Below are positions 1 to 64,000 of a stretch of 64,000 nt of DNA, in pieces. Below the pieces are notes generated by a model that was not told where the DNA came from, did not search any database, and saw only the letters and a program-made list of their open reading frames with translations. A program made the position numbers and the translations under genes. The stretch covers positions 1,054,001 through 1,118,000 of the forward strand of contig ML978129.1 of the NCBI GenBank assembly GCA_010015805.1, given 5' to 3'. Position 1 is the stretch's first letter. Every line of letters starts with the position of its first letter. The stretch comes from Rhizodiscina lignyota (taxonomy: Eukaryota).

Positions 1-159
1 GATCGCGCTGCCCTGGTTTCCGGGACTGGACTTGTAATTTGCGGTCGTGCCTGGATGTTTGGTGGGGTTTGCGACTACATGGCCGAACGGCGCGAATGCT
101 TCATGAGTTAAGGGCTCAATGGGAATTTGGAGTGAAGGACAAGCAATTTTGGGAAGCAT
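1..159 (-). CDS. DAL3: Ureidoglycolate lyase/hydrolase, 5' part (runs off window start)
   Basis: Hand translation from ATG at 159: MLPKIACPSLQIPIEPLTHEAFAPFGHVVANP...GNQGSAI. The EPLTxEAFAPFG and NQGxA motifs are typical of the AllA/Dal3 family. Not in the ORF track. Confidence 0.8.
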   Translation of the reverse strand, partial: MLPKIACPSLQIPIEPLTHEAFAPFGHVVANPTKHPGTTANYKSSPGNQGSAI

Positions 160-417
160 TTTGGTGGCAAGCTAACTGTATTCCAAGTCCGGAGAGGGAG
201 ATAGTGAAGATGAAGTAGAGTTGCGGGAGCAAGGGTGGGGGATCTTTTGACATCTGATATCTGAAAAAGTACCTAATGGATATCGATGCTCCGTACTCTA
301 AGCCTAATCCAGCTTAGTGGGTCCTCAATCTTCAGCCCTGTGGTAACGTCAAACCGAACTTCTAAACCGAACAAGTAGGGCATCAACTGCTTCGAGAAAG
401 ACCACAAAATTATCAAC

Positions 418-1785
418 ATGGCGGATGAAGATCCCTCATATATCGACTACGAAGCCTTCCTCGACCCATCTTTCTCTCCTACTTCTTTCGCAAATACTCT
501 TGTGCTTTCAACGAATAATCCTTCAGATACACCGCTAGACTTGTCCACGCCCTTGTCACGGGTCCTCTTCGATGTGCAAGAGATTGACACGCACATTGAC
601 ACACTTACGACCAAATCAGCACTTCCTCTGTTAGATCACACGAGAGAGCAGTCAGAAGCAGGAAACCGTCTCGTAGATGGCCTTGAAGCGCAGGTTGCAA
701 CTCTCACAGACGCATACAAGACGCTGGAGAAGGAAGTAATTGATCGGTATGAAGCAGCTGATCAAGTTAGAGTCGCAGCCGAAAGACTGTGTGCAACTCT
801 TAAGCTCGGCCGCGCTGTGGGACGCTGCCTGATGCTCGGACGTCAACTGGAAGCTCAAGTCACAGAGCTCACTGGAGGTGGCATTACCAGGAAGGGGGAC
901 CATAGAGCAATGGTGCGAGCATCAAATACGCTATTGGGGCTACGCCAACTTCTCGAGGCCTCGAAGCCTGGCGAAGAAGGGGAGGGCTTAGAGCGTGTCA
1001 ACGTTGTCAACTCACTACGCTCAGAGGTCATCTCACCTTCAGAACTTACAGTTCTGTCTCGTGCCCAGCAGACAGTGAGAGAATTCTCTATGTCGTCCCT
1101 ACTGGCTGCTGGAGCGTCGGCACCTCAAGCTTCAGGCGGCACAGCAACGTTTGCACAGACAGAAGACACAAAATCTCGAACTACGTCTGCACTCTTGACG
1201 CTCTATCTGCTCTCGCCAGCGTCACGGCAAACAATTCCGGTCAACTTCGCGCCGAAGCTGCTGATATCAGCGCTACAAGAGTATCTCCAGACGGCATTGA
1301 AATCCTCATTAGCTGCCATCTCTCGCTCACTGGCCACACTGCCAACGCTTGATCGGACGCTCTTGGAGATATCTGCCCGCTGTCAGAATATTGTAGCGTT
1401 AGAGGCTTTACTTGAGTCCATCAAAGCTCCCCCTCATCCGCTATTTGACTCTGCACAGAAGGGCGCCAAAGGCCAAACCACAATGAATTTCCTACAGCCC
1501 CTTTTGCAATCCCTGGACACTTCATCATTACCATCGTACTTTTGGAGATCACTTGCATCTGCACTCTCGCCCCGAGTTCAAGAAATCATGAACCGTGGCG
1601 GTGTGTCATCAAGGACATTGCGATCGAACAAAGATCGCGTACGAGATGCACTTCGTGAATGTGTCAACAGAGGATCACAGCTGCCTGCGATGGTTGTAGG
1701 ACGAGGCAAAGGAGCAATGGTTGGACACTGGGAAAGAGAAGCAGCAGTCATGGTTGGAGCTGTTTTTGGCGTCCTAGGACGATGA
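418..1785 (+). CDS. COG5: Conserved oligomeric Golgi complex subunit 5
   Basis: 455-aa intronless ORF. N-terminus SYIDYEAFLDPSFSPTSFANTLV...PLDLSTPLSRVLFD and C-terminal WEREAAVMVG resemble fungal Cog5. Confidence 0.85.
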   Translation: MADEDPSYIDYEAFLDPSFSPTSFANTLVLSTNNPSDTPLDLSTPLSRVLFDVQEIDTHIDTLTTKSALPLLDHTREQSEAGNRLVDGLEAQVATLTDAYKTLEKEVIDRYEAADQVRVAAERLCATLKLGRAVGRCLMLGRQLEAQVTELTGGGITRKGDHRAMVRASNTLLGLRQLLEASKPGEEGEGLERVNVVNSLRSEVISPSELTVLSRAQQTVREFSMSSLLAAGASAPQASGGTATFAQTEDTKSRTTSALLTLYLLSPASRQTIPVNFAPKLLISALQEYLQTALKSSLAAISRSLATLPTLDRTLLEISARCQNIVALEALLESIKAPPHPLFDSAQKGAKGQTTMNFLQPLLQSLDTSSLPSYFWRSLASALSPRVQEIMNRGGVSSRTLRSNKDRVRDALRECVNRGSQLPAMVVGRGKGAMVGHWEREAAVMVGAVFGVLGR

Positions 1786-1833
1786 ACAGTTCAGGGTATC
1801 ATTTAGAAGTCGTGAAGAGTCATAGTCTACATA

Positions 1834-3000
1834 TCAGGCGTACACATGCCATCCCGTCTGCGCTCCGAACCATTTTCTCGCGAGAGCGCCGCCGCTTTCA
1901 GTCGGCTGGCTGAATGCCATCTGTTCCTTCGGTACTTGAATCCCATATAGGAAGTTTTCCTGCGCACACTGGAGCAAGCGTGTTGCTATACCTTCTTTAC
2001 GATGGCTGCTTGAGGTCCATATCCGAGAAACGCCGAGGAGTACGGGGTCTGTCTCTTCACTGGCCAATATCGATGAACTCTGTGCCGGCTTGACCGAGGA
2101 CGTACTGGTACTTTCAGGAGCAAGTACTCTAGCCGCCTTTGAAATTCGCTCGACAAGGCAAAGGCCGATACATTTACCTCCGCGAACGTACAGATACGCC
2201 TTGAACCGATCAACGTTGGCCTGTTCTCCGTTTGACATGCTCGGTTGCACAACAGTTCCCCATAACTCTTTCTCGGGAATATCCACAGCACCCAGTTCAA
2301 GATTCGCTAGCTCCAGAACGTTGCTAGATCTATGTCGTAGTGCTGTCCCGGATTTGCGACTGCATTCGACAACAGAGCTTCCACTCTCTCCATACCACAC
2401 TTGATTTTTACGAACGGCGTCCGAGTCCAGGAACGACTTCCCGAGGTCAACTCCTCCAAGATTTTGCGCATGGAATTTCTGATGGAGTGCTGCATCCTCT
2501 ATATTCGACGCGATGTAGCTCATGCCGCAAGTTTTGCAATGTCGTGTCATCAATTGGCCGAGGTCAATCTGCAGTTGGGTATATCGTTTCTTCGGTGGAG
2601 GCTTGGCCTTGACGGGCCGCTGTGCATTCGCAACTGTTTCAGAGAGGACGTGCTGATCGTTCGATGGGGAGATTGACTGTTTTAACTCTTTCGCCTTGAC
2701 AGCGGACTCCGCTTGTCGATGCGCGTTGGAAGGTGGAGCGTAAGTTGTAGCTGGCGGCGAGGACGGAGGAGTAGATTGACGAGACGGGACATCTGAGGGC
2801 GTAGTTTGCGTCTCTTGAACTGAGCTGGAACTTCGAGTAACTGGCGATTGATGTACATCTCTGGTAGCAGTGCTTGGGGTTGACTCGTGCGTCTCTTTTT
2901 TGTCGCACTCCTCCGCCGTATTCGAGATGCGCCTTCTCTTTGTAGGTGGTTCCTCTTCGGGAATTATCCTTTTCGCGCGTCTGGAATAAGTTTTCATCAT
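1834..3000 (-). CDS. ECO1: Sister chromatid cohesion acetyltransferase Eco1
   Basis: PIP-like QLQIDLG, C2H2 finger (CKTCGMSY...HQKFH) and GNAT C-terminus (GVSRIWTSSSHRKEGIA; AFSQPTESG). Start placed at MMKTYSRR (ATG 3000) rather than the upstream ORF-track start. Confidence 0.9.
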   Translation of the reverse strand: MMKTYSRRAKRIIPEEEPPTKRRRISNTAEECDKKETHESTPSTATRDVHQSPVTRSSSSVQETQTTPSDVPSRQSTPPSSPPATTYAPPSNAHRQAESAVKAKELKQSISPSNDQHVLSETVANAQRPVKAKPPPKKRYTQLQIDLGQLMTRHCKTCGMSYIASNIEDAALHQKFHAQNLGGVDLGKSFLDSDAVRKNQVWYGESGSSVVECSRKSGTALRHRSSNVLELANLELGAVDIPEKELWGTVVQPSMSNGEQANVDRFKAYLYVRGGKCIGLCLVERISKAARVLAPESTSTSSVKPAQSSSILASEETDPVLLGVSRIWTSSSHRKEGIATRLLQCAQENFLYGIQVPKEQMAFSQPTESGGALARKWFGAQTGWHVYA

Positions 3001-3060
3001 GAAATTGATAGCATCGTATAAAATGAAGCTGGTAGAATGAGAGTAGGCATGTTTGTAAAT

Positions 3061-3110
3061 GGTCGCGACGCGTCGGCCGGATCTAAAAAGTACTCGCGTT
3101 GCGCGTGCGC
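3061..3110. promoter_or_regulatory. MCB-like (ACGCGT / CGCG) elements upstream of ECO1
   Basis: Perfect ACGCGT at 3068-3073 plus several further CGCG cores within ~110 bp of the ECO1 ATG, consistent with G1/S MBF-type regulation. Confidence 0.5.
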
Positions 3111-3222
3111 ACGTGCTCAGGCGGAAAATTCCGACCTCCACGAACGAAGCCCTTTCATCGTTCAAGACAACCTGCAGACATCTCTTGGGGCCATTCATGC
3201 CAGTTCTCCATACATTTGACAA

Positions 3223-3568
3223 ATGAGCAGGGCCCTGAACAACATAGTCCCTGCCATCCTGGCAGTAGGTATCGGAGTCTGGGTTGCGGACTACGTGTGG
3301 TCTCCTATCTTAAAAGAAGACGTCGAACGGAAATCTCAAGAACCAGCTAGGTATATACAAGAGTTTCATCCATTGCCAAATGCCTCATCTAATCATCTTC
3401 AGCATCTCTCAAATGACACAACCAAATGCGCAACTGTCCTCGCCGCTAGCGTTGGAGAAAAGCCTCGGCGGAACCAAAGCCAGTGAATTGGATGAATTTG
3501 CACGAGAAGAAATTAAAATGGACCCCCCGGCCGAATTGATGCCACGGGGATCTAGGTGGAGAAGGTGA
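3223..3568 (+). CDS. Small single-pass membrane protein (~97 aa, 2 exons)
   Basis: Exon 3223-3350, GT..CTAAT..AG intron 3351-3402, exon 3403-3568 in frame. N-terminal hydrophobic segment IVPAILAVGIGVWVADYVW. Confidence 0.6.
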
Positions 3569-5098
3569 AGGGCGATATTGGATAGATTCCAGTCCGGCAC
3601 CACATGTGGCCACCGCTAGCAATCAACAAATGCCGATGTCCTTGCCAACCACAAACCGAGCGTCAATCCTTCGGCAACTCGAGCAACTTCCTTAACAGCA
3701 TTGCTGCCAATGTAATATTGTACAGTTATATGCAGCAAATCTAGCAGAAAGCTCCTGCTTCGGTATCCACCGTTGGACCGCAGCAATCTGATATGACCGA
3801 GACCTCGAGGGGTCGACACTTGGACAGATCAGCCGATCTGAATATCTGAATTTCTGAGATTACAACATCATTCTTCTCGCCAGAATTGCAAGGAACATGA
3901 GGACGGATTTCCAGATTTCGAATTGGTTAATCCCTCCAGGGGATAGCACCACGGTTCTCGAATGTACCTATTACTCCCTTCGACACATAAAGTCGATGGC
4001 CGGACCTTGGTTCGTTGCATATACTACTCCATAATCGACGGAGCTGGCCTTGATGCACTCGCCATATAGAAGCTTTTTATATCATCACACTTTTCGCCAC
4101 ATGCGAAGCTGTCAGGAGCTACGCCGAAATTTCAATGGCCAACACGAAATTGGACATTCAGCAGTTGGCTGATCCTGCTTGTGTCCTTTCTCGAGCAGTG
4201 AAAATTAGTCACTGATCCATGGTAGCCTGGCCGTTCAAGACCATCAACATGTGTCTCCAACTACCTTTGGCGACGATTCGGAAGAATCCTCATGCTTTGA
4301 TGAGAAGGAGAGCATCCAAAAAATTAAAAAAACAACCTTCAATTTCGGTTCTTTTTGTGGTGAACAATTGTCAAAGTCTCCATATAACACGGTGTTTCTC
4401 TCTAAACATGTAAACTGATATGTAAAGTTTTCCTCACACAGCAGCCCCTGATGCGTAGTACACCCCTGTCGACCATATTCCCTGTGCGCCTACTGAGCTC
4501 TGACATTGTGGAAGCGACGCAGGACGTGCACCCACAATTTGGAATACACCCAGTGTGGGCTGTCTTGCTGAATTCAAGAGCAAAATATCTCGCGTCATTA
4601 TTGACAAAGCCAAGCTTCTCAAAAGCGCTCATAAGCTCTCGCGACATCATGGCAAATGAGCTCGTCTGGCGATATATCAATAGGGATTGTCCGCGACAAC
4701 TGTTTCTCAAGTCACGATGGAAGATGCGAGCTTTGCACCCTTGCTCATGCGACTAAAAGCATCTTTCACTACGAGCCGCACCTGTATCTTATTTTAATGA
4801 ACTGGCTGGAGACACCCTTCAAAATGGCGATCATATTCACATGCACTCCCTTTGAAGGATTCCCTCGTATATCGCATTGGAACCAGCATTGAGAAATCAA
4901 TTGCATTGTTCATCAAACTATATACAGATGGTGGGGGTATGAGTAATAATTGCAGATGCACCGTCTATGCAAGAGGAAAAAGAAAACGGACTAGGGCCAT
5001 TATGTCGATATCCCGCTCCACCAGCCAATGCCCAGGGCTTCCCTTCCCACGAGATGCAATTTTGGAAACAGTCACCAGCTCTCCCATCAGAAGGCAAT

Positions 5099-5838
5099 TT
5101 ACACAGCAACGAAGACTCCAAAGAGAGCAAGGATAACGCCAACCAAAGACCCACTGGCAACAGCGTTTGGTGCTCCGAGGCCGCCGGAAGGCGATGATGA
5201 AGCCGCGCTACCGCTGGAAGAGGCGACCTGATCAGCGGTGCCTACAATACCACCCTGTACGGAGGCCGGGTTGCTGCTAGTCGAGGCGTTCTTTGCAGCA
5301 TCCTTGAAAGCCTCGATGGTTTGGTTGCCGCCGCTTCTACGGAATGTTAGCGTATACTCTATAATCGCATCGTCGAGATAAGAGGCACTCACGGAGGGTT
5401 GATAACGCCGACCATTCCGCTCTGGCAATGCTTCAGGGTCGTCTGTGGGCAGTAGTACCAGATTGGCTCCGTGCTGTTGATCTTCAGCTTGAAGCTGGTG
5501 GAGCCAACACCGGACTGGACACTCATGAAACCGCTCCAAAATGCACTGTCATTCGCGGGGTGGCAAGGGTCGTCAAAGTTGGCCTGAGCGACACCGTGGA
5601 GGAGGGGGTGGAAGAAGAATTCGACAGTGTCACCCACGGGAACGGTCAAGGATTCTGGTTGGAAGTTGAAGCCACCGTTACCGACTTGGACAGCGTGGAC
5701 ACCGCTAGGAAGAGCAGTCGCCGTTGGCGATGGTGCTGCTGAGCTGCTGCTGCTGGATGAGCTTCCAGAACCACCGCTGTTGCCATATTGAGCAAGGGCA
5801 ACGCCGCCAAGGGCGAGGAGGGCGAGGATGGAAACCAT
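5099..5838 (-). CDS. Secreted, probably GPI-anchored serine-rich cupredoxin-domain protein
   Basis: Signal peptide; FQPESLTVPVGDTVEFFF..HGV; WYYCPQ....HCQSGMVGVINP copper-site motif; intron 5337-5392; Ser/Gly-rich tail with hydrophobic C-terminus. Confidence 0.85.
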
Positions 5839-6586
5839 TATGGCGGTGGGATTAGCTGTGGGTATCGGCTTGGCGAAGTTCTGATGATGAGTGCCTGAAG
5901 CGTAAGTGCAGAAACATTTTCTTGGAATTTATCACATATTTATGAATCTCGCAATTGAAGTTCACGATCTCCCAGACAGTGTCGCACAGTTCGCATTCGT
6001 CCGCCAAGTTCTCCCATTTGGAATAAGGATGACTGGTGGCTTCGGAGCACACGCAACAAATTCATGCTGGTCTGGGTTAGCTAACGGTGAGAGATAAAGT
6101 AAATTGCGCCTTCTGGGAATTTGCAAGCGTGCAAAGGAAGCGCCGCAGTGGTCAATTCGGCATGCTCGGGGATGGAATTTGTCAATGGACCTCTTCTCAG
6201 CAGGAAACTGTGTGCACTGACAGCCGCAATGGCGTCGCGAGGCGGGCGTTAAGACCTCAAGTGGCTAATCCAGGAATTGCGATGACATTCGAGAGCGTCC
6301 AATGCAGAAGGTCTACCAAAGAGACTGTGCTGATGAGAGAAGAAGACGCGTCACTTACCCCGGCTGTCGGCAGCGGCTAGCCGAATGCGATGGTTCCGAA
6401 CGCCAATGGCTGCAAACCACTCTGACAACAATCTACCCAACAAAGCAAAGTAAGTTTTTCACGGGTACGAGAGCGCTTCGGTTAACCAATAAAAGGAAAT
6501 TCAATTCGTAAAAGCACGTTTCGTTGATATTGCCGCTGTCACCGTGCCACGTGCGAGATACCTACTTTCAATCTCCCCCGCGTGAG

Positions 6587-7417
6587 CTAGCCCTCGACTG
6601 CGGTGAGGAGGCCTGTTTTCAGGTCGTACACGAACCCTCGAGCACAGTCTTTGAGTTCTTGCCGCACGAATGGCGAGGCATGAAGATAGGCGAGGTCGTC
6701 TCTCACACTCTGTTCCATGCTGCGGTTTGAGTCAGCAAATGGCCGCTCGAGACTACTGAAGGAGCAGCATGCTGTACGTACTCCCGGATCTGTCCTAAGT
6801 ACATCGCGTCGATCTCCGCCGCTCGGTCAGGAACGCGCTTCTTAAGCTCTGCGCGAATGACATCTTCCGAGAAATGCGTGGTGCCGCAATCTATGCAGGG
6901 TTCAGTTAGATCTCCCGTCTTACATATCTGAAGACCTGGATTTTTACCTGTATGGTGGACGATGAGGAGATTTGCAATAGTAACGAAGCTGTCGAATGCG
7001 AGAAGGCCGGTAATATTTGGAGCGACATGGCCACCGGGATTGCGAGATATTAGAACGGCATCTGATGTTTATCAATAATCGCGTCCTCGCATTCGAAGGG
7101 AGCCAACTAGTACCGTCTTGCTCCAACTTCAGGAACTTTTCAGGAACAGTTCGATGGTCTGAGCAAGTGACTTCGAGACATCGCTTAGCAACAGTTCTAC
7201 ATCGCACTGAAATTTAAGATCACTTACTGATTACAGTTCTATCCTTTCTCGGGGCTGGGAGACTCATGGCTCTCATTTCCTTGCCAGTAGGAAGTGGCTG
7301 GTGTGTGGCTGCATACTCCCTTTGTCGAACTGTTACCAAGTGGTGTCGTAGAATATGTCGAAGCAAACTTGCGTACCTGTTTCGCTCTAGAATCGCGTCC
7401 ACCGAAGGGCTCGCCAT
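6587..7417 (-). CDS. Beta-class carbonic anhydrase (clade D-like), 6 exons
   Basis: Spliced by hand across five GT-AG introns: MASPSVDAILERN..., VTCSDHR (CxDxR), RNPGGHV, IVHHTDCG (HxxC), ...GFVYDLKTGLLTAVEG*. Confidence 0.85.
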
Positions 7418-8242
7418 TCTCTTTGCTTTGAGAGCTCAGATGGCCCAATGGCACTGCAGTTGATATACGATTCCTCCATTTCCGATATTTATAGACGAGA
7501 CTCGACGACGACAGAACGAAATAAAGGGTTCGCAAGATGATGTCAAAACTCTTCTTGCTTGGAAATTCGAAGCCTTTTAGCGACTTTAGCGACTCGAAAT
7601 GCTCGCCTGCGTTTGGAATCAAGAGGCGCAAACTGACCAGAAGTTAACTTGTGGTCTAGTTCAACTCAGTAAATACTCGCCGACCGAATTCGATCAGTCA
7701 ATTCTGATTCCTCATATTACACAGGCTTCGATCTACGGATATATATATGGCATTGCCTTCACATAAGCAGAGGTGCTTGTGCCTTCCTTCAACTCCGTTC
7801 AATCATATCAAGGCATATTGGTTCGCTAGAGAGGCAATTTGACCGCGTTTCGCCGGCCTGCTTAGGCGGACGAGGTTACGGAGCGGAGAGGACAGAACCT
7901 TACCATTTCGAGACTCTTGTACCCTGGTCTATGTCATCACGTGATGTCGGGCTTTCGCAAAAACAGCTAACCTCCGTTGCTGATTACACAATCTCTGACT
8001 ACTCGTTACGACGGTCCCTGGCGGCACTTGGGAACTTCGCATTTTCTTGCAAAAATATGGCCATGAGCACGGAGTTTAGCCAGAGGATTGCCTCCAGCTC
8101 AGGCAGGTCTAGTACCTTCTCTACTTTGGCGTGTCTTAAAGAGAGCTGCAAGTGCTTCTGTGGAGGGAGTTTGGTGAGAATGAACCGCTGCCCATTTTAG
8201 GGTTACACTTTCCGGCGACCTTCGAGACGTTATTCATAACAT

Positions 8243-9814
8243 ATGGCTCCAAACGGAAAGCGTGAGGGAGAGGCGTTCACCTGGGTCAATTCTACGTCGG
8301 CACGTATCCCAGAAGATGCGCAGACCAGGACCCAGATTCGTCGACAGGCGATGAGGAACGTTGCCATCGTGCGGAAGCGAACAGGGATTAGGAGGAATCG
8401 CAACACTCGACAGTATCCAATTTTTATGACGGATGCTGTCGCTAGTGAACCCGAAGGCTCAAATGACCTCTTGCCTGTTCCCAGAAGGGCAAACAGTCAT
8501 GAAGAAGACACAGGCGAGCACCCATGGCAGGCATGGAGCATGCAAGAGTCCAGAGAGGTTTTGTCGGCATTTTCGAATCCAGAGAACCTCGTCATCGATC
8601 TCGACCTGTTGCAATCGCAGACTGTGAAAATTCAATACAGGTTTGATTTGCAGGAGCTGTCCGAGCTCCTCGAGCAACCTTCGAAAGTCTCCTCCTTCAT
8701 GGGACGTAAATCACCATCGTATCGGGCATATTTCCAATCACAGTACGGTCGAAGCGCATGCCTGACTGATGCAGCCGACGCTCTCATCGTGCTACTGCAA
8801 GGCATCTCCAAGTCGGGTTCCTTCCGAGGAGGGTATTTGTCGCTGGAATCGTACGGCCGAGCATTGGAGAGTCTTCAAAGAGCGCTAAATACCCCTGGGG
8901 AAGTAACCCCAGATATTCTGTGTGCGACAGAATTGTTGACTTTGTACGAGGTTGGTTTCCGGCGCCTGACATTTTGGCGTTTTATCCTAACTTCCAATGC
9001 ACAGCATATCAGTCCTCAAAGTGAAAATGCCTGGACCTCACATGCTAGCGGTGCAGCGTCCCTCATGTGCATGCGTGGTCCAGATGCATATGTTACCGAT
9101 CTTGAGAAGAGTCTGTTCATGTCCAATGTAGGACCAGTGATGGTCAAGGCGCTCCTCATAGACGAGGCTTGTTTCCTGGAGCGACCAGAATGGGCTGAAT
9201 TCATGCGTTCGATGATGGATGATAACAACTCTCCGCCGGAGCGAACCAAAATTGTCTTATCCCTGTATCTTTTGATCAGTCGCGTACCAAGACTGTTCAA
9301 AGATATTGGCAGTAGTTATTACAATGACACCGACATGGACCCTGTCATTCATCGAGAGCTCCTTTCCCGAGCTACCCGACTTCGAATAGAGCTCCGAGGT
9401 TGGCGAGAGGACCATTTCGACGTCCACCTGAAGCCAATGTGCGGTGGTCCAGAGACGGATGGCTACTGCAAGTTGCTCATATTCTTTTTTCACTGCTCTA
9501 TTTTGGCAAATCGATGTGTTGCCGCCCTCTCCTGGGCCGATCCAGCAGAGGTGGACACACTTGAAGAAGAGACGTATCGGTGGGCATGCACCATCCTAAC
9601 CATGATAGGAACAAATGATAAGGTCTACGCGAATCTTCAAGGAGCGTTCTATATGTCGCACAAGATTCGCATGGCCGAGTCTGTCCTTTCAACGCACACG
9701 GACTGGCAATCCGACGCAATCAATTCGGGAATTGGCCATGACATACCACAAAAGGTCATTTCGAAAGAGAAATTTCAACGCTGGTGCGAGGCATTCGGTA
9801 GGAAAGTCAATTGA
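8243..9814 (+). CDS. Fungal transcription-factor-like protein lacking an evident Zn2Cys6 cluster
   Basis: N-terminal FTWVN...RTQIRRQAMR basic motif; YGRALxSLQRAL, LxLYE and WxSHASGA motifs of fungal TF middle domains; probable in-frame 54-nt intron at 8951-9004. Confidence 0.65.
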   Translation: MAPNGKREGEAFTWVNSTSARIPEDAQTRTQIRRQAMRNVAIVRKRTGIRRNRNTRQYPIFMTDAVASEPEGSNDLLPVPRRANSHEEDTGEHPWQAWSMQESREVLSAFSNPENLVIDLDLLQSQTVKIQYRFDLQELSELLEQPSKVSSFMGRKSPSYRAYFQSQYGRSACLTDAADALIVLLQGISKSGSFRGGYLSLESYGRALESLQRALNTPGEVTPDILCATELLTLYEVGFRRLTFWRFILTSNAQHISPQSENAWTSHASGAASLMCMRGPDAYVTDLEKSLFMSNVGPVMVKALLIDEACFLERPEWAEFMRSMMDDNNSPPERTKIVLSLYLLISRVPRLFKDIGSSYYNDTDMDPVIHRELLSRATRLRIELRGWREDHFDVHLKPMCGGPETDGYCKLLIFFFHCSILANRCVAALSWADPAEVDTLEEETYRWACTILTMIGTNDKVYANLQGAFYMSHKIRMAESVLSTHTDWQSDAINSGIGHDIPQKVISKEKFQRWCEAFGRKVN

Positions 9815-11102
9815 TTGGTGCTTTGCTTCCGTATGGGGGTATGGCTCGAGTTGTGAATGCGATTCTCGCACGGCCGCCTCACAAGTTTCGTCATTGATCG
9901 TACAACCAAAGAAGAGTTATCTACAAAGGTAAACTCCCGTGATTGGCGACGTAAAACTCCACAAAGCTGACCAAATAGACGCTAAAGCATTAAGTTCGAA
10001 CAGCTGGTATGTTGGTAGACCCGTGGCCGAGTCTAAATGTGCGAACCCCGGTGTATACGGGTCGAAGGACTTCGCGTCCATTGCTAAGATGGATGAGGAG
10101 CAGGACGGGAAGTTTATCTAGATACTTGGTTCAGAACTTCAGCCTAAGGGCGAACCTCGTCACTAATGGAGAGTGCGAGTTAGTATACAGATATCAAAAA
10201 GAAGCCTCAGTTACTTGATGCTTTGAATTTCGCAAAGACAGCCCACAAGGTTGTACAATATCTTATCTGGATATGAAATTCTGAATTGGCAACTGAAAAC
10301 CTTCGCACTCTTAAGGTCGTGATCACCGAAGAGGATTGTGATGCTGACTGGAGAGGTCTCTTGCTTATTCAGCTCCTCCTTGTGCCCCTGCGATTGAGAC
10401 TCAGGAGGCGTCACGTGCAACGATCTCGACTCCATATTACCGACATATTTTTCGAAATCAGATACAGCGAGGTCGCTTAGAAGCACAATGTAGGCAATCT
10501 TGTCTAATACCAGATCATGAGGTCTCTGTATAATAAGAAGGAAATCGTTTCACGTGACCGCAGGTTCAACCACACGACACGACGATAGATATTGAAAAAT
10601 GATGAAAAGATCGGCTGACAACTATCCTTTGACTGAATGCAAAAAGCGGTGAAACGGTATGCAGTGCCAAGAGGTGTGTAGTTGAGGTGCCAGCGATAGA
10701 CTGCGGCTCAGTGGGACGCAGCAGAGGGCAACAGGGCGGGTTGGATTGAATTCGTCAAAGGGCGGGGTTCGGAATGTCACAAGGAGTATTTTTCGGCGAA
10801 CTTCGTGATCCGTTGGCAATATTTGACCTGGAGACGTCTCTAATCAGCCAGTAGCCAATGCGGTGGAGGTAGGGAACTGGTTGTGTCCCAAAAGGGATGC
10901 CTGCCAAGGCTGCGCCATCGTCCATGCCTTATAAGCGGCCACACCCCCCAAACCAGCATCTCCATCCTCCCACTGCAACTTTCTTGGTCCCCATATACTC
11001 GACCCAAGTCTAGCACAGTCGTTTCTGTTTTTCAACAATTCGACTGGGCAGACTTGCGGTTCGCTCTTGCAGCCATAGATTGATATCAGGCAGCTACCAG
11101 TC

Positions 11103-11693
11103 ATGGCTGGCTATGCGTCCTCGTCCACAATCGTGTCGACGCCGAGAACAACTGCGAAGTCGATGCCTGCAGGTCGCATCCGGCATTCTGAACGTAACAA
11201 CGTCGATTCCGAGATGAAATCCGATGGAGTGGTCCTTCGCGGTGATGGGGAGTGTCGGACCCATCACGTGATGATCAAATCGGTTCCTCCATTTCAATCG
11301 CGCCCACAAAAGCACCCAAGTGGTGAAAGCAGGTACAATTCAGCGCAACGCGTTGATCAATCTTCCGATCCGCAACCAAGACAATCTCTTCCCGGGAAAA
11401 TGCCATCGTGGGACCTGCCCCCTCTTGCTCAAAAAACGTTCCAACATGAGTTATATCCGCTGCACAATCCTGCAGCATCTCAGCAAACGCATGAGGCTCG
11501 TCAAGTAGCAATGCGACTGGACGCTAGAGCTCAAGACTCATCGACTTCGCCTTCAAGCTTGAGACCCCCACCAACCCCGCGCCCTGAAAGACTTCCAACA
11601 CCAGACCTCGATGACCCGCCAGAGGGCATGTTCTGCGACTGTTTCGAGCAGGACTTTGCCTCGAAGAGCAGGTATTGCTGCGGCCATTCTTGA
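11103..11693 (+). CDS. Hypothetical low-complexity protein
   Basis: 196-aa ATG-initiated ORF with a Pro-rich PPPTPRPERLPTPDL segment and Cys-containing C-terminus. No family recognised. Confidence 0.35.
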   Translation: MAGYASSSTIVSTPRTTAKSMPAGRIRHSERNNVDSEMKSDGVVLRGDGECRTHHVMIKSVPPFQSRPQKHPSGESRYNSAQRVDQSSDPQPRQSLPGKMPSWDLPPLAQKTFQHELYPLHNPAASQQTHEARQVAMRLDARAQDSSTSPSSLRPPPTPRPERLPTPDLDDPPEGMFCDCFEQDFASKSRYCCGHS

Positions 11694-12099
11694 CTGTACT
11701 GAGATTGTACGACCAACAATCCTTCAGCGGCCAGAATGAGATCTGATAACGTAAATCAGATGATTGATGATTGCGGAGACGGCACGGATAAAATGAAATT
11801 GATGACGAGTTTCTTTGTGTAGGACTCTGATCGGACGGAGGAGTGCTTCCTGTAGGGTCGAATAATTAAGACACTGTGAGGCCGAATCTCTTTACTTCAA
11901 TATTTGCCGAGAGGCTTCTGATTTTGAATGGGCTTGGTCTTTCATGTGCGCCTTTTTGGCTGAGCAGAGGGAGAGCTGTTGGTTCGCCAAGGTCCTGCTC
12001 TCTGTGTTCACCTCTAGATCTGTTTCGATATATCCAAGGAGTTCGAGCAAATTAAATGTTGGGTTCTTCGCAATTTCGAAATTCGCTTCCGTGGTTCCG

Positions 12100-12729
12100 T
12101 CACTCTTCCCTTGGTGCGCCCTCAACAACGAAAAATCGCCCCACTTTTCGTTTCGCACTACCCAAAACGTCACAATCCTCTGCATTCTTGATACCCTCAT
12201 CCTGGATCCGTCTAGGCCGCCTCCTTATCCTCTTGTGATGGTTGCCCACAATCTCTTCCTGATCTAATGCATCCTGCATCTCAGCCATTCCTAACGTCCT
12301 CTCTTTGTCCCCGCGCTCTGATTCATCCCGCAAACTACGCAGAGGCTCTACTCCAGTAGTATCGATGCTCTGAATTGACCGCACGAAGTGTAATTGGGAT
12401 GAAAGAGTTTGGAGCATACGCGCTTCTTCGGCCTCGTCTTGTGGAGCTGGGAGTGCAGAAAGTCGGAGGAGATGGTGCAGTTGTTTGGACGTGATTTCTG
12501 GGGTCGTAGGTGCTGATGATTCTTGCGGCGTGGTATTCGTCGAATCATTTGAGGGAGGCAGGAGTGAGCGGACAGACCATGTCGGCTTCGAAAGGAGAGC
12601 TCCTAGTTTCTCCTGGGAGAGGCCCGAACTGGACCGGCATTGTGTAAATGTGACGTGCAAGCGTGAAGTTCTGCTCATAATCGATTTAGGAGCACGCGGG
12701 CAGCAAAGACGCGCTGCACAGATAGCCAT
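12100..12729 (-). CDS. Mitochondrial Glu-tRNA(Gln) amidotransferase GatC/GatF-like subunit
   Basis: Arg/Ser-rich presequence; PTWSVRSLL; LHHLLRLSALP; QLHFVRSIQSIDTTGVEPL; C-terminal GRFFVV. Confidence 0.75.
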   Translation of the reverse strand: MAICAARLCCPRAPKSIMSRTSRLHVTFTQCRSSSGLSQEKLGALLSKPTWSVRSLLPPSNDSTNTTPQESSAPTTPEITSKQLHHLLRLSALPAPQDEAEEARMLQTLSSQLHFVRSIQSIDTTGVEPLRSLRDESERGDKERTLGMAEMQDALDQEEIVGNHHKRIRRRPRRIQDEGIKNAEDCDVLGSAKRKVGRFFVVEGAPREE

Positions 12730-13124
12730 ACTCTCCGAAGGGTCGCAGCGGTAGAACGCGCGCTGGAGGACAAGATATGACAACCAAATTACAAGTCAAA
12801 CAAAATTATGTTCACACTTTCAGAGTCAGAGATTCACAGAAGGTCGTTTAAAAGATTTGCAAGACCGAAGTCTGTTATTTGGATAGAAGGCTCAGTAGAA
12901 TTCTTAGGTTGACGTTGAAAGAAGACTATCGGGCCGTTCGTCGGGCCGTTCTGAAATGGGAAATCACGCGACTAAGAAGAGACACAGAAATCCGATACTG
13001 GTAGAGGTATTTTGTAGGTTTGGTAATAATAAAGTGGATTTAATTTGTTAAATCTAATGTATAAAAGCAATCTCGTGCGCGCTACATGTGAAGGTTTCGA
13101 ATCCAAAAATAATCCATTGCACGC

Positions 13125-15909
13125 TTATAGTCCAGCAGCGCGCATAAGCCCATATCCGAGTGTAATAACCACCATGAACGTGAGAATACTTGCTGGAACG
13201 CCTCTTGTAATGAAATGTTTGACACTAAGATATCTTTGACCGGTTTGGCTGTCCTCCATCATAATGGCCGCTGTAGTGACAAGGTCAGCACCGGCGATTC
13301 AGATTCAATCAACTCAGGAATGAGCACTTACTCATGTTCGGGAATCCGCTTGTAGGCAGACCCATAGCGGCAGAGCACATTAGTACACTGCCCATGACCA
13401 GCAAGTTAGGGTGAGGTTCCTTCATGCCCTGACCAACTTGTGCGACCAATGGTAACACGATGAGCGCAGCAACCGTGTGGCTGATGAACGTCGCGACCAC
13501 CAGAATGAGCGCACAGAATACAACCAGCACGCCGTATAAGCTAAAGCCTTCAACCTTCTCGGTGATGCTCCCAGCAATGGTGTGAAGAAGACCAGAACTA
13601 TTGACTGCTTTGCCCAAGGCGAGACCACCTGCTGCGAGAATGATGATGGTCCACAAGAAATTGTTGAAGTCTTCTTTCGTCAATATGCCAGTACCGAAGA
13701 ACATCACGAGAGGGATAATAGCAATAACACCCATGTCGCCGAAGACCGGCTGGAGCTGGTGACTCGCGCACCACAGTACAATGGTGACGAGAGTGACGGC
13801 AGAGATAAACCACTGGATGCCTGTGAACTTATCCTTCATCGGGCGAATCGGCACGATCGTCGTATTCCGGCCAGGGTGGAGAGTGATCAATAACAGGACC
13901 CAGATCAGCAGAAGCGAGATGATGCAAATAGGCAATGCAATGAAGAACCAGGTACCCCAGTTTGGCTGCGGCTGCATGTTCTGCAGAGCAATAAGATTTT
14001 GTGGCGAGGCGATTGGTGAGGCAGCACCGCCTATATTTGAAGCAAGTGCAATGCCGAGCAGTAGTGCTTTCGACATGTTCGAATCCGCAGGAAGATTACG
14101 GAGGATAGGCTACGAATGGTCAGTACAGATTACCGAAGACTTTTAGATCGATCCGTACCTGGATGATGGAAAAGCATAAAACGGGCGCTGCTACGTTACT
14201 GATCCACATGCTCAGAAATGTAGCCACGAACATGTTTGTCACTAAAACAGTCCGCGGTCGAGTGCCGGCTTTGCTGAGTACAAACGTCGCCATCATTTTG
14301 GCGATGTTATACTTTGATAAAGCAGCTGCGATCGTAAAGCCACCCAAGAGAAGCATAATCACCGGGGTCCACATAGCCGCAAAGACATAGCCCGCGGCTG
14401 CTTTGGAATCCAGACGATAATGCGGTTTCTCATCGTGTCGAACAACGCGTAGGATAACGGCAAAGAATGGGACGAGAAGGGATGTGACAAAGAGCGGTAT
14501 AGCCTATCAACACAATTAGTCTCCCCCATCAAATAGCCAAATTGACTGCTTTCTCACCTCTGTTGCCCAAAGCAAGCTCACAAAAATGACGAGAGCGAGA
14601 CAATTCTGCTGTTCCGGTTTCTCCATAATGGGAACGAACAAAATAACAAGAAATACGGCGGTAATAACCAAAGTGAGGAAAAAGCTCGCGCTCGTCATCC
14701 ACTGTGGAAGTCGATACCGTCCAATTGGTGTCTGCAGCTCCTTCATGTCCATTCCGGTCTCGTCACCTTGTTTCCGGGGATCCGTATCGACGCCAACCAT
14801 TGGCCGACGAACACCCATGTTTGCAGCTTGAGTTCTTCTCTCAATCCCAATGAGTTCACGCCACACAGTGTTACGCTCCCAGACGACATGTTCACGGAGG
14901 TGCAGCCGCAGCTCTTGCTTCGCCACAGTCGTATCACCATGAGTTACTAACGTCGCATACAACTTCTCAATGTTGTCTATGTTACTGTTCAAGTGGTCCA
15001 TGGTCGATTTTTGGAAGGGCTGCGCTGTGCCCACATTATGGCTCATGTAGCTGTCTTTCAGGTTTCGGTCCAGGATCTTGTCGTACTTCTTGAGGACTTT
15101 CTTGAAGCCAGTGTAATTCAGTTGGATGAAGCTTCTCAGTTCGCAGAGATTGACATATAGACTGATTGCGCGTTTCTTCAGTGTGAGGCCTGATTCGTAC
15201 AGCGCTGAGAATGCCATGTCGTTGTAGTCGTCAAATGCAGCCGTGCTCTCTCTCCGTTTCGCCGACCGTGTCTCGTGACGATGCTCTTCGTTATGTTGAG
15301 TCTCCCAGGCCGCATTTCCTGCGACTGTCTGCCTCCGCGCCAATTGCGTTCTCTCATCCGCCTCGTCCTCGTCGTCGCTGTCGAGGTCTTCAGACTGCCT
15401 CTCCTGGCGGTGACTACTCATTGTACTTGTCCGATTCCTCTGGCCCTGGCCAAAGGCAAAGCTCTGAAATAGACTGCTTGACCTTGGCCTCCCCTTTACT
15501 GACCGTGTCGCAGTGGGGCTGTCTGGATTTCCATCTTGCTCTGCCTCGAAGTTGTGCTCATCCCTCAACAAGGCGTCCAGTTCGCCATATATTTCCAATT
15601 CCTTTAATTGGAAGAACGAGCAAATCTTCTCCAGCTCATGGTCTAGCGCATTGGAGAAGACTTTGTCCGGATTATCAATGGACGATCCTGCGAGGAGCGG
15701 GGAGGATTCGGCATCTTGAGTGGTAGTGGCTTCGCTTTGTCGGATTTGCTTCTCGAGCTGATATATCCTGTGCGACTCAGCAAATATACTCTCATGAAGA
15801 TGTCAAACTACCAATATGGAACATACAGTTTCTTGAGATTACTATAGGCGATGTAGTGGCTACTCCAGTCCGGCACAGCATTAAATTGGATGCTATGTGA
15901 GAACTTCAT
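13125..15909 (-). CDS. PHO91: SPX-domain low-affinity phosphate transporter (Pho87/Pho90/Pho91 family), multi-exon
   Basis: SPX start MKFSHSIQFNAVPDWSSHYIAYSNLKKL; LNYTGFKKVLKKYDK; transmembrane motifs SMWISNVAAP, ASNIGGAASPIASPQN and LPTSGFPNM. May have an upstream non-AUG extension (see findings). Confidence 0.9.
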
Positions 15910-16572
15910 CTCGTCCTCCTCTTGGAGCCGCGCGAGCTTCTCCTCCCGTTTCCTCGCTCTTCGTACTTCGCGAGGGTCGAGTAACTCAGATGGGCCTTCT
16001 CCTGGGTATAGCGACGCTTCGGGGAGTTCAAGGAGCTCGAATTCTTCGCCGACGGGTGCCTTTTGACTCTCTTTGGAGGAGTCCAGGGTGCAAGGCGCGT
16101 TGCGGCGAGCTGCGGGGCGTGACCCGATGTCCGCCGCGTGATGTTGAAGATGAAGTGAGAGAAGTGCTGCGCCTGTGCAGAATACGGTAAGCGACGTGGG
16201 ATCGCATTACTCGAGCATCTGCTGGTGGTGGGGTTGTCGATTTCGGGCGATCGATTTTAGTTGATTGTTGGCATGCGGACTTGCAGATGGGCGGGAGCCT
16301 ATGAGGTGTCGAGGGGCCAAAGCTGAAAGGACGCGTATGGGATGGGCATCAAAGCCGGGGCGGTCTTCGAAACAACTGTACAGAACCCAGGGAAGTTTTG
16401 TATCTTGTAGTATTTTGATATATACAATAGTGGAGTAAGATTTGACTGGGAACATATGTTGTCCCTTCTGAAACGCCACACCAATGCGTCCCAATGCCCA
16501 AACGCCTCAAAATGCTCAATGTATGCTGTGCCTAGTAACACTCAATTATAGCCTCTAGCTCCAGTAAATGAC

Positions 16573-16982
16573 TTATTTTCCCCTTCTTGCTGTTGCCGGA
16601 ATTTCTCCGCCTCTCTCTTCGATTTCCTTTATGATTTGCTCCTTCTTCCAGTCCGCAAGACGCTTTTGCTTGAAGTATGTGACCTGCGAAAGTCCATCAA
16701 ATGTGAGCGACATGCTACCCATAAGTCACGTATCTGTAGATGTGGATTACGTACCCAACTCTGTGCACAGTTTTGCTCGAAACCTTTCTCTTCCTTCGGG
16801 CAGTTCTGTGATGCGAGTTTGGCGTCCTTCACCGGATCAATGATATTTGACTTGTCCAGACACGCATAGTATGCATCCCGAGCTTCCCAACACTTTGCAC
16901 GTTCACTCCGGTCAGGAGCGATGAATCCTCCATCAGACGAAGCCGTGCGGGCTTGCTTTTCTGAACCCCATAACCATCCCAT
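16573..16982 (-). CDS. COA6: Cytochrome c oxidase assembly factor Coa6 (Cox6B-like)
   Basis: APDRSERAKCWEARDAYYACLD...C...C..SW|VTYFKQKR; CX9C-CX10C pattern; intron 16684-16754. Confidence 0.85.
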
Positions 16983-18281
16983 TGTGTCTTCACCGCAAGT
17001 CGTTGCTCGATCGTGTGGGTGTGCGATTCAAATGGCAACAAAGATTCGAGAATAGCTTCGTTGCTAGTCGTTATTGATATAGGAGCAAGTCGTCTCGTCC
17101 GTTGGGCAGAGTAGACTGGAGTCGTTGAACTAGGGCAGCTTGCCCAAGTTGACAGAGTTTTCGGCCAATTCGGGGCGAGAGGCTCTCGTCGAGCGTTCGT
17201 AACGTCAATTTCAGCCAAAGTGATGTGCTGCCGGGTTCTTGTATGTAGCACCTGATAAAACTATTAGCAAGGGAGGTCATGAACAGGCGGCTGGTCGGGT
17301 CGGTCTTCCAGTTTTTGTAGGGCCCTTTCTTGAAGATGCCGAACCAGAGGGCGATGAGGATTACTATAGGCAGCGTGCGCTTTTTCAAGCCAATCACAAG
17401 AAAGACTACTGAGAGACAAGCAACCAAAAAGAACATATCGCAAAAGGTCAGAACAATCTAGCAGAAGCACTCAAGACTCCCGCCATTGCCGTACACAAAG
17501 TGAACTCTGGAATTCAAGGTGTCCATAGCCCCATCATTCCAACCGGCCGCATGACGCAGCGCCTCGCCGTAATGGCCTGAGCCATTGAGCGGGCAGTCCT
17601 AGACCCATGCGGTGGAGCGGATGCACAACATTTTACCCACGATTGGTGGCGATCGCGAGTGCGACAGAACACGATAACTTGCTTCCATTTGCAAAGTGCA
17701 ATAACTGGTGCAATTCGAGCCTGTCTTTTCGATGGCTTTCGGTGTTTTCTGTGACTCCACGTACTTCTACATTCTCAACCGGGCAAGCCCCGAAATGGGC
17801 TTAGACTCCGCACGTCTACAGCTCTTATGTCTCCGTCGGCCTGCTTTTCTTCCTATCCTTTCCTTCCACCTGTTCCCGTACTGTCCTTCCCCCGTCAATC
17901 GCGATATATTTACGTCCGTATATGAGCGAATGTCCTTCGGATTCAATGCGAAATATGGTCACTTGGTCGTATGGCGCTCGAGACGAAGAAAGTCGCCCGA
18001 GCCAATACCGAATTGCACATAGAGCTGTGCCATGAGACGGTAAAGTGTTAATAATCCGCGATGGGCTTTGAAATGCCTTGATTCGAAACTGTGGATGCTG
18101 CTTTGAAGCGTAAATTTATCTTCATTTTGTACCTTGGTATCGCCGGCGCTTGACTGCACTAGACCCGAGTCCATCACTATAAAAGAAATACCTCTTCTTG
18201 GTCGCAACCTCTCTTCAGACTCTCGGATTCAGCGTACTTGGAATTATCTTCCCTTACTTCTCCTACTTCAGATCATTCAAA

Positions 18282-19049
18282 ATGCCAGTCACGGAAATCG
18301 TATTTGCACACTTTAAAGACGATGCTTCTCTCTTTGAAGAGAGGCGAAGGGCTATACCAGAGGCTTTCAAGTTCTTCTCTACGGTTCAGGGTACCTTGAG
18401 CCAGAATGCTGGCATAGTTCTGAGGGAGAACAATGTCGATATTTCGAAGGAAGAGAGAGCTGTTCTCGCACTGGGTGAGTCTCCCTGTCCGGTGGGACCG
18501 CCGCAAGTCATTGATAACTTTGGCATTATAGAGTGGGAGTCTCTGGAGCAATTCTACGATGTCATCAAAGGGCCCGGGTTTGCAGACTTCAGGCAGAAGA
18601 TTGCACCCTTCGCAGCGAAGCCCGCTACAATCGAGACATACTCTAACGACGGAAGATCGATTGACGCCATAACAACGCCTGTCACGCAGATCCTGAGAGT
18701 CAAGCCCTCAGCTGATATTAAGGCATGCGAAGCGGAATGGGCGGCCATTAAAGACCTGATCAAAGGCTCCTCCGGAGAGGCGAGATTCTATAGCGGAGTT
18801 GGCGTGGGAAGCGTGGGAGGCGTAGAGGGCTCTTTCCTCGGACTCATAGGCTGGGACAGTCTTACAGTATGCAGCTCCATTTTGTTCTCAGTACAACCGA
18901 TATACTATCGAGCAGCATCTCTAACATATCTGTAGGCTTGTGAGAAGACTTGGAGCACACCTTCTGCGAAAGAGAGGTTGAATAAGCTCCTTGCGACTGG
19001 TGAAGCTTCAGATCATATTGTACAACTGAAGTGTATCCAAAAGCCTTAA
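18282..19049 (+). CDS. Dimeric alpha-beta barrel (ABM-like) protein, 3 exons
   Basis: MPVTEIV start, internal PVTQI repeat, WESLEQF and LIGWDS motifs; introns 18475-18531 and 18868-18935. Confidence 0.7.
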
Positions 19050-20048
19050 GATAGTCGTCCTGTTCTCATTATAGAAAAAATTAATCTCCACTCTGAGTAC
19101 ACACCCCGTGGTCAAATCATTCTCCAACAGCTGTCAGCAACATGCAACATGTTCTGGTTGAAGACGGTGAAAACCATCCCTACTCGGCCAGGAAGTACCT
19201 TACATTTCGCCACAGCTAAAATCACGAAATGCGCCCTGCTGCGGTAGCCGAGATCTCTAAATACTGACACGATGTAATGACTCAAAATGCAACATGTTAC
19301 AAAAGGGCCAGTTCCTCATGAACGGACGAACCAACCAAGTCCTGGCAAGCCCCTCCTATATCTGGATGATCTTATTAGGCCCTTACATGACGGACTTGTT
19401 GCGGACGAGCAGTCGTCATTGTTGTTCTTCCACGACATGTGCAATTTCGCTCCGACGTGGCCGTGATTGTGAGTTGTCGTTCTTCCATTGCCTTCACAAC
19501 GTCGCCCGAGCATCCCTTAGATCATGAACCTACACACTTCCGTAGCCTCCCCACCGCCGCTCGGTGATTGCTTGAATGATGAATAGATCCCTTTCATTGA
19601 CTCCGGAACAGTCTTTCGAGGCTCTCATAGACCGTAGGTTGACAGTCTCTAACACCTGTCATAGTGTCGGTTGAGCGTTTCTCGGATATGTACAAACGAT
19701 TCTTGTATCACATGGACGTAGACGCAAAAGTATTCCTTCAGCAACTGATGAACTTTCTTCCGCAAAGCAGGCCCAGTAAACGGAACACTGCTTCAAACAT
19801 GGAGAGAGTCTGTTAACGCAGCATAGATACCATGCGAAGTTTCACACCAAACCAAACTGCCATCCCCTCTAAGAACAAATCAATATCACATTGAGTCTCA
19901 CTCTCACGAATTCAGAAATACGCCAAAGATAGAGCTGTCGCTCAATTCGACATGCTGAACTCATTAGTATTTGTTCTCTACGCTCTTGCTATGCCGTTGG
20001 CCGCCCGCTTAACATTCATTCCTCTGCCCACCCACCCTCCTCCAGTGT

Positions 20049-20852
20049 TCATCCCATCCAGTCTTCTTCCGCTGTCTGCTTGCGATGTTCCCACCATAGC
20101 ACGACACCGTCCACGAGCCTCGCCCACATCCCCTTGATTCGTCGACCGAAGGCTGAGGCCCGCTGGCTAGAACGATCGGCTTCGTGGGTGTGCTCTTCAT
20201 TGTTCGCCTCCCGACCATGCGTGTCGTAAGATTCGTGCACCACTGCCCTTGGCCACTCAGGACAGTCCCAAGCACCAGCCGAGTTGGCTTCTTGGATAGA
20301 GATGTCTGTGATGTTTTCAGAAAAGTGTGGGTGTCTCCCGATGGGGCTGCGTCTTCTGCGATTGCTCCGGATATCTTCATACTTAGGCGGCGGAGTGATA
20401 GATGAATGCCGACCGCATTGCACAGGGTATGAGGATGAACTGCTCTCACTCTGATAGGGAGGAGGAGGAGGAGTGTTTGTCGAGGTCTCTTCGCTCGCAT
20501 CTGATGTTGCAGATTCGTTCGTGGTTGGCACCTCTGGTGACACTGGCTGGGTCGAAGAGGAAGACGACGTCAGGGAAGAGATGTAAGCGGCCATCTCGTT
20601 GTCGGATTTATTCACTGCTTGAGAACCGTGAATGCCTCGGTGGCATAGAGCAGCAAAGTGGGTGCGAAGGGACGGTTCGAACTTGTTTGTATAAAAGGGA
20701 AGCTGCCGCAACCAACTGATATAATTTTCCGCGTTCAGAGCACATTCCGCGCAAGGGAGATCGGTTGAAGCTATCAGGGTTGGTGCCTCGTTGAAGCTAT
20801 GGAAGAAGCCGGATGAATTTATCGGGCGTGTGTTAGGAGCGGCAGACGTCAT
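20049..20852 (-). CDS. Hypothetical protein with PY motifs
   Basis: Long open frame from ATG 20852 (MTSAAP); Ser-rich; contains PPPY and PPKY. No family recognised. Confidence 0.45.
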   Translation of the reverse strand: MTSAAPNTRPINSSGFFHSFNEAPTLIASTDLPCAECALNAENYISWLRQLPFYTNKFEPSLRTHFAALCHRGIHGSQAVNKSDNEMAAYISSLTSSSSSTQPVSPEVPTTNESATSDASEETSTNTPPPPPYQSESSSSSYPVQCGRHSSITPPPKYEDIRSNRRRRSPIGRHPHFSENITDISIQEANSAGAWDCPEWPRAVVHESYDTHGREANNEEHTHEADRSSQRASAFGRRIKGMWARLVDGVVLWWEHRKQTAEEDWMG

Positions 20853-21238
20853 ATTTTGTAGAATTCCGCAGAGGTAGAAACTGAAAAAACTAGGACCAGG
20901 AGGGGTCACGATACACACTGTATATGAAGCCACGATACAACAATGGATGTCTCTGGTATTTCTTCAGTGGTTCGACAAGCAAGCAAGAGTCTCATTGATT
21001 CCCCGCAGACAACAGCTCTTTGGACTGAAGCATTATTGGAATGTGAACCAATAGAAGTAAAGTTGTCTCAGCAAGAAATATGCCGATGTTTGCGTACGAA
21101 CGTAGTGAAAGAACCTGGCTGTAAAACGTACTGTTCATTTACGCCCCATGAGGGCATGCATCTAGCAAATAATCAGCCCAATTAGGAATGCCTTCAAGCA
21201 TATGCAGTCGAAAGTGCAAGTGCTCCTTTTCTTCACCT

Positions 21239-22132
21239 CTAACTTGTCAGGCGCGCAAACCCAAAAACAAGGTTGATGAGAATGCCCGTAAAGACTGCAA
21301 TTTGCCGTCTTCTTGTCCAAACTCCTTCTTCTCTGAAGCCCCATACGATTGCTCCTAGCGGCCAGAAGAATCCAAACACATTGCCCCAAAGGAAATCGTC
21401 CAGCGTCCTCCCATCATCAACGCCCCATGCTTCTCCATCTGCTTCACCGATACCGTTGCTCCCGCCACCATTGTTTGTGTCATTATCCAGCCAACGATCC
21501 TCGAGTGCCAGCAGCGCGGTTCCAGTGGGCATGTCATCAGGGGTGTGCGTGTGGGATAGAATAGCGAGGAATTGCGTTCGTAGGGCGGCGACTTCTGTGG
21601 CGGTGAATCCTGTCGTGAGGAGGCGATCGAATCCACGAGGCGCAGAAGACGTGGAAGTATCACGCTCTCCGTCATCCGTACTTCTGGCGTTGTCGATGGG
21701 TATAGACGCGCTCTGAGCTGGCGTCAGGAGGCCCTGCTCAGCAGCTTTGGCGGCAGTAGACTCGTCCGCTAACTCCTTCTCCGAAAGAGCGTCACCGATC
21801 GAGCAATGTATGTATAGTTTGATCGGAGGTGGACTCGTAGATCCTCGCACCGGCTGCTTCCCTTTTGCGCCATTCTGATTGAGGTCTCGATTGCTCTTGT
21901 GGAATGATAGATTGAGAGATGCTGAAAGACTCTCGGTATCTGGTAGCACTTTGCCAGCATATATGAGTCGGAGACGTCTCGAAGTGTATGCTACTGGGAG
22001 CTGTTTCCGGATGAGTTGCTTCAACGATAAGCCCGTCGTCCTGCGAGGTGCGTCAATCGTCAATGTTACATCGCCGATAGATGCCGTAAAGCGAACTATG
22101 AGCTCGAGCACCTCATCTGGAGGAGCGTCCAT
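21239..22132 (-). CDS. DSC3: DSC E3 ubiquitin ligase complex subunit 3 (DUF2407)
   Basis: Ubiquitin-like N-terminus (VRFTASIGD; LRLIYAGK; YIHCSIGD), APRGFDRLL..GF..EVAALR.QF, LEDRWLD and two C-terminal TM segments. Confidence 0.88.
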   Translation of the reverse strand: MDAPPDEVLELIVRFTASIGDVTLTIDAPRRTTGLSLKQLIRKQLPVAYTSRRLRLIYAGKVLPDTESLSASLNLSFHKSNRDLNQNGAKGKQPVRGSTSPPPIKLYIHCSIGDALSEKELADESTAAKAAEQGLLTPAQSASIPIDNARSTDDGERDTSTSSAPRGFDRLLTTGFTATEVAALRTQFLAILSHTHTPDDMPTGTALLALEDRWLDNDTNNGGGSNGIGEADGEAWGVDDGRTLDDFLWGNVFGFFWPLGAIVWGFREEGVWTRRRQIAVFTGILINLVFGFARLTS

Positions 22133-22624
22133 GGAGGGCGTATCCAGAGTATCCCAATGTCAGACTGATAACGCGTGTCACTCTTAAGTTCATGGGACGA
22201 TGAGCTCCAATCGCGATCCGCGCATCATGGATCTGGGTAAAGATAGTCCTGCGAGCCTGAGGTCCAGAAATAGAGATCAGTCGTCGTGGCTCCGATCCAG
22301 AAACGTCGCAAGTCTCGATAGACGCGTCATATTAGTCTATACAGGTGTCTGTCGGGGGGAAAGGATCTCTGAGTGACGTTCCCCAAAGGGCTCTGGGCGT
22401 CTTCGGTTATATCAGGGAGCTTCTTCGGTCCCACCGCACCGAATGATCGAGCCAATGACATTGCGCCCTGCTTTCTCAGCGTATCCATTCGACCCGGATG
22501 TAATGCATATTCAGAGGCTTTGTCATCTTGAGGCTACAGTATCTCGACTATATGTAGTGTCAGTCGCGCGAGTGATACTTTGTACTCAAGCAACCAGGTT
22601 TTCCTCGCTGGATAAACTTCCAAG

Positions 22625-23077
22625 ATGCCGATCGTACATATCGTGCTCTTTGAGTTCAAGCCAACAACTCACCACACTGAGATTCAAGATGTACGCCTTT
22701 CAAGCGCAAAGATATGTTGAGATATAGTCCTAAGAGTTTATAAACAGGCCTGTGCTCGGATGCTAGCCCTAAAAGACAAATGCCTTCATCCAACATCAAA
22801 AGCTCTGTACGTCAAGTCGATGGTCGGCGGGCGAGATAACAGCCCAGAAGGTCACCAGGTAGTTGCACAGTTTCTGAATCCATCAATTGGCTGTGATACA
22901 ATAGGACTGACGGTTTCATAGGGAGGATTCACTCATGGGTTCGTCGCGCAGTTTGAGAACGAAGAGGATAGAGCATACTACCTAAACGAGGATCCGGCGC
23001 ATCTAGAATTTGTGAAGAGTCTCGGTCCGATCATTCTAAACGTACGGGTCGTTGATTTTGAGCCGGGGGTATTCTGA
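22625..23077 (+). CDS. Stress-responsive A/B barrel (Dabb) protein, 3 exons
   Basis: Hand-spliced (introns 22691-22747 and 22859-22921): MPIVHIVLFEFK...GGRDNSPEGHQGGFTHGFVAQFENEEDRAYYLNEDPAHLEFV...VVDFEPGVF*. Not in the ORF track. Confidence 0.9.
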
Positions 23078-23187
23078 TCATGAATGAATGGTATTTACAA
23101 ATGTATATCAAGAAGTCTACGACAGTCTGAGAAGATATCAAACGCCGTGCCAATGCGATTGTAAAACGCTCTTGAGCATCATCCATT

Positions 23188-23970
23188 TCAACTGACGCTG
23201 AACGATTCGCCGCAACCGCATTGATCTTTGATGTTTGGATTGTTGAAGACGAAGCGCCGGTTCAGTTTGTCTTCTACCCAGTCCATCTCGCTTCCAATGA
23301 TGCTGAACAATGCCTTCGAATCCACCAGTACTTTGACGCCATCTTGTTCTACTGTCTCGTCGAACATACTGGGCTTGTCGACGTACTCTAAATGATATGC
23401 CAAGCCAGAACACCCTCTGTTCTTCACGCCTACCCGGATTAGCTTCGGCTCAGGTCGGTCGAGGAGTTCTTTAAGTGCTTCGACAGCTGTTGGTGTAAGT
23501 GTCATTGCGGCCTTTCGTGGACGTAGTTTACTCCGTCTCGGTCTTGCTGAGGCGCTTTGGCCGTTCGTTGTAGGTTCGGTCGTGACAGGCTTTGTCTTCT
23601 GTGCTTCCCCTTCTGTCACGCTCACACTGGATGTAGCTTCAGACGAAGACCCTTGGTCTTTCCCATGTTGTTCGGTTAACCTCGGAGGCCGAGAGTCGTT
23701 AACTTCTGGCTTCCCTCCCGCTATTGAGGTATCAGGTATGCCCAAATTCCGAGGAGGCAGTGGTAGAGGTTGAGTAGGAAGAGAGGAGGGTTGATAAGCG
23801 GTAGCGGTTTGTATGTGTCTTCGGCTCGATTCTCTGAATGGGCGTGAGGAGGCGAATGTCCGAGAACATTGCGGACAGCGGAAACAGCCAAGGAATGGAG
23901 CTTGGAATGAAAATGAAGATTGCGTATTGACAGAACGCGCAATCCTACTAGCTACACGAGGAGTGGCCAT
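23188..23970 (-). CDS. ISA1: Mitochondrial iron-sulfur cluster assembly protein Isa1
   Basis: Presequence MATPRVASRIAR; RGCSGLAY and C-terminal CGCGESF HesB motifs. Confidence 0.93.
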   Translation of the reverse strand: MATPRVASRIARSVNTQSSFSFQAPFLGCFRCPQCSRTFASSRPFRESSRRHIQTATAYQPSSLPTQPLPLPPRNLGIPDTSIAGGKPEVNDSRPPRLTEQHGKDQGSSSEATSSVSVTEGEAQKTKPVTTEPTTNGQSASARPRRSKLRPRKAAMTLTPTAVEALKELLDRPEPKLIRVGVKNRGCSGLAYHLEYVDKPSMFDETVEQDGVKVLVDSKALFSIIGSEMDWVEDKLNRRFVFNNPNIKDQCGCGESFSVS

Positions 23971-24332
23971 GGTAGAGAGTGGCGGTATAAATATAATGGA
24001 AATCGTAAAGAGGTTCGGGTAGATGTGTAATGGGAGGTTGCGGAAAGCGTCATGGCTTGGCGCGGTGTTTAGATAATCAAGTCGTATGTGGACCAATCAG
24101 CGCTTCGCATTTGTCATAATCCAGTACTTTAAAAGCAAACTCTATGTATTGATTCCTGTCTATCTAATTACCCTATACAAGTACACCAACCTATAATCTA
24201 AATTACAAGAGCCATATTCTAATGTTCACTCCATCCTAGTCGTACAACTGAAAACCGAAATTTTTGCATGCTGCTCATCATGACGGCCGTTGCACTTCGT
24301 ACACAGGTCGTGATGAATAACGCCCGAAACCT

Positions 24333-26292
24333 CTACGACAGGCATAGCAAGCCAAAGGCGAAAACATAATACACCATGACAATAAACGGGTATTGATAAG
24401 AAGCCATCGAAGACACCGTGGGTATATTTTTCGCTTCTTCTTTCGGTCTAGCGACGCCAGTCTCCTTATCCCGAACAATGAATGCCTCTCGATCAGGGTG
24501 GGGGTTTGCAAAAATGCCGTACTGGAAAGGGACTGTGAACTGCTCCAGACACTCGAGCAGTAGCTTCAAGAATGAAGGGTATGCAATTGAGGTTAATGCC
24601 GATTTCCGAGGATCGAGAGCAACATGTCGAATGGACGATATTATAGCGATGCCGAGGAGCACCAGGTAAATCGCGTGGAGGTACGCGCCATCGTTCCAAA
24701 GAATGTAGGAAATGCGATTCAGTCCTTTCTTCTGAAGGGGGTCTCGTGCCCTCGCGCTCTCCGCACCAGTTGATGTGAACGCGGTCAATCTCTTGCAGCC
24801 GAAAATTTTCAGCTCAAGCAATTGGAGTGCCCCCTTCGCCTCATACGGCAAAATCCAGAGACGCTGATCACTTTCAATTGATAAGCTCCTTCCGGATGCG
24901 TGGCGTTCAAACCAGCCTTGAACGTATAGAGACAGTTGCCAGAGAGCGGAGAGAACCAGAATGGTTCGAGATGCGCGGGGAGTTTCCGAGGCCACCAATT
25001 CGAGGCCGGAGACCGTCAGCAATGGAACTAAAAGCGTCGCTGCCAGCAGCAACATCCTGGACATTCCCCACATGGAAACTGTGTATATCATGCCCAGCTT
25101 TTGTTGTAGTGGTGCCTTCCGCATGTCCGGCCCGAACACGAAACCGATTGTCGCTAAGTGGCCCACCATCCATTTAGCCGCCTGCTTTGCAACGTCGTTA
25201 AGCTTGATCACTTGCAGCCCATGCTGCATGCTCTCGGGTAGCTGTGCAATTCGCCATCCCCCGGCTTTGAGCAGGTATGATGGCACTACCGTGTCATCCA
25301 GCACTGGCGGATGAGGATATCCGCCAATCCTGTCAAAGGCATATCGCCTTGCGACAAATCCTGTACCAACGCAGTTCGCATTCCCGGAGCTGTCAAGGAG
25401 GTGTTCTCCGATGTCCTGAACTCGGAGGCACCGGTCTGAAAGGGAAAAGCCATCCGGGATGTTGTACCACCTTTGCGGCGTGTTGACAAGGGCTGTCTCA
25501 GGATCTGTCAGAAGCACCGGGATACTCGCACGAAGCCACTGACTATCAGGGATCATATCAATGTCTAGGACTGCAAAGTATCCTGCTGCACCTCCTTCGA
25601 GGTGCTGGAGATACTGCAAGCCGAAGTCGAGGTTTGCAGCTTTCGAATGGATTTGTACCACGTCTCCTCTTGCTGCATAATGAACTGCTGGTAGAGAATG
25701 ACGTGCTTTAAATCTTGCGACTTCTTGACGCAGGGCCGGGTTATTTCCGTCATCAAGGATCAACAATCGAAGTTTGTCGGCCGGATAGTCCAGGTGTGCC
25801 GCCGCATTAACAGTATCCATAATAATCTTCAGGTCTTCACCGCAGCACGGTAATAGCAAATCGACGGTTGGAAGCTCGTTGCCAAGCGCTCTCAACGACT
25901 GTCGCGGACGATACCTGCCTCGATTCGTCCAATAAAGCAGCGTCATGAACAGCGGTAGAGCTATCATCCCAGTTAGCGCAGGCGGCCAGTTGAAGTGTCG
26001 ATCACTTACTGGAAAATGCAACCTCGACGAACAGAAAAAGACAATAGGCCGAAATTTGTATCCATGTTGTGGAGTGTGAAGAACGAACGACGTGAAAGGC
26101 GCGAAGAGAGAAGTATATTGTTCCCATTGCGAGAACAAGTCCTGAAGACGAAGTTAAACCTCGGAATGCAGTTGTTCTTGCAGTCTCTGGAGTGACTGGT
26201 CCTTCAACGATTGTGGGTCGTTTCCTGGCAATAAAATTCGCCATTCCATCCATCTTCACGTCGGTGAAACTTTCCATAGCGTGTTGACCCAT
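24333..26292 (-). CDS. Processive GT2 glycosyltransferase, cellulose-synthase-like, 2 exons
   Basis: Two N-terminal TMs; LPTVDLLLPCCGE, LDDG, HSKAANL, DID, PQRWYN, VGTG, LDD and QAAKW motifs; several C-terminal TMs; intron 25961-26009. Confidence 0.85.
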
Positions 26293-28215
26293 CTTCGTCC
26301 ACTCTCCTCTGGGTCATGGAATGCCGGAAGGCGGCGGTGGTGGATTTAACAACACTGTGACATGACAACTGGCGGTGCCCACCCGTAATATAAATTTTTC
26401 TCTCGTCCGCGGAGGGCCGTGCAATGTGCTGATTTCAATCCCCTTGGCGCCAACGACGCATGTAGCAGTAATCGAATATGATCGACTGCTATAAGCGACC
26501 CTGCAGGTTTCAGAGCTGACACTGGCCATTTTTGAAATGGCTCGAAATGCAACGACTTGTATACCTCGATGAGACCCGCAGACCTGGTATCGTTCCGAGC
26601 CGCATATGCGGCATGACACTCCCGACGAACCTAGACGGGGGCATTGATGGATATCGACAGGCGTGTGTCCACTGGAAATTCCACAAGCTCGTTTCACCAG
26701 CACACGTTCGGGCCAGTGCTGGTATTGATTCAGCATCCGGCAGATTAGCAATGCTTGTGGGTGATCTGCGCGATCCCTGCCTATCGGATACAACCACGCT
26801 GAATGACAACTGCCGTGCCAGCGTGTTGGAACTCAGGCGACGCCAGCATAACGGGCAGTCCCACCAACTTGGGATTCGCGTGCTGTACCGCGCCTGCGGG
26901 TCCACGTTAGTGATATCAGAGACCTGATAGAAAACAATTTAGATTCCGCACAGCATTCGTCTGGAAAGGGAGTCTGACGCCGTACCTTGTCCAGCGCACG
27001 GAATGTTCTCTCTCTTAGCTCACGGCCCTGTCCGGCACGTGGCCTCCATGTGCAGGGCCGAACTGTTCAAATTGGCCTTCGAGGCAGGGTTGCTGCGTCG
27101 TCCCGTCGCCGCGATGTCCTTGGGCGGCGTCTGGATGAATGTGGAAGATGTCGAGATACGCTTTGCCCTTTTTCCGTGCGTCAGCTGTGCGTCGCCGACA
27201 GCTCCACTCTTGCCCATCCTCATAAAGGCGCTGTCTCTCAGTCGGTCCACCGTCCGTCGGGCATAAGTTTCGAGTTCATTATCTGACTCGGTAAGCAGCC
27301 GTATCTGGCTGCCTAAGGGCCACTGAGGGCCACGGAGGGCCACTGATTCATGACTCGCACTCCCTCAACGGGCGTTTCTCCCCGACGTTCGTACAGCGCA
27401 GCAGTCCCGAGGGTAGAAATTGACTCAATCCGTTGTTTCCGAACACGTTTGCTGACTCCTGACCGCGGACATGGTTTCGGATGCATAATCAGGGGTCAGA
27501 GTAGGGCTGACCTGATCGAAGATTCCACCCGACGTTCTTCGAGGCGCCACGTGACGTGCCTTACCCCTGAACGGCTGTCTGTGCCGATGGCTTGCGAGTC
27601 AGTTCGCGAGGCTCCCTGCACACTTTCGACAACATTCCCGGAGGTTAATGCGAAGATATATCCACACCGCCAACGTCGAGGCATTATCACAAAGTCTATC
27701 AGGCAACTCATCAGAATGATTTCCTGTTCTTGTTTGTCTTGCAAGGCTGACCTAGATGATGTTCCGGGCGCCTGAGCACGGCCGAGGTAGGAGTTTTCGG
27801 GCTCGATTCCACAGCAGTATACATTTCATGCACACTTCCACATCGCTTATTTCCGTGTGCGCCTGCGACGGTGCAGCTGTCGTAAAAGCACCTCTCGTAA
27901 AGACTGTACTGCCGCCGAAGAGATTTAAAGGAATCGTGATATCACCACATATCGGGAGCTGAAAATTGCAGGCTCGGCACGCCGAAAATGAGTGGTTAGA
28001 ATGCCACGCCGGTAACGCCATGGCTTGAAGTTAACTCCTTTTCCGCACAGTTTTCGCTTGCCAACTACGAATGTGGAAGCGCCATCAAAGGTTCAGTTGG
28101 ACGAGCTGAACTAATTCACTGTGTAAAATGGCTATGTTTTCCCTAATCTCGCGCGGATGCGCGAGCAGCTCCCGTGTCTTCGCTCCTGCCATCAGGCATT
28201 ACACGTCCGACGATC

Positions 28216-29507
28216 ATGAAGTACCCACTTCAATTAACGTGCTTTGTGGGCTCGTTATTATGCAGTTATGTCCTGGCGAGGCCCTCTCATCCGATGATCA
28301 CGCCAGCCCCTCGGCTTCTTCGAAGAGATGATTCAATCGTGGGATACTCCTCGGATCCTGCATCCGGATGTCGGTAGACCATCGTATCCTCATCAGCAAA
28401 ACAGAGATTGACCTCCAATAGGGGAACCAAGAAGCTGCCAGGAAGGGTTTTACAGTAGCTCGAATGGACTCGGAAACTGCTGCGACTTGAGCGACTGCGA
28501 TTTCATCACCGAGTGCGATGCGGGCACCGCCTTCTTCGCCTCTGAAACCCCATATTTCTGGTAAGACAGAGGTCACAATCAACATAATCAATGACTAACC
28601 TTTACCAGCGGATTCTGTGGTACTGGGACCATCTACAATTCTGCAGGCGATCAAAACCCGGCCCTCATGTTCAATTGCGACGGCGACTGGGAAGCTACTC
28701 GAACAGTGTCTCTGCCAGCAACATTCAACACCAGCGTCCCCGCCGCTTCCCCCACCGACTATGTTGTTTCGGTGAATAATCCAGCCTATGAACAACCTGT
28801 GGGGACGGCCCAGGAAACAGGAGTTTCGACGCGGGTTCTTTCTTGTATGTCGGACCAAATGGGATCTCAGAGTATTTGACTGGTTCTAACGTTAACCAAT
28901 AGCTTCCTTCAACTCGCAACCCTCAGAGAGCGCTGGTACTGGAAATTCGACGGGTATAAATCCTCTTCCGTTTGTTGAATAGCACGTCGCTAATTAGAAG
29001 GCAGATGCATCTGCGTCAAGTTCAACTTCTCAATCCGGACCGAACAAAACCTCGAAGAGTAGCGTAAACATTCCTCTCGTCGTTGGAGTCACAGTGGGGG
29101 GCGTCGCAGTGCTTGCCTCCATCTGTCTGGCCGCGTTCTTCATCTTCAAACACCATAGCAACAAGCAACAGACGCCTCAAGCACCAGCAGCACAACCATT
29201 TTCGAACCAGCCTGGCAACTCGGGCAATGCAGGTATTGAATACAGCAACGGGACATATATGAATGGAGCAGCATCTGGAGGACACGATCCAAATATGCCG
29301 ATGCCACCAAACTATTGGCAAGGCGCAGGTGCCTACGTGCAAAACCAGGGACACCCGGAGTGGAAAGGACCGTATGTGGAAACGACGCAAGCACCACCAC
29401 CTACTCCTCCATACTCTGCATACTATCAGCCACCTGCTCGAAGCCACGAAGTTTTAGGAAGCGTTCCTCAGTATCCTTCAGAGCTACCTGCGCATAACCA
29501 GCGGTGA
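28216..29507 (+). CDS. Single-pass cell-surface protein (Cys-rich ectodomain, Ser/Thr stalk, TM, Pro/Gln/Tyr-rich tail), multi-exon
   Basis: Signal peptide and ITPAPRLLRR propeptide; spliced WEPRSC..GNCC..C.FITEC; TM VVGVTVGGVAVLASICLAAFFIF followed by KHH; C-terminal SELP. Confidence 0.75.
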
Positions 29508-30203
29508 TGGAGGAGCCATAATGTCAAGGGTCTGGAGTATCGGTGCTTTATTGGTCACGTTCTGGCGTTAGGTCATGAGGGGAATCGAGGACACTGTCAA
29601 TTCCAAGTACTTCATAGCATAGGGAGTTTATGTTTGACATAATGGACTTTAATGATGCCTCCGGATAGCCCTAACCCGGAACTGCGTCACAGTGCTGGTA
29701 CGGAGTTAAGAATACTTGTAGGGAGTCAGGGACACGGGTATGCCCTAACCTCAGGAACGTCGACAAAGGCATAGGTCAATTAGACAAATTTCTCTTTCTC
29801 CTTTTCTACTAGACCTTGAATGATGACGACAGCTCGTCTTGGTCATAGACAAAGCCCCAAACGCGAGTCCGCGCGGTCCTCGTATCGCAGCCAACTGCCT
29901 GGATGCATGCAGTCAAGCGAATCGCCAAGGGTGACGCTCAGCCACACAGAGCAACGTCGCTCGTTCTGTACTAACCTTTCGGGATACAATCCGCGACCAA
30001 CTCCGCCCTGATTCGTCTGTATGCAAGTTCGACGGGAACATGATGCACAGCCACGAGCCAAATCCCACGACGGGATGCAGAGAGCTCGCATGGCTGTAAG
30101 GCTGCAATATGTATCTTTCAATTGACTTCAGTCCACTTTTCCTAGGCCTGTTCTTCATTATTTCTTGATCGTCTGTATTTCTGACTTGCAGAATATATCG
30201 AAG

Positions 30204-31359
30204 ATGGAGAAGAGAACTCGAAAACCAGTTGCAGCGCTATCGCCCAGCTCATCAGCTCCATCAACCGTTACTCCAACAGCGACTCCAACAGCAGCCCCGT
30301 CTTCGCCAAATCAGCAATATACCGATGAGCTGCATGATGATGGCGATTTACCTCCAAGTTACTCTGGTCCGTCTTTGGGCCCTTCTTCTTCTTCCACATC
30401 TGTACCGACAACCTCTTCACCTTCACTTCCAACCATACCGGGAATGCCCCCAGTAGACTTCGGCCTTTACCGCATCCCCTCAGTCACTATATCTAGTGAC
30501 AACATGACTCTCACAACAAATCTCGCCCAATATTCATATTCTGCTCCTTCCCTTCTCAATCTTATCCAAACTCAATCCAAACTGCCACCACATCCTCAAA
30601 TTCGGATCATAGGCAAAAGAGATGGAAGGACCGACTTCGATATCAAGATCAGCATGATGCGGTATCTCGCACGCCATCCAGAATCCAGAGGAGGCGGTGG
30701 ATGGAACTATGTTAAAATGCTGGGGCCGAAGGAGAAGGGATGGCGAGGCGGCAAGCAAGAATCTCAGATGCCAAGTGTGAATGGCGGACTAGAAGAGTGG
30801 GTCAATCGATATGTTGCTGAGGAGAGCAAAGAAAAGAGGTAATATTAGGAATCCTCTCTTATCTTGCCATAACGTAGCTAACTGTTTGATAAGCTTTACC
30901 CTTACCAAGCAAGTGATCAACTGGAACACTGAATACTTGGAAGGCCAAATCCGGAATCTCATTGCTGGTACCAACTACAAAGGCAAATTGACCATCACAT
31001 TCCCGGTCACGCATTCAAAACTTATTGTTCAATGTCCCTCGAGCAAACCTTGGTACCAAGCTCTGGCCGCCTGCTTTTCACCAACTCAGACTCGTCGTTT
31101 CGAAGTCATCACAGCCGTGTGGCCATACGCTGCTCTATCGTCAGAAGAAACAAGTGGTCAAGGCAATGCGTGGGCCGTCAAGAGCGAGATGGCATTCTGG
31201 GCTGAGTGGAAGGATGTGCTGAAGTTCGCAGTCCTGGATAAGAAAAGTGGATGGCTTTCAATTGAAGACTACATAGAGTTTGCTATGAGCGCAGGCTCGC
31301 AGGGAAAGAAGCAGACAAGAGATTGGGATTTGGATCAAAATGGGAGTCCAAGAAGTTGA
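30204..31359 (+). CDS. Conserved fungal hypothetical protein, 2 exons
   Basis: LPPSY motif, PPHPQIRIIG...TDFDIKI, LEEWV..Y and VWPYA; intron 30839-30892 joins the two ORF-track pieces in frame. Confidence 0.75.
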
Positions 31360-31796
31360 GTTGAGCGCTCATGTTCATGCTGTTACGACTCCTCATGTTC
31401 TCCTTTTCGACATGTACATGTTTATACCATTGGATGATTGGGTCGGTGCACGGAATGATTGTCATTATGTAGTCTCTAGCATGGCTCGATCTCTTTGAAA
31501 AAACATCAGTTCGCGTACATGTTTCGGAGTCTCTATTATAGCTCGAACTCGCTACTAAACATAAGTACTCATACATCAAACCGCTTGCTAAATACCGGTG
31601 CATGTATAGATCGTGGAGTCTCCCTCGCAACCCGGGCTGAGCATCAGTACACCTACAAGTTGACTCTTCTTCCCAGCTCGAGCCGCATAGTGAATGTCAG
31701 TACACGCATCCATTAGAAAGGGCGGCGAAAATGCATAATGCCTTTTTCGTCGCATATCATATTTTAGACATGATCATTTGAAGTCCGCTCATATTA

Positions 31797-32568
31797 TTAC
31801 AGTTTCCACTCTGTACGTCCCAACCGAATGATATCGTGCGCAGTAACCTCCCATACCTTGCCATGTCCATCAGCCTTCCCTTCTGCACACTCCAGCCCAG
31901 CAGCAACAGCTGCTTTCGCAATCACATCTGCATCCTGCGCCCATGAGTCTTTCAGTCCATGGGCCACCATCCCCGCCGCCTCTGCAAGCTTCCTCGCGAT
32001 AAACTCTATCGGCCTACTGTCGTTCTCCCTCGTGCCAACAATCAGTCCAGGCTTCACAAGCACCGTATGCTCGAACCCCAGCTCAATGACCTCCTCCTCA
32101 ATCTCGCCCTTCATCTTCGTGTACGGCACCATGGAGTGCTTGGTCGCCCCTGCCACAGAGAGCAGCACGTACGTCTTCACGCCAGCGTCCTTGGCGGCTT
32201 TCGCGAGCGCAATGTTCAGGTCATGGTCGATTTTGCGCTGCGCTTCAAGGCCGCCCGCTTTGGCGCGCGTGGTGCCGAGGGTGGAGATGAAGATGGACTG
32301 GGAGGGATCGGCGAGCTTGGGGAATTGGGACGGCCATTGCGAGGAGTCGGACGAGACGATGGGTGCGAGTTTGGGAGACGTGGTGCGGACGTCGCGACGC
32401 GTAAACGCGTGCACTTGCGTGAAGGCGGGATGGGATATGATGGTGCTCAAGACGTTGTGGCCCTAGGCATGTACGTCAGCGCGGGCGCGGGCGTGGTCGC
32501 GTTGAAGCTCCAATTGGCATATCGCTTACGACGAGGCCTGTGCTACCCACAAGGACCGCGGTAGTCAT
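31797..32568 (-). CDS. FMP52: Fmp52-like NAD(P)-binding Rossmann protein
   Basis: Exon 1 MTTAVLVGSTGLV, intron 32463-32529, then STLGTTRAKAGG..QRKIDHDLN; YTKMKGEIEE; RLGRTEW. Confidence 0.88.
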
Positions 32569-33138
32569 ATTTGGTTCTGTGCCGCTTGGGGAGCTAGGTA
32601 TTAGGCTGGTGGCTGTTATGGCTTGTGAATACTTGCTTCTGAAGTTGTTGAAGGAACTTCAAATTGCGCATGTATATAGCTTCCAGCGCGGCCGCCGACG
32701 GGGTTTCAGAAGTCTAATCATGACATCTAGGCTCGGAGCCGGGCAAATGCTGAGAAAACTTTAGAAATCCATCTACAGCTAGAGTAGCTACAAGGACAAA
32801 TTTCGGCGGTTCCTAAACATTATCTAACAGCCGCCAGTATGCGGTTCTCCGGAAATGGCTCGGGCGGGAGTGAATCATAGAAAATACTTAGCTACTGGAA
32901 CGCTCCGAGTAACTAGACAAGCAAGTGTGGTACGGGCCTGACGAATGACGTGTCCTGTCTACCCCGTACCGGCGTACATACGATAGCTGGTGCTGGGAGG
33001 CGTGGCTGGAGCCACTATGTCCCTGCCGAGCATGAAAGTTGGAGCCTGGAGCATCCTGCGCTTCATGTAACGTATTTCATTTCGAACAACCACTCTCTTC
33101 AATTGTCTAGTCCTTCCTTTTCAATTCCACCATCAACT

Positions 33139-34957
33139 ATGATGTCTTTAAAGCGAATTGCACTGGCTGGGAGCGTGCTCGCAGCGCTCTTCGCAGCGCT
33201 GCTGGAGCAGAGATGGGCTCTTTCCCGCCTCACGTCAATTGGCCTTGCAGTCTCTCTCATTATTGTTCAAACAAGTGTCATTTGGTGTTATCATGCATTC
33301 ATATATCCTCGTTTTGTTAGCCCTCTCAGAGACATTCCAATGCCACCGGTACGTTTCGCCGCATACATCCTTTTTAGTATATCACATTTCATATAGATAA
33401 CAGATAAACCCTAGGGCGCATCAGCATGGTTCGGGCATACATTTATGGACATTAGAAAGGGCAAGCCACAGGGCACTTCGCTGCGCAAATGGCCCAACAG
33501 CGTGCCCAACGACGGCATTGTTCGCTTCCTGGATCTCTTCCGTATCGAAAAGTTGATACCAGTCAGTCCTGCAGCCCTTGCGGATGTGCTTGCGACAAAA
33601 TGCTACGACTTTGAGAAGCCAGAGCATTTCAGGTCTGGGAGTTCTGGGTTGATCTTGGGCCATGGGATTCTGTTTGCGGAAGGAGACCTTCATAAGGTGC
33701 GTCGACTTCGATATGGTCCCGAGACAATTGAGGTCTGATTAGATGCAGCGACAACGCAAGCAATTGAACCCTGCATTTACCTTCCGGCACATCAAGGATC
33801 TCTTCCCCACGTACTGGAAAGTCTCCGTGGACATGCTGAAAGCCATTGAAGCTCAGAAAGACAAGGAGACCGGCATCTCCATTGTCGAGCCAAATGACTG
33901 GTCCAGCAGGGTAACCCTCGATATTCTCGGACAAGCTGGACTTGGGCGAGACTTTGATGCACTTGCAAATCCAGACAATAAGGTGACTAAAGCGTATCGA
34001 GACGTCTTCAAGCAAGGAATCACGGACATACTGTTCCAAGTTGCAGAGGTCTTAATCTCCCCGACATTAGTTGTCCATCTTCCGTACGACGATACCATTG
34101 GAATTCTCAAGAACGTACATTTACTAACGGGTCACTAAAGCTTCGAGCGGAATCGTACGCTCCGTAAGAATATGCAAACCGTCCGCGACGTCTGCGCCGA
34201 AATCATCCAAGAGAAGCAGCAAAAGCCACAAGCAGACGACGTGCCCACGACCGACATTCTCAGCGCCATCCTCTCCTCCACAACTGTCGACTTCACGCAA
34301 AACGAGATGGTGGAACAACTCGTCACGTTCCTTGTCGCCGGCCACGAAACCACAGCGGCAGCACTGGCATGGGCCGTCTTCATCATCTGCAAGCACCCAG
34401 ACATGCAGTCTCGCCTCCGCGAGGAAGTCTGGGCGCATCTACCAAAGTCAGCATGGGAAGATAGAGACGCCGTGGTCGCATCCTCCGACTTCGACGCAAT
34501 GCCATATCTCCAGGCCTTCTGCAACGAGATCCTACGCTTCTACCCTCCCGTTCCCGCAACGATGCGGCACACTGCTGTCGACACTACCATCGCAGGCCAC
34601 CCCGTCCCCAAGGGTACAGATTTACTTCTCGCTCCATGGGCTGTCAACGTCTCTGCAGCGCTGTGGGGGCCTGATGCAGGAGAGTTCAAGCCCGAGCGCT
34701 GGCTCGAGTCTGCGTCTGGCGGGTGCAAGAGCAACTATGCGAACTTGACGTTCTTGCATGGGCCGCGGTCATGCATTGGGCAAAGCTTCGCAAAGCACGA
34801 GTTCGTATGTCTCGTTGGAGCGTGGGTTGGGCGGTTTGAGACGAAGTTTAATGTCGTGGAGGGCTGGAAGGAGCCGGTTGTTGATATGATGAGCGGCATT
34901 AGCCAGAGGCCGACGAGAGGGTGGAAGGTCGAGGTCAAGACGATTGAGCGGGATTGA
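33139..34957 (+). CDS. Cytochrome P450 monooxygenase, 4 exons
   Basis: AGHETT (I-helix), EILR (ExxR), PERW and heme motif FLHGPRSCIG; introns 33349-33414, 33697-33742 and 34084-34140 restore one frame. Confidence 0.93.
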
Positions 34958-35158
34958 TCTAGGTAGATTCAGACTTGGATATGAGGGAACGCGGATTGTG
35001 AGAATCAACTCTTGAAGACCAGTTGTAATGATACATGTGCCACTCAATGTAGATGTCCATATAGAAATTATGAAAACTCCTCTTATATTGGCACCCATCG
35101 ATGCAAAAGCAACATCAAGACCCAAGATCCATGAGTATATCACAAGCCTGTGTAGTAA

Positions 35159-37550
35159 TCACGGCGTCGGTGGCACCTCATCACCGTTCACAGCACTTCC
35201 CGTCAAGCCATCGGTAAGAGCAAACATCCTCCGTCCCAGCAGATCATCCGAGCTTGCCAACTTGACAATACTCTTATTCTTCTTCACGCTTCCAGGCCGT
35301 CCTTTCTCAACTCTGCCCTCGCCTGTGCGTCTCTCGCCATTCTGGTTGCCCCGCACACCAGTGTCTGTATGAGCTCTGCTAATACTGTCGCGCTTCGGCC
35401 TGATCACGGTCATCTCCAGTGGGCGATCCTCTTCTGCAGAGCTCGCTGTGCCCATGCGGCGGTGGTGTCTGCCACCAATGGAACCGTTCATAGCTAGACC
35501 CGGGGTGGGAGGGGTGACTGCAGGAGTTGGATTCTCCTCCGCGGCGCGGTCGGCGTGGTCGAAGATCTCGAGCATCCACTTGGCGCAACGAGAGATGTAT
35601 TGCCAACCCTCTGGAAAGATGCTGACGAACTGCAGGAAGCCATGGCTTATGCCAGGGATCAGCACCACTTCGACGTGCTCGTCCTCTCTAAATCCCATCT
35701 TCTCCTCTGTCCGGCTGAGCAAACCCATCTCTCTGCGCTCGACCCACGCCGCATACTTCGCTTGCCGTATACGACCAGCGAATATGACGGTGTCATCGAC
35801 GAGCGGGTCTCGTTCTCCCGTTAGGAAGTACGTCTTTGGGAATGCAGCAAGCAGATTCTCAGGCGCAAGCAGCGGAGAGAGAAGAAAGTCAGTTGAGAGG
35901 TCCGGACGGTTGTGCGGGCCGATATACAAGATGATCATGGCACGCATCATCTCTGGCGAGAGAATGCGGTCGTTGAAGTAGGATATCATGCTCGACATGG
36001 CCAATCTTGTCTTTAGGATGTGTGGCTTTCCTGCTTGGACGGCGGCCGTTTGCTCGGCTGTATCTTTTGCGGAGCCATTCGATGCAGTTTTCGTGAGAGC
36101 AGTCGAATCGACACCAGTATGAGCTGCAGTGAGTTTGATCGCAGTAGGAGATTCGGTCAGCGGCGCATCTTCATCTATCTTGCGAAATGCACGATTTGGG
36201 CGCATCTCAAGCGCGTTTTCATCGACATCCAGTTCGTCATCCGAAGGCTGCGGTGTGTGTGGCGTGAGCTTCTTATAATCTTCGCTCTTTCTCCTCAAGA
36301 CTCTTTCGTTAGTCTTGCGCATCTGTCTATCTCTAATCAAAGTCATTTGGTCGTCTGTCATCCAACTACTGATATTCACGTCAAGTGCCGGATATACTAA
36401 GACAACGCCTTCTGGTGGCGGGAGAGCTGTTTCTCCTAAGAATCTTCGTGTATCTGTGCTCCCGGCTTGCACAATCATTAGGACCATGCCAACTGCTAGA
36501 CTGCCACCAGCACTGTCGCCAGAGACGACAATCTGTGGTACGTCTTCGCCAGAAAATCCAACACACCGTCCTCTCGTAGCAATGATCGAGTGGTAGACAT
36601 CGTAACATTCGTTAAGAGCGTAAGGATATGGATTCTCCGGGGCCTTCCTGTACTCTAATGCCAGCACAGGCAAGTCAGTCTTTCCCGCCCATGCCTGTAG
36701 CTTGTCCTCATGACATCTTGGAGTCATTGCAACAAAGCCGCCACCGGGTATGTCTAAGATGATCTTATTATGTTTCTTCAATGCAGATATCGGCCCATTG
36801 AAATATAGCCATCCATGTACTGGTTCTGTGTAGCTCGAGGCATTCGGTCTCGGGATGCGTATCGCTCGTGGGGGGTAGCGCATAAGTCGAGGCCGCAACA
36901 TGGCGGAAATGAATTTCAAATATGGCGTTGTCGGTTTGTTCCAGCTGACCCTCAGATGATCCACTGTTAGACAACCTCTGACTTTGCGCACCTTCTCATC
37001 CGCTTGTTCTGCACAGAACAAGTAGTATACGCTGAAGACCATGCTTGACAAATCTTTCAGCCATTTTGGCCGTATATGCATGGCTGTCCAGAAACCCGCA
37101 TCCAACGCCGTTGTTATCCATGTCGCGCGGAAGTATGATCGGGAGTAGAGGTTCGCAAGTGGTTCGGGGCACTCAAGATTGATCAGCTTGCCGAAGTTTC
37201 GAGTGATGTATAGCCAGATGAGCGTTATGACAACCGTTTGCCAAGGAGTGAGGCGTCGAGACAGGGTCGCTGAGAGTCGCCGAATGACGGGTGGGCCATT
37301 ACGGTTACCTCTGTCAGAGTGTTAGGTCTCCTACGCAGTCTTCTCCTAGGACATCTCTTATGACGTACTTGTATAGGTAGAAGCTCCAGAGCAGCACAAC
37401 GGTGAGGACCTGGAATTTTCGGAATTTCACGCTCGGACGGCCCAGGACGTGATCTAGCGGTAGCAGAACTGTTAGCGGCATCGAGGAATTGGGATAGAGT
37501 CTACGAAGTAGCTGAAGCTTGAACCTAGTTATGGAAAGCATACCTATCAT
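35159..37550 (-). CDS. Hormone-sensitive-lipase-like alpha/beta hydrolase, 3 exons
   Basis: MI|DHVLGRPS start; PGGGF oxyanion motif, GDSAGG nucleophile, DPLVDD and SHGF. Confidence 0.88.
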
Positions 37551-38088
37551 GACGGTAGTAGAAGAGCTCTATGCCATGCGGATCGCTCACGAGGGCGTGG
37601 ATACAAACGGCGTATAACGGCAAACAGCAGCAGAGTTTGTGAAAGCAGCGCAGTGACAAGTCACCCGTAATCCATAGCAAAGGCGAGAAATAGGCGCGCA
37701 GAAGCGTTGAAGGTGGAAGTTCGGCCTCGCTCCATCGGAATGGCTGTGTCGTTCAAGTCGATGCTTACAGTAGCTGCCGCATGCATGTGATCGAAGGGCG
37801 ATGATGAAAGAGACGCCGCACCTGGCAGCCGGGCCAACCCCACCGCCCACGCGACTTGCGCAGGCCGGCCCAGGCACATGTGAAAGCGCCAAGCCTGGCC
37901 GGGGTGACCCTTGTTCCTTCGCCGAGCATCCCCATGCCCCTGAAATCGCTTCTCTTCATCTCCGGCCTGCTTTCTCGGGATCGTTTCTATATGTAGCATA
38001 TTCTGTTTTGATATTGAAGAGCATTGGAATGGCGGGGTGATGGAGTATTAGTTCATCCTTATCGAATATCACCGGGATAGATCTCTTC

Positions 38089-39544
38089 ATGTCGAAGCTT
38101 CCCACTGCCTCGTCTCCCCGAATGGAGCGTCGAACTCCGGTTCCGTATCCTCTGCGCGTTTTTCTACTCGCATCTTTGAGTTTTCTCTTTTGTGTCGCGT
38201 ATGGTCGAAAGAATTTCTACCGCGACCCTCTTGGCATCTTCTTTGACCCGAAACGGGCGTACGAGCGACACTACAGCGGCGTACGTGAAGCGGAAGCTCT
38301 GGAATGGAGCAACGATGTACTCACAGCTTTTGATGATTTTGAGAACGGCCTAGGCGAAGATGCCAATATCTACAGAGTTGGAGACCATCCACGGATATGC
38401 GCTGTTTTTATCACCGCGAAGCGAGAGGGCGATAGGCAGTACATTGATGTAAGAAGGCCTCCAACCTTATTCGCAAATGAGTCCTGACAAGTTCACAGAT
38501 TGCCGTCGGCAGTGCGCTCGCAAACATCACAGAAGCAGAGCGCACAGACTTGGACCTGAAGATCTATTTCTCGAACACGCAACCAGAGATCCATCCTTCA
38601 TGGAATTCATGGATAGATCGAGTGGTGGACGAGTCTTTCCCAGTAACGGGCCTCGTTCCAGACAGCCAATTAGAGCACATGAAACAGCTCGAAAAAGAGT
38701 CCAAGTTTGTCGAGAAAGCCGGCCTCGACTACTCCATTGCTTTGCAACACTGCTACGCGAACTCATCTGCACCCTTCATCATGATCTTTGAGGGCGACAT
38801 CCTGCTCGCCGATGGCTGGTTCGCTCGCACCCTCAAAGGGCTGCGGCACATTGTCAACATCATGGAGCCTGATGCCTGGATGGACATGCGTCTATTCAGC
38901 TACGACAAGTCTATGGGATGGGGTTCGCAGAATCTGCTTGGCAACAACGTCCCGTGGATATGTCTCGCCCTCGGCCTAGCTCTCTACTTAATGCTCGTTC
39001 AACTCCGCCGCGTCTCATCAACGAGCTTGCGCCCGTACCTCTCCCCCTGGTGTGTCTTTGTCATCTGTGGTATCGCAGTACCGGCTTTTGTGATCCTGTT
39101 CTTCCGCGCTGGGAAAGCCTCGCTATTACCACCATCACCTGGCGTGCATAGGCAGGACACGTTTGGATGCTGTAACCAGGCGCTACTCTTTCCTCGAGAA
39201 CAGGTGCCAGGAGTGGCGGCTTTTATCACAGAGCACGCGGATAAGCGGCCGCACGATCACCTCCTCATGCATTATTCACAGGAGAAACAACTGGCAAGAT
39301 ATGCATTATATCCTGTGCAAGCTCAGCATCTCGGTAAGACATATCTGCCTTGCAATATTCCTGCCTGCTCACTATTAGTGCTAATCACGGAGGAATGACA
39401 GGGTTCAAATCGATTGTCAATCCAGAGCGGGACGAAAGTTGGGGCGTCTGGAATATGGGCTTCGAGAATCTTCAATCTTCGAAACTGGCTCGAGAACACG
39501 AACGCATGGTCAAAGAGATATATGGTGATGAGGCATGGGAATAG
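38089..39544 (+). CDS. Integral membrane glycosyltransferase-like protein (PGAP4/TMEM246-like), 3 exons
   Basis: N-terminal TM, YRDP..FFDP..Y, DYSIAL..C, FEGD, two internal TMs, CCNQALLFPR and QHLG; two introns near 38448-38498 and 39333-39401. Confidence 0.65.
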
Positions 39545-40262
39545 GGCAGGCGCTAAGGTATATTTTTACATACCGAGCAATTTAATCGTAATGCCAAACT
39601 CGTTGAAGAGAGCGAACATCTGTCGAAGTATTTCGCGATCATGGTCTCCATCCCTTTCAGGTAGTGTCCAAGCAGCTCGAGCATAAGGGTGGTCAATGTG
39701 TGAGGGCCGAGGTGCGCTTGATGCACTTTAATAAAATTTAAGTTCAACAACTTGTATTAATTTCATCGAGGAAACGCCTCTAGCAATCGAACCCACCTCC
39801 GACTATGGGTCTGGTGCCACGAAATCCTTCCGCTGCCATGACAGATTGTGACTTGGTAACATTCCTCGAGCAGACCGCTCCCCTCATCTCCGTGCTTCTC
39901 TAGGTGAATACGCTTCATTGTCGCGGCCGCTATACGTCCGTCCAAGGATTTCAGGCCTTGTGTCGCCAGCGCGTTCGTATCGGCGTACGCATTCTTGCAC
40001 TTAAGTCGAGCTCCTTGTCTCCGTGTCTCCTCAGACTGAGTCGGTCATTTCGGTGGGTTGGCGATTGGCGTGCGATCTCGTAGTCATTCGTGCAATCCGG
40101 GTATGTCCCTGCAGAAAAGATTATGTTTTCGGTGTCGCCTCTTCGTAAGCACATCTTGCACATCCATCATAATGCCGACTTCGCAATGCTAATTGCATTT
40201 GCATCTCATCCTGCATGAGAACCACCCCTCAACGTCTCAGCATCATACATGGCCTTGCCCTT

Positions 40263-41339
40263 TCATGTAGAGCAATCGTACGCCGCATAATAATCCTCCA
40301 TGTCCCTCTTTACAGCCATGAACTTCTCCTTCAACCGTTTATCATAAGGGCTCCACCATTTATCATGCAGACTCGCCACGCCCGCCTCATAATCCTCCAA
40401 ATTCGGAAACACGATGTTCCAGTGCGTTGGCAGGCGCTGCCACGGCACCGCCCCATCGCCTCGATGCGCAAAGTTGAGGAAGTTCTGCTGCGGAAATCGC
40501 CACGAGAAGCGGTCGGACGACAGGTTCGGCACGTAGTATTTTAGCATCTCGGCGTCAGGGCGCAGCACGAGGAAGCCCGAGTTGAAGTATATTGGGTCCC
40601 AGAAGCCGCCATTTTTCTCGGTCGGCGGAAAGGTGTGGTTGCGCGTGGCGTGCGTGACGGCGGAGAAGATGTACTGGCGGGAGGGCGGATGCTTCTCTGG
40701 CACCGAGGCGTCGCTGTCACGGAGCTGGGTCGATGGTTCGTCGAAGATGGCGTCCATACTACGCGTGATTATCATGTCGCAGTCGAGGAATAGCAGACGC
40801 GAGTAGTCAGTCAGGTCGTTGATGCGCAGCTTCGTCATATCGTGCTTCCACCGCGGCGAGCCTGGGTGAAAGATCTCGCCGTCAATCTCGAAGTCCTCGA
40901 CTTCGACCACGCGCGCACCATCCTGTTCGAGGCGGCGCCGCTTGCGCTGCTCGACGTCGCTGGTAACCATGACCACGAAGGGGATGCGACGTCGGGTGCG
41001 GGTTGTGGGCGCGTGGAGGAATTGGTAGGCGAGGATGCGCGTGGCCGTGAAATATTTGTCGTGCTCAATGAATGGGATCCAGCCTGTCCACCAGTCGGGT
41101 TGGCTACTCGACAGGAAGGTCACGTACGCCAGCTTTTCGGTCGACTTCGAGGCATCTTGATCTGTCGCTGTTCCGTCCACCGACGCGTCTTCGTCACTGT
41201 CAACCTCCCATACTGACGATTTCGACCCCGGCTTGCATCCTGACGAAGGGGAGAGACGCGATCTGAGAGATGAGAAGGTCAGAAATGCAAATATCAGGCA
41301 GGTCAGAGCCCAGAAAGAGACAAGACGACGTTTTCGCAT
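40263..41339 (-). CDS. GT8 family glycosyltransferase (type II membrane, glycogenin/Gnt1-like)
   Basis: Signal anchor; AYVTFLS; TKL; FLDCD (DxD); FNSGFLV; QQNFLN; HDKWW. Confidence 0.88.
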   Translation of the reverse strand: MRKRRLVSFWALTCLIFAFLTFSSLRSRLSPSSGCKPGSKSSVWEVDSDEDASVDGTATDQDASKSTEKLAYVTFLSSSQPDWWTGWIPFIEHDKYFTATRILAYQFLHAPTTRTRRRIPFVVMVTSDVEQRKRRRLEQDGARVVEVEDFEIDGEIFHPGSPRWKHDMTKLRINDLTDYSRLLFLDCDMIITRSMDAIFDEPSTQLRDSDASVPEKHPPSRQYIFSAVTHATRNHTFPPTEKNGGFWDPIYFNSGFLVLRPDAEMLKYYVPNLSSDRFSWRFPQQNFLNFAHRGDGAVPWQRLPTHWNIVFPNLEDYEAGVASLHDKWWSPYDKRLKEKFMAVKRDMEDYYAAYDCST

Positions 41340-42169
41340 TGGAGCTGCGTCTGATTACTGCCAACAGAAGGCAGGCATACCTATGAAATCAACGAGCGTT
41401 CCAAAGGAAGAATATTTGAAAGGTTAGGTTCGCTGAAATCCAGTAGCACATGCTGGCAGGTATAAGCTGACATGGGTGGTAGCTGTTTCATTAAAGGGAC
41501 CTGCGCCTATCCCCCGCGTGGGTAATGGTGCCGAAATGCGGGTTGCCACGAGGGTGACAAAATAGCTGACCTGTTAGACGTCGAGAGCGTTTGCTCTTTA
41601 GCTTAGGAGAGAGCATTGTCGAAAGCTCAATGGGGTACACCTTAGCCTGCGTTTATTAGAGCTGTAAAGGCTTCACAAACACAATTCATCTTTGCTGTAG
41701 TGGCTGCGCACTCCAACAGCTCGATGGCTGTATGTCAACTTTTTAGTCACACCTCGGCGGTGTCTAAGGTCTAAAATGGTCCGGAAATTATATAAAGGAA
41801 ATTGATATATGGACTTATAGCCGTGACGCTTTATTGTTTCTTTGGGATCGAAGTTTTTTGATATACTTCTCCGCAAGAGCAGCCAAATACTAGGTGAGAA
41901 AAAGAAGAAACGTGAATGAAGAAGTGGGCTGTTGATAACAGATAGCTCGGGCCAACGATGGACCTGTATGTATGTACACACTCAGTCTTAGAAGAAATTG
42001 CTTTCCAATTACACAATATTTGAATCGTGAGACTTGAGTGATATTATAAAGGTTTGGGGCAATGTTTCTATGGCCTGACGTTCTGATAATCATCCTGTCT
42101 AAGGAAAGCTTCTTTTATCGTGAAGCTTAGCATTCCTTGGTACATATTTGATCACCCTAACCTTCAACC

Positions 42170-42973
42170 ATGTCCACCCTCCTCATAGGCATATCTGGCC
42201 CCTCCTCATCCGGCAAGACCACACTCTCCCGTCTCCTTCGGGATGTCCTCAACTCCTCGCCTCTACTCCATGCTTTCATCCTTCACGAAGACGACTTCTA
42301 CAAGACCGACGCCGAGATCCCGGTCAACACAGACGGTCTACAAGACTGGGACTGCCTCGAGTCGATAGACTTGCCACTCCTGGAAAAGACGCTTGCGCAC
42401 GTGAAAGAGCACGGGAGCCTACCGGCGGGATTCGAGAGCAAGGAGGATAAGAATGATGTCGGGAAGGTGGATATCGACTGGGGCGTGATTGAACGGCAGA
42501 CAGAGAACCTAAAGCAGAAAGTACAGACGCTACAACAAGGGCATGAACGCGGCAAAGAAGCTGCTGGAGAAGCATCTCCCGCCCTCACAATAGCAATTAT
42601 AGACGGCTTCCTCCTTTTCGCGCCCTCCATGGCTTCCATCCGCTCCCTCTTCAGCGTCAAGCTGTTTCTCCGTACCGACTATGCTACTGCGAAACGCCGG
42701 CGTGAGGCAAGAAGTGGCTATGTGACACTAGAGGGCTTCTGGGAGGACCCACCGGGGTATGTGGACAAAGTGGTCTGGCCGAACTACGTGAAGGATCACT
42801 CCTTCTTATTCAGGAATGGGGACGTCGAGGGCGAGCTGAACGAAGGGGTGTGCACGGAACTAGGTATCGTGGGGATGCCGAAGGGGCTGGAAGGAAATAT
42901 GACTGGTGTATTTGAGTGGGCGTTCGCAGAGGTTTTAGATGGCCTGCAAGGTAGGCTTCAGGATAGTTCATGA
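42170..42973 (+). CDS. NRK1: Nicotinamide riboside kinase
   Basis: P-loop GISGPSSSGKTT, HEDDFYK, DWDC and RSGYVTLEGFWEDPPGY. Confidence 0.9.
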   Translation: MSTLLIGISGPSSSGKTTLSRLLRDVLNSSPLLHAFILHEDDFYKTDAEIPVNTDGLQDWDCLESIDLPLLEKTLAHVKEHGSLPAGFESKEDKNDVGKVDIDWGVIERQTENLKQKVQTLQQGHERGKEAAGEASPALTIAIIDGFLLFAPSMASIRSLFSVKLFLRTDYATAKRRREARSGYVTLEGFWEDPPGYVDKVVWPNYVKDHSFLFRNGDVEGELNEGVCTELGIVGMPKGLEGNMTGVFEWAFAEVLDGLQGRLQDSS

Positions 42974-43220
42974 ATCTTTTTAAAATCAGGATATATGTGT
43001 ACAAGTTTTAAAAGTGATATGCAGAGGTCAGTAGACCTAAAGTGCACAAGAAAGGCCAGAGAACACCATGTCCCAAAGTCTTTTCAATCCGATCCTAGAT
43101 GCATACCCAGCGCGAACCGATTAGGGGTATCTTGCGATGTAAATCAGAGACCCTCCACCCAGCGCGCCTTTTATCCGCTTCAACGGCTTTACTCATACCA
43201 AAATCATCAATTCATTCATT

Positions 43221-44923
43221 TCATGTACCCTCGCTCACTTGCTTCCCCGCTCGGCTTGGCATCTTCGCCTTTGACCGCCCTGAAGCATACATCGGCCGCT
43301 GCTGTGCTGAATTCCAGCTCGACCGCTTTGACCCTGATCGTCCAACAGTTTCCGGCGCTCCAGACGAAGAGCCTGGTCTTGTATGGTGCTGACTGTGTCG
43401 GCCAGTAGAGTCTGAAATATTCCGGGTGTGCCGTGAGACTCTTGAGTGTATGGAGTCTGTCGGTGACTGTGGCCGTTCAGCAGCTGGGTGGAGTTTATCC
43501 CCTAAGCTCCCTACGTCGTGCAAAACCAAGTCATCGTGCGCGGCTTGGCCCAGTGACGGATTGGATTGTATAGCTATCGAGCACCGCCTTCTTCCATCCA
43601 TGATCTCAAAGTCCTCCTCTTCCTCAATATCGCTACCCCAGGCCTCGATATCCTCTCTCCCATACACACCTCTTTCCCTCCAAGTTCTCTTAGCCGCAGG
43701 TTTGAGTGGCTCGACATGCATATGCATCTCCGGGCTACTCTTGCCATTGCTGTGCAAGGTGTCAAACGCACTATCTTTCCTTACTCCAGTGTCGCACTCG
43801 CTGCTTGTTTTATCACTTCCACTCAGACTCTCGCCTTGCAAAATCTTGGGTTTCGGCGGGTCGGTCGCTGCGCGGCGACCTCTTGCAGAGCGGGACGAAT
43901 GGTATTTAATACCATCTTCTGTCTCTGCATCGAATGCGCCGACATTGAAGACGCGACGAATGAGGTGCCAGGTATAAGGGAGGTTCGCGACGATGGTGGC
44001 AGTCGACGCTTCTCGTATGTACCAAAACGTCCACAGGCTGCCATAAGGATTGGTGAAGGAATAGTACTTGTTCAGAACGGCGGCGGTGATCTACTCTTGG
44101 GTTTAGCGTCGTCTTTGCGATATAAGCTTCGAAAGGACGTACAACAAAGATACCAAGCGCAAAGATGCAGTAGACAATGATTCTGCGCTTCCAAGGTAGC
44201 CTGCTCTTCATCGCCATAGAGAAGCCGATAGCGAGCATGACAATATCCGAAGTAAGATTGAAAACGGCGTTGGTGATCAGGTGGTCGGTCTAAATTTCGT
44301 AGAGCAAATCAGCGCAGGCTCTGGGCTTCATGTTTGCATTAGAGGATGGCTCTTTACATACCGCGGCGTCGCACTGTGGATTTGGAGTAGGAACAGCCCA
44401 GTAGTCATGAAACGGACGACACCAGACTCCGAAATAGAGTATCTCCATTACGGCGAAGCTGACACCGACGAACACAGCGAGGATTTTGACGGCGATATTC
44501 TGCGGCAATTGATAGGTTACTCGGTAGTACATGATGAGTAGCGTGGTCTTCATCGTCCAGATAGTAAAGCATTGCATCTGCTCAACGACGAGCACCAGCT
44601 GCAGAGACAATCAGTTACATTCGCAACTAGGAGTAGTGATACCCTGGCCGTACCTTGCTCCCTAGCACACGATCACTGATTTCCTGCGGAGTAAATGTAT
44701 TCACATCCACCCCAGGCGGAATCAAGTTGCTACTCTTATCCGCGACAATATTCATAATAACGACCAGAGCCGTGTACGTGCAGATACCGAAGCACATGAT
44801 CCAGTCGTCGACCTTTAAGTGTAGCGGCGAGCCGAATAGCAGACTCCGCGATACGAGACGACATATTGCGATGAAAACCGCAACGCCGTACCATATCCAC
44901 GACTCTACTGCCAGCGCAAGCAT
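43221..44923 (-). CDS. Pth11-like (fungal rhodopsin-domain) integral membrane protein, 4 exons
   Basis: Seven hydrophobic segments; DDW; WCRPF..YW; NLTSD; W.IRE...IVANLP; long Ser/Arg-rich tail. Hand splicing joins the ORF pieces in frame. Confidence 0.85.
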
Positions 44924-46719
44924 TTTGACGGCCGCAGAAGGCCAGATGGCCCGGTTAGGCGCGGTGAACGGTGCAAAGTCCCTGGAGCGGTGGCGAGATT
45001 ATCAATTGCGATGGTGGTGAGGCTGGGCGGACGTTATCATCATCGCGCAAGTCGATATCACCGCCACAGATGTTGCGCCATGTCCAGGATACGAGAGTGA
45101 AGGTACCCAGATATCAAATATATCTAGGGATAAGAGGAAACGAAGAGCCCTATGAGCGGTAAAAGGCGCAAATCCTCCTCGGCGGATCAGACACCACGAA
45201 GTTTAGAGTTGCAGTCAAAAGCAAAAGCAGTGGCCCAAGTGCGACGGATTGGAGGAAGATCAGCACTATCGAAGCCCATCGAGTCAAAGCTCGGCTCCAT
45301 TATCGCTTGGACGGCAGCGGATCACACCGACAGAACGTGGGAGGGTGCTTGCTCCTAGCTCTTATCTAACCGTGTTGTAACGACCCACGCTCGGTTGATT
45401 CCGCCGTTCAGGGCGTGCAGACATGCCGTTACTGGCTGAAGGAGCCAACGCGATGGCACGTTGGATATCCGCGCGGGTGAGGGTAGGCGTGCTCGAGAGG
45501 GGTCGAGTCCCGGCCAATGGGCACGGCCAGAGGGAACACATTGTCCGATGTTGGCCTGTGGCATATCTACGAATATGGATTGTGGAAATGGGGAATTACG
45601 ACGCCCCTGGACACTTGATCGCAGGTACCCGCTCTCGCCTATTAGGAATGCCCGGGCACGAAGCCTGCGATTCGGGGACCGAGGGCGCCTTAAATGCATC
45701 ATCGTTCCTCATCTGGGACGTGTGAAAATCCTTACGGGATGCAATCGCCAGCTCCCGGCACTCCGAACTATGCTCACGTGCCAACGTTGAGCTCATCTGG
45801 ACTTGCTCATGTAACTCAACCCGCCTCCACCACATCCAGCGCATGCGTGGAGAAGCGTCTGAAGAAGCGAACTGTGAAGAGCGCCGAACGAAGGATCCGT
45901 GGCGAAAAGAGATTGAACAACTATCAGCAAATTGCAGATCGCTTTCGAACAATGTGGTTCGCAGACTTTGAGGACTGTCCACACGACTGTTTCAATTAAT
46001 GCCGCGAACGTGGGATGTCTGCATTATTTGCCTCAGCCACCCACGGGGAAGCTATTCAGGAACCACACACAGCTGGGGAAGCGATCGCATTGGACGTCTC
46101 TTAAACAGAGCTTTCCATCGTCGTATCGCATTGCCATTATTTAAGCCGCTGCTATCTAGCAGTTTCCAAGATGGGATATCAGCGTCACGATACACGGCAC
46201 ATCGCGGCAAGAATGTAACAGCGCTCCCCACATATGCCTCAAGGACAATCTGCTGTGGTGGTCTGTGGCTGTCTGTGGCTGTCTGCGTAGTGGAGTCCTG
46301 TTCGCTTCTTTTCTCCAGGCAGATCCTTGTGGAGACTGAGATGCAATGAATCTCCTTGAGAGAAAGATAAGGCTGCTCCACATACACTCCACATGCCGTT
46401 CCTTTCAGCACAGAGCCGTCTGGAAGTCTCCGTATCAGTTAGGAAGTCTTTCATTCAATCTAAGTTATTAATACTCGCTGTTTGCTCATATGTGAAAGGT
46501 TGAGGGCCAAAGACCGTAGATGGAAGTTGAAGGTCGGTAGGTGAGAGAACGAACTACGCCTCAGCAGTGCTGTGGTGGTTGAGGCAAATGCAAGGAGGTC
46601 GCTCTTCTGGCAATTGAATGTTATTATCGGTGCTGTTTCAATATACATTTAACGCTCCTCTTGCCATTTAAGAGGACACGCGAACTACGGCGATGGTTTC
46701 GAGGTGCATCTAATCCGAT

Positions 46720-47400
46720 TGAGCCTCCTCTTGAGGGCAAGAGTCGCTCGCATGGCGTAGCTCGATCGAAGTCACAGATCACCCTATTTCTAACACTAGG
46801 TTCGAGGGCCATAAGAGGCATTCTGTTGTGGGTAAACCTATTGACCAGCGGTGTTTCGATCTCTAATCGACGTTCCTCCTTTTTTGGCGTATGTTTGGAG
46901 GCACATCCAATCCGATGGAGCTGTCCCTCAAAGAAAGCACTTGCTCAAGGGGTGTAGCTCAATCGAGATCCTATATCGCCACCTCCCTGACATTGAAGTC
47001 GAGATCTATGAGGGTGCTTCTATTGCGAATACACCCAATGATCAGCGGCATTTGGATCTCTGTATGACACTCCTTTTGCTCTTTGAGACAGCATGCATGC
47101 TTGATACTTCGGATCCCGACGACCAGCCGCTTCGATTATTTACGTGAGGCTCCTTCTGCCCTTTGAGATGGCATTCGGGCTTTGGCAGCAGGTTGGAAGT
47201 GTATGACATCTGACATTGCCGTGCCTCAAGGGGAACAGCTCGGAAGAAGGGTCAGGTCAACCAAGCTCATAGATCTCCGCTTCTCAGGCCTTTCAGTCAA
47301 AGGCGATGGAGTTTGTTTGCTTCTAAACAAAGCCACTGATCAATGGTGTTTCGATTTGAATATAGCGCTCCTTTCGTGCTTTGAGATAGCTGGTGGAAGG
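46720..47400. repeat. Three degenerate direct repeats with a ~120-140 bp ungapped core
   Basis: Cores ending at ~46864, ~47061 and ~47359 (offsets 197 and 298 bp) align without gaps at roughly 60% identity by hand count. Confidence 0.75.
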
Positions 47401-47625
47401 TCGGCAACGATTTAGACATAGTCCTCCATTTGTGCCTTGCGACGGCAGGCTAAGGTTGACAAAGGTTCAGATAAAACCCACCTTTTGTGCCTTGAGATGG
47501 CAGGTTAACGTCGACAAGGGTTTGGATATAACCCTACGTCTGTGCTTTGGGATGACTGGCAAAGACTGACGAAGATTTGGATATGGCTGTCTACTTCTGC
47601 TTTGATATGGCAGGTAAAAGTCGAC
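47350..47625. repeat. Degenerate tandem array of five ~55-bp units
   Basis: Minus-strand units start at 47625, 47570, 47515, 47460 and 47405; approximate consensus GTCGACCTTAACCTGCCATCTCAAAGCACAAAAGGAGGGCTATATCCAAATC. Confidence 0.85.
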
Positions 47626-47850
47626 AGCGACGTTGAAAGGTGAGTGGTCAAGGGCAGACGTTACGGGCACGAAGCTTACATTACCATTGTATCACAGTGA
47701 AGGGATGGTCACTTCAGTGTCATCAGAGTAATTATGCGTGATAAGGAAAATCAAGTCTTGTTCATTGCTCCGTGCTATGTAGAAAACAATAGGAAACCCC
47801 AAAACCAAAGACAACGCCCCGACCAAACCCCCCCCGAACCCCCAGCAACA

Positions 47851-49350
47851 TCACTTCTTCGCGTTATTCTCATACTCCGAACTCACATTTTCGTACTCGT
47901 TGACGAAAACCTTGTCGGCGACGTCCGGGCGGCCAAGCCATTGTGTGATCCGGGTGAGTTCTTCGCGCAGGCGCGCGACGCCCTGCTCGTCGAGAGCAGT
48001 GTGAGCGATGAGCTCAGGAAGTGTGGCTGTAATGCGTTGTCAGCGTGCAGTCCTCGCAAAGGGATGAGTGATCAGACTTACTGAAGGAACGTAGCAGATG
48101 CTCGGCGCCGTACAAGTCTGATGGCTGCTTGCCGGCTAAGTCCCCAACGGGGTCATTGATCTGCTTGTGGATGTCGCGAAATTGTTCGCGCTCGAATTTG
48201 TAGAGAAGCATGCGGGAAAGACACTTGTCGAAATACGTGATGACGCCGTGGACAACTTCCTCGAGGATGTCGGCTTCGGCGCTTCCTTCTGTTCGGTTCT
48301 GACGTTCGGCTTGCAGATACTGGTCCATGACGGTGCGCACGTTGACTTTGACGGGCAGGCTGATGACTTGAAGGTACTTGGTGATGTTCTCCCAATCGTC
48401 GACGAGAATGCTCTTGAGTTGATCAGCCATCGGAATCGGTGCGACTTGGTCCTTCGTCATGTAAGAGCTCATCTATGAGTGTGTTAACATGTGCGAAGAC
48501 AATGGGGGATTGTGGGAAAGGCTTACATCTTCAAGCTCCATTTGCGCGATGTTCCTCTTGTAGCCGCGCATTTGGCCCGACGCTGCCACAGAGGAATGGC
48601 GTTCCTCACTGGCACGGGTAGAACCGTCATGCTTTCCCTTCTTACTGGACTTGGAGGCGTAGTATCGGGCACGGTGCATAGCTCGCATTTCGCTGATGAG
48701 AGTCCGGGCGAGAGCTTGATTTTCGTCGGTGAACTTTCGGAGACGGTCTTGCGGGACCCAGTCGTCCCAACTGAGAGGAGGGGTGTTAGTGGGTGATGGA
48801 GACGAAGACGAATTGTGATCCGCTCGGTCGGTTTGATGCGAAGTCTGATCTTCTGAATGGGGCTCTTCGACTTGAAGCGCAAGCGCAGCTTGACGGGGGT
48901 GCGTGATACGAGCTTGATTCTCTGAGGAGCCATTGAGGGCTGGGAAGATTGATGATGGATGTATGGATGTGAGAATTGATTGTGGGATGTGGAATTTGGT
49001 GGAATCTGGAGAAGAGAAAGAAAGGAAGAAGGAAGACAAGGTCAAGAGAGTTGTAGAACCCGTCACCAGCCATCTCAAAAGACGAGGCTGGTCAATAGGA
49101 CAATGGGAACAATAGCAAGCTCTCAGCCCCCTCGACCGTTTTGGGAAAACCTCGCTTTAGAGTTTGTGAATAATAGGAACCACACTACTCACGTATTCTT
49201 CCAGCCCTTGTAATGAACTAGATAGTGGTGCGGACTCCGCTTGTCATTCGGGTCGATGGGCTTCGTGTCAAGGATCTTCGCCTCGTAGAGCAGGTCGCCA
49301 TGGAAGCACAGGACTTTCTCGTCCTTCGCGAAGGGCGAGGCAGGCGCCAT
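47851..49350 (-). CDS. EAF3: Chromatin modification protein Eaf3 (chromo barrel + MRG domain), 4 exons
   Basis: [58 protein letters not shown]. First intron 48771-49192 is 422 nt. Confidence 0.93.
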
Positions 49351-49670
49351 GGTGTTGAATTCCTTCTGAATATGAGGCGCGATATTTCGAGCTCTTTTTG
49401 ATTCTTTCTAACCGATACCAGATGAGAGATTGATAACGCGTCAAGGAAATGGACAGGAACACGGAGATTTGAGGGGTTGGCCGAATGTGTTGTGAGGTGT
49501 TGTTGAAGAAATCGCGTAAGGAGCGCTCACGAGACTTCGTGGACATTTTTGTGATGCGCGCGAGTCATGCGCGTCTGCAGGCGCGTCGCACCCAGAGCCG
49601 CACCACCAACCCTCTCTCACATCCAGTATTGCCCCAAAATATCCCTCTTGACGCCTGGAAGATTTCCATC

Positions 49671-50310
49671 ATGGCGCCAACAGAGTCGACAATCCTCTCA
49701 AATTTCCTTCTCCCTCCGGCCCCGCTGCCGGCCATCATATCGCTGCGAAAGTTCACAGAACTCTTTCCCGCGTCGCAGCGTTGTGATCCACAGATTGCGA
49801 TCCTTTATCGCGAATTGCAGCATCAGCGCGCTATGGATACAGACGATGTGAAGCGCAACATTACTGCAGAAGTCAAGCGTGGTGAGGTGCAACGGCGAGA
49901 GGTTGTTCGCGCGAGAAGACGCGCGGACAACGTGGAGTTGGAAGGACTCAACAGGACCGAGTTACAGATGGAATTGGAGGTGCGCTTTATACTCTAAAAC
50001 TAGAAGGTGTGCTAATTCTGTAAAGCTCTCTGGCCCGAATGCGGATGGTGCTGCTCGAAGAGAGCACACTTTGAAGACTATCTTGCCAGAGATGGACCAG
50101 GCATGCGCAGATATGGAAGAAGAGATTGCATGTCTGGAAGAGGAAGCAGCAGAGCTGACGGCCGGCATCAAGAACACGATTGGCGATCTGAGTGATCTAC
50201 GATATGGTCGGTTCAATCGAACGTCAGGACTGGATGGTGATCTGGGCAAGGAAGTTCTCTCGAGTTTCAGAGCGCTGGAGGCGGCAGCAAAAGTCAGTAC
50301 GAACGACTGA
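49671..50310 (+). CDS. NKP2: Kinetochore protein, Cnl2/Nkp2 family, 2 exons
   Basis: MAPTESTILSNFLL.PA.LP.IISL..F.ELFP; LYRELQ.QR; IGDLSDLRYG; intron 49980-50025. Confidence 0.8.
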
Positions 50311-50765
50311 AGATCTGGTGAAAGAACAAGGTAAAGAACAATCTCATGGAGATCAGCTGTATCGAATTCCTGCTCTAGGCGCTCTATCTACCATTGGATC
50401 CATCCATCTCAGCATGGGGTCGCGAGGTCACCTCAACAGCCACGGTACCTCTCTTTCCTCGAGCTTCCAGTTTCGAGACGCATTCGACACCAGAATAGCA
50501 CTTCTAGGGCACAGCTAGTCTAGCAGCTTTCCGATGATGCAGTCAGTGTGGTCAGAGAGCCCTTTGCGTCGCGCTATAGGGACCTTTGCTGTATCAATAC
50601 TACGAGGCTTAGAAGAAACGACGAAAATGTCTAGCCGATAACAGTCCGTCTGGATAGAGCGGAACAATAATGTGGAAAGCGTCTTGACTTTCACACCCGT
50701 TAAAAATTGCCACGCTCTTGTGATGGTCTGTGCGCCTTCTACAACAACACGTCCAAGATAGTTCA

Positions 50766-52210
50766 TCAACCAGCCACCTTAACCGCCGCCTGACCTTCTC
50801 TTGTCCTTCCCAGCCCCTCCTTAGCGTAGAAGTCCATGGGGTACACGGCCTCCTTCCCAACCACCTTGCTCTCCTCCGTCCACCCAGCCTCTCTTACGCC
50901 CAGAGCGACGAGCGCCTCGTACGGACTTAACAGTGGTCGCGAAAATGCATAACCCCAATCAATGCTGAGTCTCGGACAGGCGATTTGCACCCAACACTCG
51001 ACGTCGCTCATCAGCGCCAGTTTGCCGGGGAAGATTTCTGACAAGAGTAGATTTATCCACGGGATACCCTTCTCGTCCAACAGCTTCTCTATCATAGCGA
51101 GGGTGTGGGGGTTCCCTTGTCGCCCTAATGAGCCCAAAATAAGTCCCCATTTCCGCGCCTTGCGTGCCGTCGAGATAGCCTGCGATCGCAAGTCATACAA
51201 TTCGTCGTGGTCGTACGATTCGCGCGTGAGACGTCTTGAGTAAGGGTCGTAGCGGTACGCTGGCAAATGCGGATTGTGTATCATTGCAGACTCGAGATGG
51301 AATCTCCCATCGCCAAGGTACAACAGCATGTCTGCTGCGCTCTCTACTCCGTCAGTACTGCGCGCAAGTTGCGGCGATGTACAGCCGAGTATCTCTCCCT
51401 TGCTGAGCGGTGCGATCTGCGGCACGATGACATTGAAGCCCGCGCTTCGCAGTTGTGGTGCAACACCATGGATCGTAGCATTAAACTGTATCGTCCCAAC
51501 TAACGCAACTGTCTTGCCAGATTGAAAATTCTCGGTTATAGTGGCAAGCAGGTGTGGCACGTCGATGCCGATGTCTACGAAGACGTACAGGGTCTTGATC
51601 TTTGTGACATCCACAGGTATGAGGCAGCTGTGAGCATAGTGCACCAACAGATCGCAGCCCAATGCACGCGCTGTGTAGTCGTCTATACAGCATGCGCCAT
51701 ACGTTACGTCGCCCATGATGAGCGTTTCTGTGCCGGGGCAGAAGCGAGTGAGAATGTCGGAGATGGTGGTCGCAAAGAGGAGGAGACCTTCGGGAAATTG
51801 TAGAGCAATTTTCTTAGATCCGGCAGTGCGTACTCGGTGGATAGTCTTGTGGAGCTCGAAGTTGTAGTTCGAGGGAAGGAGGGCGATGGCCGCGTTGATC
51901 TCTTCATCGTGGAGGATTTCGGGAGGTATGTTGTTGAGCGCTCTTGCGCCTCTGCGAGGTTGTGCAACTGTGGTCACACATTTAACGTTACTAAGAGGCT
52001 CTGATATACGCTTCAATATCAAAGCTTGCCTTGTATAGCTCCACTGTCCTCTATGTTGCCATTTGACGGTTTGGGCGATTCACCTGCAGCGGCGGCAGCA
52101 GCTCGACGGCCGACAAATCTCCTCTTCGGCTGCTTCGATTGTACATTTTCTTCTGCCTCAAGTTCACTTGGAGCTGATGTTAAATTCGTCGCTTCCCGAT
52201 CCTCCTCCAT
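50766..52210 (-). CDS. DPH1: Diphthamide biosynthesis protein 1, 2 exons
   Basis: [55 protein letters not shown] intron 51968-52029. Confidence 0.95.
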
Positions 52211-52447
52211 TATGAAGATTGTGGTTCAACTTCAGTGGTTTCCACGAACCCGCAAATATGTACGATACGTCAGAGTCACTGCGGAAGATTTCCGCTCATA
52301 AATTTCAAGCTGAGCTGCCCTACGACAATGCAAAGTAATCGACATTCGAAAATTCAGATTAACCCTTTAATATCTGGATATTTAGAGGCAAAGCTCAATA
52401 CAGTTATCGCAACCAGATGGACTTTAATGAAAAGACCTTACTCGTCA

Positions 52448-54246
52448 TCAGCTCTTACGCCCATATCCGCCTTTCTCATCGTAGCCACCTTTCTCACCAG
52501 AGGCCCCCCTCTGAGGTCCATATCCTCCCTGCGACCCTTGCAACCCTTGCGCCTGTTGCGCCTGTTGTGCCTGTTGTGCCTGTTGTGCCTGTTGTGCCTG
52601 TTGGACCTGAGATCTATATTGCTGGGACTGAATCATCGTCCCATGTTGGCTCTGCAACTTCGCCATCGTATTCCTTGCGGCTGCAATCTCCTCATCGCTC
52701 GGCAGGTTCACGATTGTCAAGTACAACACATCCTTATGTAGAACTCTCCTCATGCCCCGTGGCGGACGCTGACCCCTCGGCATTCTCGGCATGCGGCCCC
52801 TTGCCATCCTTCTCTGGTTCTTCCTGTCGCGTTTTGCTTGTCTGCGAGCGCGTGGATCGTACGCACCACCGGTGACGAGGGAGATGATACTACCGCTATT
52901 GACGGGGTGGTTCGGGTCACTAAAGCGGGAAGCAAAGTGCTGCGGTTCCGCAGTTGCTAAGCTTGATCCGGGATGGCTGTATGCCTGTTCATGTCAAGTC
53001 AGCTCCTCTCGCAGTCGTAAGGTGATTGGAAGAGCTTACGAATTTCGCCACTGCTCTTCTATCAAGATAGTCTGCAACAAATTGGCCTGCGCCTTTGAGC
53101 GCATTCGGGTTCTTGCCCTGCGCACCATCCGCCGCTTGGTCGAGCGCGGGATATACTAGAGGTGCAGCTTGTGGTATCTGTAACTCTCCATAGGCTGTGC
53201 CGCTGCTGACCCTCAAGCTCTGCATCGCCTCCCTCATCCTCCCAGAATCGTGGCTCGTGTATCTCGCGATTGCTTCGTTCATATTGAGCTCTTGTGTGTC
53301 GATTGGCTTCATGGCGTCTGGTTTGAATGACATGACCATGGCGTAGAGCCCACGCGGCATAAAAAGGTCCTGGTTCATCTTGTCGAGGAAAGTGTTGGAG
53401 CGGTGGCGCCGTTGAACCTCTTGAGCTGTGCCGACTGCGACTTGGACGACGATTGTAGCGATTTGCGCATATATGTCTGGTACGAAACCAGCGGCAAATG
53501 CACCCAGCATGATAACATTGAGGTAAGCATCAGCCTTGAAAAACAGTCAGTATCTTCTACCAAATACTTGGAAAGGACGCAAATACCTCGCTGGATTTCG
53601 ACCAATTCTTCAAAAAAGTCATGAAACATTGTTGCGTGATACCAGTAACACCTAGATCCGGAGCATATGCTCTGACGAATCCTCTGCCCTTATCACCGGG
53701 TCTTCTCTGTGGCAAAATGATTGGATAGGGTATCTTTTGGTGCTTCTCCGAAGGTCCTGCAAGGCGGAGGACTTCGTCTACCAGAGTACTTGAACTCGCC
53801 TGGCGTGTGACTTCCTCATACGAAGGCGGGTCGACCCTTTCAGCAGCATCGTCCAAAGCCCATTCCGCCTCGTCGTTAAAGTCACTGTCTGAATCTGAAT
53901 CGCTGTTGTCGTCGTCGTGCGGTTTCTTCTTGAAATCTCTCTTGATGTCTCTCTCATCGACCGGAACAGCGTTTCCGGACGCAATCAGCTCCTCGGCGTG
54001 CTCGTCTGTCGTTTCGATGTACTCTGGGGGAGGTTCATTCGGGTCAAATGGCGGCTGATCATAGGATGGAGGAACAGCCCTCGAGGCGCCAGCTGAGGAG
54101 GATTCGGCTACATTCGAACCGTGGCCGCGGGATTGAGCTTCCCCTTGAGCTTGAGCTTTCTTCTGCTTGTGTGCCTCTATAGCTTCGGCAGCGAGGCCAA
54201 TGCCCCCGCCAACAAGCTTTACGACTCTGCCAATTGGGCCGACCAT
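52448..54246 (-). CDS. Conserved fungal hypothetical protein with PY motifs and a Gln/Ala-repeat tail, 3 exons
   Basis: GGGIGLAAEA; PIILPQRRPG..RGFVRAYAP; FLD.MN..LF.PRGL; ASRFSDPNHP.NSG; LYLTIVNLPS. Two GT-AG introns join three ORF pieces. Confidence 0.8.
52551..52603. repeat. Coding 9-bp minisatellite (GCCTGTTGT)n encoding QQA repeats
   Basis: About six near-perfect 9-bp units directly visible. Confidence 0.9.
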
Positions 54247-54730
54247 TGTGCGAACTTGATAGAAGGAGAGGTGGGAGAAATTCGAGAGGAAAATTGAGAG
54301 GTGCGAAGGAGGAGAAGATGCGGGCTCTGCAATTCGGGAAGCTAGCCGTAGACAGGGCGACGTCTTTTATAGCCAAAGGAGCAGCTGTATGCACGCCACT
54401 CGCGAAATTGTCGTCAATGCCGTCCTGAGGCTATCATCGCGAAATGACACCATGCACCAACCAGCATGGCCACTTCAAGGGTCTACTAGCAAAGCTTAGC
54501 ATGCTTGGAGATCGAGCTTGTTCCCAACCGAATTTCTCCTACAAACAAGCTGCGCTGTTTCCGCACCGTCGGGAGGCGCAGCACTCAGACACAGCATCCG
54601 ATTCCCCGCACTAGCCCCAATGGAGAGTTGCTTGCGACCGTTCAACGAGAACATCGTGTGCGATACTCCATATTGCATAGCAGGAGGACCTACGACAGTA
54701 CAGCTGATGAGTCTGTGATCGGAGATCGAG

Positions 54731-55932
54731 ATGGGCAGAATGGAATTGCTTGCGTGTGGCTTTAATGCGCACGGACAGCTCGGTGTAGAGCTTGAAGAGC
54801 CAATCACGGACTTCGCGCCTTATGTTTCTCAATTCAGAAAGGTTGCATCAGGGGAAAAGCTGCAAATCCTTCTAGCAGGATGGAGCCGAACTGTGTGTAC
54901 GTACGCAATGCAAATCCGCGAATTTTGACCAAGGATCCATGATGAGGTTCTAATTGAATTCTAGTATTGGAGGAAAACAAGCTCATTCTGTTCGGCCATG
55001 ATTACTCAAACCGAGACACGAAAGGCGTCTCCATTCCTATTGACTTCCCCGTTCGATGCACTTTCGAGTCAGACAAGCCTGCTCATGTAGGCATCGTCTC
55101 GACAAAAGGGGAGCTTTACTTCATCACCAGGAATGAAGATTCAAATCCCTCCAGTAGGTTCAGCCTCGAACGCCAAGGCGACGATGACAGCCCAATACTT
55201 TCCTACGCAGCTGTAACAGCTACGAATAGGACGTGTATATCTTTTCTCCAGTCTCCAGCATCCCAACTCATTCACCTGCTCGAATTCGAGCACTTCAGTG
55301 ACTTTTTGCACTGGTTCAGCAACCCTTCATCGTTCGCAGAGACCGATCTCAAGCAACCGACGCATTATATGGTGCAAGGCCGCATCACCGGTCTGCATGC
55401 TGGAGCGACATCTTTCACCATGCTTACTGAAGCGGGCAATGTATATACCTGGACGAACGATGCGCGTCACAATCGCTGCCTGGGTCGTTCGCCAAACGAA
55501 GAGTCGCCGTCCGACAGACCAGGGCTTATCGATGCCTTGGGTGGAGTGCCTATCTCGAAAGTCGCCGTCGGAGGCTGGATGAGCGCCGCGCTGAGTCAAG
55601 ACAAGGATGTCTACGTATGGGGCAGAGAAAAGCCTAAAGAGAACCCTGAAAGAATGGCCGCCTTGCCTGGTAATGATGAAGATCTCAAGCTTGTGGATTT
55701 GGGTGATGATATTGACTTCGAGGATGTCGGAGTGGGCTCAGGACATGCTGTTCTTCTCGCCAGTAACGGCAAGGTGTTCGTTGCTGGTGAGAATGATAAT
55801 GGCCAGTTTGGGTTTGAAACTAATGACAAGAAATTTGAGAGCGACTGGAGGGAAATAGAAGATCTTAGAGACAGGAAAGTAAAGCAGGTGTGGTGTGGGT
55901 ATAGCACTACTTTCGCGCTAGTGGCGAATTGA
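54731..55932 (+). CDS. RCC1/BLIP-II repeat protein, 2 exons
   Basis: LLACGFNAHGQL; GNVYTW; VAVGGW.SAAL; VGVGSGH; GENDNGQFG; CGYSTTF; intron 54896-54965. Start may be ATG 54740. Confidence 0.82.
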
Positions 55933-56320
55933 AACGGAAAATCCATTGATAGCGTGAGGAGGTTCGCTGACGAATGATACCTATTCTTGAAAGAAAGCCA
56001 GTATCCAGAATAAGGAGGATGCGAGCAGCAGGTCCTGAATTAGGGCAGAATCACCTACCTCAATTAAATTTGGCAGCATCATTAGACGTCGTAGTCCCTG
56101 CCCGCTCTATAGCTCGCAGGAGGGTTGGTGGGTCACGGAGTTTCTCTGCTAGATACGTAGATTAGTTCGCCAGGGGATCACGCACTTGGAGTTGCTTCCC
56201 CCTAGAAAGGTTCTACGATGGTTTCATTAATTATGCTCGATCTCAATATACAAGGCGTCAGAGCCTACTAACCTCTCGTCATGAAACGCCAATAACTCCG
56301 TTGAACGAGATGATCTCCGC

Positions 56321-58342
56321 TCACTGCAGACGGACACCAGCCTGTCGGTTCTTCTTTGCTCGGTCGCCCACAGCGCTGTTCATGTTCGTGCTGTTCTGGC
56401 TGGCATCCAGAATGCTCATAGCTTCCTTCCTCTTCTCTTCTTCGATCTTCTTCAGCCTCTTCTCTGTCTTCTGCTTGCCACTGCCTTTGCCATGGAACTG
56501 GTGAGATAGATGCTTGAATGCTTCCTTCTGGTTCATGCTTCGGCCGTAGTCATCCACATATTTGAGCTGAACATCCGGCTTGTACTCGCGGTTGAAGACC
56601 TCGACCATCTGTCGAGACTCGTTCTGATCACGCTGCACATTGACACGACGTGCGTACTCCTCTCGGTCACGCGCAGACATACGATCCAGCTTGCCACTTT
56701 GACGATCCCGTTCACGCTGTGCACGGGCTCGTTGCTCTGCTTCTGTTTCTCGCTTCTGCTTCTCTGCGAGGAATCGTTGGCGGTCGCGGAAGTTGATGCT
56801 CATGTCTCCGGACTCTGGTGTCTTGATGAGGCCTCGCTGTCTGAGCATCTTCAGCGTTGCTCCAATGCCACTGGTAAGAGTGGCCTCATCCTCCAAGCCA
56901 GTCGCAGTAACCTCAGCAGGTGTAGACACTTCACGTGAAATTCCTCTCGATTGTGATCTTTCCTCATCCACTTCGTTGTATGACTGCTCCATATCGACAT
57001 CCTCGTCATCGTCTGGACTCCGAGCTCCAGCACCAACAGACTCAACGCCGTTCAAAGGCAGAGCAGAACGAGGTCGGCGTCTCTCTGACGCTGTGGGCTT
57101 CTGCAGATTTGCGACGAACTCTGAGGTCTCATCGATCACGAGGCCAGGTTCCTCTTCCTCCTGCGCCTCTATGCTATCGACAACGCCAGGCGTTGTAACT
57201 TCTTCTTGTCGCAGCTCCCGTGCAATATCTTCCGGACGCATCTTCTTTCGCTTCTTAAGGGCGGCTCGTCGCTGCTTCGCAAGGTCGGCCTGCAGATCCT
57301 CATCGTCCACGAAATTGGTGTCATCGAAATTCCGTTTGATGCCTGAGGGTGCCGCAACCGTCATGTCTTTGCCATCAATTTCCATTTCTCCTTGTTGGTC
57401 ACCCATCTCTGCGCCAGCAAAGATATCCTCATCGTCAAACACTTTGCGCTTCGTCGACTTGGACTTCTTTTTCTTCGGCTTTTTGATCTTCATCTCCGAG
57501 GCATCCACGTAGTCGGAGATGGGCGCATCTTCCTTCAATATATCCAGTGAGATTGTAATGCCTTTCAGCTTCGCAGATGATGAGTCGACGTCCATCGCGG
57601 CTTCTCTGGTGCTTCCATGTCCGTCGAGGGTGAACCGCTGACGCTTCCTGCCATCAATCTCCTCATCATACTGCGCAAGAATGCCACGCGAGGTGTCATC
57701 ATCTTCAGCGTTCGGATCGTATACCGGCCTCTTCTTCTTCGATTCTAGTCGTTCTTCGAGCTTTTCGCGTTCGCGAAGATTGACGTTCTCCAATTCGTCC
57801 TCTTCAGAATCAGCGTCGACAGCTGCATCTTTGAGTATCAGAATTTGCTCGCCGGCCTCTTCATCGAATTGATTTAGCTCATGACCGACTCGAACACCGG
57901 CCAGATCGGCTGCTGTATATTCGGCTTGCCGTTCCCTCTCCGCTAGTTCCTGCTCGAGCTGCTCAAGCTTCCGCGCCTTCTCCAATTTTTTCTTGCTCTT
58001 ATTGTGTTGCATAAGCCATGCCTTTGTGTCCACCTCATCGTCATCATCGGCCAGCCCTTTGCCTTCAAGCGTTGCATTGCGTTGCGCTATATCTCGCGCC
58101 TTTTTTATCGCATCCTTTTGCGCCTGCCGCTTTGCCTTGGCCTCCTCTTCATCTCTCAACTTCTTCCAGTTGTCTGATGCCGCTGCCTCCCGTGTCTCGA
58201 GTGTGCTCCCAGGTTCCTCGTCAGATGCCTGGTCTTCTGCGTCTTTGAACACCGGTCCACTTGGAGCGCCTGGCACAGGCAAGGGCTTCATGCCCATTGC
58301 CAGGCGCACCTTGTTGACTTGCTCGACATCGAATTCTGGCAT
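56321..58342 (-). CDS. SNU66: U4/U6.U5 tri-snRNP protein Snu66/SART-1
   Basis: HIND-like VEQVNKVRLAMGMKPL; LAGVRVGH; ILILKD; KEAFKHLSHQFHGKGSGKQKTEK. Confidence 0.93.
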   Translation of the reverse strand: MPEFDVEQVNKVRLAMGMKPLPVPGAPSGPVFKDAEDQASDEEPGSTLETREAAASDNWKKLRDEEEAKAKRQAQKDAIKKARDIAQRNATLEGKGLADDDDEVDTKAWLMQHNKSKKKLEKARKLEQLEQELAERERQAEYTAADLAGVRVGHELNQFDEEAGEQILILKDAAVDADSEEDELENVNLREREKLEERLESKKKRPVYDPNAEDDDTSRGILAQYDEEIDGRKRQRFTLDGHGSTREAAMDVDSSSAKLKGITISLDILKEDAPISDYVDASEMKIKKPKKKKSKSTKRKVFDDEDIFAGAEMGDQQGEMEIDGKDMTVAAPSGIKRNFDDTNFVDDEDLQADLAKQRRAALKKRKKMRPEDIARELRQEEVTTPGVVDSIEAQEEEEPGLVIDETSEFVANLQKPTASERRRPRSALPLNGVESVGAGARSPDDDEDVDMEQSYNEVDEERSQSRGISREVSTPAEVTATGLEDEATLTSGIGATLKMLRQRGLIKTPESGDMSINFRDRQRFLAEKQKRETEAEQRARAQRERDRQSGKLDRMSARDREEYARRVNVQRDQNESRQMVEVFNREYKPDVQLKYVDDYGRSMNQKEAFKHLSHQFHGKGSGKQKTEKRLKKIEEEKRKEAMSILDASQNSTNMNSAVGDRAKKNRQAGVRLQ

Positions 58343-59055
58343 TGTGGCAGCAAGTGAAATCGGCGAATGAGGGTGAGGTAGAGGGGAAGACGGGTATTGT
58401 GAAGCTGAGGTTGATGAGGCAAGTTTCGGCAGGTGAGAGCTAGCAGCGGAACCGGAATTGTCCGATTCTCTGGCACGAAATCTTGGCGCGGCCCATATAA
58501 ATTTTCTATCGACGAACTTTGCGCCTTCTTCTTTACCAAACAACAGATCTGTGTTCAGAAGTCCTGCCTGTTCTCTGAGCAGTGTGGTTGCATTTCTGGA
58601 CAGCTCGACCGTGTTATGGAGCCATCTTGCACCACCATGATGTCAATCTTCCGGTTGACAGATCTTAGAACAATCGGCGCCTGTTGGCCTGAGTTCCTCT
58701 GGGTCTAACCTGGTGTTGAGCTCGGTTGATGGGACTGCTGAGGGCGTCATATTCCGCATCCCTTTGCTGATTTTTGGGCCGTCGGCTCGTGAAGTTGGGG
58801 AAAAACCATGACTTGCCTACAGACATGCACTTTTATATATACTGAAAAGACGGCAGACGATTCAATTGTAATACTCTCATTTATGCTGTCATACAATTGG
58901 GACAGAACATGACCCGGCTTTGTGACCGAGCCAGAGAGCCAGAATGTCGCTGGTAAAGCGTTCCTAGCGACAGCATCTCTGATACACTTCGTTGGCGGGC
59001 GTTGAGTAGCTAGCAATAGACACACTTCATGTTGAATTGTCTTGCAGTGTCTTCT

Positions 59056-59984
59056 TCATTCCTTCTTCGTCAATGTACCGACAATGAATGGCACACACGC
59101 CCATGAATTCACCCATTCCAGGTCGACCTTTGCCCAGCCGCCATCTTGCTTTGCTGCATTCAGCAGCATGCTCTTCGTATCCCGGTTTAGCTGGCATCCA
59201 CCCATTAAATATTTCCAGCCACCAACATGTTGCCAGAAAAACTGCATCACACGTCCAATGACGTTGCCCTGAGGTTGTGGCCAAGGATTTACTACGTGCT
59301 CGCTCACGATGAACCGACCGCCAGGCTTCAGTGCCTTGTACAGTCCATTGACAGTCTCCTCAGGTTGTGGAACACCGCAGATGACACGGATCAGACAGAT
59401 ATCATCGAAGATACCCGCACTACCGCCGGACATTTGTCCCATCAAGCCCGCCTTTGCCAATGCTGGGACAAGACTCTCCGGCTCGGCGCCACAAGCTAGA
59501 GGATGAAACTTGTCTCCAAATCCTAACTTCTTTGCTGTCTCTCTAAGCAGAGGGTGCATATCTGTAGCCGGTTCCACACCCCAGAGCTCAGTTATCTGAC
59601 CATCGTTGAAGTTGAAGCGGTGGAGTTGCTCGCCGGATCCAGGCCCGATGTCTAGCACTCTTCCCCGCGCAAGACCAATGAGTGCAACGGTCTTTCCAGG
59701 CATTTCTGCTGACATTGCCCTCCCCTTTGCGAGCCATAGTTTCGAGAAGGCACGGTGCCTCAGAGTTTGGAGGTCTTTAGGATACGGTTGTTCGATGGGA
59801 AGGAGAACGAGTGTAAGTATCCAATCTGTGAAAAATTGTTAGCATATGTGAGCCCCATCCTGTCAATTGACATGGAACCCTTACAGTAGACCGCAGCACT
59901 GAGTAGGAAGAACGGCCCGATCCAGGCCAGTGCCCTTTCTTTTACGGTGGGGTTAACTGGTGGTTTCAAGGTGGCCGCCTCCAT
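59056..59984 (-). CDS. SAM-dependent methyltransferase (METTL7/TMT1-like), 2 exons
   Basis: GRVLDIGPGSG motif I; GVEP; LKPGGRFIVSEHV; GGCQLNRD; N-terminal hydrophobic segment; intron at ~59827-59882. Confidence 0.85.
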
Positions 59985-60573
59985 GGTAAGAGATTTTTTG
60001 TGCGATGGCGACAGCTCGCGAGCTTTTCTGAAGAGCAGTTAATCGCAGTGTTCTTCAAGTGTCTTAACATCACAAATGCAGACTCAGGGGTGGGCTGAAA
60101 GATATAGCATTCCGTCGCTGCGGCTAGTTTGGAACACAAGCTCGGCCATGATAAAAGCAGCGGGGCCTTCCATGCGGGGTGGGTAATCTTCAGCTACGGT
60201 CCAGGACGGAGTAGATTTCTTGGAAAGAGACGAGGTCGGCGACCTGGCAATCCACGCCTTTCCGGCTTATGATTAGTCTCAAACTGGCTCTTTCACTCCC
60301 TATGTTTTATCTGATAGTTGATCAAGCCTGTCTCTTCAAATCTGTCTCAGTTGCAAGGAAACATGAACAAGATGACATATTCAGAACCACTCATGAATTT
60401 CTTGATACCCTCCTCCGTAGCCAAATCTCTAATAAAAAGTCATATATGTAGTCTTACCTTTCATGACTAGGAGTGGGAATGCCCAAACGACCTGACCTGT
60501 AACTGCCAACGCGGCCGTAAGCATCGTTCATGTCATGTTCCTTTCTCTCCTGCAAAAGTGGTCGAGCCAATTT

Positions 60574-62196
60574 CTAGAAATGGGTCGGCTCTCCGTCCCT
60601 TTCCAATACGTCCAACCATGTCTTTACCTTGTTCAGCGAGAGCTCGCTCTCACAGTGGGCAACTGCAGCTTCGAATCCTGCCTTTGTTTGCTCGATCTTA
60701 TACGCTTCGATCCAAGCTGGCTCGAGCTGCTCCATTTCCGCAAGCCAGAGTTTCCTTAGCTGCGTTTCTTCGTAATGCCTCAAGTGCTCCCAGTACAATG
60801 TCGTCACTTCGACGCGCTCACAATGTGCGTATGTCTCCTCATCTGGCTTGTCCGCTCGATCAACATCATTGATGAATTTTGGAATCCGCACCGCGGCCCA
60901 ATATGGAACTGCTGAGCTGAATTCCCAGTCAATGACGGCTTTGAGATTTCCTTCGCCATCGACAAGGATGTTAGCTGCGCTGAGGTCGCTGTGAACAACA
61001 ACAGTACAGACAGAAACTTGGTCATTCGGGAAGACCATGGGCAAATTCAGGCGAAGTCTTTCAATGGCATGCAATATCTTGTTCCCGAGCTTCAAGTCTG
61101 GGTCGTCTTCTTCTTCCGCCATCCATCTTCGTGTCTCGATCTCGCTCAGCTGTAGTCTCGCAAGAAGCCACTCTGAAATACGATTAAATGGCTCGCGATG
61201 TACCTCTTGGTGAATATTGCGGTGCCAGAAGAAGTGTCTGTCAACGGTCCTGCCCAGGAACAAAGCACTAGTCGACTGCTGGACTTTCGACGATACGGAG
61301 ATAACAGTCTGTGTGTCGATATCGCGCCTTGGCTCTTTCTTTGGGCATGCATTACCTCCATGATTGCCATTGTGCTCCTGCATGGTCCTTGATTCGCTTC
61401 TTTGGTTATCATTCCTTTTTCCGATGCTTAGCTTCCCATCAATAATGACAGTCTCGTCAAAGGTGAAGTCTCCTTCGATAGAAAGTTTTCCTTGAATGGC
61501 AGGGCCGCCATCGACAATGACCTTCCCGTCAATGGAGAGCATCCCATCAATAGTCCCCTTTTCGAATGTGGTCTTCCCTCGTATGGCCAGCGTTCCCCGT
61601 TCCGTAGTGTCCTGCACGATAGGTTCTATTTTTGTCACCACCTCATTCTGAGCCACTAACGTTGAATCTTCCGGAGCGGAGTCCCCGAGAAAGAGGCTGC
61701 CAATCGCATCGAATCTGACGGCGTAGAGTTGTGCGGCGTATAATGCTAATTGTTTCACCAACTTCTCTTTCGTACTCCACGGTATTGTCCACCACACGTC
61801 ATATAGCGGCTTTCCCGGTATGAATTCCATGAGTATCCACTCAAATCCAAGTTCGTTGTCGGCAGAGGCATCATACGCAACCACTCGTGGTACAGGACAT
61901 TTAGAGTTGCGCCGAGCGAATTCCATCGTAGCAATGCCGCTTAAGGTCTTGTGCTTCGGGTCGACTGGGAGAGCCACGCGCATCATGAAGGTTCCCTGAG
62001 CGCTTATAACCTTGTAAAGCTTGTTGAAGCCGCCTTCGCTGTACAACTCAACCTGACATTCCGACTCAGGCAGCGCAAGTGTGCGCCGGCAGATTGCTCG
62101 AATTGTCGAAATATCAGTTTCTTCTGACCAATTCGGCTCGTAATGCAAAAGTCCCTCTTCCCACACAAGGCCGCGCTGAGGTATGATTGTCGCCAT
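60574..62196 (-). CDS. Phosphotransferase (APH/choline kinase-like) family protein with an internal hexapeptide-repeat insert
   Basis: EGGFNKLY; PVPRV; GFEWILMEFIPG; HSDLSAANILV; IDWE. Confidence 0.88.
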   Translation of the reverse strand: MATIIPQRGLVWEEGLLHYEPNWSEETDISTIRAICRRTLALPESECQVELYSEGGFNKLYKVISAQGTFMMRVALPVDPKHKTLSGIATMEFARRNSKCPVPRVVAYDASADNELGFEWILMEFIPGKPLYDVWWTIPWSTKEKLVKQLALYAAQLYAVRFDAIGSLFLGDSAPEDSTLVAQNEVVTKIEPIVQDTTERGTLAIRGKTTFEKGTIDGMLSIDGKVIVDGGPAIQGKLSIEGDFTFDETVIIDGKLSIGKRNDNQRSESRTMQEHNGNHGGNACPKKEPRRDIDTQTVISVSSKVQQSTSALFLGRTVDRHFFWHRNIHQEVHREPFNRISEWLLARLQLSEIETRRWMAEEEDDPDLKLGNKILHAIERLRLNLPMVFPNDQVSVCTVVVHSDLSAANILVDGEGNLKAVIDWEFSSAVPYWAAVRIPKFINDVDRADKPDEETYAHCERVEVTTLYWEHLRHYEETQLRKLWLAEMEQLEPAWIEAYKIEQTKAGFEAAVAHCESELSLNKVKTWLDVLERDGEPTHF

Positions 62197-62582
62197 TTGA
62201 ATTTGGATGTCGGTGGAAGTGGAAGTGTGCGCAGGATATAGTGTCTGGGCGGATGTGGTTGTTTGTCGTACCCTGATTCAAGAGCAAAGCGCTAGAACCG
62301 TGCAACGTTGACAAGGAGAGGGAGGCACGGTCATCGGCGGCCTGGCGCTGCAAAGATCGTGTGCGACAGACTGATCAGGTTGTACTGGGTGAGCCAAGAT
62401 CTATGATAATTATAGAGCTAGAGGGAGGAGTATTTGAAGGGCCAGTATGTCCGCAGAAGGTCATTATTGCGCTTCATCGTGGATACCAACTCTCAAGCAT
62501 TGTCGACTCCGACTAAGACCTAATATCAAATATACAGCATTGAAGTCGTAGTATTCGAGAGCCTCAACTGACGCTCGACATC

Positions 62583-62977
62583 ATGGGCAGGAAACTGTTG
62601 AAGCTCCTACGGGAGTTCATCGACGAGATCCCCGATGACAAGTTACTTGGCCTCAGGATATATCCAGGCAATATCTACAAGAACCAGACGTTTCGCTTCG
62701 ATCTTGTCAATGTTAGTCAAATAGACATCGCCAGGCGTTCTGTCACTGGCCGTGAAGCTCATGCTGAACATGTTGTTAGATTATCTCTACCGTTCCGGCC
62801 ATCTACAATGTGCATATCCAGCTCAACAGCGGAGCTAAGATCCCAACGACAATGCATGCAGATGAGTTGGAGAAGAGCAACCCACTGTCGCAACTGTACA
62901 TCCCGGGTGACTTCTCTTTTACACCGGACATGATTCGCCTGATGCTGTACGCCACTAAGCTGCCATCACCTTTGTAG
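62583..62977 (+). CDS. Small hypothetical protein (108 aa, 2 exons)
   Basis: Exon 62583-62711, GTTAGT..CTGAA..TAG intron 62712-62779, exon 62780-62977 in frame (IISTVPAIYNVHIQLNSG...). Confidence 0.65.
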
Positions 62978-63311
62978 TACGCGGGTGTCGTGGGCAGAGA
63001 TCCCGGTTAGCAGAAAGCAATTGCTAGATTGTCAGCAGACGAGGGGTGGAGGAGGAATCATGAACATTTAAGGTTGTTGATCGATAACGATTGGATGACC
63101 CTGTAAGATGAATGTTGGATCGATTTCAGATAAGCTTTGGGCCATCTGTCGGAGCGAATATACGGCATTGACAGGCTTGGAACTTTTAATACAAGAATGA
63201 TGGAATGTAGGAGACAACTTGATTTTGATTCCTAGAAGAAAGCTCTTTTACCTAAGCTCGCCGGTATCCGAATTTGCCAGTGAAATGCATGTGATCACAA
63301 AGTGCACAGCT

Positions 63312-63986
63312 CTACCTCCTGATAGCACGCTGGTAGAAGGCAAGCTCTTCGCCCTCCAGGACATAACCATCGCAACGGCCGCTCTGTCCAGGCCTCGACG
63401 AGACCACCGCATATAGACGACCTGCCTCGAACTGTCTCTCAAGCGCGTTCTCAACCTTGCCGTGAGCCGTCATTCTCGCCGCCTGCTTCTTCTCGACGCT
63501 CTTGCTCTTCTTCGTCTCCTCAGTCGTCTCACCGGCCTTCTGCTGCCTCTTCCTGCCCAGGTTTGCGCCGTAGTGTGCCTCGTACCACTGCCTGAAGGGT
63601 GCCGCGTCGATCTGGACCACAGCGCTTCTCGTCAAGGTGTTTGTGCGCACGAGTTCGTTGTTGGAAGGATGGAAGACGACACCGATGACACGCGTCTTGC
63701 GGGAGACGCTCTCAGATCCCCATGAGAAGTTGCCGGAGTCGAGGCGAAGGGCACGGAACTTGCGGTTGCCGCCACGGGTGCGGACAAGATGGATGCGCTT
63801 TGCGCCGATACGAGTGTTGGCCGGCTGGCGACCTTTCTCGAAAGCTCTGTATCATGCCATGTCAGAACACGGCAAGGGCAGAAGCGATCGGGTTACGAGA
63901 TATGAGTGGGTGCATACCTCTTCTTGCGATAGTGAGCTCGCTTAGCACCAGAGGCGGACCTCTTATGGCGCGAGTCACGAGAGATA
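63312..63986 (-). CDS. RPS8: 40S ribosomal protein S8 (start codon lies beyond the window end)
   Basis: ISRDSRHKRSASGAKRAHYRKKR|AFEKGRQPANT...SSRPGQSGRCDGYVLEGEELAFY; intron at ~63847-63917; a further intron acceptor at 63987. Confidence 0.97.
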
Positions 63987-64000
63987 CTGTTAAATGTTAG

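Follow-up and report, generated by a model that had tools for sequence, protein, structure and literature searches.

A probable CUG-initiated extension with a candidate Snx3-retromer motif on the SPX phosphate transporter of Rhizodiscina lignyota

In Saccharomyces cerevisiae, the transporters Pho87, Pho90 and Pho91 are encoded by separate genes, whereas only one gene of this family was found in the genome of Rhizodiscina lignyota. Upstream of its SPX-initiating AUG, the reading frame stays open and contains a CTG codon in a favorable context. It was previously proposed that leaky non-AUG initiation at this CTG could yield a long vacuolar isoform and a short isoform localized or regulated differently (hereafter, the original prediction). 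In the present study, we asked whether the upstream frame is coding, which sorting signals each form would carry, and how the longer form would be initiated.

The transporter gene and its upstream open frame

The locus was analyzed in a 64-kb stretch of R. lignyota DNA, referred to as the window (assembly GCA_010015805.1, contig ML978129.1, positions 1,054,001-1,118,000 of the forward strand). All coordinates refer to the window, and the gene lies on its minus strand (Table 1). Judged by its sequence, the gene is an ordinary SPX-DASS low-affinity phosphate transporter of the Pho87/Pho90/Pho91 family. It has five exons (15909-15827, 15767-14558, 14503-14159, 14109-13332, and 13270-13125), and splicing at GT-AG introns of 49-61 nt gives an open frame of 853 amino acids from the AUG or 912 amino acids from the CUG. 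Pfam matches in exons 1-4 revealed the SPX-DASS architecture, with SPX followed by CitMHS/Na_sulph_symp, which is the same domain order as in the vacuolar Pho91 and the plasma-membrane Pho87 and Pho90 of S. cerevisiae. A relative of the window protein (P0007) matched yeast Pho90 with an E-value of 2.5e-176. A protein search and a family search, in which only the best candidates were scored, found one locus of this transporter family in the 33.4-Mb genome. In a FastTree tree, which was used solely to assign loci to classes, the transporter protein clustered with Dothideomycete references (27-row clade, support of 100). The neighbors on the same strand are ordinary, namely a COX6B-family gene upstream (16758-16982) and a Gta3/GatF-family gene downstream (12103-12729). 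The stretch was also found without differences in one assembly of a public run, which may be the window's own source.

Table 1. Features of the transporter locus in window coordinates
Feature	Position	Strand	Details
Upstream in-frame TAA, overlapping an out-of-frame ATG at 16207	16207..16209	-	Sequence
Pyrimidine-rich tract	16139..16165	-	Sequence only
Near-cognate start CTG (16086-16084), ACC-CTG-G	16083..16089	-	Equivalents in 26/26 Dothideomycete-like loci
N-terminal extension of 59 codons, CUG-initiated (inferred)	15910..16086	-	Open frame in 67/68 loci; pN/pS 0.44
Phi-E-L-x-x-Phi, F16-E-L-L-E-L21, candidate Snx3-retromer signal	16024..16041	-	62/68 loci; Stx8 IEMxxM spacing
Basic, then acidic helix R39-E59, running into Met1 of SPX	15910..15972	-	Alignment consensus RxxKRxEKL
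Exon 1 from the main AUG	15827..15909	-	ATG 15909-15907, GAG-ATG-A; SPX start MKFSH; Pfam SPX 60-87 of P0001
Exon 2	14558..15767	-	Remaining SPX domain and first transmembrane segment
ESSPLL acidic dileucine, SPX insert (residues 48-53 of the AUG form)	15692..15709	-	[DE]xxxL[LI] in 57/57
Exons 3-5, DASS-family transmembrane domain	13125..14503	-	Pfam CitMHS and Na_sulph_symp

Re-reading of the sequence confirmed the anatomy of the frame as originally predicted: 99 open codons separate the in-frame TAA from the main ATG, no in-frame ATG occurs among them, and the CTG in its ACC-CTG-G context adds exactly 59 residues. The nearest ATGs in any frame, at 16207 and 16218, lie at least 121 nt upstream of the CTG. 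The pyrimidine-rich tract is presumably the transcription-start region, as general fungal promoter anatomy would make likely.

A search with the extension and exon 1 as the query yielded 943 proteins; among the 120 listed, many aligned across 85-100% of the query, and the aligned proteins came from Dothideo-, Leotio-, and Sordariomycetes as well as other classes. Because this list is biased towards proteins with extensions, the loci were re-sampled using a pattern for SPX exon 1 only, and at least 113 metagenome loci were fetched. With the window included, 107 of 114 stretches had at least 180 nt of upstream sequence, and the other 7 were dropped. Dereplication left 75 stretches including the window; the other 74 consisted of 68 Pezizomycotina-like loci and 6 distant loci (<50% identity). 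It was observed that the frame was open for at least 45 codons in 67 of the 68 Pezizomycotina-like loci, compared with 10 and 30 for the other two frames. In 20 close pairs, two of which belong to a lineage without the extension, pN/pS was 0.44 in frame versus 1.09 and 1.06 out of frame. In addition, out-of-frame ATGs were depleted near the gene (12 of 68 loci in the proximal 150 nt versus 135 of 164 distal windows). Indels in multiples of three, however, accounted for only 8 of 16 in the proximal 140 nt versus 7 of 36 further upstream, which is a weak test. On this comparative evidence, the extension is a real, deeply conserved non-AUG coding stretch.

Outside this group, long open frames were also present in three of the six distant loci. 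The extension profile gave no credible match in the five distant loci tested, and the distant, yeast-like loci begin at the main AUG, without a motif-bearing extension. Within the Pezizomycotina-like clade, one lineage (L002, L061, L097, and L112) has only four open codons before the AUG; in L002, there is a branch-site-like CTAAC as well as a CAG two bases before the AUG. No credible match to the extension profile was detected upstream of the AUG in L002 or L061, and this group represents either a loss of the extension or a paralogue.

Database models of the gene are often fused to the upstream gene. Among the 120 proteins listed, 9 carry tryptophan synthase domains (PF00290), 3 carry PF10366, which we take to be Vps39, and 1 carries an ABC domain. 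Such models probably arose from gene finders splicing the AUG-less coding stretch onto a neighbor.

Candidate sorting motifs in the extension and in the SPX insert

Alignment of the extensions revealed a Phi-E-L-x-x-Phi motif, which was present in frame in 62 of the 68 loci and in none in either of the other frames (0 and 0), using a short pattern that was set after the relatives were seen. Positions 0, +1, +2, and +5 are conserved, and positions +3 and +4 are variable. In the motif columns (n = 66, from rows chosen with the same pattern), the first residue was I in 32, F in 16, and Y in 11 rows, E followed in 62 and L in all 66, and position +5 was L in 41, Y in 18, and F in 7. Among the 62 motif matches, 27 begin with F, Y, or W and 29 with I, and 24 fit the strictly aliphatic Stx8 pattern. 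E or D occupies position -2 in 36 of 66 loci. In 64 of 66 loci, 31-58 codons separate the motif from the AUG. The motif is followed by the basic helix, which leads into Met1. In L004 and L031, the motif (IELDEF and LELADF) lies 101-106 codons upstream of the AUG, and a common WAEALRRR block is found where the basic helix usually stands. In L035, the CUG is present and a clear motif is absent. Regarding the setting of the motif, residues 1-25 of the AlphaFold2 model of a relative (L011) had pLDDT values below 50, no secondary structure was predicted up to residue 30, and the first membrane segment is more than 400 residues from the motif.

Several sorting signals described in fungi resemble this motif. 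In Schizosaccharomyces pombe, the I, E, M, and +5 M of the Stx8 Snx3-retromer signal IEMeaM are all essential, and Stx8 signal mutants reach the vacuole surface (PMC8041195). S. cerevisiae Neo1 uses FEM, which fits the Y/F-x-Phi consensus, and mutated Neo1 is found at the vacuolar rim (PMC5449152). A fungal Kex2 peptide binds Vps26 near Snx3 (bioRxiv 2020.11.28.401588). Like Stx8 IEMxxM, Neo1 FEM, and the aromatic-E-aromatic signals of Kex2/Ear1 (PMC8041195 and PMC5449152), the extension motif has a hydrophobic-E-L/M core and a hydrophobic residue at +5. It also shares with Snx3-retromer cargo signals the acidic flanks and a position in a disordered cytosolic segment, distant from the first transmembrane helix, but differs from these cargoes in having L rather than M at +2 and Y or F at +5 in 25 of 66 loci. 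Unlike them, it would be isoform-specific and non-AUG-initiated, and its binding is predicted.

A HMMER search of PDB with the extension and exon 1 aligned the window motif to residues 81-98 of yeast Pho90 at -2.2 bits, which is not significant alone, and the likeness between Pho90 83-92 (EETIELRELP) and the window's EEFELLELP is a resemblance rather than the outcome of a homology test. In Pho90, the look-alike lies in the SPX insert, whereas here the motif precedes SPX and the insert holds a dileucine. In prokaryotic genome contigs, no match to a Pho87/Pho90-type exon was found. An Atg8-interacting motif, which has the form W/F/Y-x-x-L/I/V, was also considered and dropped because position +3 is mostly Q, A, V, R, E, D, or S.

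The last 25 residues of the extension contain a median of 7 R and K. A helix spanned residues 43-67 in the AlphaFold2 model of L011, and the first SPX residues had pLDDT values below 50 in L011 models both with and without the extension. A Foldseek search with the model confirmed the SPX fold and nothing more.

The R. lignyota genome encodes Snx3, Vps26, and Vps35. A complex was predicted from extension residues 1-45, a Vps35 fragment of this genome, and Vps26 (P0381) and Snx3 (P0309) from two related Dothideomycetes. The predicted complex scored 0.61 versus 0.01 for the best of the controls, among which no motif mutant was included. In the calibration, which did not extend to peptides, 51 of 78 solved pairs attained the mark for this score, as did 2 of 108 mismatched pairs. 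The runs shared at least 50% of contacts, and the partner pLDDT was at least 49. Extension residues 13-24 and 27 were predicted to contact Vps26 residues 162-173 and 279-285 and Snx3 residue 120; in the best contacts, F16, E17, L18, E20, and L21 faced Vps26 163-166, 170, and 280-285, and F16 faced Snx3 120. A similar complex has already been solved (PDB 5F0L, with a DMT1-II peptide), and the prediction may reflect memory. Because of this precedent and because peptides are outside the calibration, the prediction shows likeness, not binding. Taking the conserved motif and the model together, we consider it likely that the extension is recognized by Snx3-retromer.

Alternatively, the CUG extension could be translated and act by other means: the motif could bind another factor, such as the COPII Sec24 di-acidic site, exomer, or an endocytic adaptor, or the basic helix could alter the control of SPX by inositol pyrophosphates, and the isoforms may then share a compartment. 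Conservation of the helix nearly reaches that of the motif, with K50 present in at least 90% of 63 rows. In the L011 model, the helix continues into Met1-Phe3, and N-terminal additions are described as disturbing the trafficking of yeast Pho91 (PMC12668673). The acidic residues that often precede the motif also recall di-acidic ER-export signals, but position -2 is not invariant, whereas positions 0, +1, +2, and +5 are, which is the Stx8 pattern. Moreover, the modeled retromer complex scored above its controls, and the models lend no support to an effect on SPX, since its first helix is unresolved with and without the extension. We therefore regard action by such other means as rather unlikely.

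The original prediction had read EEFELL (16047-16030) as an acidic dileucine through which AP-3 would send the CUG form to the vacuole, with the AUG form going elsewhere. The window sequence itself does match [DE]xxxL[LI], but the match occurs in only 5 of 68 extensions, and no more than 6 of the 66 motif loci have L or I directly behind E-L; a conserved AP-3 dileucine in the extension was thus not borne out. By contrast, the AUG form contains a canonical dileucine in its SPX insert. [DE]xxxL[LI] was found there in 57 of 57 Pezizomycotina-like loci in which the insert was recovered (11 of 68 were not recovered), with P before LL/LI in 47 of them, and also in three of four recovered distant loci. 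The SPX-insert loop was modeled with lower confidence by AlphaFold2. Since ESSPLL lies downstream of the AUG, it is common to both isoforms. In the available portion of PMC12668673, untagged yeast Pho91 co-enriches with vacuoles and is said to take the AP-3 route (citing Eising et al. 2022). Given the internal dileucine and this vacuolar route of Pho91, the AUG form is by analogy likely to be the vacuolar form, delivered via AP-3. The extension motif, in turn, is of the Snx3-retromer type, which leads away from the vacuole in known cargoes, so the direction of sorting is probably reversed. Most likely, the vacuolar signal had been placed on the wrong isoform, and a long form that is vacuolar through an extension dileucine now appears very improbable.

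Probable start codons of the extension

An in-frame R-N-N-CTG-G (25 loci) or GTG-G (1 locus) was found 48-71 codons upstream in all 26 Dothideomycete-like loci (59 in the window). Three of these loci (L043, L053, and L082) have at most 128 nt downstream and were assigned to the class by hand; without them, the count is 23 of 23. The search demanded a purine at -3 and G at +4, and the unselected context positions were also biased, with C at -4 in 23 of 27, C at -5 in 16, and G at -6 in 15. A CTG in Kozak context was present within 30 codons upstream of the motif in 35 of 66 motif loci, versus 0 and 4 in the other frames. Other leucine codons occupied the same place far less often (TTG 2, CTC 7, CTT 5, CTA 3, and TTA 1 among the 66 motif loci), indicating that the codon, and not leucine, is conserved. 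Of the features in the original prediction, the open frame upstream of MKFSH was thus recovered in the Pezizomycotina-like loci and the near-cognate CUG/GUG start in the Dothideomycete-like ones, and the dileucine was not conserved.

In-frame AUGs were found in ten loci. Nine of them lie within 104 codons, and all nine have a pyrimidine at -3, against a background of 921 of 1980 (47%); these nine loci correspond to about six independent lineages. The tenth AUG is 175 codons away and has A at -3. All 68 loci carry a purine at -3 of the main AUG. With all nine substitute AUGs weak and the main AUG strong throughout, leakiness of the upstream start itself seems to be under selection.

In 12 of 21 Sordario-/Leotiomycete-like loci (L013, L015, L024, L026, L044, L052, L070, L083, L085, L086, L089, and L094), an in-frame AUA, AUU, or AUC with A at -3 is located 27 nt (10 loci) or 24 nt (2 loci) before CCCUCCUCU. 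This element is able to pair over all 9 bases with AGAGGAGGG, which follows 33-72 nt further on. Changes opposite U in the 9-bp helix are A/G only, and L086 shows a double compensatory change. The CCCUCCUCU/AGAGGAGGG pair looks like a conserved RNA helix that would promote the use of a weak start located 74-120 codons before the AUG. That different lineages keep different weak starts argues that both products are wanted. A stimulatory hairpin behind the CUG was not found: the segment 16165-15900 of the window folds at a z of -1.05, and the mean z in 26-27 Dothideomycete-like loci was -0.44 to +0.30 at all ten offsets.

Two further observations concern the start in relatives. Two full-length proteins of the sister clade to the window, P0025 and P0036, have V-D as their first residues, which stand 57 and 54 residues ahead of MKF, where the window has CTG-GAC, and a GUG start is likely in both. 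L011 is an intron-less contig of 3,389 nt, probably a transcript, in which the CTG, the motif, and an 869-codon ORF lie in one frame. An out-of-frame ATG also follows the CTG by 14 nt in L011, 178 nt ahead of the main AUG, and could reduce initiation at the latter in this species.

The extension might instead be encoded from an upstream AUG exon spliced into the frame, in which case a non-AUG start would be unneeded in R. lignyota. Acceptor-like AG sites are present at 16173 and 16167, and 19 formal AUG-exon splices keep the frame, but all 19 have non-consensus donors (GTATAT, GTCCGC, and GTATTC). A CTRAY branch site was found in none of the 19, although this argument is weakened by the lack of a perfect one in the real intron 1 as well. 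The CTG codon and its context are, moreover, fixed across the Dothideomycete-like class, and the intron-less L011 contig has no in-frame AUG upstream, all of which leaves a spliced AUG exon highly improbable. It is similarly hard to credit that the CUG form is the sole functional product and the AUG an internal methionine: the extension is indeed kept in nearly all Pezizomycotina-like loci, but the purine at -3 of the AUG, the AUG-depleted leader, and the invariably weak context of substitute upstream AUGs are only sensible if the downstream AUG is used, and the distant yeast-like loci start there.

From these sequence comparisons, leaky initiation at CUG 16086 is highly probable, and the gene very probably makes a second, longer protein from this codon. 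The conserved CUG-initiated extension with leaky scanning to the AUG, as originally predicted, was supported by the open frame in 67 of 68 loci and the near-cognate starts in 26 of 26.

Two proposed forms of one transporter

In the explanation that we favor, scanning ribosomes would initiate inefficiently at CUG 16086, and those leaking past it would start at the strong AUG 15909. The AUG form would be abundant, with SPX at its very start, and its internal dileucine would direct it, as with yeast Pho91, along the AP-3 route to the vacuole. The CUG form would be minor; its disordered segment with Phi-E-L-x-x-Phi would bind the Vps26-Snx3 cargo groove of retromer, and the extension helix would serve as a spacer into SPX. 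The CUG form would thereby be retrieved from endosomes and cycle through the late Golgi and probably the plasma membrane, not ending in the vacuole. Based on sequence, modeling, and analogy, we hold this whole explanation, with the long form in a Golgi-endosome-surface circuit beside a vacuolar short form, to be moderately probable, and a non-vacuolar steady state of the long form has a little better than an even chance. The earlier idea of two isoforms from a single gene, probably sorted differently, is retained, consistent with the one family match in the genome.

The long form also retains the dileucine, so AP-3 could deliver it to the vacuole before retromer acts. A further counterpoint to the surface model is that most known cargoes of this motif type (Stx8, Neo1, Kex2, and Ste13) are Golgi/endosome residents. 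Snx3-retromer keeps the Fet3-Ftr1 transporter at the plasma membrane via the Golgi (PMC2064116). The surface transporters Pho87 and Pho90 undergo endocytosis when phosphate is limiting (PMC7381174), and overexpressed Pho90 from which the first 375 residues were removed still localizes to the plasma membrane (PMC2710535). As the truncated Pho90 has lost the similar motif and still reaches the surface, the motif is dispensable for surface delivery there.

The closest working analogy is mammalian DMT1, likewise one transporter gene with the motif on one of two isoforms. Only DMT1-II, with the SNX3-retromer motif, recycles, and DMT1-I goes to a lytic compartment. The DMT1 isoforms differ in alternative C-terminal exons, whereas the transporter described here would differ in an N-terminal extension from a CUG. 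With regard to the start, the extension resembles those of Neurospora cpc-1 in Pezizomycotina, which, as described in PMC5487733, share the clade range, a conserved CUG/AUU/ACG in good context, branch-specific codon identity, purifying selection, and a start that is unresolved in database models. According to the same report, cpc-1 is a soluble transcription factor with uORF control, whereas here a candidate trafficking signal is placed on a polytopic transporter. Conserved near-cognate extensions are thus known in Pezizomycotina.

In the literature searched, which covered few subscription journals, neither an extended isoform of Pho87/Pho91 nor Pho87/Pho90 acting as retromer cargo was described, and no function was given for the Pho90 motif. 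The searches also turned up no non-AUG extension adding an endosomal recycling signal to a polytopic transporter before a normally N-terminal domain. Soluble fungal enzymes are known to acquire mitochondrial or peroxisomal signals through non-AUG extensions.

More tentatively, and with the balance somewhat against it, filamentous ascomycetes may run both low-affinity phosphate routes from one gene, with the CUG:AUG ratio setting the share between the surface (Pho87/Pho90) and the vacuole (Pho91). Start-codon stringency would then be a regulated switch in phosphate homeostasis, operating through the CUG in Dothideomycetes, AUA/AUU with a fixed RNA helix in Sordario-/Leotiomycetes, and weak AUGs elsewhere, and the yeast Pho90 motif would be an unrecognized Snx3-retromer signal. 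The extension would also account for the many database models with odd N-termini or fused to neighbors. If true, our explanation would place a retromer cargo within phosphate homeostasis and show how filamentous fungi can manage with one Pho87/90/91-family gene, and it would make the similar stretch of yeast Pho90 a candidate retromer motif.
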